Below are positions 1 to 60,175 of a stretch of DNA of 60,175 nt, piece after piece. The translations under genes were made by a program, and so were the position numbers. The stretch is taken from the IMG/VR virus record IMGVR_UViG_3300044801_000195, positions 1 to 60,175 of that record, one strand, 5' to 3'. How positions within the stretch are numbered: position 1 is the first letter of the stretch; every line of letters starts with the position of its first letter. Under the pieces are notes generated by a model, which saw nothing but the letters and a program-made list of their open reading frames with translations, was not told the origin of the DNA and did not search any database. The stretch comes from a virus (taxonomy: Duplodnaviria; Caudoviricetes).

Positions 1-354
1 CTGCTGCCCCACGCTTCAACGCTCGGCTGGCTGCTGTCCCACGCTTCAACGCTCGGCTGGCTGCTGTCCCTCGCTTCAACGCGCGGCTGGCTGCTGTCCC
101 TCGCTTCAACGCGCGGCTGGCTGCTGTCCCTCGCTTCAACGCGCGGCTGGCTGCTGTCCCTCGCTACGACGCGCGGCCGGCTGCTGTCCCACGCTACGAC
201 GCGCGGCCGGCTGCTGTCCCACGCTTCAACGCTCGGCTGGCTGCTGTCCCTCGCTTCAACGCGCGGCTGGCTGCTGTCCCTCGCTTCAACGCGCGGCTGG
301 CTGCTGCCCCACGCTACGACGCGCGGCTGGCTGCTGCCCCACGCTACGACGCGT
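1..354. repeat. 30-bp tandem repeat array, left arm (11 full units plus a partial unit)
   Basis: Unit ctgctg(c/t)ccc(a/t)cgct(tca/acg)acgc(g/t)cggc(t/c)gg repeated in phase from base 1; encodes SS(Q/R)P(R/S)V(E/V)A(R/W)(D/G) on the minus strand. Confidence 0.98.
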
Positions 355-500
355 AGGCTCACACCACCCATAACCTTGATGAATGGCGCCGCATTTCCGC
401 CAATCTTAATATCGAAATCCCCCTTGACTAGAGTAATCTCGTAGTTTTGATCCTTCTCAAGAGCAGCATCCAACTCGGCTTGCGTCCTGATTTCTTTCAT
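1..500 (-). CDS. N-terminal part of a decapeptide-repeat (beta-solenoid-like) protein; runs off the window start and probably continues at 60175 down to 59304
   Basis: ATG at 500 overlaps the TGA of 497..1396 (ATGA coupling). Reads MKEIRTQAELDAALEKDQNYEITLVKGDFDIKIGGNAAPFIKVMGGVSLRVVAWGSSQPRV... with no stop. Not in the ORF track. Confidence 0.85.
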   Translation of the reverse strand, partial: MKEIRTQAELDAALEKDQNYEITLVKGDFDIKIGGNAAPFIKVMGGVSLRVVAWGSSQPRVVAWGSSQPRVEARDSSQPRVEARDSSQPSVEAWDSSRPRVVAWDSSRPRVVARDSSQPRVEARDSSQPRVEARDSSQPRVEARDSSQPSVEAWDSSQPSVEAWGS

Positions 501-1396
501 GCCGCTTTCCTTTCCTGATCTTCGTCGCCCCAGCCCGTCCGCCACTCGTCGGCTTCGGCCTGGCGCTCCTGTGTCCGGTATTCGCCTGGCACCGCGCGGA
601 CACTCTTGCCCGCGCGCCGGTCTGTCCGCCCGCGTTCGTAGGCGGCCTGCATCGGGTCCTCGGAAGGACCGTCTCCTTCCTCTCGATCGAATGAGGGGGC
701 GTCCGGCGACTTGAGGGGTTGCGTGGGGGCCGCCCCTCCCGCTGCGCCGGACGCCGGCGTACCCGCGAGGGATTCGGGGTACGCCATCGCGCGCTTGCCA
801 CCTCCAAGCGGGGCGCGCGAATCTGGTTCGCTGGCGAAATCTTTCTTCGCCGCGATTTCTTTAAAGTTCTGCATGCTGGGTTGAAGAGCCCTCTGCCTCG
901 GTGCATCGAGGCAGCCCCAGAACTCCCTCAACGCCACGGTTCCGTTCAGCGCCGCGGCCTTGGCCGCCTTCTCGTCATCGGCGGCGTGCGGACTTTCTGG
1001 CTCGGACTGGAGCGGTTGAACGGTGTAGGGTTTCCGGTTCGCTCGCGTTACCGTGAGCGCCATGGTGACCGGCTTATCGATGTCCGACACGTGAGAAATC
1101 CGGACACCGCCAACCGCGACGCCTCCGAACAACACCTTATCGTCCCGGTAAATCTTTATTTTCCGGCCAGTGTATGCCTTCGCGTCCGGACCCCAGAGGT
1201 TCACAAGCACGCGGCGCATACTCTTGCACGGCTTGAAAGGTTTTCCGTTGTCGCCGTCGAAGTGAATAGCTACAGGCTGGTCGGCCTCGGAGCATAGCTC
1301 GACACCTGTAATCTGAATTATCCTGCTAGCTCCGATAAGATCGTCAGCGTTCAACTGATCGCTTTTGGGCGCAATTGTTCTGCGGAGATCGATCAT
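497..1396 (-). CDS. Conserved phage protein paired with YqaJ exonuclease (putative recombination partner)
   Basis: N-terminus PKSDQLNADDLI...KPFKPCKSMRRVL...WG is typical of genes next to YqaJ; coupled to the upstream gene. Confidence 0.6.
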   Translation of the reverse strand: MIDLRRTIAPKSDQLNADDLIGASRIIQITGVELCSEADQPVAIHFDGDNGKPFKPCKSMRRVLVNLWGPDAKAYTGRKIKIYRDDKVLFGGVAVGGVRISHVSDIDKPVTMALTVTRANRKPYTVQPLQSEPESPHAADDEKAAKAAALNGTVALREFWGCLDAPRQRALQPSMQNFKEIAAKKDFASEPDSRAPLGGGKRAMAYPESLAGTPASGAAGGAAPTQPLKSPDAPSFDREEGDGPSEDPMQAAYERGRTDRRAGKSVRAVPGEYRTQERQAEADEWRTGWGDEDQERKAA

Positions 1397-2073
1397 ATGT
1401 ACATCTCCTGTTCAATGGTGCGTTTTGTTGGCATAAGGCGACGGGACTTTACCGCTTCGTTATAGAGTGCGAGTTGCTTCCGAATCGCGTTCTCGAACGC
1501 AAATGCCGCCTTCTCTATTGCAAGTTGGATGTCTGGATCGGCTTTGGCGCGGATGACATCCATCGGCAGTCCGCCACAGTAGGAGACGTAATCCCACCAT
1601 GGCCGTTCGGTAACGAGCATGGAGGTTTGGACCTGGATGATGTGCTCCTCGGGCACTTCACCAGCAACAATCGTCGAAAATTGATATTTTTGCCGGCGCG
1701 ATTTGCATTCTATCCCGCCATCGCCGCCAACTAGGCCATCTGGCGAGCACCCGACAGTGAACCCCCATTTATCGTTAGTGACAAACCCCGTCTTCTCTAC
1801 GGGGGCGTAGCGTTGGCCGTAGGCGAACACCGCAACAATCTCGTCTTCCTTGCCGCGCAGCATGTCATCGCTGATATAGGACGGTTCGACATACTGAGTA
1901 ATGCGCTGAGCCGCCAGTTCATTCAGGTGTGACCGCGATGCGGGATTGTCCGCATACTTAAGAGTTTTTGCGGTGATGATGTATTTCATCTCGCTCGCCG
2001 TGAGTATGCCGCAACGAAGGGCGTACCACTCGTCGCTGCCTTGCTCGATTTCCGGGTAATATCTAATCGCCAT
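1393..2073 (-). CDS. YqaJ / lambda-exonuclease family recombinase-nuclease
   Basis: EQGSDEWYALRCGILTASE, GCSPDGLV, GIECKS and QVQ motifs. Confidence 0.93.
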   Translation of the reverse strand: MAIRYYPEIEQGSDEWYALRCGILTASEMKYIITAKTLKYADNPASRSHLNELAAQRITQYVEPSYISDDMLRGKEDEIVAVFAYGQRYAPVEKTGFVTNDKWGFTVGCSPDGLVGGDGGIECKSRRQKYQFSTIVAGEVPEEHIIQVQTSMLVTERPWWDYVSYCGGLPMDVIRAKADPDIQLAIEKAAFAFENAIRKQLALYNEAVKSRRLMPTKRTIEQEMYI

Positions 2074-2094
2074 GGTATCTATTTCTCCAGAGTC

Positions 2095-2325
2095 TCACGA
2101 TATCCCTCCATCTTTCAGTGCCCGGATCGACATCGCGATCCGCCGGGCGGCGCCCGCGCCGGCGAGCAGATCGGACCGCCCCAAACCGGATTCGTAATCG
2201 GCACGATTTTCAAGCCGTGCCGCTTCGGCATCGGCAACAAACGCGGCGAGTTCGATAAGGGCGCCATCCAAAGCCACGATACCCTCATGGACGATGCTTT
2301 CGATTTCCCGTGAAGCGATCTTCAT
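2095..2325 (-). CDS. Hypothetical protein (start at MKIASRE)
   Basis: ATG overlaps the stop of 2322..2618; purine-rich RBS upstream. Confidence 0.55.
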   Translation of the reverse strand: MKIASREIESIVHEGIVALDGALIELAAFVADAEAARLENRADYESGLGRSDLLAGAGAARRIAMSIRALKDGGIS

Positions 2326-2600
2326 GACGGCCTTTCTTTCCTGACGGAAACGGAAACGGAGACGCATGACGCCTTGATAATACCAAGCAGCTCGAAGGCA
2401 TCGTGGGGGGTCGCGTCATGGCGGCCGGCAAGCGCGGTAATCCGCATCTCGATGGAACGCAGCGTTTTTTCGAGTTCGGCGACGCGGGTGTTGCGAAGTT
2501 CGAGCATCGACTGGAGCCGCGTCGAATGGATGCAAAGCTCGTTGGCGCTCCGCATGACGATGCACTGCAGTTCATCGAGGGGTGAGGTTTCGATGGTCAT
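2322..2600 (-). CDS. Hypothetical coiled-coil protein (start at MTIETS)
   Basis: Coupled chain of early-left small ORFs; GGAG RBS. Confidence 0.55.
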   Translation of the reverse strand: MTIETSPLDELQCIVMRSANELCIHSTRLQSMLELRNTRVAELEKTLRSIEMRITALAGRHDATPHDAFELLGIIKASCVSVSVSVRKERPS

Positions 2601-2959
2601 TGCTCCGCCTCCTCGCACGGTATCGCGTCGACGAGGTTGATGGTGCGCGGAGACGGGGCGAGACGTTTGGGGTTAACGCTCATGGCCCCGCCTCCGCGCT
2701 TCTCGCCAGCGCCGCCAAGGGGGCAGGCGGGCCGGGGAAATTTAAGTGGCACATGACCGTCCACGGCGATGCGTTGGGCGAGCGCCGCGATCTCAATGGC
2801 GCAGGCTACGCCATCGCCATGGCTTGTCGCCGTCAGCAGCTCCGATGCCGCCGCGAACAGGCGCGCCATGCAAAGACGCGGATCGCCATATTGCGCACGG
2901 TCACGCACAACCGCGAAGGCGGCGCGCTGGCGGAAGTCTTGATCGGACATCGCGCTCAT
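2597..2959 (-). CDS. Hypothetical protein
   Basis: Overlapping start and stop with neighbours. Confidence 0.5.
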   Translation of the reverse strand: MSAMSDQDFRQRAAFAVVRDRAQYGDPRLCMARLFAAASELLTATSHGDGVACAIEIAALAQRIAVDGHVPLKFPRPACPLGGAGEKRGGGAMSVNPKRLAPSPRTINLVDAIPCEEAEQ

Positions 2960-3159
2960 GACTGGCCTCCTTCCTCGGGAGTGAGGGTGGGATTGAGGTG
3001 AAGCAACCGGAAAGCCTTGCCTGCTTCTTCGGCCGCGATGCTCAGATTTTGCACGGCGGCCACCGCGCCAACCAGGGGCTTGCCATCCGCGTTTAGGCGC
3101 CAGGCTTCCAAGAGGACCGCGATGGCGGCGTGGATATGCATGAGATAAATGCCATTCAT
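2956..3159 (-). CDS. Hypothetical protein
   Basis: ATGA-coupled ORF in the early-left operon. Confidence 0.55.
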   Translation of the reverse strand: MNGIYLMHIHAAIAVLLEAWRLNADGKPLVGAVAAVQNLSIAAEEAGKAFRLLHLNPTLTPEEGGQS

Positions 3160-3347
3160 GGAGAGGTCCTCGCCTTTTTAGATTTGCGCCGGCGTTGTTT
3201 GGACGGCTTGGTTTTGACTTGCTCCAGTTTCCGCTCGCTATCCCCGCAGCTAGGGCACATCACGGGATAACCCGCGCGGGTGTCGAGATACTCTCCGCAG
3301 CAAGAGCAGCAGGTGCCGTCGAGCATCATTTCCGCGTATTCGCCCAT
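3156..3347 (-). CDS. Small zinc-finger protein (MGEYAEMMLDGTCCSCCG...CPSC)
   Basis: Two CxxC pairs; MGEYAEMMLDG is a recurrent phage small-protein N-terminus. Confidence 0.7.
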   Translation of the reverse strand: MGEYAEMMLDGTCCSCCGEYLDTRAGYPVMCPSCGDSERKLEQVKTKPSKQRRRKSKKARTSP

Positions 3348-3787
3348 CACGCGGCCTTCCTCTGTGAGATGGCGAGAAAGGCGCGGTAGCCCCGTCCCAC
3401 GATGCGTTTCCAATCGGTGGCGGCGTGATCGCGGAAGGCGTTCTCGATGCCGCCCCAGTCGAGCTTCACGAAGTCTTCGGCGGCGTTGGCGATGCCGCCT
3501 TCAAGCTCTTGGGCGTCCTGTTCGCTGCCCCAGAACAGGTTGCGGATTTCGATATCGGAATCTTCGTCGTCCTGGACCAGGCGCATGAAGAGCTGGACGA
3601 CGCCGAACCCGCGCTTGGGTTCGACGAAGGCAAGCGCGCCGTCTTTGGTGCAGAACAGCCCGGCTTCGAGTTCGCAAAGATATAAGAGGGGGTAGACTGG
3701 ACCGTCATTGGGCAGCTCGTGCCCAAAGCGGCCGTCGATCTGGATAAGGGTCATTGGAGGTGGCCTTGCGATGTATGATCTACTCAT
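3347..3787 (-). CDS. Hypothetical protein, first gene of the left operon
   Basis: 146-aa ORF downstream of the PL-like promoter. Confidence 0.6.
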   Translation of the reverse strand: MSRSYIARPPPMTLIQIDGRFGHELPNDGPVYPLLYLCELEAGLFCTKDGALAFVEPKRGFGVVQLFMRLVQDDEDSDIEIRNLFWGSEQDAQELEGGIANAAEDFVKLDWGGIENAFRDHAATDWKRIVGRGYRAFLAISQRKAA

Positions 3788-3842
3788 CCATACAAGCGCA
3801 GGCTGAAGCGCCCGTCAAGCAAAAACTTATGAAAATCTCATA
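3774..3842 (-). promoter_or_regulatory. PL-like promoter (-35 TTGACG at 3818-3813) flanked by two operator palindromes
   Basis: TATGA-TCTAC-TCATC (3774-3788) and TATGA-AAATC-TCATA (3828-3842). Confidence 0.65.
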
Positions 3843-3854
3843 TATGCGAAAAAG

Positions 3855-4523
3855 TCAGAAATCGATGATCGCCGAGCGGACCCGGCCAAGGATGTAGTTA
3901 TCCTTGTCCGGCACGAATGTAATGGTTTCAAAGGATATGTTCGAGGGCGTGAGCACGATGTAGGTGACTCCATCCTGGATCGTGCGTCCGAACCGCCGCA
4001 CGAGCGCTTCCTGGAAACCCTTGACGATGGCCATCACCAAATCGCCAGGCTGCGGTTCGCTGGCCGGATCGGTGATCGCGATGTCTCCCGGTTTCAGCGA
4101 TGGCACAATTCGTTGGACCATCGATTTATCGGTGATTGAAACGGCGAACGCAGTATGTGGCGTATCCTTAGGCATGGCAATGTACTCAACAGGTTCTGCT
4201 GGAAGTACATTATCTCTAATTTGTGCAAAAATCATCAATTCTTTTAGCGCATAGAGAGGAATTTGCTTAAGAGGAACAATTAATTGCGAAATTTTGTGCG
4301 GCTTGATGGGTGCTTCCCCGCCTTTGCCGTACAAAAGCCAATCGACGGACACCGCGAAAAACCGGGCATAGCGAATTAGCTCCTTCCGAGGAATTAAGCC
4401 GTACCGTTCGTGCCCCGAATAGGTGGAATAAACGACTCCAATGGCTGCAGCCGCCTTGCGAGCCGATTTATAGCCTCGCTTCTCGCGCGCCCGTTTTAAT
4501 CGTGTTCCCATGTGGTCATTCAT
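3855..4523 (-). CDS. cI: CI-like repressor (XRE HTH plus S24/LexA peptidase domain)
   Basis: N-terminal HTH (RLKRAREKRG...YSGHERYG...VSVDWLLYGKG); C-terminal S24-like FAVSITDKSM...PGDIAITDP...PQPGDLV; divergent from a Cro-like gene. Confidence 0.9.
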   Translation of the reverse strand: MNDHMGTRLKRAREKRGYKSARKAAAAIGVVYSTYSGHERYGLIPRKELIRYARFFAVSVDWLLYGKGGEAPIKPHKISQLIVPLKQIPLYALKELMIFAQIRDNVLPAEPVEYIAMPKDTPHTAFAVSITDKSMVQRIVPSLKPGDIAITDPASEPQPGDLVMAIVKGFQEALVRRFGRTIQDGVTYIVLTPSNISFETITFVPDKDNYILGRVRSAIIDF

Positions 4524-4592
4524 AATGAATTTTTCATAACCGCTGCAACTATGAATTGGCCATTGACGGAATTTATGGATTGCTCATATGCT
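4524..4592 (+). promoter_or_regulatory. OR/PR region: three operator-like palindromes and a sigma70-type promoter
   Basis: AATGA-N5-TCATA (4524-4538), TATGA-N5-CCATT (4550-4564), TATGG-N5-TCATA (4574-4588); TTGACG (4563-68), 18 bp, TATGCT (4587-92). Confidence 0.7.
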
Positions 4593-4598
4593 AAGCGC

Positions 4599-4910
4599 AT
4601 GACACATAAGGTTAATTTATCCACGCATGCGGAGCTAATGCGCGGCTTGGGGGGCTACAAAGCGGTGTCCGAGGCGTTGACGGGGGCGTTAGCCGAGGAC
4701 GTTCCCTATCCGACCGTCGCCTCGTGGGCGGTCAACGGTATCCCGGTGCGCGTTTGGACGGAATTCATCGCCTTCGCGAAGGACGCGGGCGTCACGGTTA
4801 CAGCCGACGAATTGCTGCGCACCCGTCCGCGGCGGACGAAGATCGAGCGGCGGATAAGGCGTAAACACTCGCGCGCTGGAATCGCGGCAAGTCATGGGGT
4901 GGCGTCATGA
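4599..4910 (+). CDS. Cro-like HTH protein (probable start MTHKVN at 4599)
   Basis: HAELMRGLGGYKAVSEAL...TVASWAVNGIPVRVW; divergent from CI. Confidence 0.75.
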   Translation: MTHKVNLSTHAELMRGLGGYKAVSEALTGALAEDVPYPTVASWAVNGIPVRVWTEFIAFAKDAGVTVTADELLRTRPRRTKIERRIRRKHSRAGIAASHGVAS

Positions 4911-5455
4911 CGGCCACTCATGCGAGGGCGGCATGGCCCGTGGAACTATTCGAGAAAGCCGCGGCAATGTGGCGCGAAGGCGCATCGGGCGCCATGATAG
5001 GCGCCGCCATCGGCAAAACCCGTGAGGCGATCATAGGGGCGATGCATAGGGCTGGCGTCCGGCAAGGTTCAAAAAACTCCGCGAACGACAAGCGATTCAA
5101 GCCAGGACCGCGGAGAAACTATCGGGCCGCGCCCATGGCGCAATCGAAATTCAGGCTATTCCCAATCCTCGGCGCCAGCAATGAAATCAGGCGGAATCCG
5201 CCCGCACCGGTCAAGATGGACACAATCCCTTCCGCGCCTGAATCGCTGCGTCTGCCCATGACACAACTTGAGACCGGCCGGTGCCACTGGCCAACCCATG
5301 AGCAAGGCGGCCTGCATCTTTTCTGCGGCCAGCCCACCGATCCCTTTTAGGTCTATTGCCCTTGTCATGGCCGGGCGGTCACCGGCCGTGGAATGCGTCA
5401 ACTAAAGGCTCAAGCCAAAGCCGCGCAATGGAGTTCGTGCAATGCTGGATGTTGA
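4907..5455 (+). pseudogene. gcrA: GcrA-family cell-cycle regulator interrupted by an in-frame TAG at 5348-5350
   Basis: N-terminal W..G.S...IG..IG.TREAIIG..HR; C-terminal CHWP...FCG.P; the expected YCxxH (VYCPCH) follows in frame after the TAG, ending at TGA 5453-55. Confidence 0.8.
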
Positions 5456-5475
5456 GAGCTGGCTGAAGTCCAAGG

Positions 5476-5910
5476 ATGGCTAGAAAGCGATGGATGCCTT
5501 GCGCCAAGGCGATGGATGCCTTGCGCCAAGGCGATGACCTGAAAGCGGTCGCAACGCGCTTTAAGGTCTCGCAGGATTACTTAAACCGCGCCATTGCATT
5601 CTCGCGAGTGCTGCCGCCGTGGGCGGTAGAGGCGGTCAGGATGTACAAAGCCGGAAACTTGATCGGCGAGATCAAGCGGAAAACCGGTGTCACCCATAGG
5701 GTGCTTTACCACGCGCTCACTGAAATGCATGTCGATTACCGCCACAAGCACTATTCGGCCGGTGCGGGCGCTTGGTGCGCTTGGTGCGGAGACCCGCTCC
5801 CCGCCGGCTTCAACCGCAAAACATGCGACGGCGAATGTTTAAGCGAGTTGATGTCCGATTATGCACGCCGGCGCCACCGGGCCAAGGAGGAGTTCCAATC
5901 ATGCGCGTAA
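5476..5910 (+). CDS. HTH plus zinc-finger protein with a rearranged 5' end
   Basis: CAWC...TCDGEC; 22-bp tandem duplication at 5487-5530. Confidence 0.6.
   Translation: MARKRWMPCAKAMDALRQGDDLKAVATRFKVSQDYLNRAIAFSRVLPPWAVEAVRMYKAGNLIGEIKRKTGVTHRVLYHALTEMHVDYRHKHYSAGAGAWCAWCGDPLPAGFNRKTCDGECLSELMSDYARRRHRAKEEFQSCA
5487..5536 (+). repeat. 22-bp tandem duplication gcgatggatgccttgcgccaag (two copies plus a partial)
   Basis: Exact copies at 5487-5508 and 5509-5530. Confidence 0.95.
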
Positions 5911-6176
5911 ACGGCATCGATCTGACCCCTTTCTCTCCCCAGCAGCAAGTCTTCATTTCGACGCTGGCGCTGCGCCACCCTGGCCTCGTTAGCAGCCGCG
6001 AGCTGATCGAGGCGATCTTTCCCGATCCCGATGAAGAGCCCGATGGCGCCGCCCGCATCGTCAACGTCCAGGCCCATAGAATCCGCGCGAGATGGAATAA
6101 TCGCGACTGGCGTCTCGCCTCGCGTCTCGGGCGCAGCGGCGGCTATTATCTGGAGCGTATCCATGCCGGCGATTAA
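5901..6176 (+). CDS. Stand-alone OmpR/CtrA-type winged-helix DNA-binding domain
   Basis: VSSRELIEAIF...EPDGAARIVNVQAHRIRAR...GRSGGYYL resembles Trans_reg_C; GGAGGAG RBS. Confidence 0.7.
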   Translation: MRVNGIDLTPFSPQQQVFISTLALRHPGLVSSRELIEAIFPDPDEEPDGAARIVNVQAHRIRARWNNRDWRLASRLGRSGGYYLERIHAGD

Positions 6177-6636
6177 GTGTGCGCTGCTGGGCATCGCGGT
6201 GGACGCTCAAATCAAGTCGTCCAAAACGGGCAAGGAATATCTCGCCATCGAGCTGGCTGGCGACGATGAAGATGGCGACAAGCTCTGGGTCGCGTCCTTC
6301 CAGGGCGTGAAGCGATTGGTCGAGATCATCAAGCCGGGTTCGCATCTCTACATCAAGGGCAAGGTCAAGCTCAACCGCTGGACTGGCTCGGATGGCGTTG
6401 CGCGCGCCGCACTCGCGATCACCGCCTCGGAGGTCGAGGTTTTGTTCGAACGCGAACCCACTCTCGATTTGAACGGCCGCAAAGCCCGCGGCGCGGGCGC
6501 TTACATGGCCGGCGGTCCTGGAACCGAGTTTACGTCCGTGCCCGCGCCCAAGGACGGCAAGACTAGGCACGAGCGCCCCTTCGACGATCCCATAGACGAC
6601 ATTATGCACGGCCCGGACCAGCAACCCAACGCATGA
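6163..6636 (+). CDS. Single-stranded DNA-binding protein (divergent copy)
   Basis: OB-fold motifs KSSKTGKEY, PGSHLYIKGKVKLNRWTGSDG; acidic PFDDPI tail. Confidence 0.8.
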   Translation: MPAIKCALLGIAVDAQIKSSKTGKEYLAIELAGDDEDGDKLWVASFQGVKRLVEIIKPGSHLYIKGKVKLNRWTGSDGVARAALAITASEVEVLFEREPTLDLNGRKARGAGAYMAGGPGTEFTSVPAPKDGKTRHERPFDDPIDDIMHGPDQQPNA

Positions 6637-6643
6637 GGTCTTC

Positions 6644-8665
6644 ATGGCCTTCGACGCCCATGCGGCCATCGCAGGCCATGAAGGCAAGGTTTTGGCGGCC
6701 CTCGGTATTGCGTGGCCGTCCGCCGGGCGGAAGCATATTAAGTGTCCGCTCGGCACTCATGAGGATAACGATCCGTCCTGGCGCTGGGATGATAACGGCC
6801 GGCGCTGGTATTGCACATGCGGCGAAGGACATGGAAGCATCTTCGACGCGGTGATGCAGATCAAGGGCATCGAGTTCAAGGAAGCCGTCAGTTTTGCGAT
6901 GGACGTGGCGGGGCTTTCACAACAAACCGCGAGTGTAAAGCCGCAAGCTGCTAATGGGCATGCGAACGGCCATGCAAAGGCCCAGGCGCCGGCGGCTCAC
7001 TCCCGCCCGGCGAAGCAGCCGGCCGCGGCCGATCTGCGCCATTTCCAATATGGGGCGCCATCCCGCTTCTGGACCTATCAGCTCGCCGATTATAGCCTCG
7101 TCGAGGTCCGCGCCCGGTATGACGGCGAGACTGTCGAAACGCTCGCGGGGAAGGCCAAGGAAGTTATCCCGTGGCGCTGGAACGGGCACAAATGGGTCAT
7201 TGGCCAGATGGCGGGCCCCCGCCCCCTCTACCGCCTGCCGGATATCGCGACGGACCGGGAGGCGCCAATCCTTGTGACCGAGGGCGAGAAGGCTGCCGAT
7301 AAGGGTCAGGAACTTTTCCAGGATTATATCGCCACCACGGCGTCCGGCGGCGCCAAGGCTCATGCCGGCATGGATTGGAGCGTGCTCAAGGGCCGCGATA
7401 TCACGATCTGGCCTGACAATGACGAAGAGGGCCGCGCTTACGCCCAAGCCGTGGCCACGCATGCCAGGAACGCCGGGGCCGCCTGTGTGCGCATCGTACA
7501 AGTCCCGGAAAGCTGGCCGCACAAATGCGACCTGGCCGACGAGCTGCCCGATAGCGCCGATCTGCGCGAGATGCTGGACGAGGCCAAAGAGTTCAACGGC
7601 ACCGGAGACGATCCTGAATTCCCGGTCATAAACGCCGCCGAGCTCGTGAAGACGCGCGCTCCAAAACGGCAATGGCTGGTGGAGAATTGGATACCGCATC
7701 GCGACGTATCGGCGCTAGGTGCCGATGGCGGAACGGGAAAGAGTCTGCTGGCGCTGCAGCTCGCCGTCGCTGTCGCCGCCAGTGTGAGCTGGATGTGCCT
7801 GGACGTGAGGCCGGGCCCCGCGCTTTATGTGAGTGCGGAGGATGACAAAGACGAACTGCACTACCGGATAGAGCAAATCGTGGAAAACTCAGCACTTCCT
7901 TTGGATTTGTCGAAACTCACCTTGATTAATCTCGCTGGAAAAAACGCCATATTAGCCGTTCCTGGACCCAAGGGGCTACTTCTGGAAACCGATGAGTTCG
8001 CAAAGCTCGACGCGGTCATAGCTGCGTTGAAGCCACGGCTTGTGGTGTTCGACAGCCTAGCCGATTTCTTTGGCGGCAATGAGATCGATCGTGCCCACGT
8101 CCGCGGCTTCGTCACCATGCTTCGCAAGCGCACAATGCTTTACGATTGTGCCGGCCTATTGCTCATTCATCCCTCCGTCGACGGCATGAAAACCGGACGC
8201 GGCTATTCGGGCTCGACGCATTGGAATAATGCCGTCCGGTCCCGGATGTACATGACCGTTCCCGGCGGCGAGGATGGCGACGAACCGGACCCTGATTTGC
8301 GCATGGTCGAGCTTATGAAAGTCAACCGCACGCGAAAGGGCCAGAAAATGTGGATGCGGTTTAAGGACGGCATCTTCGAACCGGAAGCGCGCGCCTCCCT
8401 GCCCGCCTTCGAGAGCCAGCTTGCTTGTGAGAATCAGCTGCTGAAGCTTGTCCGCGCCATCAACGAATCGGGGCGGGAAGTAAGTCCGCATCTGGGGAGG
8501 AATTATATGCCATCGATGGCCGCCAAGCACCCCGAAAGTCGTGGCTACAAAGCGCGCGATTACGAGCGCGCCATGGAGACCTTGCTGGGCTCTGGTAAAC
8601 TTAAGGTTGCAACTTATGGCCCCCCCTCAAAGCAGCGCTCACGGTTGGAGATAGCCCCATGTTAG
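6644..8665 (+). CDS. Primase-helicase (zinc finger, TOPRIM, RepA/AAA_25 helicase)
   Basis: CPLGTHEDNDPS...CTC; VTEGEKAAD; WPDNDEEG; Walker A ADGGTGKS; VVFDSLAD; YSGSTHW. Confidence 0.92.
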   Translation: MAFDAHAAIAGHEGKVLAALGIAWPSAGRKHIKCPLGTHEDNDPSWRWDDNGRRWYCTCGEGHGSIFDAVMQIKGIEFKEAVSFAMDVAGLSQQTASVKPQAANGHANGHAKAQAPAAHSRPAKQPAAADLRHFQYGAPSRFWTYQLADYSLVEVRARYDGETVETLAGKAKEVIPWRWNGHKWVIGQMAGPRPLYRLPDIATDREAPILVTEGEKAADKGQELFQDYIATTASGGAKAHAGMDWSVLKGRDITIWPDNDEEGRAYAQAVATHARNAGAACVRIVQVPESWPHKCDLADELPDSADLREMLDEAKEFNGTGDDPEFPVINAAELVKTRAPKRQWLVENWIPHRDVSALGADGGTGKSLLALQLAVAVAASVSWMCLDVRPGPALYVSAEDDKDELHYRIEQIVENSALPLDLSKLTLINLAGKNAILAVPGPKGLLLETDEFAKLDAVIAALKPRLVVFDSLADFFGGNEIDRAHVRGFVTMLRKRTMLYDCAGLLLIHPSVDGMKTGRGYSGSTHWNNAVRSRMYMTVPGGEDGDEPDPDLRMVELMKVNRTRKGQKMWMRFKDGIFEPEARASLPAFESQLACENQLLKLVRAINESGREVSPHLGRNYMPSMAAKHPESRGYKARDYERAMETLLGSGKLKVATYGPPSKQRSRLEIAPC

Positions 8666-8674
8666 AATATTTTT

Positions 8675-8875
8675 GCTTCCATCCCCCCTGCCAACGGAAT
8701 ATTATTCTCTTCCAACGGGCCTGCCAGCGGCCTTCCAACCGGCTTCCAACCGGCTTCCAAGGGGGGTGCCTTCCATCCCCCCCCGTACCCCCCCCTCACG
8801 CGCATACACGCGCGTAAGGAAATTCATCCCCGCCCTTCCAACGCCAGGCCGCTTGGAAGGCGGCCCGCCGTTGAA
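8675..8875. repeat. Cluster of CTTCCA(AC) direct repeats with C/G tracts, candidate replication origin
   Basis: cttccaac recurs, including tandem ggcttccaacc units near 8730-8760, with an inverted ttggaag near 8853; immediately after the primase-helicase. Confidence 0.55.
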
Positions 8876-8905
8876 AGCGCTTACAACCGAGAGATACAAC
8901 CAGCC

Positions 8906-9157
8906 ATGACCGGTCAACTACCCGAACAATCCTGGGTGAGCATGAACGTCGAATGGTACGAATTCCAGCGGGGCTATCCCGTGAATCTTGAGGCGAAAGC
9001 CCACAGAATCCTAATGCGGCAACCAGGCTGGATAAGGGTTTCCGGGGGCCTGCTATTCGACATCCGTTGCACATGGTACAGCGGAGAGCGTCAGCGCTGG
9101 CATTGCATCGCGAAGTTCGACATCCGATGCACACCCGATGGCAAATGGGAGATTTGA
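8906..9157 (+). CDS. Hypothetical protein
   Basis: ORF in operon context. Confidence 0.5.
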   Translation: MTGQLPEQSWVSMNVEWYEFQRGYPVNLEAKAHRILMRQPGWIRVSGGLLFDIRCTWYSGERQRWHCIAKFDIRCTPDGKWEI

Positions 9158-9158
9158 G

Positions 9159-9506
9159 ATGGCGCAAACCCCCCACCTGGCACTTGGCCGCTTAAGAACG
9201 GGCGAGATGAATAAGACCGAGGCGGCTTATGCCGCCTATCTGGAGATGCAGCGCATTGGCGGAATGGTGGCTTGGTACAAATTCGAGAGCGTCAAGCTAC
9301 GCCTAGCCGATAAAACGTTCTATTCGCCGGATTTTGCGGTGATGCTCTCTTCAGGCGAACTCCAAATGCACGAAGTCAAAGGCTTTTGGCAGGATGATGC
9401 CCGCGTGAAGATCAAGGTGGCTGCGGAGCTTTATCCCTTCCAATTTATCGCGTTTCAGCCGCTACCCAAGAAGGCCGGCGGCGGCTGGAAGCAGGAGGAA
9501 TTCTGA
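9159..9506 (+). CDS. DUF1064-like PD-(D/E)xK endonuclease
   Basis: MNKTEAAYA...FYSPDF...HEVKGF...VKIKVAA. Confidence 0.8.
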   Translation: MAQTPHLALGRLRTGEMNKTEAAYAAYLEMQRIGGMVAWYKFESVKLRLADKTFYSPDFAVMLSSGELQMHEVKGFWQDDARVKIKVAAELYPFQFIAFQPLPKKAGGGWKQEEF

Positions 9507-9508
9507 GC

Positions 9509-9793
9509 ATGACCATCGCCAGTTCCAACAGCGCTCCCCCACGGCTCAAATTCGAGGTTCTCGCCACGATACGGCACATCGCCCAAAAAGACGGGTGGTA
9601 CTTCGAGATAATCCAGGATTCTGGGCACGAATTCCGTGCCGTGACTTATCGCAAGGAGAGTGCCGCGATTGTCGATGACGATGTGTTCGCCACCTTCGGC
9701 GAGGCGGCGGGCTGGCTTGAAGAACAGGCCGAACGAATAGCCGGTACAGGCGCGGTCCTGGCCATCAATCCGGGCAAGGCCGCGCGTCCATGA
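9509..9793 (+). CDS. Hypothetical protein
   Basis: Coupled ORF. Confidence 0.55.
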   Translation: MTIASSNSAPPRLKFEVLATIRHIAQKDGWYFEIIQDSGHEFRAVTYRKESAAIVDDDVFATFGEAAGWLEEQAERIAGTGAVLAINPGKAARP

Positions 9794-10002
9794 TCGAACG
9801 GGGCAAGCGCGGCGAAACCGTCTACCGGCGCGCCTACGAACTTGGCCGCTCTAGCGGAGCTATCGGACCAGGCTGTCAAGAAATCGCGATGGAAGGATTG
9901 CGGTCTGGGTTAACTACAAATGAAGTCTATCGTCATATCGGGCGCGGCATCCAAAGAGCCCGATTGACGAACGCAAGGTTACGAGTTATCAAAAAGAGCT
10001 GA
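9790..10002 (+). CDS. Hypothetical protein
   Basis: ATGA-coupled ORF. Confidence 0.5.
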   Translation: MIERGKRGETVYRRAYELGRSSGAIGPGCQEIAMEGLRSGLTTNEVYRHIGRGIQRARLTNARLRVIKKS

Positions 10003-10146
10003 CTTGCGTCATGCGTGAACGTATAACAGACTTGCATTACTGGAAACAGTATCGGAGTTTGTTCGGAAGGAGCCTGGATGACTGTTAGTGGTTGTCATCC
10101 AGGCGACTCCAAGCAGCAAGCAAACGGTACGCGCGAATAACCAGGA

Positions 10147-10356
10147 ATGGGCGGCATGAAGTCCGATCTCGTCGATATCCCCTGCATGATCGTTCGGGAA
10201 ACCGAAAAAGCTTATCTAATCGATGATGGTACAAAGCAGGTCTGGCTGCCTAAATCGCAGTGCGAAATCCAACAGGAGGGCATTATGGCGGATGGCTCCC
10301 CCGCATTAGTAGCGGTAATGTCAGAGCGTTTGGCCGCAGAAAAAGGACTGATATGA
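10147..10356 (+). CDS. Conserved small phage protein (ETEKAYLIDDG...WLPKSQ)
   Basis: Recurrent phage motif ET.KA...W.PKSQ. Confidence 0.75.
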   Translation: MGGMKSDLVDIPCMIVRETEKAYLIDDGTKQVWLPKSQCEIQQEGIMADGSPALVAVMSERLAAEKGLI

Positions 10357-10369
10357 GAAATCTAACTTC

Positions 10370-10618
10370 TTGCCATTTGCAGTTAATCGAGAAGAACTCG
10401 CGATGACTGTCAGATATACCGCGGCATGGTTCGATGACGACACTCCTTATCTACAAAGTAGGGATAAGCCCATCACGATTACCACTATCTCCATTTATCA
10501 GCCGGAAAAGTTAGCTTTCGATACTGGGCTTTTGGATCGCAATGGCTCGAAAATCTGGAGGATAGAGGAACATGACCCAATCGGGTTTCATCCGGTGAAA
10601 CGGCAAAACCCGTTCTAG
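10370..10618 (+). CDS. Hypothetical protein (DTGLLDRNG...PIGF)
   Basis: Motif typical of alphaproteobacterial phage small proteins; start uncertain. Confidence 0.55.
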   Translation: MPFAVNREELAMTVRYTAAWFDDDTPYLQSRDKPITITTISIYQPEKLAFDTGLLDRNGSKIWRIEEHDPIGFHPVKRQNPF

Positions 10619-10660
10619 CGGGATCGCAAGAGCTTAAACCCCATTCCAACAGGAAAACCC

Positions 10661-11119
10661 ATGGCAGGCTCGGTCAACAAAGTAATTCTCATCGGCAACT
10701 TGGGAGCTGACCCAGCGGTCCGGTATACCCAAGATGGCAAGCCCATCGCCAACATGCGGCTAGCGACATCGGAGAGCTGGAAGGACAAGCAATCTAGCGA
10801 GCGCCGGGAGAAGACGGAATGGCATAGCGTCGTCATCTTCAACGAACCGCTGGCCAAGATCGCCGAGCAATACCTGAAAAAGGGCTCGAAGGTCTACATA
10901 GAGGGCGCGCTGCAAACCCGGAAATGGCAGGATCAGGGCGGCAACGACCGCTACAGCACGGAAGTTGTGCTGCAGGCATTCAACGGCAAACTGGTGCTGC
11001 TTGGCGATGACAAAAACGGCGGCGGCAACGAAAGTGCGGGCGCCGCCGGAAAGGAACCGGCGTCGGACAAGCGGGCGAGTTCACCGCAAGAGCGGGTCGA
11101 CGACGCGGTTCCGTTCTGA
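10661..11119 (+). CDS. ssb: Single-stranded DNA-binding protein (host-like)
   Basis: [18 protein letters not shown]...EKTEWH...[22 protein letters not shown]...DDAVPF. Confidence 0.97.
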
Positions 11120-11197
11120 GCGGAACGATAGGGCGTTCCCCGGCGAGGGGAGAAAATCTACGCGATCACGATGTCACGGCTGGTTAATAAGTAGTAA

Positions 11198-12310
11198 ATG
11201 AGTGCTTATTACAATGAGATCGATCCCTATGCCGCCCAATGGCTCCGAAATCTCATCGCTGCCAGGCTTATCGCTGCTGGAGATGTGGACGAGCGATCAA
11301 TCGTCGATGTTGCCGCCGGAGACCTTACCGGATACACGCAATGCCATTTCTTCGCGGGCATTGGGTGCTGGTCGGAAGCGCTCCACCTCGCGGGCTGGCC
11401 GGACGAGCTGCCCGTCTGGACCGGATCGTGTCCCTGTCAGCCGCTTTCGGTCGCGGGACAGCGGAAAGGCCATGCCGACGAACGACACCTCTGGCCCGCT
11501 TTTTACCGCCTCATCGCCGAGTGCCGGCCTACAGCGGTGTTTGGAGAACAGGTTGCGAGCAAGGATGGACGTGAATGGTTCGCTGGAATACGCGCTGACC
11601 TGGAAAGCGTGGCATATGCCTGCGGGGGTGCCGATTTGTGCTCTGCGGGCGTTGGGGCGCCGAACATCCGGCAGCGGCTTTATTGGGTGGCTTACGCCGA
11701 TGGCGGGTACGCCAGCTCAGAACGGCCACAACGAGGCCGGGAACACGGACAGCTCGCGCAAGACGGTTGCAATGCTCACGGGCTGGCCGACGCCGCAAGC
11801 ACGCGATCATTTCCCGGCTCATTCCGAGGAATATGTGGCGGAGAAGAAGGCGCAGGGGCATGGCATGGCGAACTTGAACGATGTCGCCCAGATGGCGTTC
11901 AAGGGCTGGCCCACGCCGGACACGAACAAGCGCGGCGGCCCCCAACAGCCGGAGAAGCGGAAAGCGGGCGGTCATTCGGTGACGCTGCAGGATGCGGCGG
12001 AGACGTTGCGGGGCTGGGCGACGCCTCGGGCGCGGGATCACAAAGGCAATGGCGTGAGTATCGCCCGTGCGGCGAAAGGCATCGCGGACTCGTTGGATAC
12101 GCAATGCAAACTGGTGTGCCGCAATGGAATGGACCAACCGTCGCCATTAGATGCGCGGATGGCGCACGGCGGGTATCGGCTCAACCCGATGCATTCCCTC
12201 TGGCTCATGGGGTTAAGGCCAGAATGGGATGCCTGCGCGCCTACGGCAACGCCATCAATCCGATCCTCGCGGCGGAGTTCATCAAAGCCGCGCAAGAGTG
12301 CGGACCCTGA
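11198..12310 (+). CDS. C5 cytosine DNA methyltransferase, catalytic polypeptide
   Basis: AYYNEIDP, FFAGIG (I), GSCPCQP (IV), EQV (VI), RQRLYWV (VIII), LRAYGNAI (X). Confidence 0.92.
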   Translation: MSAYYNEIDPYAAQWLRNLIAARLIAAGDVDERSIVDVAAGDLTGYTQCHFFAGIGCWSEALHLAGWPDELPVWTGSCPCQPLSVAGQRKGHADERHLWPAFYRLIAECRPTAVFGEQVASKDGREWFAGIRADLESVAYACGGADLCSAGVGAPNIRQRLYWVAYADGGYASSERPQRGREHGQLAQDGCNAHGLADAASTRSFPGSFRGICGGEEGAGAWHGELERCRPDGVQGLAHAGHEQARRPPTAGEAESGRSFGDAAGCGGDVAGLGDASGAGSQRQWREYRPCGERHRGLVGYAMQTGVPQWNGPTVAIRCADGARRVSAQPDAFPLAHGVKARMGCLRAYGNAINPILAAEFIKAAQECGP

Positions 12311-12344
12311 CAACCAACATCAACTAGAAGGAGAGCAGTCCTAA
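11202..12344 (+). CDS. Overlapping +1-frame polypeptide of the methyltransferase (WxTP repeats plus motif IX-like segment); true start may be internal
   Basis: Open for 380 codons; GWLTP, GWPTP, GWPTP, GWATP; RLNPMHSLWLMGL; its TAA is coupled to the next ATG at 12344. Confidence 0.75.
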   Translation: MLITMRSIPMPPNGSEISSLPGLSLLEMWTSDQSSMLPPETLPDTRNAISSRALGAGRKRSTSRAGRTSCPSGPDRVPVSRFRSRDSGKAMPTNDTSGPLFTASSPSAGLQRCLENRLRARMDVNGSLEYALTWKAWHMPAGVPICALRALGRRTSGSGFIGWLTPMAGTPAQNGHNEAGNTDSSRKTVAMLTGWPTPQARDHFPAHSEEYVAEKKAQGHGMANLNDVAQMAFKGWPTPDTNKRGGPQQPEKRKAGGHSVTLQDAAETLRGWATPRARDHKGNGVSIARAAKGIADSLDTQCKLVCRNGMDQPSPLDARMAHGGYRLNPMHSLWLMGLRPEWDACAPTATPSIRSSRRSSSKPRKSADPDNQHQLEGEQS

Positions 12345-12682
12345 TGCCACGGCCTTTCGAACATACGCTCATGGAGATGCGCAACGGGCGCGTCGCCGAG
12401 CAGCTTACCGATGCATGGGGCGACCTTATCGCCGCCGTCCAGTGCACCGGCAAACCCGGCAGCATGACCGTCGTTTTTTCGGTCAAGCCATCCGGCGACA
12501 ACGGCATGGAGATCGTCACCAAGGTCACGGCCAAGGAACCCAAGCCCGAAACCGGCGCCAGTTTTTTCTATGTGGACCTAGAGGGCAATCTCACGCGGGC
12601 TGACACCCGGCAGCGCGATATATTCGAAACGGTCGCGGGCGGCATCCCCGACCGGGTAAAAGTCCAGCACAGCAATTCTTAA
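12344..12682 (+). CDS. YfdP-like conserved prophage protein (partner of DUF2303)
   Basis: AVQCTGKPGS...FFYVDLEGNLTRAD..Q; adjacent to DUF2303. Confidence 0.75.
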   Translation: MPRPFEHTLMEMRNGRVAEQLTDAWGDLIAAVQCTGKPGSMTVVFSVKPSGDNGMEIVTKVTAKEPKPETGASFFYVDLEGNLTRADTRQRDIFETVAGGIPDRVKVQHSNS

Positions 12683-12705
12683 ACCGCGGCCCTTGGAGAA
12701 AAATC

Positions 12706-13524
12706 GTGACCGGACAATCAGCAGAAACAGTCGCCTTGATCGAGCGCGCAATTCGCTTAGGCGCCCAGCTTACCGAGGCCAAGCAGAAACCCGACGGCTC
12801 TGGATTCGTCGTCGTGGCGCCGCAAGACATGCGCGTCCACGAGTTTGCAAACCCCGAATTCCTGGGAAACCATGTGAAGCAGCAGCTTTCCATCGAACAC
12901 CCGGACGATTTTATCGCCTACCTCCTGACCCATAGGGATAAGGCCGGCCAGACCGTCGTCTTCGCCGATCAGGGCAACCTGCGGCTTATCGGCGTGCTGA
13001 ACTATCATAGGCCGGATGCGCCAAGTTACGCCGATCATCGGGCAATTTTTCCTATGCAGTTCGATCCGACCTATGCGGCCTGGCGCCAATGCAACGGAAA
13101 TTGGATGGAACAAGTCGAGTTCGCCCGCTTCCTCGAAGAGCACGCGCAAGACGTTATCTCGCCCGCCGCGGCCACGATTATTGAGATCGCCTCCTCTCTT
13201 GAGGTCAAGACTGAGGTCGATTTCAAGAAAGCGATCAACCTGCAGAACGGGGCGGTCCAGCTTCAATTCGTCGAGCGCAACGCGGAACGCACGTCTGGCA
13301 ACTTTGAAGTACCGAAGCAGTTAGTAATTGAAACGCCCATTTATTTCGGTGGAGAACTAGTTCAAATCTTCATGTTTTTCCGGTATTCGGCGAAGGGAGG
13401 AACACTTAAATTCAAGCTCGACTTGCACCGATGGCAATACAATGAGCGCGATGCGTTCTTGAATATTTCGTCTCGGATCGGAAAAGAGTGCGCTGTTCCG
13501 GTTTACCTTGGCAGAATGAACTAA
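12706..13524 (+). CDS. DUF2303 / YfdQ family protein
   Basis: LNYH...DHRA...W...MEQVEFARFLEE...NLQNGAVQ...VYLG. Confidence 0.85.
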   Translation: MTGQSAETVALIERAIRLGAQLTEAKQKPDGSGFVVVAPQDMRVHEFANPEFLGNHVKQQLSIEHPDDFIAYLLTHRDKAGQTVVFADQGNLRLIGVLNYHRPDAPSYADHRAIFPMQFDPTYAAWRQCNGNWMEQVEFARFLEEHAQDVISPAAATIIEIASSLEVKTEVDFKKAINLQNGAVQLQFVERNAERTSGNFEVPKQLVIETPIYFGGELVQIFMFFRYSAKGGTLKFKLDLHRWQYNERDAFLNISSRIGKECAVPVYLGRMN

Positions 13525-13593
13525 CCGGGAACGCGCGCAAGCCCCGGCCTAACCGCTGGGGCTTGCGCACCCAAGGCGAACGGAGAAACAGCC

Positions 13594-14025
13594 ATGACCG
13601 AAACGGTCGATCCAATCGAAGAAGCGATGGCGCGGGCGGCGTGCTGGACCGAAAGTGTGGACCCCGATGAGACTGTTCGCCTCGGTCCAAGCGGCCAGAT
13701 TTCACCGCTGCCATTTGGGCTGCCCGTGGACTTCGGTGTCCCGCGCTGGCATGCTCATCTAGCGGAGGCGCGGAAAGTGCGCGCGATGATCGGGGCGATG
13801 CGGGCAACCGCAACGGCCGGCGAGAATGTCGATGCTCTCGCGGTAAGGGAATCCATCGTTGCCATGATCCGAAAGCGGCAAGATTGCTATGTCCGAAAAC
13901 TTGGCGAGCTGAATGTGCCCGGCCCATATAGAGCCCAGCATGTTACCGTTGTACGCGAGCTGCAGCACATCATCGATCTTATCGGACCTCAGGCTGAAGA
14001 GAAGGAGCCCGCAGCTCATGGCTAA
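13594..14025 (+). CDS. Hypothetical protein
   Basis: GGAG RBS; ORF in operon. Confidence 0.55.
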   Translation: MTETVDPIEEAMARAACWTESVDPDETVRLGPSGQISPLPFGLPVDFGVPRWHAHLAEARKVRAMIGAMRATATAGENVDALAVRESIVAMIRKRQDCYVRKLGELNVPGPYRAQHVTVVRELQHIIDLIGPQAEEKEPAAHG

Positions 14026-14632
14026 ACGCCGCCGCAAACGCAACCAGCATAACGACCCCGCGCTGACCCACTCTCAGCTGCAAATGCTGATTCCCGGCGG
14101 CTCCGTCAACAAGCACCGCGCCCGCCGCGACGAAATCGAAATCGAAACCCGCGCCGCGACGGAGGGCGGAACCGCGATGATCGCGGGCGAGTACATCTCC
14201 ACCGCGGTCCGGAAATTGATGGCGCGCGGCGCGGTAACTCTCGAAGAGCATACCGCCGTGCAAAATTTTATCCGGGACCGCGATTTGGCTTATGCCTCTA
14301 GCACAAATGCGCTGGCCGCGATCCAAGTGGATTGCAATGGCGACGGCACGGGCGGCATGGAACGCAAGGTCCATCATTCCCTGCGGTTCGAGCACGCCCG
14401 CGCCTGGCTGCATTCCCAGATGTTCCGCGTTGCCCAAGCCGGCATCCTCGACGATGGCGACGCCGACATCGGCCGCGGTTTCACCGCCATCGGGGCCGAC
14501 ATGCTGCCGGGATATTCGAAGCAGGAACAGCTCGCCGCGGGACAAGGGTGCCTCGTTATGGTAATCCGGGAATTGGCCGTGATCTACGGCGCGCGGAACC
14601 CTGACCGGTCCAGGATCGTGGTGAATGACTGA
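14018..14632 (+). CDS. Hypothetical protein, possible late-transcription regulator (DUF6456-like position)
   Basis: AAGGAG RBS; last early-right gene before the packaging module; LAVIYG C-terminus. Confidence 0.55.
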   Translation: MAKRRRKRNQHNDPALTHSQLQMLIPGGSVNKHRARRDEIEIETRAATEGGTAMIAGEYISTAVRKLMARGAVTLEEHTAVQNFIRDRDLAYASSTNALAAIQVDCNGDGTGGMERKVHHSLRFEHARAWLHSQMFRVAQAGILDDGDADIGRGFTAIGADMLPGYSKQEQLAAGQGCLVMVIRELAVIYGARNPDRSRIVVND

Positions 14633-14652
14633 ACGAGGGAACTTGCGCTAGA

Positions 14653-14862
14653 TTATGTGCCCGTGGGTGCCGAGGCGCTGTCGCGGGCGGCGATCCTGAC
14701 TTTCAGCCAGGTGTCGATTTCCTCTTCCAGCCAGCAAATAGTAGTTGTGCCCAACGGCACCTTTTTCGGAAATGCGCCGGTTTCAATCAGCCGGTCCAGG
14801 TGCTGGCGACTATAATAAATCCCCTTCTGGTCGCGGAGGTCGCGATATCGAAGAATGCGCAT
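14653..14862 (-). CDS. AlpA-family transcriptional regulator
   Basis: LIETGAFPKKVPLG...WLEEEIDTW. Confidence 0.92.
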   Translation of the reverse strand: MRILRYRDLRDQKGIYYSRQHLDRLIETGAFPKKVPLGTTTICWLEEEIDTWLKVRIAARDSASAPTGT

Positions 14863-14873
14863 GACAAACCTCG

Positions 14874-15080
14874 TTAGTTGTTGCGGGCGGCGATTCGCGC
14901 TTCCTGCCAGGCGTCAATCTCTTCCTCTAGCCAGGCACTCGTATTTTTGCCCAGTTTGACGGGCGGCGGAAATTCACCAACGGCGATAAGGCGGTAGGTG
15001 TGAGCTTTCGAAAACGGGTGTCCAAGGGATTTCAGATCCCGAAATCGGTACATGCGTTTGGGCATTTCAGGCAACTCCAT
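14874..15080 (-). CDS. AlpA-family transcriptional regulator (second, tandem)
   Basis: YRLIAVGEFPPPVKLGKNTSAWLEEEIDAW. Confidence 0.92.
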   Translation of the reverse strand: MELPEMPKRMYRFRDLKSLGHPFSKAHTYRLIAVGEFPPPVKLGKNTSAWLEEEIDAWQEARIAARNN

Positions 15081-15214
15081 GCTGTCTTAATGTGGCCCAC
15101 GCTGGCACGAGTCGTTGCCTGAGAACACAGAGATTAATTTGCCGCCAACTTTTCTTCACAGCTCTTTTTATGCGCCAGCCACGATTTCGCAGCTTTTTTA
15201 TTCGAAGGAGACCC

Positions 15215-15739
15215 ATGGAAAACCGTCAATGCGGAGATTGCCAGCTCTGCTGCAAGCTATTGCCGGTAAGGGAACTTGGCAAGAAGGCCAATACCCGCTG
15301 CCGCTACCAGCGTCATGGCAAGGGATGCAAGGTCTATGGGCGCCGGCCGCATTCTTGCCGGCTTTGGAATTGCCGCTGGCTTGGCGGCGACGTGCCCGCC
15401 GGTATTCGCCGCCCCGACCGCGCCGGTTATGTCATCGATGTCATGCCCGACTTCATTGAGTTTAAAAATGAAGAAGGATTGATGCGGTTTCCTATTATTC
15501 AGATCTGGGTCGATCCGCTGCATTCCCTTGCCTACCGCGACCATAGGCTGCTGGCTTATCTCGAAAAGCAGTGGGAAATTGGCGTCTTGGGCCTGGTGCG
15601 GTTCGATTCCCGCGCCGCCATTGTCATGATCCCGCCGGCCTGGTCTGGTGAACCTGACTGGATCGAAAGGGGCGGCACCACCGGTACGGTAGAGCATTCG
15701 ACCGAGCAAATTTTGGGTGCCATCGCGGCGGCGAACTAA
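15215..15739 (+). CDS. YkgJ-like cysteine-cluster (Zn/Fe-chelating) protein
   Basis: CGDCQLCCK...C...GCKVYGRRPHSCR...C.W; AAGGAG RBS. Confidence 0.8.
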   Translation: MENRQCGDCQLCCKLLPVRELGKKANTRCRYQRHGKGCKVYGRRPHSCRLWNCRWLGGDVPAGIRRPDRAGYVIDVMPDFIEFKNEEGLMRFPIIQIWVDPLHSLAYRDHRLLAYLEKQWEIGVLGLVRFDSRAAIVMIPPAWSGEPDWIERGGTTGTVEHSTEQILGAIAAAN

Positions 15740-15751
15740 AATTTCACCCTC

Positions 15752-15781
15752 TTGACAAACATATGCGTTTGTGTCCTAAAT
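15752..15781 (+). promoter_or_regulatory. Putative late promoter (perfect -35 TTGACA, weak -10)
   Basis: TTGACA at 15752-57 upstream of the packaging and structural operon. Confidence 0.4.
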
Positions 15782-15875
15782 TTCGTCAGTCTCAAGAATT
15801 GTGCGCGGAACCACCTCCCCACACTTCCCTTTCCCGCCCTTCCCGCCTTTGACCGCCCCGACGGAGACCGTAGCC

Positions 15876-16271
15876 ATGGCCACCACAGTGCTCAATAGCC
15901 TGCTCAATTCGCTTGCCTCTTCGCTGCCCGCCGCCCTCAGCAATGTGCTGAGCACCAGCGGCCAGGCGTCGGCGCAGATCGAGCAATATGTCGCCCAGAT
16001 CGAGGGCGCCATCGACAATCCGGCAATGGTGGCGCTGTTCGCGCACGACATCATGTCGACGCCTTCGGTTCCGCCGGCCGCGGCTTTCATCGCCGCGAAG
16101 ATCATGACGCTTTCGCAAAATCCGGCGACCTATAATCCCACGCTCGTGATGTCGCTATGCCAGGCCATTCTGTCCACGATGGCGCAGCAGAATTCGAGCA
16201 TTCTGGGCGGCCTCGCCGGGTTTGCCGGCACGCTGACCGGTACGACCACGACGACCACGACGCTCGGCTGA
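15876..16271 (+). CDS. Hypothetical protein with poly-Thr tail
   Basis: GGAG RBS before MATTVLNSLL. Confidence 0.65.
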   Translation: MATTVLNSLLNSLASSLPAALSNVLSTSGQASAQIEQYVAQIEGAIDNPAMVALFAHDIMSTPSVPPAAAFIAAKIMTLSQNPATYNPTLVMSLCQAILSTMAQQNSSILGGLAGFAGTLTGTTTTTTTLG

Positions 16272-16325
16272 TAGCGGCGGCGGACCCGATGCAAGGCGCG
16301 GCCATGAGCCGCGCCAATTTATTTC

Positions 16326-16877
16326 ATGAAATCCCCAAACAAGGCCGTAAAGCCGAAACGGAAGCGCGTTTTTTATAGCCGCGCGCTTGCCATCGAAATC
16401 TGCGACCGGCTCGCGAACGGCGAGACGCTGCGCCAGATTGAACGCGCCGAAGGAATGCCGAACCGGGTCGCGATCATCGCCTGGTCGAACCGCGACGTTG
16501 ACGGTTTCGCGGAACGTTACGGCCGTGCCCGCAATGTCTGGCTCGATCTTCTCGCCGATGAACTCATCGATATCGCCGACGACGGTACGAACGACTGGGT
16601 AGAGCGAGAGACCGGCGATGGCACCAAAACCGTATTCGACAACGAACACGTCAGGCGTTCCCATATACGCATCGATACGCGGAAATGGATTCTCTCAAAA
16701 CTGCGGCCTGGGAAGTATGGCGACAAGCTTGCGCTCGATCATAAATTGGAGCCCGTCGATGTCAAGCACGCTCACACCGTAAAACTCGAAGACCTGAAGT
16801 CTATGTCGATTGATGAACTTGCGCAATTCTATCGAGAGAAGGCTGCTGCGGCTGGAGGAGATCAACCGGAATCCTGA
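16326..16877 (+). CDS. terS: Terminase small subunit
   Basis: EICDRLANGETLRQI...ADELIDIADD...RIDTRKWILSKLRPGKYGDK. Confidence 0.93.
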   Translation: MKSPNKAVKPKRKRVFYSRALAIEICDRLANGETLRQIERAEGMPNRVAIIAWSNRDVDGFAERYGRARNVWLDLLADELIDIADDGTNDWVERETGDGTKTVFDNEHVRRSHIRIDTRKWILSKLRPGKYGDKLALDHKLEPVDVKHAHTVKLEDLKSMSIDELAQFYREKAAAAGGDQPES

Positions 16878-18417
16878 GCTCATCCCGATCGAGCTTGAGA
16901 TTTGCCGCCGGGACATTCTACATTGGTTCAAGTGGTGGGTCTGGACCTACGATCCCAGGCGCGCCGCTTATGGCGAGATTACCTGGCTTCCCTTCGATCT
17001 TTACCCGAAGCAGATCGAACTTATCCAATGGTTCGGCGACCGGCTGAAGGCGCGCGAAGAAGGGCTTGTCGAAAAGAGCCGGGAGATCGGGTTTACCTGG
17101 CTCGCTGGCGGGTTTGCCGCCCATCGCTGGAGGTTTACGCGAGGCTTTAAGACTACTTTTGGGTCGCGCATCGTCGATTATGTCGATAAGGCAGGCAGTC
17201 CGGATTGCATCCTCGAAAAAGTCCGGATGCTCATCCTCGGACTGCCGCGATGGATGCTTCCAGCGGGTTTCAACCGTCGCGCGCATTTCAATTATTGCCG
17301 CCTGATCAATCCGGAAAACGGTAGCATCATCGGCGGAGAAGGTGGCGATCAGATGGGCCGCGGCGGCCGGTCCACGATGTATTTCATCGACGAAGCCGCT
17401 TTTATCGAGCACGCCGAAACCGTGGCAGCCTCCACATCGGGAAACACCGATGTCCGCATCTGGGGTTCGACGGTCAACGGCCCTGGTAATTTCTTCGCGC
17501 GGAAACGGTTCGGCGGTAGCTTGCGGCCAAACCAGCTCTTCCGGTTCCATTATTCCGACAACCCATCGATGACGCCGGAGCGGATCGAAGAGAAGAAGTT
17601 AAAATTGGAGCCTTATCAGTGGGCCTCTGAATATGAAATCGATTACTCCGCCTCGGTCGAAGGGATCTGCATCCCGGCCAAATGGGTCGAGGCCGCCAAG
17701 AAAATCGGCAAGCTGGTCAAGGCCGAGCCTAGTGTCGAGGGTATCGCTGGCGGCGACGTGGGCGGCGGCGGCAAGGCAAAATCGGTCGTTGTGCCGCGCT
17801 TCGGCCCTATCGTCATGCTGCCCCGGTCCTGGAAAGATGGCGACACCAATGAAACCGCTTACCGGATGCTGGACGCCTGCTGCGAAATCACCGCGATGCG
17901 CTCCGATGGCACGGTCTGCAAAATCCGGTCGCTCCGTTACGACGCTCCCGGCGTTGGCCTTGGCGTGCAATCGACGCTCAACCACACCCACCGGCCCGGC
18001 CTGTCGGTTACGGGCGTGAATACCGGTGTCGCTCCCACCGATATGGATTGGCCGGATGGAGAGACCTCGGCTGAGAAATTTCTGAACCTCAAGGCCGAAG
18101 GCTGGGCGCTCTGCCGGGAACGCATCAAGGCGTCATACGAAAAACTGCTCTTTCTCGAAGGCAAAGAGGGCGGCATCGATCATCCCGTCAGCGATCTGTT
18201 GATCCTGCCCGACGACAGCGAAGGCCCCGACGCGACGCTATTGGCCAGCCAGCTCAGCATCGTCAAATGGTCGCGCAACGAAAAGGGCAAGTATATGATC
18301 GAGCCCAAACAGAAACTCGCCTCGCGTGGCATTGCCTCCCCCGATCATGCCGACGCCTTGGTGCTGACTTTTACCGGTTATTCCGCCGTTGAAATCTGGA
18401 TGAAGTTGGCGGGGTAA
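16810..18417 (+). CDS. terL: Terminase large subunit
   Basis: VEKSREIGFTW, GRGGR...FIDEAAF, GSTVNG, GGDVGGGG, SPDHADAL. Confidence 0.95.
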   Translation: MMNLRNSIERRLLRLEEINRNPELIPIELEICRRDILHWFKWWVWTYDPRRAAYGEITWLPFDLYPKQIELIQWFGDRLKAREEGLVEKSREIGFTWLAGGFAAHRWRFTRGFKTTFGSRIVDYVDKAGSPDCILEKVRMLILGLPRWMLPAGFNRRAHFNYCRLINPENGSIIGGEGGDQMGRGGRSTMYFIDEAAFIEHAETVAASTSGNTDVRIWGSTVNGPGNFFARKRFGGSLRPNQLFRFHYSDNPSMTPERIEEKKLKLEPYQWASEYEIDYSASVEGICIPAKWVEAAKKIGKLVKAEPSVEGIAGGDVGGGGKAKSVVVPRFGPIVMLPRSWKDGDTNETAYRMLDACCEITAMRSDGTVCKIRSLRYDAPGVGLGVQSTLNHTHRPGLSVTGVNTGVAPTDMDWPDGETSAEKFLNLKAEGWALCRERIKASYEKLLFLEGKEGGIDHPVSDLLILPDDSEGPDATLLASQLSIVKWSRNEKGKYMIEPKQKLASRGIASPDHADALVLTFTGYSAVEIWMKLAG

Positions 18418-20402
18418 TGGTAGGCATCAAGAAGTCAACCGTCGCGCGGGCGCGCCGCGATGAAACCAAAACGCTGAAGGATTTGGAGAAAGCGGGCCGC
18501 ACGGTCGCCAAGGCGGCGCAAACCGCGGACGCACAGGTTTCGGATTCGTTTCAGAATTTCGCCCTGCAACTCGGCGTGGGCACCGACAACGCGATGTCGG
18601 GTTCGACCTATGGGTTCAACCCCATCACCCGGCTTCGGGTGCTGCTGGAATGGGCCTATCGTGGGTCCTGGATCGCCGCTATCTCGGTCGATGCCGTTGC
18701 TGACGATATGACGCGCGGCGGCATCGATCTGCAATCGACGATCCCGCCGGATGAAGTAGAGCGCCTGCATAAGGCGTTCACCAAATTCAAGATTTGGCAA
18801 TCGCTCAACGAAACCATCAAGTGGGCGAGGCTCTATGGCGGCGCGATCGCCGTTTATCTGATCGACGGTCAGGATTTCTCGACGCCGCTCCGGATCGACA
18901 CCATCGGCCGGGACCAATTCAAGGGCCTGCTCGTTCTCGACCGCTGGATGATCGAGCCGAGCCTTAACGACCTCGTGACCGTGCTTGGCCCCGATATGGG
19001 GATGCCGAAATATTACACCGTGACAACCGATGGCCCGGCGCTGCGCGGACAGAAAATCCATCACAGCCGCGTCATCCGTTTCGACGGTATCAAGCTTCCT
19101 TACTGGCAGAAGATTGCGGAGAATCTCTGGGGTCTTTCGGTCCTGGAACGGCTCTATGATCGTCTTGTCGCCTTCGACAGTGCCACGCAGGGCCTGGCCC
19201 AGGCGATGCACAAGATGCACTTGCGCATCATCAAGATCGATAAGCTCCGCGCATTGATCGCGGCCGGCGGCCCCGCCTACAATGCGGTGCTGCAGCAGGT
19301 CGCGATGATGCGGCGGTTTCAGTCCAACGAGGGCATCACCATCCTGGACGGCGCCGACGACTACGTGCCGAACCAGGTCAATATCAACGCAGGCTATTCC
19401 GACGCGCTGATTCAATTCGGCCAGCAAGTTTCCGGCGCGAACGGTATTCCGCTCGTCCGCATGTTCGGACAATCCCCCGCCGGGCTGAATTCGACGGGAG
19501 AGTCCGACATCCGGCTCTATTACGATGGCGTCAACGAAGATCAGGAAAACGACCTTCGCGTCCCATTGATCATGGTTGGCAATATCGTCGCCCGCAGCGA
19601 GGAAATCGCGCTGCCCGAGGAATGGTCGTTCAAGTTCAGGCCGCTCTGGCAACTCAAGGAACCCGAAAAGGCCGACATCAACGCGAAGGAGGCCGCGACG
19701 ATCCTGGACGCGCAAGAGCGCGGCATCGTCGATCATCCAACCGCGCTCAAGGAGCTTCGGGAGAGCGGGCGGCGCACCGGCCATTGGAGCAACATTACCG
19801 ACGAAATTATCAAGCAGGCCGAACAGGAACCGGCGCCTAGCGCGGCGGAGATGCAGGCCGGCGGCGCTCCTGGGATGCCGGGGCAAGAGCCCGGCAGCGG
19901 GGAAGAGCCTGGCGCGGGCGAAGGCGGCAAGAAGCTGTCGGACCTGCTACCGAAGCCCCGGTTGATATCCAGCCTTAATAGCAAGGACAATGCGCGCCGG
20001 CTGCCATTTATCAGAATCGCCGGCCTGCCAGTGCGGATCGAATGCTTCAGGGGCAACGAACGCTGGAAGGGCGGTCCAACCTGGCCGGCGGACTACGGCT
20101 ATATCGAGGGCACCAAAAGTGCTGAAGGCCCGGATGAAGCGATGGATTGCTTCGTAGGCCCGTACCGTGAAGCCGGAATGGCCTGGATCTTCGACCACAA
20201 CGGCAACGATGGCCGTTTCGAGGAGCACAAGATCATGCTGGGCTATCGCGACCCCGATACAGCGCGCGCCGATTACGCGCTAAGCTATGGCCGGGAACCC
20301 GCCGGATGGCTGGCTTACCGCGCGGACGAACTCGCGCATTGGCTCAAGACCGCCGATGTCACCAGGCCCGTGACGGGCACGCATAAGGTGATGGCGGCGT
20401 AA
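18417..20402 (+). CDS. DUF1073-family portal protein with C-terminal inorganic-pyrophosphatase-like domain
   Basis: Follows TerL; ARLYGG, IHHSRVIRF, WGLSVL, IPLVRMFGQSPAGLNSTGESD..YYD; tail PADYGYIEGT..D.FVGP..F.EHKIMLG. Confidence 0.9.
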   Translation: MVGIKKSTVARARRDETKTLKDLEKAGRTVAKAAQTADAQVSDSFQNFALQLGVGTDNAMSGSTYGFNPITRLRVLLEWAYRGSWIAAISVDAVADDMTRGGIDLQSTIPPDEVERLHKAFTKFKIWQSLNETIKWARLYGGAIAVYLIDGQDFSTPLRIDTIGRDQFKGLLVLDRWMIEPSLNDLVTVLGPDMGMPKYYTVTTDGPALRGQKIHHSRVIRFDGIKLPYWQKIAENLWGLSVLERLYDRLVAFDSATQGLAQAMHKMHLRIIKIDKLRALIAAGGPAYNAVLQQVAMMRRFQSNEGITILDGADDYVPNQVNINAGYSDALIQFGQQVSGANGIPLVRMFGQSPAGLNSTGESDIRLYYDGVNEDQENDLRVPLIMVGNIVARSEEIALPEEWSFKFRPLWQLKEPEKADINAKEAATILDAQERGIVDHPTALKELRESGRRTGHWSNITDEIIKQAEQEPAPSAAEMQAGGAPGMPGQEPGSGEEPGAGEGGKKLSDLLPKPRLISSLNSKDNARRLPFIRIAGLPVRIECFRGNERWKGGPTWPADYGYIEGTKSAEGPDEAMDCFVGPYREAGMAWIFDHNGNDGRFEEHKIMLGYRDPDTARADYALSYGREPAGWLAYRADELAHWLKTADVTRPVTGTHKVMAA

Positions 20403-20639
20403 TGGGCTTCCATCATCACGTTCATATCGATGACACGGATTGGAAAGAAGAGCTGCACTGCGTTTCACGAGGAAATATTGGCCGGGAGCAAAGACGAGCC
20501 AGGCGCATTCGATGAGTTGCTTGAGAAGCTCGGATTGACCGAGAAGTTTGCCGCCACCTTTGACGAGGAGGCGAAAGACGGCACTGCGGACCCGATGGAC
20601 GAAATACGTGCCTTAATGGCTAAAGTTCCTATCCGCTAA
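20402..20639 (+). pseudogene. Probable deletion remnant: start of a head-associated protein (MGFHHHVHIDDTDWKEELH) joined out of frame to an acidic C-terminal fragment
   Basis: ATG coupled to the portal stop; this frame ends at 20515, while a second frame (AFHEEILAGSKDEPGAFDELLEK...) is protein-like only from about 20460. Confidence 0.5.
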
Positions 20640-20645
20640 ACCTTA

Positions 20646-21437
20646 ATGGCACTTAATTTAGGCGCGGAGCTTAGCTCCCAGCAAACCCGCGACCTTGCCC
20701 GGCTCGAAACCCGCGAGGAACGGCTGGGCTGGGCGAGAGTCCGCCGCGCCGAAACCGGCTATGCGATCTCGCTGCGCGGGCTCGCCAAGCAGATCGGGCT
20801 GATCGTCACCGGCATGTGGCCGGAACAGCCCGAGGACGCCATCGCGCTGGCGTTGATGCGATATGCCGAGATTATTGGACCATGGGCGCAGGCCGTCGCC
20901 GGGCGCATGCTGGCCGATGTCTCCCGGCGCGACCAGGCGCAATGGAACCGGGTCAGCCGCACGATGAGCCGGTCGCTGCGCGAGGAAATCGAGCGGGCCC
21001 CAACCGGCGAGGCGCTGCGGAAGCTGCTCGATCTACAGGTCGAGCTGATCACGTCGTTGCCGTTGGACGCGGCAACACGGGTGCATGAACTCGCCATCGA
21101 AGGGCTGCAAACCGGCGCCCGCGCCAACGAGCTGGCCGCGAAGATTCTGGCCACCGGTCACGTCACGGCATCGCGAGCGAATTTGATCGCGCGTACCGAG
21201 ACCGCGCGCGCCGCTTCGACGCTGACGCAGGTCCGGGCCAAGTATGTCGGATCGACGCATTATATTTGGCGGACCTCGGGCGATAGCGATGTCAGGCCGC
21301 TGCACCGGAAATTGAACGGCAAAACCATCGCCTGGGATAACCCGCCAGTTTCCGGCGAAGACGGCGAGAAAGCCCACGCCGGTACAATCTACAACTGCCG
21401 CTGCTTTGCCTCTCCTATAATTTCAGAAGAGTTCTAG
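20646..21437 (+). CDS. MuF / SPP1 gp7-like head morphogenesis protein
   Basis: RANLIARTETARA...YIWRTSGDSDVRPLH...NCRC. Confidence 0.93.
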   Translation: MALNLGAELSSQQTRDLARLETREERLGWARVRRAETGYAISLRGLAKQIGLIVTGMWPEQPEDAIALALMRYAEIIGPWAQAVAGRMLADVSRRDQAQWNRVSRTMSRSLREEIERAPTGEALRKLLDLQVELITSLPLDAATRVHELAIEGLQTGARANELAAKILATGHVTASRANLIARTETARAASTLTQVRAKYVGSTHYIWRTSGDSDVRPLHRKLNGKTIAWDNPPVSGEDGEKAHAGTIYNCRCFASPIISEEF

Positions 21438-21440
21438 TCC

Positions 21441-21674
21441 ATGACCGAACCCCAAGCCGCGAACGGCAACCTGCCCAGTAGCATCGTTGTTCCGTTCGTC
21501 ACCGTTGCCGACAGGGCTGTCGAGATCAAGAATCAGATCGCTTCTCATCTGCGCGAAATCTGCGCCGAGCTTGACGAGGTCAAGCGCTTGGGCCTGCACG
21601 CCGAGTTCGACGTTCGCCCAAATGCCTTGGGCAAGATGGAAATTGTCAAACTGCTGGTTGCCCTCGCTTACTAA
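21441..21674 (+). CDS. Hypothetical protein
   Basis: ORF in operon. Confidence 0.6.
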   Translation: MTEPQAANGNLPSSIVVPFVTVADRAVEIKNQIASHLREICAELDEVKRLGLHAEFDVRPNALGKMEIVKLLVALAY

Positions 21675-21701
21675 CACGTTCCCCTTACCCGGAGATCATC
21701 G

Positions 21702-23123
21702 ATGCGCCTTTTGAAGCTGGCGCTGGCAGCTCTGCTGCTGGCGGGCCAGGCCCTACCAGGCTTTGCCCAAACTTATCCGATCACGACGCCTGTCTATATC
21801 CCGAGCGCCATTGAGCAGCCGGCGGTGTGCATCGCGGCCTGCGATGTCGTGTTTACCGTCTCCGGTGTCTCGACGGTTACTTTGCAGCTCGTCGGCACGC
21901 CGGCGGCGATCACTGCTTCGGTGCAGGGCACCAACGAGGCGCAGAGCGTTGCCGCGCCGACCTGGACCGCGCTGAACATGATCCCGGTCAATGGCGGCTC
22001 CGCGGTCACTTCAACCTCAGCGGTTGGGTTCTGGACCGTCAACACCACCGGCCTGACCAAGGTGCGGGCGCATGTCTCCGCGCTGACGGGTTCCGTTACC
22101 GTCAACATGACGGGTTCGAGCGGCGGTACGGTTTCGTTTTCGTCGAACTCCGTGGTCCTGGCCGACGTGGAAGCCAATATCGCGCCTGGCACCGCGCCGG
22201 CGAAAGCGGCCATCGTCGGCGGCGTCTATAACTCGGCGCTGCCCACGGCGACCAATGGTCAAACCGTGGCAATTCAGCTCAACGCTTCCGGCGAGCAGCT
22301 CGTTGCCAGCCCGAATCTTGAGATGGCCATTGCGCCCGGCACCGCGCCGGCAAAGGCCCTTGCCGTCGGCGGCGTCTATAACTCGGCGCTGCCCACGGCG
22401 ACCAATGGTCAAACCGTGGCAATTCAGCTCAACGCTTCCGGCGAGCAGCTCGTTGCCAGCCCGAATCTTGAGATGGCCATTGCGCCCGGCACCGCGCCGG
22501 CAAAGGCCCTTGCCGCGGGTGGCGTCTATAACTCGGCGGCGCCCACGCTGACCAATGGACAGACGGCTGCGTTGCAGCTCAACGCCTCGGGACAGCTCAT
22601 CACCTCCACCACGAACACGGAAGGTGTAATCACCGCGGCCACCGCTCCTACTAAGATGCAAGTGAGTGGCGCGGTTTACAATTCTTCCCCGCCCTCGCTT
22701 TCGACCGGACAGAGCGCGGCATTGCAGCTCGATAACGACGGTTCACTTTATATGAACCTCCGCGACGACACAGTAGTCGCGGCGGACCCCTGCCAAAGCC
22801 GCAATGTCGCGAAGTCTTCGGTGCTATCGAATATCGGTTCTGCTACGACCACGGCGCTAGTGGCGGTTTCTGGTGTCAAAGCCATTTACGTTTGCGGTAT
22901 TTCGATAGTTACGGGCGCGGCGGATACTGTTTATCTGGAATACGGCACAAGCACGAACTGCACGGGAACAACGGCGCTCACCCCAACTTATATAGCATCG
23001 TCTCAGATAAACATCGGTTGGGGCGGCGGAACGGTTGTAACAGCCCCCGCATCGCAGGGGCTGTGCGCGGTATCCACCGGTACGAATGCCCAGCAAGTGC
23101 TTGTCAGCTACGTTCAGCAGTAA
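21702..23123 (+). CDS. Beta-rich putative virion or secreted protein with signal peptide and 50-aa internal repeats
   Basis: MRLLKLALAALLLAGQALPGFA; repeats GGVYNSALPTATNGQTVAIQLNASGEQLV. Confidence 0.75.
   Translation: MRLLKLALAALLLAGQALPGFAQTYPITTPVYIPSAIEQPAVCIAACDVVFTVSGVSTVTLQLVGTPAAITASVQGTNEAQSVAAPTWTALNMIPVNGGSAVTSTSAVGFWTVNTTGLTKVRAHVSALTGSVTVNMTGSSGGTVSFSSNSVVLADVEANIAPGTAPAKAAIVGGVYNSALPTATNGQTVAIQLNASGEQLVASPNLEMAIAPGTAPAKALAVGGVYNSALPTATNGQTVAIQLNASGEQLVASPNLEMAIAPGTAPAKALAAGGVYNSAAPTLTNGQTAALQLNASGQLITSTTNTEGVITAATAPTKMQVSGAVYNSSPPSLSTGQSAALQLDNDGSLYMNLRDDTVVAADPCQSRNVAKSSVLSNIGSATTTALVAVSGVKAIYVCGISIVTGAADTVYLEYGTSTNCTGTTALTPTYIASSQINIGWGGGTVVTAPASQGLCAVSTGTNAQQVLVSYVQQ
22180..22610 (+). 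repeat. 150-bp tandem repeat, about three copies (a fourth, diverged copy at protein level)
   Basis: ggcgtctataactcggcg at 22221, 22371 and 22521. Confidence 0.95.
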
Positions 23124-23132
23124 GTCACACTC

Positions 23133-23795
23133 ATGCGCCTCATCCGCCTCCCCGCCCTCGCCCTCTTCGTGGGGGCGGGGTTCCTGGCCTTATGCGCGGC
23201 GGTTCCGCCGCTGGTAACGCCCGCGCGCGCCCAGCAGACAGCGGCGGCCTATGGCTCGGCCGCCTACAGCAATACCGCGCTAAGCAATACCCCAGCGCCG
23301 ATCAAGGCCAGCGCTGGACTGCTCACCTCGTTCAATTGCTACAACCCGAACGCCGCTGTCGAGTACCTGCAATTCGCCGATGCCGCCGCCCAAGTCATGG
23401 CGATCGCGGGCACAACCAACGGCACGACCTCGACCAGCAGCGCCGTGCTGCATTTCGCCAGCACGCCCGCGAACCTGGTCAAGGGCATGGGCATCGTGGA
23501 TACCTCCACGGGCTCCTCTATTGCCGCTGGCGCCACGGTTGTCTCTTGGACGGCCACGACTGTCACCATGTCGGCGAAGGCGGCGGGCGGCGGCGTGGGC
23601 GGCACGGACGGCATCACCTTCTTCACCGTGCCGAAAATGACGGTCGCGCTGACGCCATCGACGGTCAGCAACAGCGCTTGGCCTATCGGCGTGGGCTTTC
23701 CGTTGGGCGCCATTAGCGTGGCGGCTACTTCCGGCGTCACCACCTACAGCACCGCGCCCGGCTCGGCGCTGGCCTGCACCTTCACCTTTAATTAA
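23133..23795 (+). CDS. Putative virion or secreted protein with N-terminal signal peptide
   Basis: Hydrophobic leader ending PARA-Q; Thr/Ala/Gly-rich body. Confidence 0.7.
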   Translation: MRLIRLPALALFVGAGFLALCAAVPPLVTPARAQQTAAAYGSAAYSNTALSNTPAPIKASAGLLTSFNCYNPNAAVEYLQFADAAAQVMAIAGTTNGTTSTSSAVLHFASTPANLVKGMGIVDTSTGSSIAAGATVVSWTATTVTMSAKAAGGGVGGTDGITFFTVPKMTVALTPSTVSNSAWPIGVGFPLGAISVAATSGVTTYSTAPGSALACTFTFN

Positions 23796-23805
23796 CCGCC
23801 TCTGA

Positions 23806-25449
23806 ATGGCCGGAAAATTCTACGTTACCGAGAAGCTCAGCTTCCGGAAATGGCGCACGCCTGAAGGCTTCCTGATCTGCTACGACGTGCCTCTCGCCCG
23901 TACCGGCAAGATGCTCTACGGCGAGGGCGAGACGCCCGTGCATGCCGGCCCCGATGGCATCGCCCATATCGAGCGGACACCCGCCGAGGTCTTCCGCGAA
24001 GAGACGATGCGGAGCGCCGAAGGCAAACCCGTCGTCAATGAGCACCCCGATAGCGACGTAACGCCGGAAACCTGGAAGGAGCTGGCGCTCGGCCACGTGA
24101 TGAACGTCCGCCGCGGCACCGGCCCCGAGGCCGATCTGCTGCTCGCCGATCTGTTCATCGCGGACAAGGACGCCGCCGATCTTATCGAGTCCGGGAAGCG
24201 GGAACTCTCCTGCGGATACTCCGCCGATTACGACGAGTTCGCGCCTGGCTACGGCAGGCAGCGGAACATTCTCATCAATCATGTCGCGCTGGTTGAGCAA
24301 GGTCGCTGCGGCCCGCGCTGTGCCATCGGCGACCGCCAGCCAAAAAGGACTGCCATGACAAAGAGAAGCGCGCTCCTGCGCTGGCTCGATAAAGCCCGCG
24401 GATATGCCTTCAACGGCGACGAACAGGCCGCGGTTGAAATGTTGAAAGAAGGTCCGGCGCGCCAGGCCACGGACGAACCCGAGGAAGACGACATGAAGAA
24501 ACGGCACGGCCGCGATGACGACGACACGAGCGGGCATCACACGCACATCCATTTGCCGCCTGGCGATGGCGCGCGTCACGATGACGACGATGACGAGGGC
24601 GGCACGCATTCCGTCGAGGCCCGCGTCGATAAGATCGAGGAGACCGTCAAGGGTCTGGCCGAGGCAATGTCCAAGATGATCGCCCTTCTCGAAAAGGCCG
24701 GGGGCGGCGAAGAGGAAGACGGCGATGACGATGACGACGCCAAGGGACGCCGCCATCATCGCGCCCGCCGCCACGATGATGACGACGATGCCGCGAAGCG
24801 CCGTAAACATCGCGATGACGACGATGACGATGACGACGGCGAGAAACGCCGCAAACATCGTGACGACGACGAATCCGAACGCGAGAAAGAGCGCGAAGAA
24901 GAAATGAAGGACGGCGGAAGGCGCCGCAAGAGCCGTCACGATTCGGACAATCCCGAAAAAGAAGACAAAAAAATCGAGGGCCGTCTCGAAGAAGAAGCTC
25001 CTCCCGGCTCCGAGGAAAAGGCGGTCAAGGCCCGCGACAGCGCCTATCTCGCCGACAGCTTCCGCGAAACCGTGGCGCTGGCCGAAATCCTTGCCCCCGG
25101 CATCCGCATTCCGACGTTCGACCGCGGCGCCAAGCCGGTGGAGAGCTACAGCCGGATCTGCGGTCTCAGGCGCCAGGCGCTCGACCTGGCCTACCAGCAA
25201 CCCGATGGCCGCGGCATCATTCACGCCGTGAACGGTGGCAAACCGTTCCGCGCGCGCGATGCCGGTTGCGGCCAAATCCGCACCTTGTTCCTGGCCGCGG
25301 CGGGAATGAAACGGGACGCCAACAACGGCCAGATCGGCGCCCGCACCAGCCTTGAGGGCCTGGATCTGAACGCCGCGCCCGCGGGGCTTTCTTCCGTCGA
25401 AGAATTGCAGGCCATCAACACCGCCTTCTACGCACCCAAATCCAGCTGA
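23806..25449 (+). CDS. DUF2213 prohead protease / scaffold fusion
   Basis: TPEGFLIC..VPLARTG, PVVNEHP, GKRELSCGYSADY, NHVALVEQGRCGPRCAIGD; acidic scaffold region. Confidence 0.93.
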   Translation: MAGKFYVTEKLSFRKWRTPEGFLICYDVPLARTGKMLYGEGETPVHAGPDGIAHIERTPAEVFREETMRSAEGKPVVNEHPDSDVTPETWKELALGHVMNVRRGTGPEADLLLADLFIADKDAADLIESGKRELSCGYSADYDEFAPGYGRQRNILINHVALVEQGRCGPRCAIGDRQPKRTAMTKRSALLRWLDKARGYAFNGDEQAAVEMLKEGPARQATDEPEEDDMKKRHGRDDDDTSGHHTHIHLPPGDGARHDDDDDEGGTHSVEARVDKIEETVKGLAEAMSKMIALLEKAGGGEEEDGDDDDDAKGRRHHRARRHDDDDDAAKRRKHRDDDDDDDDGEKRRKHRDDDESEREKEREEEMKDGGRRRKSRHDSDNPEKEDKKIEGRLEEEAPPGSEEKAVKARDSAYLADSFRETVALAEILAPGIRIPTFDRGAKPVESYSRICGLRRQALDLAYQQPDGRGIIHAVNGGKPFRARDAGCGQIRTLFLAAAGMKRDANNGQIGARTSLEGLDLNAAPAGLSSVEELQAINTAFYAPKSS

Positions 25450-25472
25450 GCCGAGGAAAGGAGAATAACCCA

Positions 25473-26168
25473 ATGCTCAATCCCTTCCGCATGCTCCGCG
25501 GACTGATTCTTGCACCGGGCAAGGACGCCGTTATCACCCATATTAGGGGTGGCCGCTATGCCGGCATGACCGAAATCCTCGTCAAAAAGGGTGTCGCGCG
25601 TGGCCGGTTCTACACACGGGACGCTTACGATCCGATGGCCCTGCAATTCAGGGCTTCCGCTGGATTCCCCGGCTCGGTCACGCGGATGAACCCCGTCACC
25701 ATCGAGCCGTGCTTGATCGATTCCGCGGCGCCGCCGCTGGGCTTCGGTTATGCCGTCATGGTCGATAATACCTCGACTCAGGGCGTCCGTCAGGTCGCGA
25801 CCACGGACGACACGACCGACCATGCGACCGTAACCGATATCTACGGTATCGTCGTGCGCTCGTTCCCCGGCCAGGACCCCGGCGCCGCTGGCGTCTATGG
25901 CGCCTCGGCGTTCAATGCCGGCACGCCGCCGCTCAGGGGGGCGCTCGATATCTTGCGCATGGGCTACATCATCGTGCAGCTCAACGGTTCGGTTTACAAG
26001 GGCAGCCCCGCCCATGTCTGGTGCGCGGCGACTAACAGCCCGCATACCCAAGGCACGTTCGAAGCCGCCGCCACCGCCAGCTCGACCATCGATATCGCCT
26101 CCAGCAAGACAACCTACAATTCTCCCGCCGATGCCAGTGGCAACGTCGAACTCGCCCTCAATATCTAA
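25473..26168 (+). CDS. Head decoration / cement protein
   Basis: Between protease and MCP; AGFPGSVTR...GIVVRSFP...DILRMGYI...GNVELALNI. Confidence 0.75.
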   Translation: MLNPFRMLRGLILAPGKDAVITHIRGGRYAGMTEILVKKGVARGRFYTRDAYDPMALQFRASAGFPGSVTRMNPVTIEPCLIDSAAPPLGFGYAVMVDNTSTQGVRQVATTDDTTDHATVTDIYGIVVRSFPGQDPGAAGVYGASAFNAGTPPLRGALDILRMGYIIVQLNGSVYKGSPAHVWCAATNSPHTQGTFEAAATASSTIDIASSKTTYNSPADASGNVELALNI

Positions 26169-26182
26169 GGAACCCATACCTC

Positions 26183-27391
26183 ATGCGCGCTTTTTTCGAC
26201 GAGGGCTATGCGGTCCCGCGTTTTGCTGGCCGTGCCCGAACCAACGATCACGCATTGACCTACGACAATGCGGCGTTTCTCACCCACGATTCCAGCGGTA
26301 TCCGGTATATGCCCGGCCTGCCGCTGGGGCAAAGCTACCGGCGCAGGGTGCCGGTCTGGGACGCTTCCGGGAAACTCCAGCAGCGCTGGGTTACTTACGA
26401 CTCCACGGGCGCCTACCTCGTGGGCGAGTTGGAACGCCTGGACCCCACGTTCCACATGCCACTGGTCGCGGTATCGTGGCAGCGCGACATCAAGCTCCGC
26501 CAGGATGTGACCATCGCCGATGAAATTTCATCGTATACGCTCTCGACCTTCGGCACGCCCAGCAACCTCGGCACTGGCGCCGGCATCGGTAACGGCAAGC
26601 ATTGGTCCGGCAAGAACACGACGCAGATCGCGGGCGTCAGCCTCGATATCGCCAAGAAGGCGTTTCCGCTGACCCCATGGGACATGGAGCTCCAATATTC
26701 GATCTTCGAGCTTGAATCCGCCGCGAAGGCTGGGCGCCCGGTCGACCGGCAGAAGTTCGAGTTCATCAAGCTCCAGCACCAGATGGAAATCGACGAGCAG
26801 GTCTATTATGGCGACACCGCTCTTGGCGTCGGCGGCCTGGTCAAATGCGAGACCGCGACCGGCTACGCCAATGCATTCGTGAGCAATGTCAGCAACGCGC
26901 CGGCTGGCGTTGAGGGCAGCACGGCTTGGGCACTCAAAAGCCCGGACGAGATTCTGGCCGATTTCAACACCGCGCTAACCAGCACTTGGGCTGCCGCGGC
27001 CTGGGCGGTCATTCCGAAAAAGGTCCGGGTGCCTCCAGTGCAGTTCGGGTATCTGTCCACCGCCAAGGTCAGTCAGGCCGGCAATCTTTCCGTGCTCAAA
27101 TACATCAAGGAAAACAACATCCTTACCGCTGCTGGCGAGGGTGAGCTCGATATCAAGCCGCTCAAATGGCTTGAGGGCGCCGGCATCGGCGGCGTCATCG
27201 GCACCACGGGTACGGTCGACCGCATGCTCGTCTACAGCGACGAGCACGAATATGTGCGCTTTCCCATGACGTTGATGGCCAATACCCCGATCCAATATCA
27301 GGGCATCTACCACAAGAGAACTTATTACTGCAAGCTGGGCGTTGTCGAAATGCCCTATCCGCAGACCGTTGGATACTTGGACGGCATTTGA
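26183..27391 (+). CDS. Major capsid protein (DUF2184 family)
   Basis: GELERLDP..PL...WQRDI, IDEQVYYGD, PDEILADFN, YLDGI C-terminus. Confidence 0.93.
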   Translation: MRAFFDEGYAVPRFAGRARTNDHALTYDNAAFLTHDSSGIRYMPGLPLGQSYRRRVPVWDASGKLQQRWVTYDSTGAYLVGELERLDPTFHMPLVAVSWQRDIKLRQDVTIADEISSYTLSTFGTPSNLGTGAGIGNGKHWSGKNTTQIAGVSLDIAKKAFPLTPWDMELQYSIFELESAAKAGRPVDRQKFEFIKLQHQMEIDEQVYYGDTALGVGGLVKCETATGYANAFVSNVSNAPAGVEGSTAWALKSPDEILADFNTALTSTWAAAAWAVIPKKVRVPPVQFGYLSTAKVSQAGNLSVLKYIKENNILTAAGEGELDIKPLKWLEGAGIGGVIGTTGTVDRMLVYSDEHEYVRFPMTLMANTPIQYQGIYHKRTYYCKLGVVEMPYPQTVGYLDGI

Positions 27392-27432
27392 TCCATACTT
27401 GCCACCGATAAACCTATACGGAGAGATTACTC

Positions 27433-27855
27433 ATGGCTGACGACGAAGCCGAGATGAACGACGAAGAGAAAGCGGCTTATGAAAAGGCGGGGCGCGCCAA
27501 CGCGGAACTAATAGCCCGCGTCGGCCAAAAGCCGGACGATCCGGTAACTCCGCTGTCGCTGCGGAAGAATGGCGAAGGCACCGTGCTTGTGACGGTGCCC
27601 CGCCAGTTCTTTTACCGGCCCGATCATCGCAAACTCGTGGTGGTGCGCCCTGGCGTGCAGGAAATCCCGCATCACCTGGCGGAAAATAAATGGTTCCTGG
27701 CTAATGGCGTCACCCGCGTCGATCTCGCCGAGGCCGCGATCAACAAGGCGCTCGCGCTGGCGCCGGCGCCGCAAGCGCCTTATGCGCTGGGCGAACCCGT
27801 GCAGGGCACCGAGGTAGCGGCCAAGAAAACCAATGGCAAGAGGGGAGCGAACTGA
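27433..27855 (+). CDS. Head-associated protein (STY1053-like)
   Basis: Follows MCP; PGVQEIP..LA..WF..NGV. Confidence 0.6.
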   Translation: MADDEAEMNDEEKAAYEKAGRANAELIARVGQKPDDPVTPLSLRKNGEGTVLVTVPRQFFYRPDHRKLVVVRPGVQEIPHHLAENKWFLANGVTRVDLAEAAINKALALAPAPQAPYALGEPVQGTEVAAKKTNGKRGAN

Positions 27856-28097
27856 TGATGCGCGCGAAGTTCATGTTAGCGAGGTATGAAACCTCGCTCG
27901 ACTACGGCAGCAAAAAAGAACTCAGGACGCTTCATTTTCAGCCCGTATCGAGCGGAAGCAAGGAAAACGAAAAGTTCTTTGCCTACACGCCTTGCGGCAG
28001 CGTCTCGATTGGCACTGTCAATCCAGAAGCATGGAAGCACTTCGAGCTTGGCAAGGAATACTATCTCGACTTCACGCCAGCAACGGAGGCCAAATAA
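27855..28097 (+). CDS. Conserved small phage protein (MRAKF...ENEKFF..TP.G...YYLDFT)
   Basis: Recognisable recurrent motif; coupled. Confidence 0.75.
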   Translation: MMRAKFMLARYETSLDYGSKKELRTLHFQPVSSGSKENEKFFAYTPCGSVSIGTVNPEAWKHFELGKEYYLDFTPATEAK

Positions 28098-28345
28098 TGC
28101 CTCTCACAGCCAAGGGCGAGAAGATCAAGTCCGAGATGGAGCGGCCGGAAAGCGAAGGCGGATACGGCAAGGAGAAGGGCGAGCAGGTCTTCTACGCTTC
28201 CGCCAACAAGGGCACGATATCCGGCGTCCATAATAGCGGCGACGATGCTGGCAAGTCCTGCGCCGCCGACGCCACGCTCGATTCCGCCGAGGGCTCATCC
28301 GGTTACACTCTGCCCCCGCCGCCTTTCATGAAGGTCCATAAGTGA
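28097..28345 (+). CDS. Conserved small phage protein (MPLTAKGEKI...YGKEKGEQVFYASANKG)
   Basis: TAATG coupling; recurrent motif. Confidence 0.75.
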   Translation: MPLTAKGEKIKSEMERPESEGGYGKEKGEQVFYASANKGTISGVHNSGDDAGKSCAADATLDSAEGSSGYTLPPPPFMKVHK

Positions 28346-28971
28346 GGGGTCCCCGCGGGCGCGACCCGGCCACACTACTCCTGGCGGTAGTGTTCCTGCT
28401 CGCCGCCATCGCCGTCATTGTGTTTGTATCGGCCCCCGCGCGGGCGGAATGCGGTGTCGCCTCGGTCTACTGGCAAGGAGCGAGGACCGCCAACGGGGAA
28501 CGGTTCAACCCGGATGGCGTCTCCGCGGCGCATAAGACCCTGCCCTTCGGCTCCCGTGTCGTCGTCCGCAACCAGCGCACCGGCAAATCGATCCTGGTCC
28601 GCATCAACGACCGCGGCCCCTTTGTCGCGGGCCGCATTATCGACTTGTCGCGCGGCGCGGCGCGCCAGTTCGGGATGGCCGGGCTTGCGCAAGTCTGCAT
28701 CGATGTCGTTAGCTATGGCGGCAAGACCGTAAAGCGGCGCACCGATTATGCTCAGCACTACGCTGACCTGACCGCACGCGCGGTACATGGCACCATCCGC
28801 CGCACCGCGAAGGACTTTGGCGCATTCACTCGCGATGGAATCCATCGGGTCCAAAGGGCCGGCACTCAGATCGTCCGTATCCTGACGCCGCAACGAGTCC
28901 GGCATCACCGCGGGCATCGCCGCCACCATCGGCAAACCCACCGGCATTATCAGCCCCAGATGAGGTTCTGA
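28342..28971 (+). CDS. RlpA-like lytic transglycosylase (DPBB domain) with N-terminal hydrophobic segment
   Basis: GVASVY...TANGERFN...AAHKTLPFGS...VRINDRGPFVAGRIIDLS. Confidence 0.92.
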   Translation: MRGPRGRDPATLLLAVVFLLAAIAVIVFVSAPARAECGVASVYWQGARTANGERFNPDGVSAAHKTLPFGSRVVVRNQRTGKSILVRINDRGPFVAGRIIDLSRGAARQFGMAGLAQVCIDVVSYGGKTVKRRTDYAQHYADLTARAVHGTIRRTAKDFGAFTRDGIHRVQRAGTQIVRILTPQRVRHHRGHRRHHRQTHRHYQPQMRF

Positions 28972-28974
28972 CCG

Positions 28975-29475
28975 GTGACGATCACCCCGGTCAGCTTCGT
29001 CGCGGATTTCGCCGAGTTCGCGAACGCTTCCGACTATCCTACTAGCGCGATCACCTATTGGGCCAATCTGGGCGGCATGCTGCTCAGCACGGATCGTTTT
29101 GGGCCTGGCGCCGCGACAGCATCGGCGCCCCCCACAACGCTTTACGATATCGCGCTAGAGCTGTTCGTTGCCCACAACCTCGTCATCGAAAAGCAGGCCA
29201 AGGATTCGGCGGCGAACAATGCCGCGCCTGGTGTCAGCGAGGGGCCGGTATCGAGCAAGAGCGTTGCGGGGGTCAGTGTCTCCTACGACACGGGAGCCGC
29301 GCTTGATCCGAATGCCGGCCACTGGAATCTGACGGTCTATGGAACGCGGCTTTGGGAACTCTTCCAGAAATTCGGCGCCGGTCCCATTCAGATCACGGGC
29401 GCGCCAGCGCCCCAGATACCGGGCTTCGGCGTTCCCTGGTTCGGCCCCGTGGTCGATCAGGGCTGGAGTTGGTAA
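28975..29475 (+). CDS. DUF4054 head-tail adaptor
   Basis: F..DF.EF, LFVAH.L, SSKSV.GVSVSYD, WNLT.YG. Confidence 0.88.
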   Translation: MTITPVSFVADFAEFANASDYPTSAITYWANLGGMLLSTDRFGPGAATASAPPTTLYDIALELFVAHNLVIEKQAKDSAANNAAPGVSEGPVSSKSVAGVSVSYDTGAALDPNAGHWNLTVYGTRLWELFQKFGAGPIQITGAPAPQIPGFGVPWFGPVVDQGWSW

Positions 29476-30041
29476 TGACAACTGTCAAGTGCGTCGTCAA
29501 CAAGCATGCCGATGTAATGCGTGCGCTGAACTTGCTTGCGAATACCCGCGTGATGGTAGGCGTGCCGGCTGAGCACGCCGTCCGGAACCCGGAACCGGGC
29601 GAGAAAGGGGCGCCGCCCAACAACGCCGAGCTGGCATACATTAACGAGCATGGTTGCCCCGCGACCCACATCCCGCCCCGCCCATTCCTAAAATCCGCGA
29701 TTGCCGGTATCGCGGGCGAGATCGATCAAAGCCTCCGCCGCGCCGCCGAATATGCGATGCAGGGCCGGCCGGAAGCCGTCGAGAAATCGTTCATGGCTCT
29801 TGGCCTCCTAGCACAAGACGCGGCCCGCAAAAAGATCAACGAAGGGGTGCCGCCGCCGCTTTCGGAGCGGACGCTTCAGACGCGGGCGGCGCGCGGGCGC
29901 AAGGGGGCGAAGAAGGAACTAAAACGGCGCGGCGAGGGGATGTTGCCAAGCATCGAATTCGCGAAGCCGCTTATCGATACCGGTCAGTTGCGCAACGCGA
30001 TCACCTTCGTTATCCGCAAAGTGCGCGGCCTACAATTTTAA
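29475..30041 (+). CDS. Neck / tail-completion protein
   Basis: VMVGVP, NAELAYINEHG, IPPRPFL, KPLIDTGQLRNAIT; start coupled at 29475. Confidence 0.85.
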   Translation: MTTVKCVVNKHADVMRALNLLANTRVMVGVPAEHAVRNPEPGEKGAPPNNAELAYINEHGCPATHIPPRPFLKSAIAGIAGEIDQSLRRAAEYAMQGRPEAVEKSFMALGLLAQDAARKKINEGVPPPLSERTLQTRAARGRKGAKKELKRRGEGMLPSIEFAKPLIDTGQLRNAITFVIRKVRGLQF

Positions 30042-30120
30042 CCACTTCGTCGAAAATCGTTGGCGTTTTGAAGTTAGCGACTTATCTGTGTTATTCCGAT
30101 AATACGGCCAGGAGAAATGC

Positions 30121-30348
30121 ATGAATACCCATGTGAGCATTGGTGAGATCGCGACGATGTTACCTCCTGGGACGAAGGAGTTTGAAGTCTCGGACCATCC
30201 TTATAAATGCGGAAATGACATGGTAATCGACCTAATAACGCCTGATATTGAATTGAACACCAAAATCAGAACGACAGTTAAGAATTACATCGATGGGCTG
30301 TTTCAGCGGCCCGTCTTGATTAACTTTTCTTCCCGACCGTGGAATTGA
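30121..30348 (+). CDS. AT-rich hypothetical moron
   Basis: Own AGGAG RBS; lower GC than flanking genes. Confidence 0.55.
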   Translation: MNTHVSIGEIATMLPPGTKEFEVSDHPYKCGNDMVIDLITPDIELNTKIRTTVKNYIDGLFQRPVLINFSSRPWN

Positions 30349-30395
30349 TGGCAGCGCTGTCAAACATTGTGACAGCAAAGTAAGCGCATCATTTA

Positions 30396-30878
30396 ATGCC
30401 GCAAATCGATGTCTCCGATATCGTCCGCGATCCCTTCATCGCGGGCGAACGGTTTACGGTGCTACGCCGCGTCGAGACCGTGAGTGCCTACGGGCAATCT
30501 TCGGTCGCGATACGAACCTACCCAGACCAAATAGGCTCCATTGTCCCCGCGGGCGACAACAGCCTGGTCCGCGAGGAAGCCTACCAGACCCAGGCGAAAG
30601 CCATCCAGGTCATCACCTCCTTCCGGCTGCGCGGCGCCTCGAAAGATCAAGCCGGCTACCGTTATCAGCCCGACATCGTGATCTGGAAGGGCGATGCGTT
30701 CGTCGTCCGGTCCATTTCCGACTTCTCGCAATACGGCGCCGGGCTGGTACAGGCGGACTGCATCTCGATCGATCTCGTCGATCAAGTGCCCGCCGGCAAT
30801 ACCGCGGCTCCTGTCAGCGAGACCTTCGCGGTGCCAGGCTTCTCCGATCAAATTCCCATTCTCGATGGCGAGGGCTAA
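30396..30878 (+). CDS. Head closure / head-tail joining protein
   Basis: IDVSD...F.V.RR.E.V..YG...QPDIVIW.G...YGAG; synteny. Confidence 0.75.
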   Translation: MPQIDVSDIVRDPFIAGERFTVLRRVETVSAYGQSSVAIRTYPDQIGSIVPAGDNSLVREEAYQTQAKAIQVITSFRLRGASKDQAGYRYQPDIVIWKGDAFVVRSISDFSQYGAGLVQADCISIDLVDQVPAGNTAAPVSETFAVPGFSDQIPILDGEG

Positions 30879-31210
30879 TGCTGATTCAAGTCCGCGACGC
30901 CCAAGGCAATCCGCAGCTCGTCGCCGTCCAGAGCGTGGCGGCGCCAACCGACCGCTCGGGCTCAATCGCTGCAACTGGCACCTCGTTGCAGGTCATGGCC
31001 GCGAATACCGCGCGCTCGGGCTGGTATTTTCAGAACAGTTCCGTCAATCCGATGACGCTCAACGATCTGGGCACCGATGCCACTCAGCCCAACAGCTTTG
31101 TCATCGGCGCCGGCCAGGTGTTTCCGCCGCCGCGCTATCCGGTTTCACAGGGCGCGATCACGGTCGCCGGGCTGCAAATCGGCGACACCTTCGTTGCCCG
31201 CGAATGGTAG
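30878..31210 (+). CDS. Hypothetical virion protein
   Basis: AANTARSGWYFQN motif; coupled. Confidence 0.6.
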   Translation: MLIQVRDAQGNPQLVAVQSVAAPTDRSGSIAATGTSLQVMAANTARSGWYFQNSSVNPMTLNDLGTDATQPNSFVIGAGQVFPPPRYPVSQGAITVAGLQIGDTFVAREW

Positions 31211-31213
31211 GAC

Positions 31214-31819
31214 GTGTCCGATAGTTCGACCGGCGGCTACCTAGCACCCGCCGCGGCCCCGGCCCCGCTTCAGGGCGCCGGGCTCAATAACGCCATCCAA
31301 CAGGCTATCGCCGGGATTACCGGACTGCCGGGCAATCTGGTGCGGCCGGCTTTTCAAGCCGAACCGCCGGACTGGCCCGATGCCGGAACCGCATGGTGCG
31401 CCTTCCGCTATCAGCGCCGCCCCGCCGATCTGTTTCCGGCAATCGTTCACCAGCCCACGGCGAATGGCGGCCAAGGCCAGGATGAGTTGCAGCGCTACGA
31501 ATCCATCGAGGTGCTTTGCAGCTTTTACGACCTCGGCACCACGGGCCAAGCCGACTATTACGCCGCGACGCTTCGCGATGGGCTTTCGATCCCGCAAAAC
31601 CGTGAGGCGCTCGCCGCCGCGGCCATCGTCCTTGTCAAGACCGGCGATATCCTCGCGGTGCCGGTACTGGTGAAACAGCGCTGGCTTTATCGCGCCGATC
31701 TGTCCTTCACGCTCCGCCGCACCGTCCAGCGCGATTACCCCGTTCTCAATGTCGTGTCGGCAACCGGGACGATTCGAACCGATTCTCCGCCGCTTTCCGA
31801 AACTTTCACCGCCTCATAA
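31214..31819 (+). CDS. Tail terminator / neck protein
   Basis: DSSTGGYL, GITGLPG.LVRP..Q, WCAF; precedes the sheath. Confidence 0.8.
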   Translation: MSDSSTGGYLAPAAAPAPLQGAGLNNAIQQAIAGITGLPGNLVRPAFQAEPPDWPDAGTAWCAFRYQRRPADLFPAIVHQPTANGGQGQDELQRYESIEVLCSFYDLGTTGQADYYAATLRDGLSIPQNREALAAAAIVLVKTGDILAVPVLVKQRWLYRADLSFTLRRTVQRDYPVLNVVSATGTIRTDSPPLSETFTAS

Positions 31820-31834
31820 CCGGAAGGGCATCCG

Positions 31835-33325
31835 ATGTCCCTTGGCTTACCCGTCTCGCAGCTCATCTCCGCGAGCGTCAACCTTTCCGCGCTTGCCAGC
31901 CAGGTGCCGAGCTTTAACAGCAACTTGATCCTCGGCACCGCGACGGTCATCGATACCGTGACCCGGATGCGGACCTATTCCTCGCTGACCGCAATCGCGG
32001 CCGATTTCGGCGGCGCGGCCGAGGAATATCTGGCGGCGGTTCTCTGGTTTGCACAGCGGCCGCAGCCGGGATCGCTCTCTGTCGGACGCTGGTGCAAGGC
32101 TGCCGCCTCGGGCCAGCTCGTTGGGGGCGCGGTCTCCGCGGCAAACCAGGCGCTCAGCGCCTGGACTCCAATCACCGCGGGTTCCTTCAGGATCACTATC
32201 GATACTGGTTCGGCGACGGATGTCACGAGTCTAAATTTCTCCGCGCAGACCACCATGACCGGTGTCGCCGGGGTGATTAATACCGCGCTTGCCCTCTTGA
32301 CTCCGGCGGCGGGCTGCGTCTGGGATCCCGTCTATCAGCGCTTCGTCATTACTTCCGTTTCGACGGGGATCAACTCCGCGATCTCATTCCTGTCCGCGGC
32401 AACCGGTGGCACTCCTATCGCTGCGCAGACGGGTCTTACCGCCGCAACCGGCGCCTACCAGGCCGGCGGGCTCGCCGCGGAGAGCGCGCTTGCCGCGGTA
32501 ACGCTATTCGATACGATGTTCACGTCGCAATGGTACGGCCTCGAAATTCCGTCCGCGGCGCAGGCCGATCATCTGGCCGTTGGCGCCTTTATCGAGGCTT
32601 CGAACAACACGCACTTTTACGGCGTCACCGATCAGGAAGCCGCGGTGCTGACTCCCGGCGATACCTCGACAACCGCCTACAAATTGGAGCAGCTCGCCCT
32701 CAACCACACCGCGACGCAATATTCCAGCTCCTCGCCTTATGCCGCCTCCAGCCTGCTTGGCCGCATCCTGACGACGAACTGGAACGACAACAACTCCGCG
32801 ATCACGCTTATGTACAAGACGGAGCCGTCCGTCGTTGCGGAGACCCTGAACCAAACGCAGATGGCCGCGCTGCTGGCGAAGAACGCCAACGTTTTCGTCA
32901 ACTACAACAACGCCACCGCCATCATTCAGCCCGGCGTCTGCGCTTCGGGCCAGTTCGTCGACACGATCATCGGCGTCGATTGGCTGCGCGCGACGATCAT
33001 GACGAACCTCTACAACGTGCTCTATCTTTCGCCCACCAAGATCCCGCAGACCGATGCCGGGATGCACCGGCTTACCACCGCGATGGAAGCCGCCCTCGAT
33101 CAGGGCGTCAATAATGGACTCTTGGCGCCAGGCACCTGGGGAGGCGCCGGTTTCGGCCAGATCCAGACCGGAAGCTTTCTTTCCAAGGGGTACTACATTT
33201 ATCAGCCCCCCATCGCGAACCAGGCATTGGCGCAGCGTTCGGCGCGCGTCTCGGTGCCCTTCCAAATCGCGGCTCATCTCGCCGGCGCGGTTCATACCGC
33301 CAGCCTCACCATCAACGTCGCCTGA
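31835..33325 (+). CDS. Tail sheath protein (DUF3383)
   Basis: R.YSSL....DFG...EY.AA..WF.Q.PQP, TLMYK.EP, KIPQTDAG, AGAVH. Confidence 0.92.
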   Translation: MSLGLPVSQLISASVNLSALASQVPSFNSNLILGTATVIDTVTRMRTYSSLTAIAADFGGAAEEYLAAVLWFAQRPQPGSLSVGRWCKAAASGQLVGGAVSAANQALSAWTPITAGSFRITIDTGSATDVTSLNFSAQTTMTGVAGVINTALALLTPAAGCVWDPVYQRFVITSVSTGINSAISFLSAATGGTPIAAQTGLTAATGAYQAGGLAAESALAAVTLFDTMFTSQWYGLEIPSAAQADHLAVGAFIEASNNTHFYGVTDQEAAVLTPGDTSTTAYKLEQLALNHTATQYSSSSPYAASSLLGRILTTNWNDNNSAITLMYKTEPSVVAETLNQTQMAALLAKNANVFVNYNNATAIIQPGVCASGQFVDTIIGVDWLRATIMTNLYNVLYLSPTKIPQTDAGMHRLTTAMEAALDQGVNNGLLAPGTWGGAGFGQIQTGSFLSKGYYIYQPPIANQALAQRSARVSVPFQIAAHLAGAVHTASLTINVA

Positions 33326-33341
33326 TCCATAGGAGGCCGCC

Positions 33342-33806
33342 TTGGGCACCCCTCTCGCCTATTCGTTTCTCGGTATCGTGGGGGCCATCACCGGACCCGG
33401 CGGCAATTATAATCTGGGCGCCGGCGCGGGTAACGCCGAGGATGCCATCCGCGTCGGCATGGCGACGGAAAAAACCACCACGACTTCCGGCGCGGACGGC
33501 TCCATCATGCAGGCTCTGCATGCCAACAACACGGGCACGATCACTTTCCGGCTGCTGAAGACCTCGCCGGTCAATTTCTCGCTGAGCGCGCTTTATAACG
33601 CCCAGCGGCTGTTCGCAAATCTCTGGGGCCTGAACGTCATCCGCGTCATGGACATCAACCGGGGCGATGTGATTTTGGGCACCCAAATGGCCTTCGTGAA
33701 GCACAGCGATATCGGCTACGATGTCAACGGCAATATCAACGAGTGGGCGTTTCGCGGCCTTGTCATCATGGAGCTCGGCCAGGGCGTCGCGGACGTGAAT
33801 ATCTGA
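33342..33806 (+). CDS. Tail tube protein (DUF3277)
   Basis: YSF...GPGG, GADGS.M..L, LLKTSPVN; follows the sheath. Confidence 0.88.
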   Translation: MGTPLAYSFLGIVGAITGPGGNYNLGAGAGNAEDAIRVGMATEKTTTTSGADGSIMQALHANNTGTITFRLLKTSPVNFSLSALYNAQRLFANLWGLNVIRVMDINRGDVILGTQMAFVKHSDIGYDVNGNINEWAFRGLVIMELGQGVADVNI

Positions 33807-34297
33807 TGGCCGAAGATTTCCAAGTTGGCGAACATACCTACCGCGCCGGGCGCCTCATCGCAAGAACGCAATTTCATGTCGTCCGCCGCCTCGGCACCGT
33901 GGTCTCCGCTTTCGGCGCCGTGCTGCCCTTTCTGAAAGGCTCGGCCCCGATTGCTGTCGTCGAGCCGCTGCTCAAGGCCATCGGCGAGATGAAGGAGGAG
34001 GACGCGGATTACGTGCTTTCGAAATGCCTTGCCGTGGTGCAAAGGGTCACTCCGGAAGGCGCCTTCCCCATCCAGGCCGGCAATGACAGGCTGACTTATG
34101 AGGACATCTCGATGCCGGAGATGGTCCAGATCGTCTGGCATGTTCTCGAAAGCAATCTCAAATCTTTTTCCTCCGCGTTCCCCTTCGCCGGGACGGAGCG
34201 CGCGGAAGCCCCGGCGGCGACTGGCTCACCCTCCCCGATGACGAAGACTGGCTCCTCCGCCCGGCACTCGAAGGCGCCTGCCGGTTCGAGAGCCTGA
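33806..34297 (+). CDS. Tail assembly chaperone
   Basis: ATG coupled at 33806; QFHVVRRL...DYVL..CL.VV.R; between tube and tape measure. Confidence 0.8.
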   Translation: MAEDFQVGEHTYRAGRLIARTQFHVVRRLGTVVSAFGAVLPFLKGSAPIAVVEPLLKAIGEMKEEDADYVLSKCLAVVQRVTPEGAFPIQAGNDRLTYEDISMPEMVQIVWHVLESNLKSFSSAFPFAGTERAEAPAATGSPSPMTKTGSSARHSKAPAGSRA

Positions 34298-34407
34298 TCG
34301 ATGGCACGCTCGACCTCGAAAACGTCGCCCTCCTGAACGACGCCCTCGATGCCCGGATCGAAAACCGGCGGCGGACGCAATTATTGAATTGGGGAAACGA
34401 TGGCTGA
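34165..34407 (+). CDS. -1 frame extension of the tail chaperone (DUF6889-like), probably reached by frameshift
   Basis: Frame reads LPDDEDWLLRPALEGACRFESLIDGTLDLENVALLNDALD with no ATG; TCTTTTTC at 34163-34170; TGA at 34405-07. Confidence 0.7.
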   Translation, partial: FFLRVPLRRDGARGSPGGDWLTLPDDEDWLLRPALEGACRFESLIDGTLDLENVALLNDALDARIENRRRTQLLNWGNDG

Positions 34408-35836
34408 CACGATTCAAGAGTATTTGATCGCGCTCGGCTACAAGATCGACGAGCCCGGTCTCGCTAAGTTTAATCTCTTCCTCGGCACCACCTCGAAATC
34501 TTTTGGGGCACTGGCGAGGGTTGTCACCGCGACGACGACGCAAATCGTGGAATCGGTGACACAGATCGCGCGCCAGTTCGAGGGCCTCTACTATGCGTCG
34601 CAGCGCACCGGAGAGACCGTGGCGGGATTGCAGGCGGTAGGTTTCGCGGCTAAACAGATCGGCATCTCCAGCGAGGCCGCGCGGAGCGCCATTGAGAACT
34701 TCGCGCGCGCCGTGCGGATGAACCCCGGTGTGGAGGGTTTCCTGAAGGGCTTGGGTGTTGGTCCTGGCGCGCCTATGGAGCGGCTGGAGCAGTTCATCAA
34801 GAATACCCAGAATATGGCCTATCCGGTTCGCGCCCGGATGGCGGGCGAGATTCTTGGTATCGACGAGCAAACCTTCCGCATGCTCACCTTGGAAGGCGGC
34901 CTGGAACGCTTCATTCAAGAAGAGCGGGAACATGTAAAAGTTCAGCGCGAAGCCGGCGTTGACGCGCAAAGGCTCGCTGAAAAGAGCACGGAATATGGCC
35001 GTTCCATTAATAGGCTGGGCCGGGAATTCGCAATCTTTGGTGAGATCATGGCCGGCGTGTTCCTGCCACCGCTTGAAAAGGCAATCAATGCGCTCGACCG
35101 CCTGATGCAGGCCACGAACAAAACGCTCGGGTCGACGATTAAGGAGAATAAGGGACTCGAAAGCTTCCTGGCGCAAACGTGGGTGCGATTGCTAAATTGG
35201 ACCGGCGCCATCAGCGACGAGGAGCTCGCCGAGCTTGAGGAGCCGCTGGAGAAGGGCGGGGCCGCAGGCGCGGCCAAGGTCACTGCCCAGCCAAACGGCG
35301 GCCAAGTTGGTGGTTCCAACGCCGCAAGCGTGATGCGCTATTTTCAGGGTAAGGGCTATTCTCCAGCAGCCGCTGCAGCGATTGCGGCGAATGCCCAAAG
35401 TGAGAGCGGCTACGATCCGGAGAGCTTCAATCCGAAGGGGGGCGGTCAGGGTGCTTTTGGACTGTTCCAATGGCGGGGTGACCGGCTCGCAGGTCTTCGC
35501 TCCCGATATGGCGCACATCCCAACGCCGGGCAGCAGATGGACTATGCGGCCTGGGAGCTTCAGAACAGCGAATCAGCCACCGGCCGGATGCTGCGCGGCC
35601 CCATGGGCAATGCTGCCACGCTGGGCACGATGTTCAGCCGCGACTTCGAGCGGCACGGCAACGCTGCCGAAGATGCGGCGCGCGGCCGTCTTGCCGAGCG
35701 TCTCGTCGTCCAGAACTCGACCACCATCAACGTCGGCGCCGGATCGACGGCGGGCGCGACCGCGCAGGCTGTGGCCGGCGAGCAGGGCCGCGTCAATGGC
35801 GATCTCGTCCGTAATCTGCAGGGCGCGGTGCGGTGA
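34400..35836 (+). CDS. Tape measure protein with C-terminal tail-tip lysozyme domain
   Basis: TIQEYLIALGYKID, LYYASQRTG; AAAIAAN.QSESG..P...AFGLFQW.GDR. Confidence 0.88.
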   Translation: MADTIQEYLIALGYKIDEPGLAKFNLFLGTTSKSFGALARVVTATTTQIVESVTQIARQFEGLYYASQRTGETVAGLQAVGFAAKQIGISSEAARSAIENFARAVRMNPGVEGFLKGLGVGPGAPMERLEQFIKNTQNMAYPVRARMAGEILGIDEQTFRMLTLEGGLERFIQEEREHVKVQREAGVDAQRLAEKSTEYGRSINRLGREFAIFGEIMAGVFLPPLEKAINALDRLMQATNKTLGSTIKENKGLESFLAQTWVRLLNWTGAISDEELAELEEPLEKGGAAGAAKVTAQPNGGQVGGSNAASVMRYFQGKGYSPAAAAAIAANAQSESGYDPESFNPKGGGQGAFGLFQWRGDRLAGLRSRYGAHPNAGQQMDYAAWELQNSESATGRMLRGPMGNAATLGTMFSRDFERHGNAAEDAARGRLAERLVVQNSTTINVGAGSTAGATAQAVAGEQGRVNGDLVRNLQGAVR

Positions 35837-36414
35837 GCCTCGTCCCGACCGGCCTCCCGCTGGCACTCGCCGCGGCGCAGGCGCTCATTGGCCCGGTTCT
35901 GATCCGGTCCCGTCAAATTGGCGGCTTCATCGCCGATGTCACCATCGAGGAGATTCATCGCGACCGGCTCACGGCAACACGGCACCCCGTGGAGCAGGGC
36001 GCCGCGATCACCGACCATTCCTACAAGGAGCCCGCCGAGGTCATCATCCGCTGCGGCTGGTCGAATTCGAGCCTTGTAAGCTTCGGCGATCCGAACTATG
36101 TCCAGAACATCTACGCGGAGTTTCTCGCGCTGCAGGCCGCCCGGCAGCCCTTCGACATCCTGACCGGCAAGCGCGCCTACACCAACATGCTCTGCACCAT
36201 GCTCCAGGTCACAACCGACGAGCGCACGGAGAACGCGCTACTGATTATGGCGGAATGCCATGAGATTTTGATCGCGCAAACGCAGGTTGTAACCGTGGGC
36301 TCGTCGTCGAACATGACGAGTCCGCAGCTTAACGGGGCGACCCAGAACACTGGCACCAATGTGCTCGGACCCGCGGGCCAGAACAACTACAGTTCGAGCT
36401 TGCCGCCGCACTGA
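35833..36414 (+). CDS. Baseplate / distal tail (Dit-like) protein
   Basis: EE.H.D....T.HPVEQGA.ITDHSY..P, TGKR.Y.NM. Confidence 0.85.
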   Translation: MSLVPTGLPLALAAAQALIGPVLIRSRQIGGFIADVTIEEIHRDRLTATRHPVEQGAAITDHSYKEPAEVIIRCGWSNSSLVSFGDPNYVQNIYAEFLALQAARQPFDILTGKRAYTNMLCTMLQVTTDERTENALLIMAECHEILIAQTQVVTVGSSSNMTSPQLNGATQNTGTNVLGPAGQNNYSSSLPPH

Positions 36415-36728
36415 TGGCAACCGCTTACGAAATCCCGCTGCAGGCCAGCGCGCAAACCTTCGTCATCCAGCTCGCCGGCGTCACTTATGGCATGACGCTG
36501 CATTGGTGCGACCCGAACCAGACCTGGATTCTCGACATTGCCGATGGCGACGGTAACGCGCTGGTTCAGGGCATCCCGCTCGTGACCGGCGCGGATTTGT
36601 TAGCGCCCTATGGCTATCTTGGTTTCGGCGGCTCTCTTTACGCGCAGACCGATTACGACACGTTCGCGCCGCCCACCTACGACAACCTCGGTTCCGCGGG
36701 CCACCTCTACTTCGTGACCAATCCATAA
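36414..36728 (+). CDS. Baseplate plug-like protein
   Basis: EIPL, WILDI.D, GIPLVTGADLL..Y.YLG. Confidence 0.8.
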   Translation: MATAYEIPLQASAQTFVIQLAGVTYGMTLHWCDPNQTWILDIADGDGNALVQGIPLVTGADLLAPYGYLGFGGSLYAQTDYDTFAPPTYDNLGSAGHLYFVTNP

Positions 36729-37687
36729 TGAGCGATCTTTACCTCCGCAAGGTGGGCCTCGCGGTTGTCATGGGCCAGAAGGCGCTCGATCTTTCGCAGA
36801 TGCGGATCGTGTTCCGCACACAAGCGGCGGATGAAGGCGCCCCGGCGACGGCGCATATCAAGGTCTACAATCTGAGCGATCACACCGCGCAATCGGTGCA
36901 GAAGGAATATCAGAGCGTCACCCTGCAGGCCGGTTACGAGAACGGGCCTTATGGGCAAATTTTCAATGGCACCATCGTCCAAGTCAAGCGCGGGCGGGAA
37001 ATCGGGGCCGGCGGCGTTGTCGATACTTATGTCCAGATCGACGCCGCCGATAGCGACATCTTCCATAATTTCCAGCTCATCAACGGAGTCCTTGCCGCCG
37101 GAGCGACCAAAGCGCAGCAAGCGCAGACCCTGGCCACGCAAGCCCAGCAAAACAAGACGCTGACGGATGCGAAGCTCGAAGCGCTCAAAAATCAGACGTC
37201 GCCAACGGGCGGCGTTCTGCCCCGCGGCAAGGTGCTGTTCGGCATGGCGCGCGACATCCTGGACGATCTCGCGGCCTCGACGGGCACGGCATGGAGCATT
37301 CAGAACGGCGTTCTCACGTTCCGCGGCCTGACCACATACGATCCAGGCGACATCGTGGTGCTGACGGCCAAAACCGGCTTGATCGTCGTTCCCGAGGCAA
37401 CCGACAACGGGATTAGGGTGCAGACCCTGCTCAATCCGTTTCTCCAAATCGCCCGCCGGGTGCAAATCGACAACAAGTCGATCAATACGACGGCGCAGCA
37501 TGCCAATTTCGGGCTCCAATATCAGGGCCTCAATTACATCGCGACCACGAACGACGACGGCATCTACCGCATTCTGGTTGTCGAGCATGCCGGGGATAGC
37601 CGCGGGCAGCAATGGCAGACCGATCTGGTTTGCCTGAATGTCGATCCGAGCTCCGCGCCGGCGAAGGCCGTGAAGGCTTACGGGTAA
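36728..37687 (+). CDS. Baseplate hub protein
   Basis: A.IKVYNLS..T, LQAGYE, PRGKV.FG, WSIQNG, TGLI..P, DGIY..L...H.GDSRG..W. Confidence 0.85.
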   Translation: MSDLYLRKVGLAVVMGQKALDLSQMRIVFRTQAADEGAPATAHIKVYNLSDHTAQSVQKEYQSVTLQAGYENGPYGQIFNGTIVQVKRGREIGAGGVVDTYVQIDAADSDIFHNFQLINGVLAAGATKAQQAQTLATQAQQNKTLTDAKLEALKNQTSPTGGVLPRGKVLFGMARDILDDLAASTGTAWSIQNGVLTFRGLTTYDPGDIVVLTAKTGLIVVPEATDNGIRVQTLLNPFLQIARRVQIDNKSINTTAQHANFGLQYQGLNYIATTNDDGIYRILVVEHAGDSRGQQWQTDLVCLNVDPSSAPAKAVKAYG

Positions 37688-37756
37688 CTCTGTTTTCAGA
37701 TTTTATGCGTATTGAATTGATGGTCTTAGCCAGAATGCGTAAACCTAGCAATGCGC

Positions 37757-37825
37757 GGCCAGGCGAGGCGCGGCGGGGTCAGGCGCGGCATGGCGTGGCT
37801 AGGCGAGGCAAGGGGCCGTATGGCC
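37757..37825 (+). ncRNA. GGY-NN pentamer array (11 units) with 3' GGCC-GTAT-GGCC hairpin; candidate VIPR-like guide RNA
   Basis: ggcCA ggcGA ggcGC ggcGG ggtCA ggcGC ggcAT ggcGT ggcTA ggcGA ggcAA at 37757-37811; intergenic, directly upstream of a RAMP-like gene. Confidence 0.8.
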
Positions 37826-37844
37826 AATTAATATGGAGGCACCA

Positions 37845-38006
37845 GTGGAAGTAATACGCAAGTATCGCATCACAATAACAGGAAGCCAGCCACTATTAAT
37901 GCATGCCGACGATATCGAATGGGCCGATCAGATGGACGCCTGGAAAGCAACCGCTGACAACAAGAAAACGGGGAAAGCGGGTGACGACCGGTCGCCCGCA
38001 TGGCGC
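37845..38006 (+). pseudogene. 5' fragment of a Cas7/RAMP-like (Vipr-like) protein; the frame runs on antisense to another gene until 38216
   Basis: GGAGG RBS then GTG; YRITITGSQPLLMH resembles the first strand of RAMP/Cas7-like phage proteins; sequence after SPAWR is the reverse strand of the neighbouring gene. Confidence 0.65.
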
Positions 38007-38333
38007 TTGCAGGCCCGGATTGGCGTTCAGCCAAACAAGCGTTTGCTTGAAAATGCAACCTTCAAGAGCGGGATAAGTCGCATTCGCGACGCATCTGGCC
38101 TTGAGCCAATCTGGCGCAAGCTTCCACTGCACCCGGATATTTGCAACCTGCTCGGCGAATTCCCGCTCGTTGCATTGCCGATCCGCGTCGCACAGCATGT
38201 CCGGAGAATTTGGTAGCACCGGCAGGCCGGGCGAAAGTTTCGCCGCTGGGGCGCGCACGGACACATTGCTCTGCGCCCAAGCGCCCTGCCCCAACAAAAA
38301 TGCCAGCAATATCGCGGCTGCATAACGGCACAT
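37896..38333 (-). CDS. Secreted Cys-containing protein (moron); native C-terminus probably lost near 38000
   Basis: MCRYAAAILLAFLLGQGAWAQ signal peptide; paired Cys; convergent overlap with the RAMP-like fragment. Confidence 0.55.
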   Translation of the reverse strand: MCRYAAAILLAFLLGQGAWAQSNVSVRAPAAKLSPGLPVLPNSPDMLCDADRQCNEREFAEQVANIRVQWKLAPDWLKARCVANATYPALEGCIFKQTLVWLNANPGLQAPCGRPVVTRFPRFLVVSGCFPGVHLIGPFDIVGMH

Positions 38334-38578
38334 GACGCTCTCCATTAACCATTTGTAAACTCCCGAAGCGGTGCCCCCGCACGCTGGCGCTGTCCACCGC
38401 GCTCCGGTTGCAATCCGCATAATTTCCGCGTTTTCCGCATGAAATCGGCCACGTACCGCATAAAAGGAGGCCCCGATGCTCGAAACCGTCCTTTTCACCC
38501 ACGCTGGGACCGCCCTGCTTGTCATCAAGATTCTGCTCACTTTTCTAACGCTGCCGCTGGGGCATTGAGTGTTGCGCC

Positions 38579-39232
38579 TTGGATAGACGCGAGCGCTTCG
38601 ACAACCCCACCGTCGCACTGCGCGCGGCGCTCAGGGGCTGGCAAACCCAGATCTGGACGGCGCTGCCCGCCATTTTCGTGGAGCCCGGCAAGGGCGTGCA
38701 AACCGCGAAGGTGCAGCCCGCGATCCAGGCTCAGCAGCGCGACCAGGCCGGGAACTGGACCCCAGTGACGATGCCGCTATGCGTCGATTGCCCAATCCTG
38801 TTTCCAGGCGGCGGCGGCTTCCAGCTTACTTTCCCGCTGGCGGCGGGCGACGAAGGGCTGCTCGTCTTTTCCGCGCGCTGCATCGACGCCTGGTGGCAGT
38901 CAGGCGGCGTGCAGCCCCAAGCCGAGGTCCGGATGCACGATCTGAGCGACGGCTTCTTCATCCCCGGCCAGCTCAGCCAGCTCAAAGTGCCCTCGGGCGG
39001 TTATAGCGCCACCAACGCGCAGCTCAAAACGGCGGGCGGCGCGGTGCTGTTCGACCTCACGCCCACGAAGATCGTTATCAACGCCAATGTGGACATCGTG
39101 GGCGCGCTGACGGCCACCGGCAATGTTACCGCGGGTAAGGGCGGCGCGGACCAGATCACCTTGCAGGGCCACCTCCATGGCGGCGTCAATACGGGCGGCG
39201 GCAGCAGTGCGCCGCCGACAGCGGGGACATGA
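38579..39232 (+). CDS. Baseplate spike (Gp138-like)
   Basis: IWTALPA, VQPAI, TFPL..GDE.L.VFS.RCID.WWQSG, RMHDLSDGF, metal-binding HLH tip. Confidence 0.9.
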   Translation: MDRRERFDNPTVALRAALRGWQTQIWTALPAIFVEPGKGVQTAKVQPAIQAQQRDQAGNWTPVTMPLCVDCPILFPGGGGFQLTFPLAAGDEGLLVFSARCIDAWWQSGGVQPQAEVRMHDLSDGFFIPGQLSQLKVPSGGYSATNAQLKTAGGAVLFDLTPTKIVINANVDIVGALTATGNVTAGKGGADQITLQGHLHGGVNTGGGSSAPPTAGT

Positions 39233-39591
39233 TGCGAGTGCGGGCACAAGACGCCAATGGCGATTACAGCTTTGGGCGGGGCTCTGGGAATTTCCTGGCG
39301 AACTCGCCGGCCGCGGTTGCCCAGCTCGTGACGACGAACCTGCTTCTGAAACGCGGCGAATGGTTTCTCGATCAAACCGCGGGCACCCCTTGGTCAACCG
39401 AAATCCTGGGCTACGGCACGGCCCCCCTCTACGACCTGGCGATCAAGCAAACGGTGCTCGATACGCCTGGGGTCTCCTCCATCGATTCCTACTCTTCGGA
39501 CTTCGACAAAACCACGCGCGCGCTGACGGTGAACATGACGATCCTGACCGCCTACGATCCCGTGGCCGTTCCCGTGAACGTGACGCTCTGA
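39229..39591 (+). CDS. Baseplate wedge subunit
   Basis: D.NGDYSFG, AVAQ.V.T.L.L..GEWFLD...GTPW. Confidence 0.85.
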   Translation: MMRVRAQDANGDYSFGRGSGNFLANSPAAVAQLVTTNLLLKRGEWFLDQTAGTPWSTEILGYGTAPLYDLAIKQTVLDTPGVSSIDSYSSDFDKTTRALTVNMTILTAYDPVAVPVNVTL

Positions 39592-39592
39592 C

Positions 39593-40807
39593 GTGACGAC
39601 GCTTGCCCCGCAAATCGGGCCGGCCGGGATCTCTGGGCCGAGCTATGCCGATACTTTCGCCCAGCTTCAGAATATGTATTGGACCGTCTACGGCTCCGAT
39701 GCGGTGCTGGACCCCTCGACCCAGGACGGCCAATTTCTCGCCATCGTGGCGCAGGCGATTTACGACACCGGCCAGGCTTGTATCTCGGTCTATAACTCCT
39801 TCTCCCCGGCAACGGCCCTAGACGCGGCGCTGTCCTCGCGTGTTGGCATTAATGGCCTGACCCGCAACGTGGCCGGCTATTCCACCGCGACCGTGACGCT
39901 GACCGGCACCGCGGCGGCCGTTATCGGCAACGGCATTGTTGGCGACAACCAGAACCTCGGCACCCAATGGGCGCTGCCCGCCACCGTTACTATCGGGGGC
40001 GGCGGCACCGCGACGGTAACGGCGACCTCGACAGCAGCCGGAAACGTGTCCGCGGGCGCGGGCACCCTCGTCAACATCCTGACGCCAATGCTGGGCTGGC
40101 AGAGCGTCACCAATGCCGCCGCCGCGGCCGTTGGACTGCCCGTCGAGAGCGACGCCGCCCTGCGGCAGCGCCAAGCCGCATCCGCGGGACTTCCGGGACT
40201 TACACAGCTTGAGGGCATCTACGCCGCCGTCGCGGCGCTACCGGGCGTTGGCGCCCCCGCCGTCTTCGAGAACGATACCGGCATCACCAATGCGCTGGGC
40301 CTGCCGCCGCATTCGATTTCCGCCGTTGTGCAGGGCGGCGCCATTTCCGCCATCGCCGGCGCCATCGCGCTCAAAAAGAGTCCCGGCACCTCAACCTACG
40401 GCACCACGAGTCAGCTCGTCATCGATCAGAACGGCGTGCCGGTTATCGTCAATTTCTACCAGCTCGCCACGGTCACGATTAGCGTTGAAGTCACGGTCAA
40501 GGCGCTAACCGGCTATGTCTCGACCACGGCAACGCTAATCGAGCAAGCGGTCGCGGCTTTCATCTCCGGTCTTGGCATCGGCGGCCAGGTTTATCTGAAC
40601 CGCCTTTATATGCCGGCCAATCTGGGCGGTGACAACGCCGTGGCGGCAACCGGCTACAGTCAAGAGCAATTGGACGCCTTCGCGGCAACCTACAATGTCA
40701 GCGGTATCCGCATCGGCACCCCAGCGCTTGGGACCGCCGATATTCCGCTCAACTTCTATCAAGCCGCGATCTGCGTTATCGCGAATGTCACCGTGATCCA
40801 GACCTAA
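39593..40807 (+). CDS. Baseplate J/gp47 family protein
   Basis: DGQ, YNSFSP.TA, ESDAALRQRQ, ENDT, PPHSIS.VV.GG. Confidence 0.9.
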   Translation: MTTLAPQIGPAGISGPSYADTFAQLQNMYWTVYGSDAVLDPSTQDGQFLAIVAQAIYDTGQACISVYNSFSPATALDAALSSRVGINGLTRNVAGYSTATVTLTGTAAAVIGNGIVGDNQNLGTQWALPATVTIGGGGTATVTATSTAAGNVSAGAGTLVNILTPMLGWQSVTNAAAAAVGLPVESDAALRQRQAASAGLPGLTQLEGIYAAVAALPGVGAPAVFENDTGITNALGLPPHSISAVVQGGAISAIAGAIALKKSPGTSTYGTTSQLVIDQNGVPVIVNFYQLATVTISVEVTVKALTGYVSTTATLIEQAVAAFISGLGIGGQVYLNRLYMPANLGGDNAVAATGYSQEQLDAFAATYNVSGIRIGTPALGTADIPLNFYQAAICVIANVTVIQT

Positions 40808-41574
40808 TGGCCGATCCCTTCATTTCCCAATGGGATTCCGGTCAACCGGGCGCGTTCTGGGATGTAGGTCTCGATTGGGATACCAATGTTGGCCCGTCGC
40901 CAGGGACGGTCTCCGCATGGCTCGCGCTGGTTACTTCCGGGCATGCCGATAAGCCGAAATTCATGTCGACGCTCGCCAATGTGTTGCAGCCCTTCGCGGA
41001 TACGATTGCGCTACTGCAGGGGATGTCCGCGGCATTCGATGTTGGCGCCGCTACCGGCGCCCAGCTCGATATCGTGGGCCAATGGGTTAACGTTTCCCGG
41101 TATATTCCCGCGGCGCTGACGGGGGTCTACTTTTCGTGGGATATGGCGGGCGTCGGTTGGGATCAAGGAACCTGGTGGAATCCGCTCAGCCCCGTCTCGC
41201 AACTAACCGCGCTGCCGGACGATGCCTACCGCCGCGCGATCCAACTCAAAATCGCATGGAATCAATGGGATGGTACCATCCCTGCAATCTATACCGCCTG
41301 GAATTCGGTTTTCCAGTCATTCGGGATCGGCCTGCTTATTCAGGACGAACCCGGCATGTGCATGCTTTACGCGCTGAGCGGCACCGTGCCGGACCCTCTA
41401 ACCCAAGGCATGTTTCTGGCCGGCCTCCTGACTCCCAAACCGGCCGGCGTTCAGATCGACACCTTTATGACCCCTTCCGTGCCCGCCACCCCTTATTTCG
41501 GCTTCGATGTCGAGAATTCAGCGATCTCGGGCTGGGATACCGGCGCTTGGGGCACTCTTAACCCCGGACTTTAA
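40807..41574 (+). CDS. DUF2612 baseplate protein
   Basis: LVTS.H..KPKF, FD...A.GAQLD.VG.WV, L.DD.YR, N.WDGT, PKPAGV. Confidence 0.88.
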   Translation: MADPFISQWDSGQPGAFWDVGLDWDTNVGPSPGTVSAWLALVTSGHADKPKFMSTLANVLQPFADTIALLQGMSAAFDVGAATGAQLDIVGQWVNVSRYIPAALTGVYFSWDMAGVGWDQGTWWNPLSPVSQLTALPDDAYRRAIQLKIAWNQWDGTIPAIYTAWNSVFQSFGIGLLIQDEPGMCMLYALSGTVPDPLTQGMFLAGLLTPKPAGVQIDTFMTPSVPATPYFGFDVENSAISGWDTGAWGTLNPGL

Positions 41575-41636
41575 ACCTCACCACATCAGGGACGGCACCG
41601 GCCCGGCTTTGCCGCGGCGCGGGCTGGCGCGCGTGA

Positions 41637-42857
41637 ATGACCACCAACGACTTCCTCCCCTTCGCCAACGATTCCGGCGCCACCAATGTTGACAGCCAGG
41701 TCAACTATCTCGCGGCGCAAACCGGCGGCGGTTACTCGCAAATGGGGTTCGCTGCTGGGCTCGCGGCATCGAACAAGGTCAACAAGGCGATCCGGCAGGC
41801 TAGTGTCGTCTCCGCCGCCCTCACCAACCTGATCGTCAGCCAGCTTGCCCAGAACGTGACGGATAGCGGCGGGGCCGGCAGCGTCACCGCGCTGTCGGCG
41901 CAATTACTCGCCCTGATGCAGGCCGCCGCCCAAGGCGCGCAGCCGCCGCTAAGGCCGCAAGGCCGCCTCACCCTGACCACAAACACCCCCGTGCTCGCCG
42001 CCGACGTTGCCGCGGCGACGGTGGTTTACTACACCGCTTACGAGGGCAACCAGGTCCCGGTCTGGAGCGGGACGCAATTTCTCAACCTGACTTTCGCGTC
42101 CGATCTTGTGCTGACGCTGACCTCGGCGGCGCAGGCCAACGATATCGTCGATGTGTTCGCGATCGATGTGTCCGGCGCGCCCGTGCTCGCCTTTGGGCCG
42201 GTCTGGGGCAATTCCGGCGCCGGGGCCGGGGCGCGCGGTTCGGGCGCGGGAACGACGCAGCTTGTCCGCCAAAGCGGCCTCTGGACCAATGCCAACATCG
42301 TCACGCTCTACAACGGCGCCACGACCTATGCCGGTGTCCCGGCCAATCAGGCGACCTATCTGGGCTCGTTGTTTATCGATGCCGCCGCGGGGCAGACGAC
42401 CTGCCGTCTCTCCTTCGGGCAGACCCGGAAATGGGGAGTGTGGAACGCCTATAACCGCAAACCTATCGCCATGCTAGGCGGCGACGGCACCGCATCCTGG
42501 ACGGGCAACGGGTCGCTCAGGGCGCTCAATGCCAACGCCGCGAACAACTGCACAGCATTTACCGGACTCCCCGAAGAACCGGTGCTGGCGATGCTTTCCA
42601 ACCAGGGCATAATCGCGGTTACCGGCTTGTTGAAATTCGGCATCGGTTTGAACAGTACGTCGGCTTTCACCGGAAGTATCGGATACAAAAGTGGCGGATC
42701 GACCGGATACGGTACTAACGAAACCCTCGTCAGCCAAAATATAATCTCGCCGCAACTTGGGATCAATACTATAAACATGCTGGAAAACGTGACAAGCGGC
42801 GCGGCGGTATATGGAACGCAAGCCAATAATCAATTGCTTGTAAGCTACCTGGGCTGA
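41637..42857 (+). CDS. Tail fibre protein
   Basis: TNDFLPFA...NV.SQ..Y...G.A.S..VNKA.RQ fibre anchor; PQGRLTLT..TPV domain. Confidence 0.8.
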   Translation: MTTNDFLPFANDSGATNVDSQVNYLAAQTGGGYSQMGFAAGLAASNKVNKAIRQASVVSAALTNLIVSQLAQNVTDSGGAGSVTALSAQLLALMQAAAQGAQPPLRPQGRLTLTTNTPVLAADVAAATVVYYTAYEGNQVPVWSGTQFLNLTFASDLVLTLTSAAQANDIVDVFAIDVSGAPVLAFGPVWGNSGAGAGARGSGAGTTQLVRQSGLWTNANIVTLYNGATTYAGVPANQATYLGSLFIDAAAGQTTCRLSFGQTRKWGVWNAYNRKPIAMLGGDGTASWTGNGSLRALNANAANNCTAFTGLPEEPVLAMLSNQGIIAVTGLLKFGIGLNSTSAFTGSIGYKSGGSTGYGTNETLVSQNIISPQLGINTINMLENVTSGAAVYGTQANNQLLVSYLG

Positions 42858-43627
42858 ATTCGAAACCTGCGGGCTAGCATGCGTGCTTCGATTCTTTTGC
42901 GAAACGAGTGCTCGATGCGCTCGAAACGAGTGCAAAGCCATTGTGCTACTGTCAATTTCTTGGTGTGCACGGCCCGTACCGGTCTTATGGTAGATGGAAG
43001 GCCGCTTTCCCAGATCAGCGGCCGGTCCACACATAACGCGACCAGCCCATACCGCCAGAAAAAGCCCAAATGCGTATCGTAGGCATGCCTGAAATGGCGC
43101 AAGCTTTGAAGAACTTTTCCGGCTCCTTGCCGCGAATACATCCAGCCTGTCGACCCGGCGCTTAGAAAAGCGGTCGCATGGAGATTGATATCTCCTATTC
43201 TCGCAAGAGACCGCTGGAGCGGCTTTTCTTTGCGAATTTCGAGTTTGATTGCATCCCATTCCATGGGCAGGTTCTTCGCGGCCCTGGCAAAGACTGGAAG
43301 GCGTTCCGAAAGCCGGGCATCGTCTTCGAGGATTACCGCAACCTCAGCAGCACTGGCCAGGAATGTTTGGAGCGCTTTTTGGTGACTTAGCACGCATGCA
43401 ACTTCCTCCGGTTTCAGATCGGGCGCGTAGCGGAGGCGCCCCTTGCGGTCATAACCAAACGCGGCGTCAAGATCGATGCCCGCACCATCAATGGCCTGCA
43501 CGAAACTAAGCGCTATACCGATTCTTTGCGCCTCGGCTTCCATCGCTGTGCGCCGATCGAACGACCGCGCGAGATTAATGCATAGAAATAGAACTTCCGT
43601 CATCGAAAACCTACTCGCGCGCTTCAA
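42845..43627 (-). CDS. Glycosyltransferase family 25 (LPS/LOS modification moron)
   Basis: CINLARSFDRR, FVQAIDG, EVACVLSH, ILEDDA; antisense within the tail module. Confidence 0.92.
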   Translation of the reverse strand: MKRASRFSMTEVLFLCINLARSFDRRTAMEAEAQRIGIALSFVQAIDGAGIDLDAAFGYDRKGRLRYAPDLKPEEVACVLSHQKALQTFLASAAEVAVILEDDARLSERLPVFARAAKNLPMEWDAIKLEIRKEKPLQRSLARIGDINLHATAFLSAGSTGWMYSRQGAGKVLQSLRHFRHAYDTHLGFFWRYGLVALCVDRPLIWESGLPSTIRPVRAVHTKKLTVAQWLCTRFERIEHSFRKRIEARMLARRFRIQPR

Positions 43628-43680
43628 AGCGCCGCCATAGCCCCGTTATCCTTAACAAACTAACACCGGGCAAGCCACCC

Positions 43681-45441
43681 ATGCAGAGTTGCATAAATCC
43701 ACGCGCCGCGCTGTTAGCGCTGCTGGCCACCGTGCTTCTCGCGTGGCCGGTCCATGCGCAGAGCACGATCAATCCCAGGATTCCCGCCGCGAATTCGACG
43801 CTGAGTTCCGCGCCGATCCGAGGCAATTTTCAGGCCGCCTACAACGATATCAATGGGCTCTACGCCAGCTTTCTTAACCCGCTGGCAATGCCATTTGGCG
43901 GCACCGGGGCGGCGCTGACGCCATCCAATGGCGGCATCGTTTATTCCAACGCTTCGAGCCTTGCCATTCTGACCGGCACGTCCACGGCGCGCCATATGCT
44001 ACAATCTGGCGCAAGCACCACGCCGGCCTGGTCGACGGCGACCTGGCCCGCCACGGCGGCGCAGGGAACGGTGCTCAATGCCGGCACGCTCAATGCCTGG
44101 TCCGCGACCGCGACGCCAACGCTTGGGCAAGCGGGCGTCACCACGGGTTGCCTTAGTTTTGGCGGCGTCACCAGCGGCACCGCGAGCGTGTGCGCGCAAA
44201 GCGCGGCGGGCGCCCCCGCTTTGCTATGGCCCACCACCTCGGGCACGCTCATCAACACGGCGGGCGGACAATCCATTGCCGGACTGACCGTAACGGGCTC
44301 GCTCGCGGCCCCGGGAGGTACGGTTAGCGGCACAACTACGTTTACTTACGATGGCGACTGGTGGATTGGGGGAAACACCGACCTATCGCTAATGTATATC
44401 GGCGGATTTGCCACGGCATCCGGCACCTTGGCGGGATTGCTTACTGGCGGAGATTTTTGTCACCTTTATTTTAATCACAACGTTCCTACCCCCAGCAACG
44501 GTACATTCACAACCACCGCCGATTATACGTCGCCGAGCTATAGCATATGCTGGTCGGATCTAGGACTTCTGAACGTCTATCAAGCGCCCGCGACCGGAGT
44601 CCTCGGAAATCCTCCCGCATTCGGGGCAACGCCCACCTACTCGCAAAACCTGCTTACGGGTACTTTGAAGCTCAACGGCGTTTCGGTTCCCATGCCTAGC
44701 GCCGCGACAACTTGGACCGCTGTTCAAACTTTCACGAATAGCGACATCCGGCTCCTCGGCTCTTCGACGGGCTATACCGCATTCACAAGCGCGAATGCCG
44801 GCGGCTCCAGCTATACGCTGACGTTCCCGGCGGTCACGGATACGTTAGCCACGCTCGGCACGGCGGATCAAACGCTGTCGGGTGGCGCCAATCTCACCGC
44901 CTATTCCATCGGCACGAAATCCGGCGGCACCTACACCGTGGATTGCGGCTTTAATCCCGTGCAGTATCTGCTAAACGCGGGTGCGTTCATAATTGCCGCC
45001 CCGGCGCTGGATGGCCACTGCGTCGTACAGGCGGTGAGCGGACCCGGCGCCGGGGTTATAACGCTGTCCGGATTCTCGGCATCGGCTAGCGGCACTGGCG
45101 ACATTTATACCACGGCGAACACCGCAAGCGGCGCCGTTACAATCTCAAATAACTCGCCGGCGGTTATCACGTGGACGCAAGCTTTTGTGCCGGGGCAAGT
45201 GGTCTATTTTACGACAAGCAGCGCGCTGCCGGCCGGCATTACTGCCAATCAAATCTATTATGTAATCGCGGCGGGGCTAAGCGGCAGTTCGTTCGAGATA
45301 TCCGCGACACCGGGGGGCGCGGCGGTCAATACGAGTAGCGCGGGCTCAGGCACACAAACCGGGCATGAGCCGGCGGTGTACGCGCTTTATGTGTTCCGGG
45401 TTAACGGCCTGGCCACGGGCGTCTGGAAACAGCAACAATGA
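43681..45441 (+). CDS. Putative fibre / receptor-binding protein with signal-peptide-like N-terminus
   Basis: GGTGA fibre motif; Thr/Gly/Ser-rich; C-terminal VTIS..SPAVITW...GQVVYFTT..ALP.GI.....YYV domain. Confidence 0.7.
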   Translation: MQSCINPRAALLALLATVLLAWPVHAQSTINPRIPAANSTLSSAPIRGNFQAAYNDINGLYASFLNPLAMPFGGTGAALTPSNGGIVYSNASSLAILTGTSTARHMLQSGASTTPAWSTATWPATAAQGTVLNAGTLNAWSATATPTLGQAGVTTGCLSFGGVTSGTASVCAQSAAGAPALLWPTTSGTLINTAGGQSIAGLTVTGSLAAPGGTVSGTTTFTYDGDWWIGGNTDLSLMYIGGFATASGTLAGLLTGGDFCHLYFNHNVPTPSNGTFTTTADYTSPSYSICWSDLGLLNVYQAPATGVLGNPPAFGATPTYSQNLLTGTLKLNGVSVPMPSAATTWTAVQTFTNSDIRLLGSSTGYTAFTSANAGGSSYTLTFPAVTDTLATLGTADQTLSGGANLTAYSIGTKSGGTYTVDCGFNPVQYLLNAGAFIIAAPALDGHCVVQAVSGPGAGVITLSGFSASASGTGDIYTTANTASGAVTISNNSPAVITWTQAFVPGQVVYFTTSSALPAGITANQIYYVIAAGLSGSSFEISATPGGAAVNTSSAGSGTQTGHEPAVYALYVFRVNGLATGVWKQQQ

Positions 45442-46412
45442 GAGGCTTATTTCTAGCGGTCTGGCTGGCGTTAGCGGTTCTTAGCGCGCCCGCCAGCCAC
45501 GCCGCGGACTGCAACACGGCCTATATAACGGCCACGGGGGCTGGATCGTGCACGGTCCCCGGCGGCATCGCATCGATGACGCTGATAGGCTATGGCGGCG
45601 GTCAATCGGGCTTTACCGCCACGACTTCACCATCCGTCGCGGGCGCGGGGGGCGCAGGCGCCGATTATGCAACGGCCACGGTTACGGTCACGTTCGGCCA
45701 TACCGTTTATTTCAGCATCGGCACGGGCGGAAGTACAACCGGCGCGGCCGGCGGCGATACCTGGATCAATGTCAACGCCAACGCCGCGCCCAGTTCCGCT
45801 GCCAACGGAATTCTGGTTAAAGGCGGCGGTTCGGCTAGTACCAGTGTCGGCACGGTAATAAAGACCGGCGGCGCGGGGGGCGCGGGCGGCGCGGGTACGT
45901 CGGGGGGCGGCGGAGGCGGAGGCGGAGCCGCGGGCTCGTATGGAAACGGTGCCGCGGGCGGAGGCGGATATGCCACTACCGGCGGCGGCGGGGGGGGCGG
46001 CGGTAGCGATAACGGCACGGCGGGCACTACCGCGACGGGCGGTACGGGTGCAATAGGCGGTAACGGACGCGGCGGCAGCGGTCATGGCATCGCAAACGGC
46101 AATGCCACGCCCCTTTCGGGAGCCGGCGCGGGCGGCGGCAGCACGTCGAATCCTGGCGGCCTCGGTGCGCTTGACGACGTTTACGGTAACGGCACGAACG
46201 GCCCGGGAGGGGCGGGGGGGGGCGGCGGAGGCGGCGCGGCATGCGGCGCGGGCGGCTCGTCGTCGGGCTACGGCGCGGGCGGTGGAGGCGGCGGACGGGG
46301 AAGTACAGGACCAACGTTGTGCGCGGGCACCGCGGGAACGCAAGGTTTCGCGCAAATCGGGTTTACAGCGGCACCGTCGGCCATATTGCCGATGCCTCCA
46401 ATCGTCCCATAG
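45438..46412 (+). CDS. Glycine-rich virion-associated protein with signal peptide
   Basis: VP.G......GYGGG..G, GGAG.DYA, extended Gly runs. Confidence 0.75.
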   Translation: MRGLFLAVWLALAVLSAPASHAADCNTAYITATGAGSCTVPGGIASMTLIGYGGGQSGFTATTSPSVAGAGGAGADYATATVTVTFGHTVYFSIGTGGSTTGAAGGDTWINVNANAAPSSAANGILVKGGGSASTSVGTVIKTGGAGGAGGAGTSGGGGGGGGAAGSYGNGAAGGGGYATTGGGGGGGGSDNGTAGTTATGGTGAIGGNGRGGSGHGIANGNATPLSGAGAGGGSTSNPGGLGALDDVYGNGTNGPGGAGGGGGGGAACGAGGSSSGYGAGGGGGGRGSTGPTLCAGTAGTQGFAQIGFTAAPSAILPMPPIVP

Positions 46413-46420
46413 GAATCCCC

Positions 46421-47266
46421 ATGCAACACCCTTATGACGCCCTTCGGGGCGAATACTTGGAGTTTTTGTCCAAGCTCACGATAACACGTGCGAACGAGGC
46501 CAGGGAGCGGGCGAAGGAAATCCTGCCGCTCAAGCCGCGCTACCAGACGGTTTCGGATGAGACTAAAGTGCCAACGGTTATGCTAATGGCACTTAATGAG
46601 CGCGAAAGCGGATCAAATCTGCGGACCTACCTCGGGAACGGCCAGCGGCTCGACCGCGTGACAACGCTCGTGCCCAAGGGGCGCGGGCCATGGTCTACAT
46701 TCGAGGCCGGGTGCGTCGATGCGTTCGCCTACGAGCATCTCATTGGCCTCGATTGGTCCGATGGATGGCCGTTTGTGCTTTACCACGAGGAAGCGTGGAA
46801 TGGTTTTGGCCCGCGCGATCGCGGCAAGCCAACTGGATATCTCTACGCTGGTACGAACATCTATACGGGTGGCAAGTATGTAGCTGACGGGATCTGGAAC
46901 TCTACATTTAACGATCCGCAGCTCGGTACGATCCCGATCATGCTCGCACTCATGGAGCTGGACAAGTTCATGAGCCTCCCTGGCTGGCCGAAGTCGAGCC
47001 CGTGGCTGAACATCCCCGAACTGCAAAAGCCTCCTGTGGGACACGACGGCGGCGATCATGGCGTTTCGTGGCTACAAACCGAGCTCAACGCCGTTCAAGA
47101 CGCGGGCCTCGCCGTGGACGGCTCATATGGCCGCTTCACCCGGATGGCGGTGCGGCAATTCCAGGCCGCGCACGGTCTCGACGTGGACGGTCTGGCGGGG
47201 CCGCTCACGCTGGCACTGCTTGAAAAAGCAGTTACCTCTCGCAATAACCTAGGAGCATCGTCATGA
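46421..47266 (+). CDS. Endolysin (lysozyme-like domain plus C-terminal peptidoglycan-binding domain)
   Basis: RESG..L.TYLGNG, VPKGRGP..TFE, E.WNGFG, Y.GGKYVADG; LQ..LN..L.VDG.YG..T..AV.QFQ..HGL.VDG.AGP.T. Confidence 0.9.
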   Translation: MQHPYDALRGEYLEFLSKLTITRANEARERAKEILPLKPRYQTVSDETKVPTVMLMALNERESGSNLRTYLGNGQRLDRVTTLVPKGRGPWSTFEAGCVDAFAYEHLIGLDWSDGWPFVLYHEEAWNGFGPRDRGKPTGYLYAGTNIYTGGKYVADGIWNSTFNDPQLGTIPIMLALMELDKFMSLPGWPKSSPWLNIPELQKPPVGHDGGDHGVSWLQTELNAVQDAGLAVDGSYGRFTRMAVRQFQAAHGLDVDGLAGPLTLALLEKAVTSRNNLGASS

Positions 47267-47562
47267 ATTTTGCCTTATCCTTCCTATCGCCGAGCTGGCT
47301 TGCGGGGCTTTTCCTGCAACTTATCAGCTCGGACCTCTTCCAGTCCCTCGAACGCAAAGCGCTGGCCGGCCTTGCGGGCTGGTTTATTCACATCGGGGTA
47401 AGCACAACCGATGCCAATGCCGCGCTGACCTCGATTATCGCGGGCGTCACGACGCTGCTGGCAAGTCTGTTTGCCAGTCTCAGGAACAACGCCTCTAGCA
47501 CAGCGAGCGCAACCAATGCCGCAGCCACAGCCACTGCCAAAAACCCGCCAGCAACTGTTTGA
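47263..47562 (+). CDS. Holin-like membrane protein
   Basis: Two to three hydrophobic segments; coupled to the endolysin. Confidence 0.55.
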   Translation: MNFALSFLSPSWLAGLFLQLISSDLFQSLERKALAGLAGWFIHIGVSTTDANAALTSIIAGVTTLLASLFASLRNNASSTASATNAAATATAKNPPATV

Positions 47563-47712
47563 TACGATTGCCTCAGCCATCGGCTGGGGCGCGACCGCCG
47601 GCGATGTGGCGGCGGTCGCCCTGCGGTTAGAGGCACAGGGAATCGAATTCGTTCCCGCCGCTCTCTTGCCGGAAGGATTCGTCAATCCCTTCCGTGCTAA
47701 AAAGACCTGATC

Positions 47713-48078
47713 GTGTTCAGATTTTTTGGCGGAAGCCTCAGCCTAGACCCCGCGGCAGAGCGCCTGCTGGGCCGGCTCATTACCGCGCTCAATCGTAATT
47801 CCGATGTAGGAGAAAAGCTTATGACTGCCATCGACGATCTGACCGCGGCCGATACCGCTCTTGGTGCTGAAATCGCCGCCGTTCTGACCGGTTTGCAAAC
47901 GCTAGGCAACGAGATTGCCACGCTGGTGGCGGAGCTCGCCGCGGCCAACGCGGTCAACAACACTGCCGCTATCGCCGCGATCGCCGCCGATCTCACTGCA
48001 AAAACCGCGAACCTATCCGCCGGGCTCGCCACGGCGCTGGCCACGATTCCCGCGGCCTCCGCACCGGTCGCGGCGTAA
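47713..48078 (+). CDS. Ala-rich coiled-coil hypothetical protein
   Basis: MTAIDDLTAA...; lysis region. Confidence 0.6.
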   Translation: MFRFFGGSLSLDPAAERLLGRLITALNRNSDVGEKLMTAIDDLTAADTALGAEIAAVLTGLQTLGNEIATLVAELAAANAVNNTAAIAAIAADLTAKTANLSAGLATALATIPAASAPVAA

Positions 48079-48083
48079 GGACG

Positions 48084-48350
48084 GTGCCGGCCCGCGCCAC
48101 GGATGACGCCCCGGCTCCGATGTGGCGCTCCATGACCATTCAGGATTTATCGAAAGGATATATCCCGGTCTTATTGGCGATCTCGCTGGGGATCGGGCTC
48201 ACCATGGCGGGTATTGAAACCGGGATCTTCATCGAGAGCATGCGCGAGGATCATAGCGCGCTGCTCAGCCTCAAGGGACAAGTCGCCGAGATCAAAAAGA
48301 TGCTTGAGGGGCATGTACCCTGCATTTCAGGCAGTGTCGCGGGAAAATAA
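48084..48350 (+). CDS. Single-TM membrane protein (lysis region)
   Basis: Hydrophobic YIPVLLAISLGIGLTMAGI followed by a coiled coil. Confidence 0.55.
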   Translation: MPARATDDAPAPMWRSMTIQDLSKGYIPVLLAISLGIGLTMAGIETGIFIESMREDHSALLSLKGQVAEIKKMLEGHVPCISGSVAGK

Positions 48351-48378
48351 TTCCGCTCCCGCCGTAGACCCGAAAATA

Positions 48379-48419
48379 AAAAACCCCCGCTCCGGAATGA
48401 ACCGGAGCGGGGGTTTTTT
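48379..48419. terminator. Bidirectional rho-independent terminator ending the late operon
   Basis: aaaaacccccgctccgg-aatgaa-ccggagcgggggtttttt. Confidence 0.92.
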
Positions 48420-48791
48420 GATTCCTGCGGGCGAATGGACGGCGTGTCCGGAAGCAAGCGTTAATAAACCGGGATACCGTGGGATGCCATGTCTATCATT
48501 TGGACGCTCCGTCCAGCCGGGGCCGGATGGCATGAAGCATTGTCTAGCATTGTTTTGTAAACGTCCGAAATATTGTCCGAAGCGTCCACTTTATACGTCC
48601 GGTTTTACTTGGCTTTTCTACAGTATTCGCACACATCTGGATAGGCTCTCTCAGTATCCAGATCATGGCCGTATCCATCGGGACATCGCTTATTCGCAGT
48701 GTCCGGCCGTCGTGCTTCATGTTCATCGTCCAATCCTTTCCAGCGCTGAAATAAAAAAAAGACGCCCGCCGGTTTCCCGAGGGCGTCAGCG

Positions 48792-49898
48792 TTATGCCGC
48801 ACATTTTTGGCCCAAGCGAATGATGCGCTTGTTGCCGTGCTTGACAACTTCGAGCAGGCCCGTCTCTTCCCACTTCACCAGCCAGCCGGCCAGTGTCGAG
48901 TTCGGCACGCCGATCAATTCGGCGAGCTGCCGTCCCGAGGCGACGAGATGACCGTTGCCGTTCAGGATTAGAACGGCGATGCGATCCAGCGCTTCACGCT
49001 GCGAGCCCGGAAGCGATACGGTGCCGGCGGCATTCGTGCGGGGCTTGTCCGTGGCGGACTGCTTTTGCTCGCCGCGGCATTGTATCGCGCCGCCGATCAG
49101 ACTGGCCGCCTGGCCGCCTAAAAGGGAGACGAGCAGCGTTACCGCGATGCCGAGGCCGGTAAGGGTTAGGGCGATGTAGCGGGCCACGTCCGACGCGTCG
49201 GCGCCGAGTCGCCCCGCGATGACCGTCGCAACCATGGAAGCCTCGGCCGGGCCAGCCTTTGCCTCCGTCTTGGCGGCATTGACCTTGGCGTCGGCTTTCT
49301 CCGCGCGGGTGAGCGCTTCGGCTTTCGCCTTGGCCTGCCCAAGCCGCTGTGTGAGCGCGCCCAGATCGGTTTCGGCGGCGCGGCACGTTTTCATGCCCGC
49401 GCAGATAATGCCGCGATCTTGGGCGGCGGTTGTGAGCCCGGCGAGCCTTACGCTGGCTTGGGTCACGAGCTGGGCAAGCGCGTCGGCGCTGCTTGTCTCG
49501 CCGATGGCCGCCGCTTCCTTGCGAGCCGCCGCGGCATCGCCGCGGGCGGCCTGTGCATCAGCGAGCGCCGAAGTGTAAGCCGCCTGGCTGGACTGCGCCG
49601 CCAAAATCGCGGCGCCCTGCTTGGCGGAGTAGGCGTTCACCGCCGCCCAAACCGTGAGGGCAACGCAGATCCAGGTGAGGGCCTTTAAGTGGCGCGACCA
49701 GCCAAGGATCGCAGCCGCGATAGGGATCGCGACAACGGCGACGGCGGCGATGGCGAAGGCGGTGGCGAGTTCGACGTTCACGGTTTTGCCGTACTCCCAA
49801 TTGTTGAGGATATCGATGCGGACGGCTACGCCGGCCATCGCCGCCAGAGCGGCGCCGGTGCAGAGTTGCACCCGCCACCCGATAGGGGTATCGTTCAT
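48792..49898 (-). CDS. Membrane protein (about four TM segments, coiled coil) with C-terminal HTH
   Basis: Hydrophobic segments; Ala-rich coil; SGRQLAELIGVPNSTLAGWL..W. Confidence 0.75.
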   Translation of the reverse strand: MNDTPIGWRVQLCTGAALAAMAGVAVRIDILNNWEYGKTVNVELATAFAIAAVAVVAIPIAAAILGWSRHLKALTWICVALTVWAAVNAYSAKQGAAILAAQSSQAAYTSALADAQAARGDAAAARKEAAAIGETSSADALAQLVTQASVRLAGLTTAAQDRGIICAGMKTCRAAETDLGALTQRLGQAKAKAEALTRAEKADAKVNAAKTEAKAGPAEASMVATVIAGRLGADASDVARYIALTLTGLGIAVTLLVSLLGGQAASLIGGAIQCRGEQKQSATDKPRTNAAGTVSLPGSQREALDRIAVLILNGNGHLVASGRQLAELIGVPNSTLAGWLVKWEETGLLEVVKHGNKRIIRLGQKCAA

Positions 49899-50094
49899 GG
49901 TGTGATTTCCTTGTCACAGGGGTTGTCATGAGCCCGGCACCGCACTTTCAATGCGTGCCGGGCGTCTCTTTATGCAAAGGGACAAACGCAAATGGGACAG
50001 CATAGGCCGTCCACTTGCAATAACTTGCAGTTGCAAGATCAACTAAATACGTGTTATTGGTTGATGGTCAATTTTCGCCGGATTGATGCGAAAA

Positions 50095-50127
50095 AGCCCA
50101 GCCAGAGTGCTCTGTCTGGCTGGGCCG
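50095..50127 (-). terminator. Hairpin terminator downstream of 50133..50396
   Basis: gcccagccaga...tctggctgggc with an A-run on the + side (U-run on minus). Confidence 0.6.
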
Positions 50128-50132
50128 CATTT

Positions 50133-50396
50133 TCAGTGCTCTCTGTTCTTGATATCCCGCGCCACCTTGTCGAGATTGCGCTTGATCTGCTCTTGCTGCT
50201 TTCGTTGCGCTTCCTGCTGCTGGCGGGTTGTTTCCCCGCGTTGCCGTTCGAGCTCCTGCAATTTCTTGAGCTGTTCAGCAGCCTTCCGGGCCTGTTCGAG
50301 CAAGCGTTTTTGGTCCGCGTGGTCGATGCATATCAAGACCGCTTGCCGGGGCAAACGGGTAGCGATGCAGTAAGTCTGCATGTCCAGATCCTTCAA
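50133..50396 (-). CDS. Gln/Glu-rich coiled-coil hypothetical protein
   Basis: ORF followed by a terminator. Confidence 0.5.
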   Translation of the reverse strand: MKDLDMQTYCIATRLPRQAVLICIDHADQKRLLEQARKAAEQLKKLQELERQRGETTRQQQEAQRKQQEQIKRNLDKVARDIKNREH

Positions 50397-50550
50397 AGCT
50401 GTGGACGTTGCAGGTCTGGCGTGGTGTTAGCGCACCGCGTCAGGCCATCTCTTTCGGGTGAAAGGGACAAAAGAGGGCAGCGTGGGCTGCCCTTTGCAAT
50501 TTCAGGCTGCAATTTTTTCTCTAGTCGATTGCCATAATGGTGACTATCGT

Positions 50551-51285
50551 TTAACCTGATGTTTTGTGACGCTGCAACACCACGTAGACAGTTGCGATGC
50601 TGCGGCCCAACGTTGTCGCGATGGCTTTGGGCGATATCCCGGTCGCGCGCATTTTCAGGATGCGGTCGATATCGGCTGGAATCAAGTTGCGGCGGCGCGA
50701 TTTTCTGGGAGCCAATTTGCCGAATCGCCGGGCGGCGGAGAGCTGGAAGGCACTGACACCGATTGACCGGCATATTTCGGCATCGTTTAAATCAGTGGCC
50801 TGCAGGCACGCGGCGGCCCCTATGCACCAGGTGCGAGCGGGCCGGGAGTTTGTCGTTTTGCCGCGCCTATTTCTGGGCACGACCTGCAACGTGTGCTTGA
50901 TTATAATCTGCGATACGGATTGACGGGAAACCCCCAATAACGTGGCGACCTCAACAGGGCGCGATCCTAGATCTAGGAGGGATCGTATCCGGTCTACTTG
51001 GGTGCTGGCCACGATGCCCTTAGCCGTTTTCCAGCGGTCGGGCCAGACCGCCGGAGGTGTGGTTTCCAGGAGTTGAATTAACCACAGTACCTCCAGCGGT
51101 ACGTTCCGGCCCGACAACCAATCGTCAACCGAACTATGTCCTCGCTCAAAGGCGGCCTGCAATTTTTGGGCGAGGCCGTCCGGGCCGAACAGAACCCCGC
51201 AACGGGCGCGAAAGCGCGGAACGGCAACTCTGCGGACATCGCGCATAGCTGAGGAGCGGTTTCGCGGAGATTTTGGAGAATGCAT
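50551..51285 (-). CDS. Multi-HTH DNA-binding protein
   Basis: AAGGAG RBS; VATLLGVSRQSVSQ, ICRSIGVS and IATTLGRSIATVY motifs. Confidence 0.7.
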   Translation of the reverse strand: MHSPKSPRNRSSAMRDVRRVAVPRFRARCGVLFGPDGLAQKLQAAFERGHSSVDDWLSGRNVPLEVLWLIQLLETTPPAVWPDRWKTAKGIVASTQVDRIRSLLDLGSRPVEVATLLGVSRQSVSQIIIKHTLQVVPRNRRGKTTNSRPARTWCIGAAACLQATDLNDAEICRSIGVSAFQLSAARRFGKLAPRKSRRRNLIPADIDRILKMRATGISPKAIATTLGRSIATVYVVLQRHKTSG

Positions 51286-51375
51286 TGTCTGCTCTCCTTC
51301 ATGCCGTGAGATAAGCCTCACGCCGAAACCGCCAGTAGCGGCTTGGGGGTGAGGCCCAGTTAAGGGCCTCTAGGA

Positions 51376-51600
51376 TCAGCAACCTAGCCGGGTACGTACC
51401 CGTTGTTCCCACTCGGCAAGAGTGAGATCTTCATGCCACGTATTATTCATGGCGTCGCCGAGAGTATGTTCCGCCTGATCGCGAACATTTTCATCATGAG
51501 CCGCTTCGTATTCTGGAAGCAATTTGGCCTTGAGCATTTCGTATGCTTGTTCGTAAACGAGCTGGGTGGCGGTGTCGTGTTGCGTGTCCATCGTATTCAT
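51376..51600 (-). CDS. Hypothetical protein
   Basis: GGAG RBS before MNTMDTQ. Confidence 0.65.
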   Translation of the reverse strand: MNTMDTQHDTATQLVYEQAYEMLKAKLLPEYEAAHDENVRDQAEHTLGDAMNNTWHEDLTLAEWEQRVRTRLGC

Positions 51601-51623
51601 GTTGTTCTCCATTGAGATAGTCG

Positions 51624-51690
51624 AGCCATCTTCGGGCGGGGCGATACCCCGCGACCGTCGCCGGATGTTGGGTCCGGCTAGGTTTCGGCT
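51624..51690 (-). ncRNA. Variant type II hammerhead ribozyme
   Basis: AGCC-GAAA-CC[UA GCCGGA loop UCCGGC GAC]GG-UC-GCGGGG UAUCG CCCCGC-CCGAAGA-U-GGCU; core CCGAAGA instead of CUGANGA. Confidence 0.65.
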
Positions 51691-51893
51691 TAGTGGTTGT
51701 TGCCATCCGTCCACCAATCGTCATTCTCCCAGATCGACCGGAATGACGATGCGTCTGACGCTTTCTCGGCGATGCGCTTGATTTCGTCGCGCGAGATGTT
51801 GAAACCGCAGTGAGTTTCAACCGCAATCGCGAAACCAGCAGATGATTGGGTGTATTCAGCGTAGATATTTTCGAGTGTCATAGTGATATCCAT
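51690..51893 (-). CDS. Small acidic hypothetical protein between two hammerheads
   Basis: 67-aa ORF ending IWENDDWWTD. Confidence 0.65.
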   Translation of the reverse strand: MDITMTLENIYAEYTQSSAGFAIAVETHCGFNISRDEIKRIAEKASDASSFRSIWENDDWWTDGNNH

Positions 51894-51904
51894 TCGGTTG
51901 TTTC

Positions 51905-51955
51905 ACTGTTTCGCCGTTTCCGGCTCATCAGGCAGGGCGCGCACCCTGCGACAGT
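51905..51955 (-). ncRNA. Canonical type III hammerhead ribozyme
   Basis: ACUG-UC GCAGGG UGCGCG CCCUGC CUGAUGA GCCG GAAA CGGC GAAA CAGU: full core, three stems, GUC cleavage site (C at 51950). Confidence 0.95.
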
Positions 51956-52082
51956 ATTTGTTTTCCGGTGAGGCCGGTTGGCCTTCCATCGGAGCTCTAC
52001 CCTCCGATCCTCTCACCATGGGCTTCCCGGTCTGGTTTGTTGGCTCCTGCCACGCTCCCCTCGCCGCCCTGTCTGTAGGATT

Positions 52083-52111
52083 AATATACGTGTTCACAGT
52101 GATCACGTCAA
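52083..52111 (-). promoter_or_regulatory. Near-consensus sigma70 promoter with an overlapping palindromic operator
   Basis: TTGACG, 17 bp, TATATT; palindrome CGTGtTCACaGTGAtCACG at 52089-52107. Confidence 0.8.
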
Positions 52112-52131
52112 GAGAAATAAAAGGGTATTAT

Positions 52132-52359
52132 TCACTTTTTTGTGATAGAGCGAAGTTTCTGCGTTGCTGCATTCGGCCATAGTGTTGCAGCTATCGGGCG
52201 ATCCGCCGCTTCCGTCACTTTCATGAGCGCCCGCTCAATCAAGCGCCGGACCATCTCGGTGTTGTCCGGAACGTCATCTTCGTGCCGCCTCAGCTCATTG
52301 AGATCGGCGAAAAAGCGCTCGTCGACGCGCATCCGGAAGGATTGACGTTCTTTTTTCAT
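52132..52359 (-). CDS. Ribbon-helix-helix-like DNA-binding protein
   Basis: SFRMRVDERFFADLNELRR...P...EMVRRLIERA. Confidence 0.7.
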   Translation of the reverse strand: MKKERQSFRMRVDERFFADLNELRRHEDDVPDNTEMVRRLIERALMKVTEAADRPIAATLWPNAATQKLRSITKK

Positions 52360-52434
52360 GAATGCTTTTCCCACCCTATGAGCCCGAAACCAGAAATGCG
52401 ACAGAACCTGCGATAATTCATTTGGCCGTATATC

Positions 52435-52821
52435 ATGTGGACGCCCCCTTCTTGGTATTCGATACCGCAAGAATGTGGCAACAGTGGTCACAAGTCAAGT
52501 GGTTTTTACGCCTATTTGGAACAATCCCAGCGATACGATTTTTTCGCAAGCGGGCCGCAAGGCGATCTATTTGGGCCGCCGCCGCGCGTGAGTTATGCGC
52601 CGGACCCGGAGAAAGTCCGGCAGAGGATGCTTGCGATGCTTGGCCAGCTCCGCGGCGTGGAAGAGTGCCCCTGGAACAAGGACAGGCTAGGGCTGAACAA
52701 AGTGATCTTCCCGCAAATGGCGAATTGGCTGCCGGAGGAGGAAGCCGCCGAATTGCGGCGCGAGTTCTCAGCCGAGGTAGCGCGGCTGGAGGCGGCTGGG
52801 CGCGGGCTATGTTTCCCGTAA
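52435..52821 (+). CDS. Conserved alphaproteobacterial hypothetical protein (start uncertain)
   Basis: QGDLF...PDPEKVR...PW...FPQMANWLPEEEA..LR..F..E..RL. Confidence 0.6.
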   Translation: MWTPPSWYSIPQECGNSGHKSSGFYAYLEQSQRYDFFASGPQGDLFGPPPRVSYAPDPEKVRQRMLAMLGQLRGVEECPWNKDRLGLNKVIFPQMANWLPEEEAAELRREFSAEVARLEAAGRGLCFP

Positions 52822-53189
52822 AATTACCGCTTGACTGGCACAAAAAGCTTCCACCGAATCAAAGATTAAGCTAAGATGATTTTGAGAACTCAATCTGAGT
52901 CCAAAGGAGCGTGACATGGCCGCTCACGGATGAGTTCTCAAGGTTCCGCCGTCGTTAAGAGCGCTGCCCTCACACGGCAGAGGAGAGGGAAGTGGCGGTC
53001 CTTGTGCATCGCAATGGAGTGCTTTGCTAGCGCTCTGGATATGCAGTAGCTCAGAGGAATCTAATTTTAGACTAAGGTAAATGATGCAACCATTGCGCGA
53101 GCGCGTAGACTGTATAGAAAGTGGCGAAAATCGAATAGCAAGCCCCCACGGCCATGAGAAGTAAAGCAAGCTCAGATTTCATCCCTCAA

Positions 53190-53483
53190 TTATCCTTCAT
53201 CGTAGCCAAGAGAGGAGCGGGATGGCGCGGCGCCGCTTGTGATCACTTCGATCAGATCCGGATCGCTGATTAAGAGTGTCGCTGTCACGGTGCGAGTTTC
53301 CTGATCGTATCGTACCGATCCCTTTAGGATTTGGCATGGTCTGGGGAGGCCATCCGCGATGATTCTTGTGAGGGCATCGACATCATCGCTGCAATATCTG
53401 GGCGACTTGGAGCAAAACTCTGAGATCTGTTCCCTGACATATCGGAGCACGGCATCGTCATCCCTTATTGGGTCATCGGTCAT
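53190..53483 (-). CDS. Hypothetical protein
   Basis: MTDDPIRDD start after GAGGGG. Confidence 0.5.
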   Translation of the reverse strand: MTDDPIRDDDAVLRYVREQISEFCSKSPRYCSDDVDALTRIIADGLPRPCQILKGSVRYDQETRTVTATLLISDPDLIEVITSGAAPSRSSLGYDEG

Positions 53484-53586
53484 ACGATCCCCTCTTTCTT
53501 CAACGCGAGCCACAGGCGGGCGACAGCTTCTTTACTGCTGCGGCATTTTTGCAAGAAGAGCTGATCGTACCAGCGAGCATAGGAGG

Positions 53587-53952
53587 TCACGGTTTCTTCC
53601 ACAGCTCCGGGTGTTCGATCATAAGGTTTGCGACGGCTTCTTCTGGACTGTCGCCACTTCGCCTAAATGACCATCTTGTTAGTTCGTGATCGAATTCGGC
53701 GTTTTCATTCGTCACGTATCCGGCAAAAAATTCATCTTCCGTAATCTGCACGGTGAGGTCTCCAAGCTCGTCACAATCACGCGGTCTCCATTTGTGCCTG
53801 ACCGCCCTCACCATCGACCCGAGGTCATAAGGCCCTGGGTATCCGAGATCGTAGAGTTTGGATTGCCATTCATTAAGAGCTTTTGGAAAGTCATTAAATC
53901 GGTCACTTATCATTGTGGCTACGACCCCCATATTCACGCCTGCCCCGCTCAA
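53587..53952 (-). CDS. Hypothetical protein
   Basis: C-terminal GDSPEEAVANL.I motif; start uncertain. Confidence 0.55.
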   Translation of the reverse strand: MSGAGVNMGVVATMISDRFNDFPKALNEWQSKLYDLGYPGPYDLGSMVRAVRHKWRPRDCDELGDLTVQITEDEFFAGYVTNENAEFDHELTRWSFRRSGDSPEEAVANLMIEHPELWKKP

Positions 53953-53994
53953 AAATTTTCTTGGCCGAGCCCTACGCCCGAAGCGTAAACAAAG

Positions 53995-54236
53995 CGTTTC
54001 ATTCGCATACCGTTCGCCGTTTCGTTCGCCTTGGTTTCATTCGCAAGCTTAACTCATTGATTTTATTGGTCGGGGCGGCGTGATTCGAACACGCGACCCT
54101 CTGGTCCCAAACCAGAATGACGCCCCAAGCAGAATCCCGCCATTATTGATAATGCACATTAATTTACCCTGACTTTGCGCGGAATGGGATCACTTCACCC
54201 CCCTTTTGGAGCCGTTTCATTCGCATATCGTTCGCC
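53995..54236. mobile_element. attP region: tRNA core flanked by arm-type integrase repeats
   Basis: cgtttcattcgcata(c/t)cgttcgcc at 53995-54018 and 54213-54236; gtttc(g/a)ttcgc at 54019 and 54034. Confidence 0.8.
54067..54116 (-). tRNA. 3' half of tRNA-Pro(UGG), att core (not a complete tRNA)
   Basis: TCTGG-TTTGGGA-CCAGA anticodon arm, GCGTG-TTCGAAT-CACGC T arm, CCA end; D arm and 5' acceptor strand absent. Confidence 0.92.
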
Positions 54237-55384
54237 AAATTCCGTGACTTCGGCGCCACGGCGGAAGCGGCATTTTGCTGAAAGTCGGGACGATGATGTG
54301 CATAACTTTCGAGCTGCTGGACCGTCATGCCGAGATAACCGGCGGCTTCCCAGTTATCGACACCGGCCTGCATCAGCCAGGTCGCCGCGGTATGCCGGAA
54401 GCCATGCAGCACGAAATGCTGCTCCAGCGCGGCTTCCTTGCGGACGCCCGTCCAGCTCCGGCGCAGCTTTTTGATGGGCTCGCCGTTGTAATGAATCACC
54501 GATGAAATCCCAGCCGCAAGATCGGCGCGCCGCCAGCGCACTAGGTGAGGCAACAGCTTGCGGTGTATCCGGATTGGCGGCTGCCGCTTTTTGGTCTCCG
54601 CCTTGCTGGCACCCTTGCGGTACAAGATGCCCCGGCTGAGATCGATGTAACCGGTATCGGGCGAGCGCACCCAGCGCAGGCCCAGGATGGCGCCAGAGCG
54701 GGTGCCGGTATAGACGCCAATCAGAATGACACGCGCGACGTGCCGGGCCTCGGGACGCCGCCTCACGGCCCACAGAAGGGCGGCTACTTCCTCGACCGAC
54801 GCGCATACTTCGCGCGCCGGCATCGGCGATGGAACCGTGACTTTGGGCAGCACCTTCAGCGGCTTTTCGGCATGCCAGAACCGGATCGCGGCGCGCAGCG
54901 TGATAAGCTCATTGCGCGCGGCCGTTTTCATGGGCTTGCCGGGCACGGCTTGCGAAGTTCGGAAATCGACATATTCCTGACAGATGCTCGCGCGGATGTC
55001 GGTTGCCGGTTCGCCGTCCTCGACATAATAGACCAGCTTCTCTCCCCAGAACCGGACCAGCCGCTTGATTTCGCTTCTGGCCACTTCCGGCCGGCTGTGG
55101 TGCGGAACGCTATGGTCGAGATACCAATCGAGCACCTGAACTACCGCGACGCTGGCGCCCGCCTTGCCGGTTTTGGGAGCTTCCGGCCCGGCACCGGCGA
55201 GACAAGCGTTAAGCGCTGACTCCCCACCGCCGATGTAGGCGGCGAGCGCCTCCGCGGCGCGTTTAGTTTCGCCTTCAACGATGCCTGTATAGATTTTTGT
55301 GCCGCCGTCAAGGATGACCCAGACGGACTCTCTTCCCGGCCGGATTTCCAGCCAAAGCCGGGGCGGTTTTCTTTTCCTTGGCAT
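54164..55384 (-). CDS. int: Tyrosine integrase
   Basis: YTGTRSGAILGLRW, ETKKRQP, HGFRHTAATW, YLGM, YAHH. Confidence 0.95.
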   Translation of the reverse strand: MPRKRKPPRLWLEIRPGRESVWVILDGGTKIYTGIVEGETKRAAEALAAYIGGGESALNACLAGAGPEAPKTGKAGASVAVVQVLDWYLDHSVPHHSRPEVARSEIKRLVRFWGEKLVYYVEDGEPATDIRASICQEYVDFRTSQAVPGKPMKTAARNELITLRAAIRFWHAEKPLKVLPKVTVPSPMPAREVCASVEEVAALLWAVRRRPEARHVARVILIGVYTGTRSGAILGLRWVRSPDTGYIDLSRGILYRKGASKAETKKRQPPIRIHRKLLPHLVRWRRADLAAGISSVIHYNGEPIKKLRRSWTGVRKEAALEQHFVLHGFRHTAATWLMQAGVDNWEAAGYLGMTVQQLESYAHHRPDFQQNAASAVAPKSRNLANDMRMKRLQKGGEVIPFRAKSG

Positions 55385-55596
55385 AGCGTCACCATCTCGC
55401 GTATTGCATCGCCTGAGACAAGCTTCATGCCACCAATTTTAGTGATTGTTAACCTTTTTCTGCGCGCTTGGTCGAGTAAATCCCCAGGAACTATCCCGAA
55501 GCCAGGAAAGAAAACCTCGCAAGCCTGCTGCAACGTATAGAGATCGAGCGGAGACTTTTCCTGATGTTCTATATGCTGATCCGGCGCATTACTCAT
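55141..55596 (-). CDS. Excisionase-like HTH protein overlapping the integrase start
   Basis: YTLQQACEVFFP...L...ARRKRL.I.KIGG..LVS..AIREM; directly upstream of int. Confidence 0.7.
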   Translation of the reverse strand: MSNAPDQHIEHQEKSPLDLYTLQQACEVFFPGFGIVPGDLLDQARRKRLTITKIGGMKLVSGDAIREMVTLCQGKENRPGFGWKSGREESPSGSSLTAAQKSIQASLKAKLNAPRRRSPPTSAVGSQRLTLVSPVPGRKLPKPARRAPASR

Positions 55597-55652
55597 TGTG
55601 CTTCACTTATACTTGTTTAGGCGTTCCGTTCCATTCGCGGCCATCGATGGAT

Positions 55653-56270
55653 TTAATGGCCTTGCTTCTTAATCGCTTCCTGCACTTCTGGTGTAAGCCA
55701 TAGCTCGGCAAGCGCGATGCGAAGCGTCGGACCTTCACCGGTGCATTCCGCGGTGCGTGCCGGTGATGTACTGCCATGCGCAACCCAAGAGCAACGATTG
55801 ACGTTGCGATAGGTGCCGATCAAATAATCTCCAAGCGCCCCGATAAGTTGATCCGTGCTTGGGGCAAAGGCATAAGAACCGTCATCGCCACGAAGATACC
55901 GCCCTCCCAAGGCGTGGAGGTTGCCCAGAGTATGGCGAGGCTGCGGCCACCCGGCGTCCTTTAAGCGTTTCTCAAGTGCGTAGGGAAAGGTCATCGCTTC
56001 CGCGATTTTACAAAGCGCGGGGTTGCGATACTCGACAATCCACGCCACAATGTTCCTGAGCATCTCTCCGTCACCAGCATCGCCATCCATTCCAGCGCAA
56101 ACGGCTGAGCCATCGATGCACTCGATCAGCGCTTCCGTGGCGGCGAGCTGTGCTCGTGCTTCGTCGCATTCACGCTCTGCCGTGGCGAGCTTGTCTTGTA
56201 AGTTCTCCCAGGCGTGGTCATATCCGCTCAACTTCTCAATCCTCTGAATAGTCGTAGTTGTCAGGACCAC
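55653..56270 (-). CDS. Hypothetical protein
   Basis: Coiled-coil N-terminus; G.T...ALAELWL C-terminus. Confidence 0.55.
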   Translation of the reverse strand: MVLTTTTIQRIEKLSGYDHAWENLQDKLATAERECDEARAQLAATEALIECIDGSAVCAGMDGDAGDGEMLRNIVAWIVEYRNPALCKIAEAMTFPYALEKRLKDAGWPQPRHTLGNLHALGGRYLRGDDGSYAFAPSTDQLIGALGDYLIGTYRNVNRCSWVAHGSTSPARTAECTGEGPTLRIALAELWLTPEVQEAIKKQGH

Positions 56271-56496
56271 GCTCTACACCGCAATAATCGCAGATCCAGC
56301 CTTCTCCATGGTAATATTTAAACGAGTGCCCAGTCTCACCATCGTCGTGTTCGGCCTTTGAACAGCATTCTGGGCAAATAGTCTTGCTGTGATCATGTGG
56401 GTAGCAGATGACGTGCTCAACGCTTTTGCAGATGCGGCAGGATGGTGACATTCGAAGCTCTATGCGGCGGGCGAAGTTGGCGGTTGAGTCAGTCAT
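56236..56496 (-). CDS. Zinc-finger protein
   Basis: CRIC, CPECC, CDYC. Confidence 0.6.
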   Translation of the reverse strand: MTDSTANFARRIELRMSPSCRICKSVEHVICYPHDHSKTICPECCSKAEHDDGETGHSFKYYHGEGWICDYCGVERGPDNYDYSED

Positions 56497-56725
56497 CGAG
56501 CATCGATTCCGCTTTGTACGCCGCGTCCTTAAGCTCTTCGGCAAGAGCGCGCGCTTCCTGTGGCGTGAGATTCGACCATGCCACCTCGCTAATGCTAAGG
56601 GACATGATGCGGGCCATCTCTCCCAGCACCAAGCTCACCATCTTCTTTGGTTGATCGGTGCCGCCGCTGACCACCCCAACGCGCGTTAGATATCCCCACT
56701 CTTCGGTAAACTGGCGTGGTCTCAT
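56489..56725 (-). CDS. Hypothetical protein
   Basis: LTPQEARALAEEL..AA motif; coupled. Confidence 0.65.
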   Translation of the reverse strand: MRPRQFTEEWGYLTRVGVVSGGTDQPKKMVSLVLGEMARIMSLSISEVAWSNLTPQEARALAEELKDAAYKAESMLDD

Positions 56726-56997
56726 CCGTACAGCTCCTTCATTTCGGCTCGAATACGCTTATTCTCCTCCCGGTACTCCCGGACCTTATCCTTGGCGCAA
56801 TCCTTGCAATTGTGCCTGCCGAGGCGATCGACACGCACATTTTCCGCCGTCAGCAGGTGGCCTTTCGAGCACCGCTCGCCCAGAACGTTCTTATGAGGGC
56901 CGCCCTTTGCGCTGCGGAGGAGCTTCGTTATTTCCTCACGCGCCGCCGCTCCGCTTGTGGCGGATGCGTCGGGGACCGTTTTATCCGCCTTGGTCAT
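56722..56997 (-). CDS. Small zinc-ribbon protein (CSKGH...EN...CKDC)
   Basis: Motif resembling the module appended to phage HNH endonucleases, here stand-alone. Confidence 0.65.
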   Translation of the reverse strand: MTKADKTVPDASATSGAAAREEITKLLRSAKGGPHKNVLGERCSKGHLLTAENVRVDRLGRHNCKDCAKDKVREYREENKRIRAEMKELYG

Positions 56998-57308
56998 TTC
57001 GCCGGCCTTTTCGTCCTGCCTTGACCGGCCGGCAACCCCCGGTTCCGCGCCAGCCTGCGATCGTGCTCCGGATCGATGACCCGTCCTTGGCCAGTCGACC
57101 CTTGGCGGTTCCGCGCAAAGCGTTTATCCTGCTTTGGATCGATGACCCGTCCTTGGCCAGTCGACCCTTGGCGGTTCCGCGCAAAGCGTTTATCCTGCTT
57201 TGGATCGATGACCCGTCCTTGGCCAGTCGACCCTTGGCGGTTCCGCGCAAAGCGTTTATCCTGCTTTGGATCGACGACTCTTCCCTGCTTGCCTTTCGTT
57301 TCGCTCAT
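56994..57308 (-). CDS. Basic hydrophilic 22-aa repeat protein (GRVIDPKQDKRFARNRQGSTGQ, about four copies)
   Basis: ATGA coupling at both ends; AAGGAG RBS. Confidence 0.75.
   Translation of the reverse strand: MSETKGKQGRVVDPKQDKRFARNRQGSTGQGRVIDPKQDKRFARNRQGSTGQGRVIDPKQDKRFARNRQGSTGQGRVIDPEHDRRLARNRGLPAGQGRTKRPAK
57040..57285. repeat. 66-bp tandem repeat, three identical units plus diverged ends
   Basis: gatcgatgacccgtccttggcc... at 57071, 57137 and 57203. Confidence 0.97.
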
Positions 57309-58132
57309 GCGGCTCCTTCCGCCCAGATTTCAAACAACGCGGCCCGCACCATGGGATCGCTCTCTTTAACGATCGCGGCTTCGTCTAGCTTCCAGCGTTG
57401 GATAATCGCCCAGCTCGGAATTACGCAGCCATGCCAAGCGAAGATGCCGAAACCATCCTTCCAAGCCAGCGCCGGACCCGCTGTGGCATGGAGGCGGCCA
57501 TTGGCATCGAGAGCTACATTCACTGGGCGGTCGCAGACTAGGGCGGCATCCTGGCACGGGAATAGCCAGCCCGCTGTTTGTGCGTAGGTTTTATAGGCGT
57601 CGAACCAATCCCAAAGATCCGGCGGGATTTTCAGCAATCCAGTCTGGATCGCAAAATCGTAGGTGGCGAGCCAAAACGCGTCCTGGCCTCCGAGGAATCG
57701 CGGGGATTGGACGATGTCGCGGTCGATGCCGCTCAGCGCGAGACCGTGATCGAGGTTGACCATGAAACAGCCGGTGCGCAGCCAATGCAGGGCGCAATAG
57801 AATTCGGTGGCGAGATAGGCCTGCATCTCCTCGCCGAGCTGAGCCTCGAATAGCTCGAATAGGGCGTTGCGATAGGGGTCCATTAGGCTATGGAGCTGAA
57901 CGCGGCGGTCGATAATATTGCAGCGGGTGGCGCGGTGCTGTAGCGCCCGGAATGGCGATGAAAATAAGTTAACCTCCGGTGCTGCAAATCCGGTTACGGT
58001 ATAGAGGTGCTGTGCGGCATTAACCGCCGCCTTCTGGCTCATGGACGCGGTATTGGTTAAAACCTCGTGCCACTCCCGCCGGACCTGGCCGAGGATAGGC
58101 TTCAAGGTGAAGATGGATAAGAGGTTTGTCAT
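57305..58132 (-). CDS. DUF6745-like protein
   Basis: GQDAFWLA.YDF, GWLFP, CDRP...D.NGRLH...GPAL.W.DGF..FAWHG. Confidence 0.8.
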   Translation of the reverse strand: MTNLLSIFTLKPILGQVRREWHEVLTNTASMSQKAAVNAAQHLYTVTGFAAPEVNLFSSPFRALQHRATRCNIIDRRVQLHSLMDPYRNALFELFEAQLGEEMQAYLATEFYCALHWLRTGCFMVNLDHGLALSGIDRDIVQSPRFLGGQDAFWLATYDFAIQTGLLKIPPDLWDWFDAYKTYAQTAGWLFPCQDAALVCDRPVNVALDANGRLHATAGPALAWKDGFGIFAWHGCVIPSWAIIQRWKLDEAAIVKESDPMVRAALFEIWAEGAA

Positions 58133-58298
58133 TGCGCGCCGCCATCCCCTTTTTCTTCCCGCGCCAGCCGCCTCATCTCGGCGAGCCATTGATCGCGTAT
58201 CGCGACCCATGTGTCCTTCATCTTGGACTCTTGAGGATCTGGGCAGATTATCCAGGCGAGATTTAGCAACCGCTTAAATAGCCACCAGCGGAAAGCAG

Positions 58299-58562
58299 TC
58301 ATACCGGCTTCTCCCGTGAATGTTCACGCGCAAGCAACAGCGCTTCGTTGATTGGGATCAAGAGCCGCACGGTTGCGATATGGTTGCCAAGCAGATCTCT
58401 CTGCAATTCGCGTTCGCCGGGGAAGGCAGCGAGCCATATCGCCAGAAGATCCGCGAGTATGGCTCCTTGGAGATCATGAGAGAGGCCGCCAAGGATCGAC
58501 TGAACCTGCCAGGTGCATGCTATACCGGCATCTGTGTCCGGCTTATCTTCTATTTTCGTCAT
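58299..58562 (-). CDS. Hypothetical protein
   Basis: QGAILADLLAIWLA motif; GGAAGAGG RBS. Confidence 0.6.
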   Translation of the reverse strand: MTKIEDKPDTDAGIACTWQVQSILGGLSHDLQGAILADLLAIWLAAFPGERELQRDLLGNHIATVRLLIPINEALLLAREHSREKPV

Positions 58563-58738
58563 ACCTCTTCCCTCCCGGCCCGTACCGATACGACGGCCAT
58601 GAGCGCGGCAGCGCCCGCGGCCACGCTGCCCGCAAGCAGACTGCCGGTTCCGTACCCGATCCATGGCGCCAGCCCGAGCAAGACGGCCGCGAGCCATGGC
58701 AGCTTGGTGGCGGCCCAATGCCTCAAGCGTCCTTTCAT
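58559..58738 (-). CDS. Small two-TM membrane protein
   Basis: Hydrophobic; coupled. Confidence 0.55.
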   Translation of the reverse strand: MKGRLRHWAATKLPWLAAVLLGLAPWIGYGTGSLLAGSVAAGAAALMAVVSVRAGREEV

Positions 58739-58983
58739 AGCTCTTCCTCCCGTTTCCGGCGCGGCGTGGCGCCGCCCTTGCGTCCGCACGTCCTTGCGAA
58801 CTCGTGGTCGCGCGAAAAACTCCGCTTCTCATCCGCCAGCGCCAGGCCGCCCTTCCTGCCGGCCGCCGCGGCTAATTCGGGATCGCGGCTAAAAGAGCGC
58901 TTCCGGGCTTCCACCGCGCGTCCGCCAAGCGAAGCGATTTCGCGCCGCCGCGCGGGCGGCAGGCTCGCAAATCCTTTTGTCAT
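58735..58983 (-). CDS. KGG-repeat general stress protein (YciG / Con-10-like)
   Basis: GFASL...RREIASLGG, RSFSRDPELAAAAGRKGG, GRKGG. Confidence 0.9.
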   Translation of the reverse strand: MTKGFASLPPARRREIASLGGRAVEARKRSFSRDPELAAAAGRKGGLALADEKRSFSRDHEFARTCGRKGGATPRRKREEEL

Positions 58984-59019
58984 CGATTATTCCTGTCTAA
59001 TTTCGAGGATGGAATGGCG

Positions 59020-59307
59020 TCAGCTCACAAGCTCCGCCAATTGCCTCCGCCATGCCTGCGCCCAGCGGAGATGGCCGACTGTGATTCTGACCGTCCGTTG
59101 GCTTTCGCTCCGCCCCATGGGAGGGAATGCGATGAGGCCGGTATCCGTAGCAACGGCGGCGGAAAATTCCCTCGCCAGATCGGCGAGGGGGCCGATGATT
59201 AGCACCGCTTCAAGAAGCTGCTTTTGCAGCCGGTCCCTATCCTCGATAAGCCCCGCGATTGTCAGACGTGCGGTCTCCTGTTCCGTCGGAATAATGGGCT
59301 CGCTCAT
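59020..59307 (-). CDS. Hypothetical protein
   Basis: ITVGHLR.A motif; coupled. Confidence 0.55.
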   Translation of the reverse strand: MSEPIIPTEQETARLTIAGLIEDRDRLQKQLLEAVLIIGPLADLAREFSAAVATDTGLIAFPPMGRSESQRTVRITVGHLRWAQAWRRQLAELVS

Positions 59308-60175
59308 GATGCGCACGCCTCCGCATCTTCAGCTGGCGCGGGTACTGGCTCGCCGTTTTCATCAACCTCATAGACCGGGCCGCAGCAGCCACGCGCCTTT
59401 ACCTTCTGCGGAAAATCTCCATTAGGATGCACGGCCATATCCGCGAGCGCCACAGGACAGCCGACGAACTTCTTGGGATCGGATACAAACTCTCGCGTCA
59501 TCGCTGGGGATGGAGAAAAATGCAACCCTTTGCCGCACTCCTGCTCGCCTCCATCCCAGTCAGGGGCAATCGGCGTTGTGCCGGGATGGTATGCAAATCC
59601 CCATGAAGAAATAAAGTCATGATTTACAGCCTTATATAGCATAGCTATGCCGTCATTGACGCTAACCCCATGGTAGTCGCACCACTCGTCAGGCGTTGAG
59701 CGTGCGACTACTGTCTGCTTTCCGCCTTCAACTTTCGCGTCTCCATCGATCAGGATGGAAACATTCGCTGAGGCAAAGGCAATCACTTTGCCGAACAATG
59801 ATAACTGTGCGTAGCCCCTCGCTTCAACGCGCGGCTGGCTGCTGCCCCACGCTTCAACGCGCGGCTGGCTGCTGCCCCACGCTACGACGCTCGGCTGGCT
59901 GCTGCCCCACGCTACGACGCGCGGCTGGCTGCTGTCCCTCGCTTCAACGCGCGGCTGGCTGCTGCCCCTCGCTTCAACGCTCGGCTGGCTGCTGCCCCAC
60001 GCTTCAACGCGCGGCTGGCTGCTGCCCCACGCTTCAACGCTCGGCTGGCTGCTGTCCCACGCTTCAACGCTCGGCTGGCTGCTGTCCCTCGCTTCAACGC
60101 GCGGCTGGCTGCTGTCCCTCGCTTCAACGCGCGGCTGGCTGCTGCCCCTCGCTTCAACGCTCGGCTGGCTGCTGC
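59304..60175 (-). CDS. C-terminal part of the decapeptide-repeat protein (DUF7666-like domain)
   Basis: Repeats run in frame into LYKAV..DF.S...Y.PG....PDW....ECGKGLHFS...KVKA. Confidence 0.85.
   Translation of the reverse strand, partial: SSQPSVEARGSSQPRVEARDSSQPRVEARDSSQPSVEAWDSSQPSVEAWGSSQPRVEAWGSSQPSVEARGSSQPRVEARDSSQPRVVAWGSSQPSVVAWGSSQPRVEAWGSSQPRVEARGYAQLSLFGKVIAFASANVSILIDGDAKVEGGKQTVVARSTPDEWCDYHGVSVNDGIAMLYKAVNHDFISSWGFAYHPGTTPIAPDWDGGEQECGKGLHFSPSPAMTREFVSDPKKFVGCPVALADMAVHPNGDFPQKVKARGCCGPVYEVDENGEPVPAPAEDAEACAS
59814..60175. repeat. 30-bp tandem repeat array, right arm (11 full units plus partials)
   Basis: Same unit as 1-354; 60019-60144 is identical to 1-126. Confidence 0.98.

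Follow-up and report, generated by a model that had tools for sequence, protein, structure and literature searches.

A probable broken VIPR locus, with a complete-looking guide gene and a vipr stub, in a temperate myophage from peat

Introduction

As far as the available text of the sources goes, systems of the Viral Interference Programmable Repeat (VIPR) kind were described only in 2026, in three preprints (10.64898/2026.04.26.720920; 10.64898/2026.04.26.720927; 10.64898/2026.10.15.759431). In the account given there, one Vipr protomer is bound per repeat with the GGY bases flipped out, the NN pairs read double-stranded DNA with each third base skipped, and the filament silences transcription. 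The same preprints report that a natural target follows a 1-nt skip with an NN match of at least 80%, that Vipr co-purifies with a vrRNA transcript of ~100 nt, and that 664 representative loci fall into seven types (I–VII). Escherichia phage SUSP1 and a Pseudomonas fulva prophage are given as Type II examples, and a vrRNA is called from at least four units, with 9–16 being typical (10.64898/2026.04.26.720920). In the cryo-EM structure of SUSP1 Vipr, as described by its preprint, G1 is held by H17 and D177, G2 by R138 and W178, and Y3 by the G-loop and helix-1 (10.64898/2026.04.26.720927). The third preprint describes 346 VIPR-null enterobacterial phages that keep one or two solo vrRNAs, and satellite solo vrRNAs that redirect the phage's Vipr; the solo-vrRNA targets that it names are rivals' vipr genes, rivals' vrRNAs and satellites, and its cases come from one phage family of enterobacteria (10.64898/2026.10.15.759431).

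Here we describe a locus on a 60,175-bp viral contig (the window, meaning the whole stretch of DNA analysed) that we assign, with good confidence, to a broken VIPR locus of a temperate myophage from peat. Judged by sequence comparison, its repeat array is a VIPR guide (vrRNA) gene that looks complete, and the open reading frame behind it a vipr stub. By the preprints' available text, the locus is of the VIPR-null kind already described in 2026 for enterobacterial phages, and VIPR is no longer unreported.

Results

The locus lies between the baseplate hub and spike genes

Virus genes recognised in the window encode a small terminase, a portal, a Mu-F-like protein, a major capsid protein, a cement protein, a sheath-like DUF3383 protein and a tube protein; further genes encode a tape measure with a lysozyme domain, E217/Pam3-type baseplate proteins, an integrase and replication functions. 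The features in and around the locus are as follows.

36728–37687, plus strand: baseplate hub gene (PF22759 E217_GP41, E 1.1e-6; phrog_196, E 1.5e-56)
37688–37746, no strand assigned: AT-rich spacer (GC 0.37), immediately 5' of the array
37747–37756, plus strand: degenerate units AGCAA and TGCGC, by direct reading
37754–37813, plus strand: putative vrRNA repeat tract, 12 exact YNNGG units
37814–37825, plus strand: putative vrRNA 3' tail hairpin GGCC-GTAT-GGCC, beginning at the third G past the last NN
37835–37839, plus strand: ribosome-binding site GGAGG, 5 nt before the GTG
37845–38006, plus strand: vipr 5' stub, 54 codons (strand beta-1 and part of the helical bundle)
38007–38216, plus strand: continuation of the frame, 69 codons and a stop, without relatives
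37896–38333, minus strand: ORFan of 145 aa from an ATG at 38333, with a signal-peptide-like N-terminus
38011–38578: 568 bp of unrelated DNA in the place of the vipr remainder and of any downstream array
38579–39232, plus strand: baseplate spike gene (PF18352, E 7e-32)

An earlier reading made from the sequence alone (the sequence-only reading) had put the array between a hub and a spike gene, and the Pfam and PHROG matches at 36728–37687 and 38579–39232 agree with it. No close relative was found among isolated phages by DNA search with 36000–40000; the matches to isolated phages were short (69–75%) and fell within spike and hub genes in phages of Burkholderia, Ralstonia and Salmonella. A scan of 60 ORFs gave no match to a Cas family, and the tandem repeats present are not CRISPR-like. 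The locus is therefore virus-borne without a CRISPR array or cas genes, and the repeat-spacer array with cas genes that marks CRISPR-Cas is not present in the window.

An exact GGYNN array with a variable dinucleotide

Direct reading of the plus strand gave 11 exact GGYNN units at 37757–37811 (GGCCA GGCGA GGCGC GGCGG GGTCA GGCGC GGCAT GGCGT GGCTA GGCGA GGCAA), present just as the sequence-only reading had described them, with a constant GGY and a variable dinucleotide. The two degenerate units that it had placed before the run are AGCAA and TGCGC at 37747–37756, directly in front of the exact units. In the published YNNGG register TGCGC completes a twelfth exact unit, the tract extends over 37754–37813, and the NN series is GC CA GA GC GG CA GC AT GT TA GA AA. 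Twelve units lie inside the range found in relatives (6–24) and in print (9–16). With both strands of the window searched, this array is the only run of at least four exact GGYNN units; elsewhere the longest run is three units or fewer, and a degenerate scan of the window (at least 7 of 9 units) gave no second array. The longest run in 200 first-order Markov simulations of the window was three units in 144, four in 52 and five in 4, and the analytic chance expectation of an 11-unit run is about 1e-10.

The AT-rich spacer immediately upstream may hold a promoter. Neither VIPR loci nor the hub-spike inserts of relatives resemble it, and blastn homology to VIPR loci starts only at 37747–37753. 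A scan of 37400–38700 gave no sigma-70-like promoter and one terminator-like site, on the minus strand at 38487–38469, which is no more than the shuffle expectation for that interval. A search of public runs for the stretch matched two peat-metagenome runs and no RNA run.

Arrays of the same kind adjoin the gene's relatives. Sixty-two loci with relatives of the ORF product were collected, 10 from genomes and 52 from viral contigs; they hold 58 full-length proteins (212–243 aa), two cut by contig ends and two remnants (L009, L010). With an array called as at least four units lying no more than 400 nt upstream of the gene or 1,500 nt downstream from it, GGYNN arrays adjoin relatives in 58 of the 62 loci, and in 56 of the 58 with full-length proteins, which bears out the expectation of adjacent arrays in homologous loci. 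By strand, 328 arrays lie on the vipr strand versus 4 on the opposite one; unrelated phage loci, 596 kb in all, gave a background of two arrays. Over 2,199 units, taken from those arrays of the 62 loci that have six units or more, the entropy of NN is 3.87 of 4 bits, and the Y position is C in 92% and T in 8%. The sequence-only reading's claim that GGY is kept and NN varies across loci thus holds at 3.87/4 bits for NN, the GGY itself being required by the scan. Two features that define the family are thus present: tandem YNNGG repeats (at least four units) at this locus, and hypervariable NN pairs across the related loci.

These comparative data decide against a reading of the tract as a chance or slippage microsatellite, or as part of a coding ORF (37612–37854), unrelated to VIPR. 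The array gave a modest TRF result, 67% matches at period 5, and an 80-aa ORF at 37612–37854 overlaps it, as such a reading would have it. Against this, a period of five does not fit codons, variation is limited to two of the five positions, the chance expectation is that given above, and in 58 of 62 loci this one protein family is accompanied by the same architecture with the same tail. As a matter of sequence comparison we regard this reading as already refuted, with virtually no probability left to it; the earlier argument that a 5-nt period is not codon-compatible, and that variation at two positions is unlike slippage, is upheld against a microsatellite.

A hairpin tail shared with loci that carry intact Vipr

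The hairpin GGCC-GTAT-GGCC, the GGAGG ribosome-binding site and the ORF follow the array in the order reported by the sequence-only reading, at 37814–37825, at 37835–37839 and from a GTG at 37845. The tail GGGGCCGTATGGCC has the same letters in all seven listed arrays of locus L019 and in one array of L024, and the layout of tail, about 20 nt, ribosome-binding site and start codon is common to the relatives. Array ends fall into two classes, GGG followed by a short hairpin, or a GGAAC/GGATC junction. In a set made up of all 45 unique GGG-starting tails and the window's own, from which the GGAAC/GGATC class is left out by definition, 34 of 46 form a hairpin of 4 bp or more whose stem begins precisely at the third G, compared with a mean of 2.5 and a maximum of 9 for shuffled tails; 17 different stems occur among the 34. 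The tail hairpin is a conserved element with covariation and compensatory changes, and it supplies the invariable structured 3' tail that caps VIPR repeats. It is present in the predicted minimum-free-energy fold of the 86-nt RNA, a fold that as a whole is not unusual (z -1.78) and in which the tail hairpin is the only meaningful part. No Rfam family reached its gathering score in the whole window; naRNA4, the sole weak Rfam match in 37600–38650 (E 0.49), was dismissed as chance.

The ORF behind the array is homologous to relatives over 54 codons only

The GTG at 37845 opens the ORF VEVIRKYRITITGSQPLLMH..., which the sequence-only reading had given as 54 aa. The frame in fact runs on to 38216 and encodes 123 aa from the GTG; 54 codons is the extent of the part that has relatives. 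A HMMER search with the 123-aa product against 1.84 billion representatives gave 196 matches at E <=1e-3. Of the best 150 of these, 148 have alignments confined to the query's N-terminal part (start 1–12, end 35–84), and the remaining two are long proteins matched in several stretches. Many of the matched proteins are 216–237 aa long and are aligned at their own N-terminus. No relative of residues 55–123 was found among the 1.84 billion representatives, and the 123-aa ORF has no Pfam or PHROG match.

The reverse comparison gave the same boundary. In tblastn, eight full-length relatives (216–225 aa) matched the window over their residues 1–51 only (1–63 in one), at 37854–38006/38048 and with 40–67% identity. 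A profile of 57 full-length proteins, run with filters off against six frames of the whole genome (searched as the single 60,175-bp contig), gave one match, covering positions 3–57 of 220 at E 3e-21; about 163 of the 220 positions, thumb and G-loop included, are absent from all six frames. At the DNA level, similarity to VIPR loci is confined to 37747–38010 (264 bp), and homology stops at 38006–38010. From there on, 38007–38216 is read-through into unrelated DNA.

What remains of the gene is well kept. All nine invariant N-terminal residues of a 49-row alignment of relatives (A1) are retained (9/9). Among the positions invariant in A1 and retained in the stub is the equivalent of H17, the GGY-contacting His, in the strand beta-1 region. 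Both the thumb region and the GDWRP loop, which is nearly invariant, belong to the part that has been lost. A vipr gene with RRM core, thumb and G-loop is not found here; the family identity of the stub is secure. Because only positions 3–57 of 220 are matched and both thumb and GDWRP are missing, the phage would have no working Vipr.

Full-length relatives of the stub match SUSP1 Vipr and a RAMP fold

The L002 protein matched PDB 36pp_D, 'SUSP1 Vipr protein', at E 3.4e-13, and the profile of A1 matched 36pp only, at E 6.3e-18 with both halves covered. By tblastn the L013 protein matched phiSUSP1 at 28528–29061 with 24.5% identity over 92% of its length, an interval that falls inside the vipr-deletion interval given in the preprint (10.64898/2026.10.15.759431). 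An AlphaFold model of the L013 protein had a pLDDT of 94.8, and every row listed by Foldseek for this model was a CRISPR RAMP effector subunit or Cas6 (best E 3.6e-6; TM 0.44–0.52 in the listed rows). From these sequence matches and the model, we identify the full-length relatives as Vipr proteins with a predicted RAMP fold.

The peptide had been likened in the sequence-only reading to the first strand of RAMP/Cas7-fold proteins, and its full-length homologues do have this fold in the model (pLDDT 94.8; Foldseek matches to CRISPR subunits and Cas6). The phage VIPR systems to which it referred are described in preprints, and relatives of the stub match the SUSP1 Vipr protein (36pp). Its interpretation is supported and was right in kind: the Vipr family and the GGYNN arrays of an RNA-guided, VIPR-like module were recovered. 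Completeness of the module was not, since the gene is a 54-codon stub with no intact vipr. On the three points of fold, adjacent arrays and NN variability, the data examined held nothing against the sequence-only reading.

One alternative takes the 123-aa product as a working short Vipr-like protein in an autonomous minimal system. The frame is open, the ribosome-binding site is good and correctly spaced, and the invariant N-terminal residues are kept. Set against these, residues 55–123 are without a relative among the 1.84 billion representatives, and the region aligned with SUSP1 thumb R138 and G-loop D177/W178/R179 (GDWRP in relatives) is absent; a D177A or R138A substitution abolishes silencing, according to the preprint text (10.64898/2026.04.26.720927). 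In the model of a full-length relative, residues 1–54 form one beta-strand and about 1.5 helices, which is predicted not to be an RRM. We consider a working short protein very improbable. The retention of 9/9 invariant residues and of the open frame fits a very recent break instead, and the 123-aa product may have some use besides.

The hub-spike junction as an insertion site

Hub or spike genes were found within 6 kb in none of the 62 VIPR loci (0/62). Conversely, 80 phage loci with a related spike were collected, and the hub is also present in 76 of them. The hub-spike gap, estimated for these 76, is -13 to +22 nt in 43, 78–163 nt in 3, 381–588 nt in 28 and 852 nt in 2, and neither a vipr match nor an array lies in the gap in any of the 76 relatives, 33 of which have inserts. 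The gap in the window measures 891 nt, of which 264 nt are VIPR-derived and the rest has no match to the 62 VIPR or 80 hub-spike loci. Since the gap is tight in 43 relatives and holds inserts in 33, none of them VIPR-derived, the cassette is an acquired moron. We conclude that the junction is an insertion hotspot into which a VIPR cassette once went, to be trimmed afterwards.

The DNA that follows the stub is unrelated: 38011–38578 has no blastn or tblastx match to the 62 VIPR loci or the 80 hub-spike loci and no Rfam family. The reverse ORFan at 37896–38333 is a putative gene whose last ~37 codons run antisense to the vipr stub; it matches itself only and has no Pfam or PHROG family. Its GC3 is 0.65, that of the whole gap 0.57–0.65 and that of the flanking genes 0.76–0.84. 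Apart from this relative-less ORFan, no candidate vap gene was found between stub and spike with Pfam and PHROG, which carry no vap models.

An artefact of assembly at about 38006–38010, with the real phage carrying an intact vipr, would also give a truncated gene; the record was assembled from a metagenome, and wrong joins can arise at repeats. The stretch is present in two public peat-metagenome runs (X1, X2), and Logan contigs, made by an independent assembler, span 37445–38700 in both: 31,609 nt in run X1 (depth 64) and 4,439 nt in run X2 (depth 12). Both cross the junction with 0 differences and no joints or loose ends at the break. The two runs may both be the assembly's source, so that they are weak as independent support. 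A chimera of this kind seems to us extremely improbable.

Comparison with described systems

The locus resembles the VIPR systems in print in its GGY/NN pentamers (12 units here, 9–16 in the preprints' text), its structured invariable 3' tail, the position of the vrRNA directly upstream of vipr and its phage-borne setting, and the stub's full-length relatives match SUSP1 Vipr by sequence and have the RAMP fold. It differs from them in that vipr is reduced to 54 codons, with no vap gene and no downstream array. Compared with SUSP1 itself, a simple hairpin of 4 bp takes the place of the pseudoknot in the tail, and the protein clade of the stub is only about 25% identical to SUSP1 Vipr.

With the VIPR-null solo-vrRNA phages it shares the loss of vipr by deletion or replacement at the locus and the retention of the vrRNA with its clade's tail; a single vrRNA with a conserved tail is found here, and a functional vipr is lacking. 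Those phages, in the preprint's account, belong to the SUSP1 family in Enterobacteriaceae and lost vipr and vap1 cleanly, by a shared 1.1–1.4 kb deletion. In contrast, the present locus sits in an unrelated temperate E217/Pam3-like phage of 60% GC from peat, a 54-codon stub stays, and foreign DNA replaces the remainder. The published targets (vipr, other vrRNAs, satellites) were not recovered here in a search of the 62 VIPR loci.

Class 1 CRISPR-Cas systems (Cas7/Csm3 filaments) are alike in the RAMP fold of the full-length relatives and, as the preprint sets out, in having one protomer per fixed RNA period with a thumb interrupting pairing (10.64898/2026.04.26.720927). They are unlike in that the locus has no CRISPR repeats or spacers, no Cas family in the 60 ORFs, and a 5-nt period with two informative bases. 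The locus is not a member of class 1 CRISPR-Cas.

We therefore interpret the locus as VIPR-null, a solo vrRNA with a vipr stub in the hub-spike insertion hotspot, as far as sequence can tell. The surviving piece of the cassette would be the 264 bp at 37747–38010, comprising the vrRNA gene, the hairpin tail, the ribosome-binding site and the first 54 vipr codons. The remaining ~165 codons would have been replaced by the 568 bp of unrelated DNA, and any downstream vrRNA array would have been lost with them. With these codons the parts that hold the GGY bases would have gone: RRM helix-1, the thumb and the glycine-rich loop. The phage alone would then be unable to build a Vipr filament, and its guide would be active only with Vipr from another VIPR-positive element in the same cell. 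With such a foreign Vipr the guide would presumably read 5'-(GC)xCAxGAxGCxGGxCAxGCxATxGTxTAxGAxAA-3'.

Target search and in-frame reading of the guide

Targets were searched under the published 1-nt skip rule (10.64898/2026.04.26.720920), and databases were scanned with exact 9- and 11-unit patterns. No self-target was found, the best match being 16/24 under the 1-nt skip, equal to other skip rules. In the 62 VIPR loci the best match of the guide was 18/24, not above that of scrambled-order guides (17–19). The exact 11-unit pattern had 0 matches in viral contigs and 0 in metagenome contigs. Nine-unit windows gave 4 matches (u1–9), 4 (u2–10), 4 (u3–11) and 0 (u4–12) in viral contigs, and the u2–10 window gave 34 in metagenome contigs. 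None of the target matches exceeds 22/24. The best, at 22/24, are L081, L099 and L087, a level that we estimate to be roughly chance for a database of such size. Two of the three lie on contigs of 44–46% GC, which are unlike the 60% GC phage, and for the third the match falls in an open frame of 53 codons; the hosts are implausible. These searches gave no convincing target.

In codon register the guide spells AHEAGHAIVY, the zinc motif of M41 peptidases, with HEAGHAIVY as the u2–u10 core. About 27 of the 38 scored rows (34 metagenome and 4 viral, some of them duplicates) read HEAGHAI/MVY in frame. Seven ORFs were tested, of which four had Peptidase_M41 above the Pfam cut-off, one was a HAD phosphatase, one was sub-threshold and one had no family. 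Small proteins containing AHEAGHAIV are encoded on two viral contigs of high GC, L187 and L188, at 19 and 18 of 24 bases and with sub-threshold M41. None of 204 other guides has a HExxH-compatible reading; when the guide's own unit order is shuffled, 2.4% of the shuffles have one. We treat the HExxH/M41 reading of the guide as a lead, not a finding.

Relic or guide acting in trans

These results bear on whether the guide is still in use. It could be a maintained solo vrRNA, under selection and working in trans through the Vipr of a VIPR-positive element, co-infecting or resident, that shares its hairpin tail, by which that element's machinery would be redirected to a decoy site or a competitor's gene silenced; such a reading overlaps the broken-locus interpretation in everything except use. 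All 12 repeats and the tail are perfect, and L019 and L024, loci with intact Vipr, have an identical tail, so compatible proteins exist. Other GGYNN-array contigs occur in the same peat runs. Precedent is provided by SUSP1-satellite solo vrRNAs with experimental anti-VIPR activity and by the 346 VIPR-null phages, as the preprint reports them (10.64898/2026.10.15.759431). The in-frame guide reading, A-H/Q-D/E-A-G-H/Q-A-I/M-V-Y, is unusual and HExxH-compatible; its 9-unit core retrieved in-frame HEAGHAIVY coding sequences, with M41 in 4/7 of the ORFs tested, and the small AHEAGHAIV proteins of L187 and L188 (M41 below cut-off) are in line with it. On the other side, neither viral nor metagenome contigs contain an exact 11-unit target, the best match of 22/24 (L081, L099, L087) is by estimate roughly at chance level, and the 18/24 reached in the 62 VIPR loci compares with a scrambled maximum of 17–19. 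The stub, moreover, is as undecayed as the guide, with no differential conservation visible; because the two are equally undecayed, the guide's intactness is no sign of selection. We regard selection for use in trans as possible, and hold it tentatively.

The stub's presence also dates the break as recent. A recent functionless relic is the reading that we favour, with little more than even confidence, judging it somewhat likelier than a maintained trans-acting solo vrRNA; the split between the two is a matter of judgement. If the locus is only a relic, it records ordinary gene decay. In either case it suggests that loss of the protein with retention of the guide occurs also in a distant Vipr clade, with a hairpin tail and on an unrelated peat-phage backbone, and it represents a natural intermediate in which the vipr stub is still present. 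It also offers a simple test system for asking whether a lone guide is loaded by a foreign Vipr with the same tail.

A more specific proposal is that stub and guide form a maintained anti-rival device, in which the Vipr of a rival hairpin-tail VIPR phage would be steered onto the AHEAGHAIVY codons of an M41-like peptidase gene in a competitor or host, the stub protein, which lacks thumb and G-loop, perhaps acting as a cap or poison of the rival's filaments. We consider it improbable. If true, the target site would lie in a zinc-binding helix and be unable to escape by synonymous change. Confirmation of the in-frame HExxH reading would add a second case of VIPR guides directed at codon-constrained sites. 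The host's FtsH was provisionally set aside as a target on account of its motif, in which HEAGHA is preceded by a Tyr but none follows the Ile/Val pair.

Insertions at the hub-spike junction

The hub-spike junction is an insertion hotspot in this phage lineage. The window segment from hub to spike (36728-39232) was compared with 80 phage loci that carry a related spike gene (L101-L180), 76 of which also encode the hub. Hub and spike abut in 43 of these 76 relatives, are separated by an insert of ~380-590 nt in 28, and by 852 nt in 2. No similarity was found between the hub-spike gap of the window and any of the inserts in these relatives. The gap also contains a reverse-strand ORFan, whose sole match in a search of 5.8 billion clusters was itself:

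37896-38333, (-), ORFan with a signal-peptide-like start MCRYAAAILLAFLLGQGAWAQ...

In other vipr remnants or short ORFs, homology ends at nearly the same place as in the window's vipr stub, directly after the invariant GDDRSPAW motif:

L009, 6001-6249, locus with a vipr remnant
L010, around 6001-6108, locus with a vipr remnant
P0017, P0049 and P0113, proteins

This common end point may represent a recurrent breakpoint, or may arise from bias introduced by the 54-aa search query.

vrRNA arrays in relatives and communities

Two end architectures of the vrRNA (the VIPR guide RNA of GGYNN repeats) are present among the 62 loci encoding Vipr relatives (L001-L062): GGG plus a short hairpin, or head-to-tail arrays joined via GGAAC/GGATC-type junctions. 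Arrays with such junctions may correspond to those termed 'staggered' in the published VIPR description. Matches to the array alone (37753-37815) were detected in other contigs of the peat metagenome run X1 and the pond run X3, and these contigs continue into GGYNN repeats different from those of the window; therefore, those communities harbour additional VIPR arrays.

Contig ends and additional genes

Both contig ends (1-353 and 59814-60175) consist of one 30-bp tandem repeat, with ~12 copies each at 94% matches and with the units in rotated register between the two ends. The contig probably represents a circular or terminally redundant molecule, which the assembler broke inside a ~24-copy repeat. 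Two internal tandem repeats coincide with ORFs, the second of which adjoins a DUF6745 gene (57308-58210):

22182-22609, 150-bp tandem repeat, 2.5-2.8 copies, within ORF 21702-23120
57070-57278, 66-bp tandem repeat, 3.2 copies, 99% identical, overlapping ORF 56997-57308 (-)

Two further genes were annotated by domain matches:

4907-5347, (+), GcrA cell-cycle-regulator-like gene (PF07750, E 1.7e-11)
18417-20399, (+), portal protein (PF06381) whose C-terminus bears a domain resembling inorganic pyrophosphatase (PF18823, E 2.9e-17)

GcrA-family proteins are characteristic of Alphaproteobacteria and of the phages that infect them, and the GcrA-like gene hints at an alphaproteobacterial host.

Follow-up and report, generated by a model that had tools for sequence, protein, structure and literature searches.

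The window analysed here, the whole of a 60,175-bp stretch, is a complete viral record from a phage of ~60% GC, and the sequencing runs listed as holding this phage are peat metagenomes, with no RNA run among them. Between the baseplate hub gene and the spike gene lies an insert that contains a guide array, a structured tail, the remnant of a vipr gene and a convergent ORF (Table 1). The array opens with the pentamers GGCCA GGCGA GGCGC GGCGG GGTCA GGCGC GGCAT GGCGT GGCTA and closes with GGCGA GGCAA, and its variable dinucleotides (NN) run in the order CA GA GC GG CA GC AT GT TA GA AA. Periodic GGY-NN units had been noticed here in an earlier description made from the letters only (the sequence-only reading); they are present as described, and the nine units delimited there are the first of 11 exact ones. 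Two degenerate pentamers immediately upstream, AGCAA and TGCGC, keep the register of the array and may be genuine units.

The periodicity was detected by Tandem Repeats Finder (period 5, 12.2 copies, 37753-37813) and by pattern counts. A four-unit GGCNN pattern allowing at most one mismatch fitted 13 places in the window, 10 within the array, compared with a mean of 2.64 and a largest count of 9 in shuffled sequence (13 was reached in 0/100 shuffles). A six-unit pattern occurred seven times on the forward strand of the 60-kb genome and not on the reverse, and its backwards control had no match. According to an array caller, this is the sole GGY-NN array in the genome.

Relatives of the phage were sought with the hub protein, which recovered just four loci, all distant (41-49% identity). 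In each of the four, the next ORF begins 6-55 nt past the end of the hub ORF or overlaps it, and the insert is therefore absent from them; none carries an array at the hub locus. The closest phage isolates, which are Burkholderia phages, share <50% sheath identity, and no sheath match at 1e-30 was found in 301 sampled alphaproteobacterial genomes; none of five further genomes matched. Rfam returned no family for the whole window at the gathering threshold. Searches of the three ORFs across the array region against Pfam and PHROGs yielded nothing significant (best phrog_4652, E 0.018), and the convergent ORF matched no Pfam and no PHROG entry.

Table 1. Features of the insert and the array (positions in the window)
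Feature	Position	Strand	Basis
~890-bp insert, baseplate hub gene (36728-37687) to spike gene (38579-39232)	37688..38578		Pfam, PHROGs
Two degenerate 5' units, AGCAA and TGCGC, in array register	37747..37756	+	sequence reading
vrRNA guide region, 11 exact GGY-NN pentamers	37757..37811	+	sequence, Tandem Repeats Finder, pattern counts
Nine units of the sequence-only reading; 1-8 read HEAGHAIV and 9 reads Y with a 1-nt skip	37757..37801	+	pattern searches
Last two units, GA and AA, probably scaffold-biased	37802..37811	+	349 relatives' arrays; L129
vrRNA 3' tail: GG, hairpin (stem 37814-37817, loop 37818-37821, stem 37822-37825), A	37812..37826	+	folding prediction; relatives
vipr gene remnant, 54 N-terminal codons; GGAGG ribosome-binding site at 37835-37839	37845..38007	+	alignment to relatives
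Continuation of the broken + reading frame, without relation to Vipr	38008..38213	+	protein and DNA alignment
Convergent ORF, 145 aa, signal-peptide-like N-terminus, several cysteines	37899..38333	-	ORF call; signal peptide by eye

Assignment of the array and the adjacent ORF to VIPR

VIPR (Viral Interference Programmable Repeat) systems, as set out in the available text of bioRxiv 10.64898/2026.04.26.720920, combine a ~20-kDa Cas7-like protein, Vipr, with vrRNAs of ~100 nt that co-purify with it and in which a structured tail follows 9-16 GGY-NN repeats; the NN bind double-stranded DNA, and one target base per unit, usually at the wobble position, is skipped. The array, with 11 tandem GGY-NN units of variable NN, lies within this range, and a structured tail follows it directly, in the form of a hairpin and not of the SUSP1 pseudoknot. 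GGY-NN arrays were found at 78 of 80 viral loci (L127-L206) that encode relatives of the array-adjacent ORF. The relatives' arrays lie just upstream and/or downstream of the gene; 349 unique ones share its strand and 4 are antisense to it, and the NN are hypervariable across the 349. A full-length relative (P0004) matched 123 phage records end to end at ~26% identity, one of them from an E. coli phage with the SUSP1-type layout, in which a small gene lies downstream and two arrays stand on either side. The family profile had a sole PDB hit, 36pp, 'SUSP1 Vipr protein' (E 7e-14), and an AlphaFold model of the family (pLDDT 76, pTM 0.74) resembled Cas7/Csm3 RAMP chains (28 hits at E<=0.001). Because arrays accompany the family at nearly all of its loci, the relatives' tails covary (see below), and the P0004 matches, the PDB hit and the Cas7/Csm3 fold agree, the array is almost certainly a vrRNA and the adjacent ORF is a vipr gene, here truncated.

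A protein-binding or structural repeat that regulates the downstream ORF, with no guide function, was considered as well, either of the TRAP type, which we take the 11 triplets with 2-nt spacers to resemble, or as a G-quadruplex. The position of these triplets just upstream of a ribosome-binding site would suit such a role, but the array family co-occurs with Vipr homologues, has hypervariable NN and shares a tail, and the folding energy of the array is ordinary (z = -0.61). We find this explanation scarcely credible, and it was dropped, the array being linked to Vipr and matching published VIPR.

A perfect hairpin of >=4 bp stands directly 3' of 157/349 relatives' arrays, compared with 22 in shuffled tails, and 40 distinct stem arms occur among these hairpins. 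This covariation supports a structured tail, whose predicted form is the same as in the window. GG directly follows the array in 283/349, and the final NN is AA (134) or GA (83) in 217/349; for the penultimate NN the counts are 72 (AA) and 57 (GA), and among interior units the frequencies of AA and GA are 8.0% and 7.5%. A remnant upstream of vipr at locus L129, itself not called as an array, likewise ends in the units GA and AA next to the tail. Given this bias and the last units shared by L129, one or both of the units nearest the tail may belong to the scaffold and not to the freely variable guide. At L129:2340-2500, where vipr is intact, the last two units and the tail upstream of the gene are nearly identical to those of the window and the rest is degenerate. 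In the SUSP1-type E. coli phage, the final NN of the four arrays are AT (three) and GT (one), and the tail-proximal unit therefore looks partly fixed within each clade.

The vipr gene of the window is broken. Only residues 1-55 of the 123-aa array-adjacent ORF (P0001) align to the family, whose members have ~200-216 aa, and DNA similarity to relatives runs through codon 54 and ends at 38007, beyond which the + frame is unrelated. In place of an intact gene for a ~20-kDa RAMP, 54 codons are left; the array is therefore a solo vrRNA, and the locus is a VIPR remnant, not a complete system. Another feature of VIPR is an accessory gene, vap, beside vipr; in the window, the DNA past the breakpoint bears no relation to that of the relatives. 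Since the cognate vipr is truncated, the phage would be unable to use the guide alone. The junction is unchanged in contigs of runs X1 and X2, which are possibly the source samples and not independent. The ATG start of the relatives' vipr aligns with an ATA at 37854-37856, and the frame in the window opens upstream, at GTG 37845 or ATG 37833. The last ~36 codons of the convergent ORF run antisense across the vipr remnant, and the 3' end of this ORF may likewise stem from rearrangement.

With vipr gone, the array could be a relic that has had no function since the deletion and whose code records a past target, a reading that is compatible with the explanation preferred below and that we regard as quite possible but less likely than not. 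It would account for a vipr gene of which 54 codons remain, joined to sequence without relation to it, for the absence of a consensus sigma-70 promoter upstream of the array, and for the finding that the 60-kb genome holds no second vipr copy and no other array. Against a relic, all 11 units are still GGY and the tail hairpin is intact; moreover, the available text of bioRxiv 10.64898/2026.10.15.759431 describes solo vrRNAs as widespread in vipr-null phages (346 Enterobacteriaceae phages) and reports that satellite-borne solo vrRNAs act with the Vipr of a helper phage. As no consensus promoter lies upstream, transcription of the array from the tail operon is a guess only.

The guide code and the M41 zinc site

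HEAGHAIV is the HEXXH motif through which AAA+/M41 (FtsH-type) peptidases bind zinc. The sequence-only reading had recognised this motif in the array by taking each NN as codon positions 1-2 and inserting one skipped base after it. When the GGY of each unit is replaced by a single wildcard, the units give CAnGAnGCnGGnCAnGCnATnGTnTAn(GAnAAn), and the translation was reproduced for units 1-8; the entire guide reads, as codons, (H/Q)(D/E)AG(H/Q)A(I/M)V(Y/stop)(D/E)(K/N). Pairing two bases and skipping one, which that reading had proposed from the array itself, is also the rule published for VIPR (available text of bioRxiv 10.64898/2026.04.26.720920).

The wildcard form of the guide pattern, CAnGAnGCnGGnCAnGCnATnGTnTAnGAnAA, was searched in sequence collections. 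The eight-unit core had at least 119 matches (a lower bound) in viral contigs, compared with 25 and 27 for two shuffled-unit controls in which the same units were reordered, which amounts to an enrichment of at least 4.4-fold over these two controls. The excess over shuffled NN that the sequence-only reading had expected was thus found. Among the 119 viral matches listed, 107 encode HEAGHAIV and 4 encode HEAGHAMV, the other 8 being H/Q or D/E variants; since 111/119 listed matches encode HEAGHA[I/M]V in frame, the skipped base coincides with codon position 3, the wobble position, where it had been predicted to fall. Most of the listed matches sit in open frames of 430-770 aa. Pfam searches of ten pattern-bearing ORFs identified AAA + Peptidase_M41 in three (L281, L072 and L060), a weak M41 match below the cut-off in four, no match in two and a HAD-phosphatase-like domain in one (L276). 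In alphaproteobacteria, the exact core was present in 12/121 genomes, with 0 for the backwards control, and 10 of these 12 read HEAGHAIV.

The HEAGHAIV reading, with its skipped base at the wobble position, is real, enriched and probably meaningful, and the guide code is likely to derive from an M41-type gene. As a rough estimate, a random guide would give such a motif reading in <1% of cases. The reading also has precedents in the available text of bioRxiv 10.64898/2026.10.15.759431: one SUSP1 vrRNA is directed at the active-site codons of a recombinase, and wobble alignment is seen in nearly 90% of the vipr-targeting orphan phage vrRNAs.

Six viral contigs with a GC content of 0.57-0.66 (L060, L079, L080, L083, L085 and L089) bear HEAGHAIV in AAA+/M41-like or short M41-like ORFs, and on this ground phage-borne FtsH-like genes exist in GC-rich phages. 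These six match the guide at only 16-18/22.

Search for a full-length target

No exact match to all 11 units was found in the viral contigs, in 185,579 species genomes (one for each species) or in 241 million metagenome records. The window holds no self-match at <=3 mismatches, in agreement with the sequence-only reading, which had seen none by eye. Only 4 of the at least 119 viral core matches continue exactly with unit 9 (Y). Nine exact units were found in 14 contigs of species genomes, close to the rough expectation of about 17, of which 6 encode HEAGHA[I/M]VY and 8 are not HEXXH; among metagenome contigs the corresponding number was 34, of which 23 encode HEAGHA[I/M]VY and two are the same contigs as viral matches. 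Ten units matched exactly in L219 (21/22) and in L281 (20/22). L219, the best match, lies in a 129-aa ORF with no Pfam match, from a Firmicute of 34% GC, and the L281 gene encodes AAA + Peptidase_M41 in DNA of 42% GC. Together, 26 of the 29 HEAGHA[I/M]VY matches from genomes and metagenomes lie in DNA of 29-46% GC. Since their GC is low compared with that of the 60%-GC peat phage, the organisms of the best matches are unlikely partners of this phage. The HEAGHA[I/M]VY cases of higher GC (19-20/22) are L208 (0.58), L213 (0.71) and L276 (0.65), the last of which (20/22) is HAD-like by Pfam and not a peptidase. Wobble-aligned matches in M41-type genes reach 18-21/22, none of them 22/22 and none in a demonstrable rival or host.

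The tail-proximal end of the guide departs from the usual peptidase sequence. The sequence-only reading had cautioned that the flanking units differ from the usual FtsH context, and this caution holds: the guide continues Y-(D/E)-(K/N), whereas FtsH-type sequences mostly have G or A after the V of the motif, so that usual FtsH mismatches the guide exactly at its tail-proximal end. FtsH-typical flanks were not found on both sides of the motif, and the eight tail-proximal units alone had 10 viral matches, fewer than the shuffled controls, with a best score of 19/22 and none of them HEXXH. Cryo-EM intermediates described in the available text of bioRxiv 10.64898/2026.04.26.720927 suggest that the guide engages first near the tail and then progressively in the 5' direction, and mismatches at the tail end should therefore be harmful.

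These results bear on the possibility that the vrRNA is real and the HEAGHAIV motif coincidental, the true target being a different rival-element sequence outside the sampled collections, or there being no target. The motif was read post hoc; the viral, genome and metagenome collections contain no full-length match, the three tail-proximal units fail to extend the motif, and in such large databases chance alone readily yields the 80% NN identity published as the criterion for a target, as the 8/14 nine-unit genome matches that are not HEXXH illustrate. On the other hand, the sixteen informative bases of the core exactly spell a universal catalytic motif in its most frequent form, the core is enriched over both controls with its listed matches overwhelmingly in frame (111/119), and the backwards controls gave 0/121 genomes and, with 11 units, 2 places against 18 (see below). 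Coincidence is on balance rather unlikely.

FtsH degrades lambda CII, and the guide could in principle silence the ftsH gene of the phage's own host, for example stabilising a CII-like lysogeny factor. In its favour, the exact HEAGHAIV core occurs in 10/121 sampled alphaproteobacterial genomes, and when all 11 units were searched with <=3 mismatches in 401 alphaproteobacterial genomes, 18 places were found, compared with 2 for the control, about six of them ftsH-like, at 19/22. However, no match of >=20/22 was found in these 401 genomes, usual FtsH has G or A and not Y after HEAGHAIV, which places its mismatches at the tail-proximal end, and the phage is without an intact Vipr; furthermore, the natural targets named in the available published text are mobile elements and host REP decoys and not essential host genes. 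We consider silencing of the host's own ftsH very improbable.

The alphaproteobacterial search proposed in the sequence-only reading thus bore out the core, with exact matches in 12/121 genomes against none for the backwards control, but did not extend to near-complete matches. Its suggestion that the target is a host ftsH-like gene or a rival's peptidase gene was upheld as to the M41 class, the motif being enriched and found in Pfam M41 ORFs, but not as to a particular gene, with no exact 11-unit match and none of >=20/22 in the alphaproteobacterial sample. Any named target gene for the guide is an unproven candidate.

Targets within the VIPR family were also sought. Compared with the vipr genes and arrays of the 80 relatives, the guide scored at best 18/22, antisense in the L196 vipr, where codon position 1 is the one skipped; this candidate was rejected as chance, 2/100 shuffles reaching 18. 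When 284 relatives' guides were compared with the phage genome, the highest identity reached 0.89, compared with 0.83 for shuffles of that guide, and the other top scores were at or near those of shuffles, so that none of these guides stood out. None of the relatives' guides resembles that of the window (best 0.75 over 6 units).

Proposed action of the guide and comparison with known systems

The explanation that we prefer, and that we hold to be somewhat probable as a whole, is that the locus carries a solo VIPR guide whose HEAGHAIV code was selected against an M41-type peptidase gene, which it would silence by means of Vipr supplied in trans. The array belongs to a VIPR cassette inserted after the baseplate hub gene and before the spike gene of this 60-kb peat myophage, and a rearrangement at 38007/38008 took away all but 54 codons of the gene for the Cas7-like RAMP Vipr. 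The solo vrRNA, if transcribed, would be usable only with Vipr from a co-infecting or resident relative, or would already be a relic. Once loaded, the guide is expected to assemble Vipr into a helical filament along its 11 GGY units; in VIPR, each protomer binds one GGY, and each NN pairs with two target bases, every third being skipped. Such a filament would bind double-stranded DNA encoding HEAGHAIVY(D/E)(K/N) in an AAA+/M41-type gene and block its transcription. The most likely target would be an M41-type peptidase gene that continues with Y-(D/E)-(K/N), on a rival mobile element or in a host, and this gene could not escape by synonymous change, or without damage to the active site of its product.

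A broader form of this idea, in which a phage lacking vipr uses a solo vrRNA against the invariant AAA+/M41 zinc site to turn a rival's Vipr, over a wide range of hosts, on the essential host ftsH or on FtsH-like phage genes, appears quite improbable. The exact eight-unit core reading HEAGHA[I/M]V is shared by at least 111 diverse viral contigs and by ~8% of the sampled alphaproteobacterial genomes. If this broader form were true, the vrRNA would poison cells in which a rival expresses VIPR, or would shift protease-controlled lysis-lysogeny decisions, and no vrRNA before it would have been directed against an enzyme motif conserved universally and not against a particular mobile element.

Among known systems, the locus has close parallels with VIPR type II of Escherichia phage SUSP1, as described in the available text of bioRxiv 10.64898/2026.04.26.720920 and 10.64898/2026.04.26.720927 and in PDB 36pp. 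Both have a guide of GGY-NN pentamers numbering 9-16 (11 here), followed immediately by a structured 3' tail, and an adjacent gene for a Cas7-like Vipr, both are phage-borne, and in both the NN, with one skipped base, fall on codon positions 1-2. In contrast to SUSP1, the tail is a short hairpin and not a pseudoknot, the protein identity is ~26%, the arrays of most relatives directly follow vipr, the cassette lies within the tail-gene operon and vipr is truncated here.

The locus also resembles the solo vrRNAs of VIPR-null SUSP1-family phages and F5 satellites (available text of bioRxiv 10.64898/2026.10.15.759431) in that a tailed vrRNA has been kept after deletion of vipr, would rely on the Vipr of another element and has a predicted footprint that is wobble-aligned on a conserved coding segment. 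It differs from them in clade, in its peat habitat and in the deletion itself, which left 54 vipr codons. The solo guides in that text aim at vipr, other vrRNAs, satellites and host REP elements, whereas the guide of the window reads a peptidase zinc site; a term search of two VIPR main texts found no mention of FtsH or peptidase targets, and supplementary lists could differ.

With the crRNA-Cas7 backbone of class 1 CRISPR, as far as the available published text describes it, the system shares one RAMP protomer per repeat period and periodic pairing gaps imposed by the thumb, and the fold matches of the family are type VII Cas7 and type III Csm3. Unlike class 1 CRISPR, it lacks CRISPR repeats, spacers and adaptation genes, and its period is 5 nt in the guide and 3 nt in the target, compared with 6 and 6.

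VIPR systems and solo vrRNAs are already published, and because the system is known and the target is unproven, what the locus adds is modest. New are a peat-phage clade with a hairpin-tailed vrRNA, a second, independent vipr loss that leaves a solo guide, and a predicted target class, the peptidase zinc site, with a code that lands exactly on the catalytic HEXXH. A guide matching HEXXH fits the idea, present in the available published text, that wobble skipping pins targets at unchangeable positions, and if an FtsH-type target were true, VIPR guides could be aimed at a whole gene family and not at one rival.

Two minor observations were made outside the insert. In a local scan, a type III hammerhead ribozyme (RF00008) was matched at 51903-51957 on the - strand with 45.1 bits (gathering score 48.5; E 1.7e-8), a match that falls below the threshold used for the whole window and has no GGY-NN array nearby; hammerhead-interspersed vrRNA arrays have been reported for VIPR in the available text of bioRxiv 10.64898/2026.04.26.720920. 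In runs from peat and pond, record 2 of run X1 and records 5-6 of run X3 matched 22-34 nt of the array region with a few differences, and these partial matches are probably other vrRNA arrays from the same habitats.
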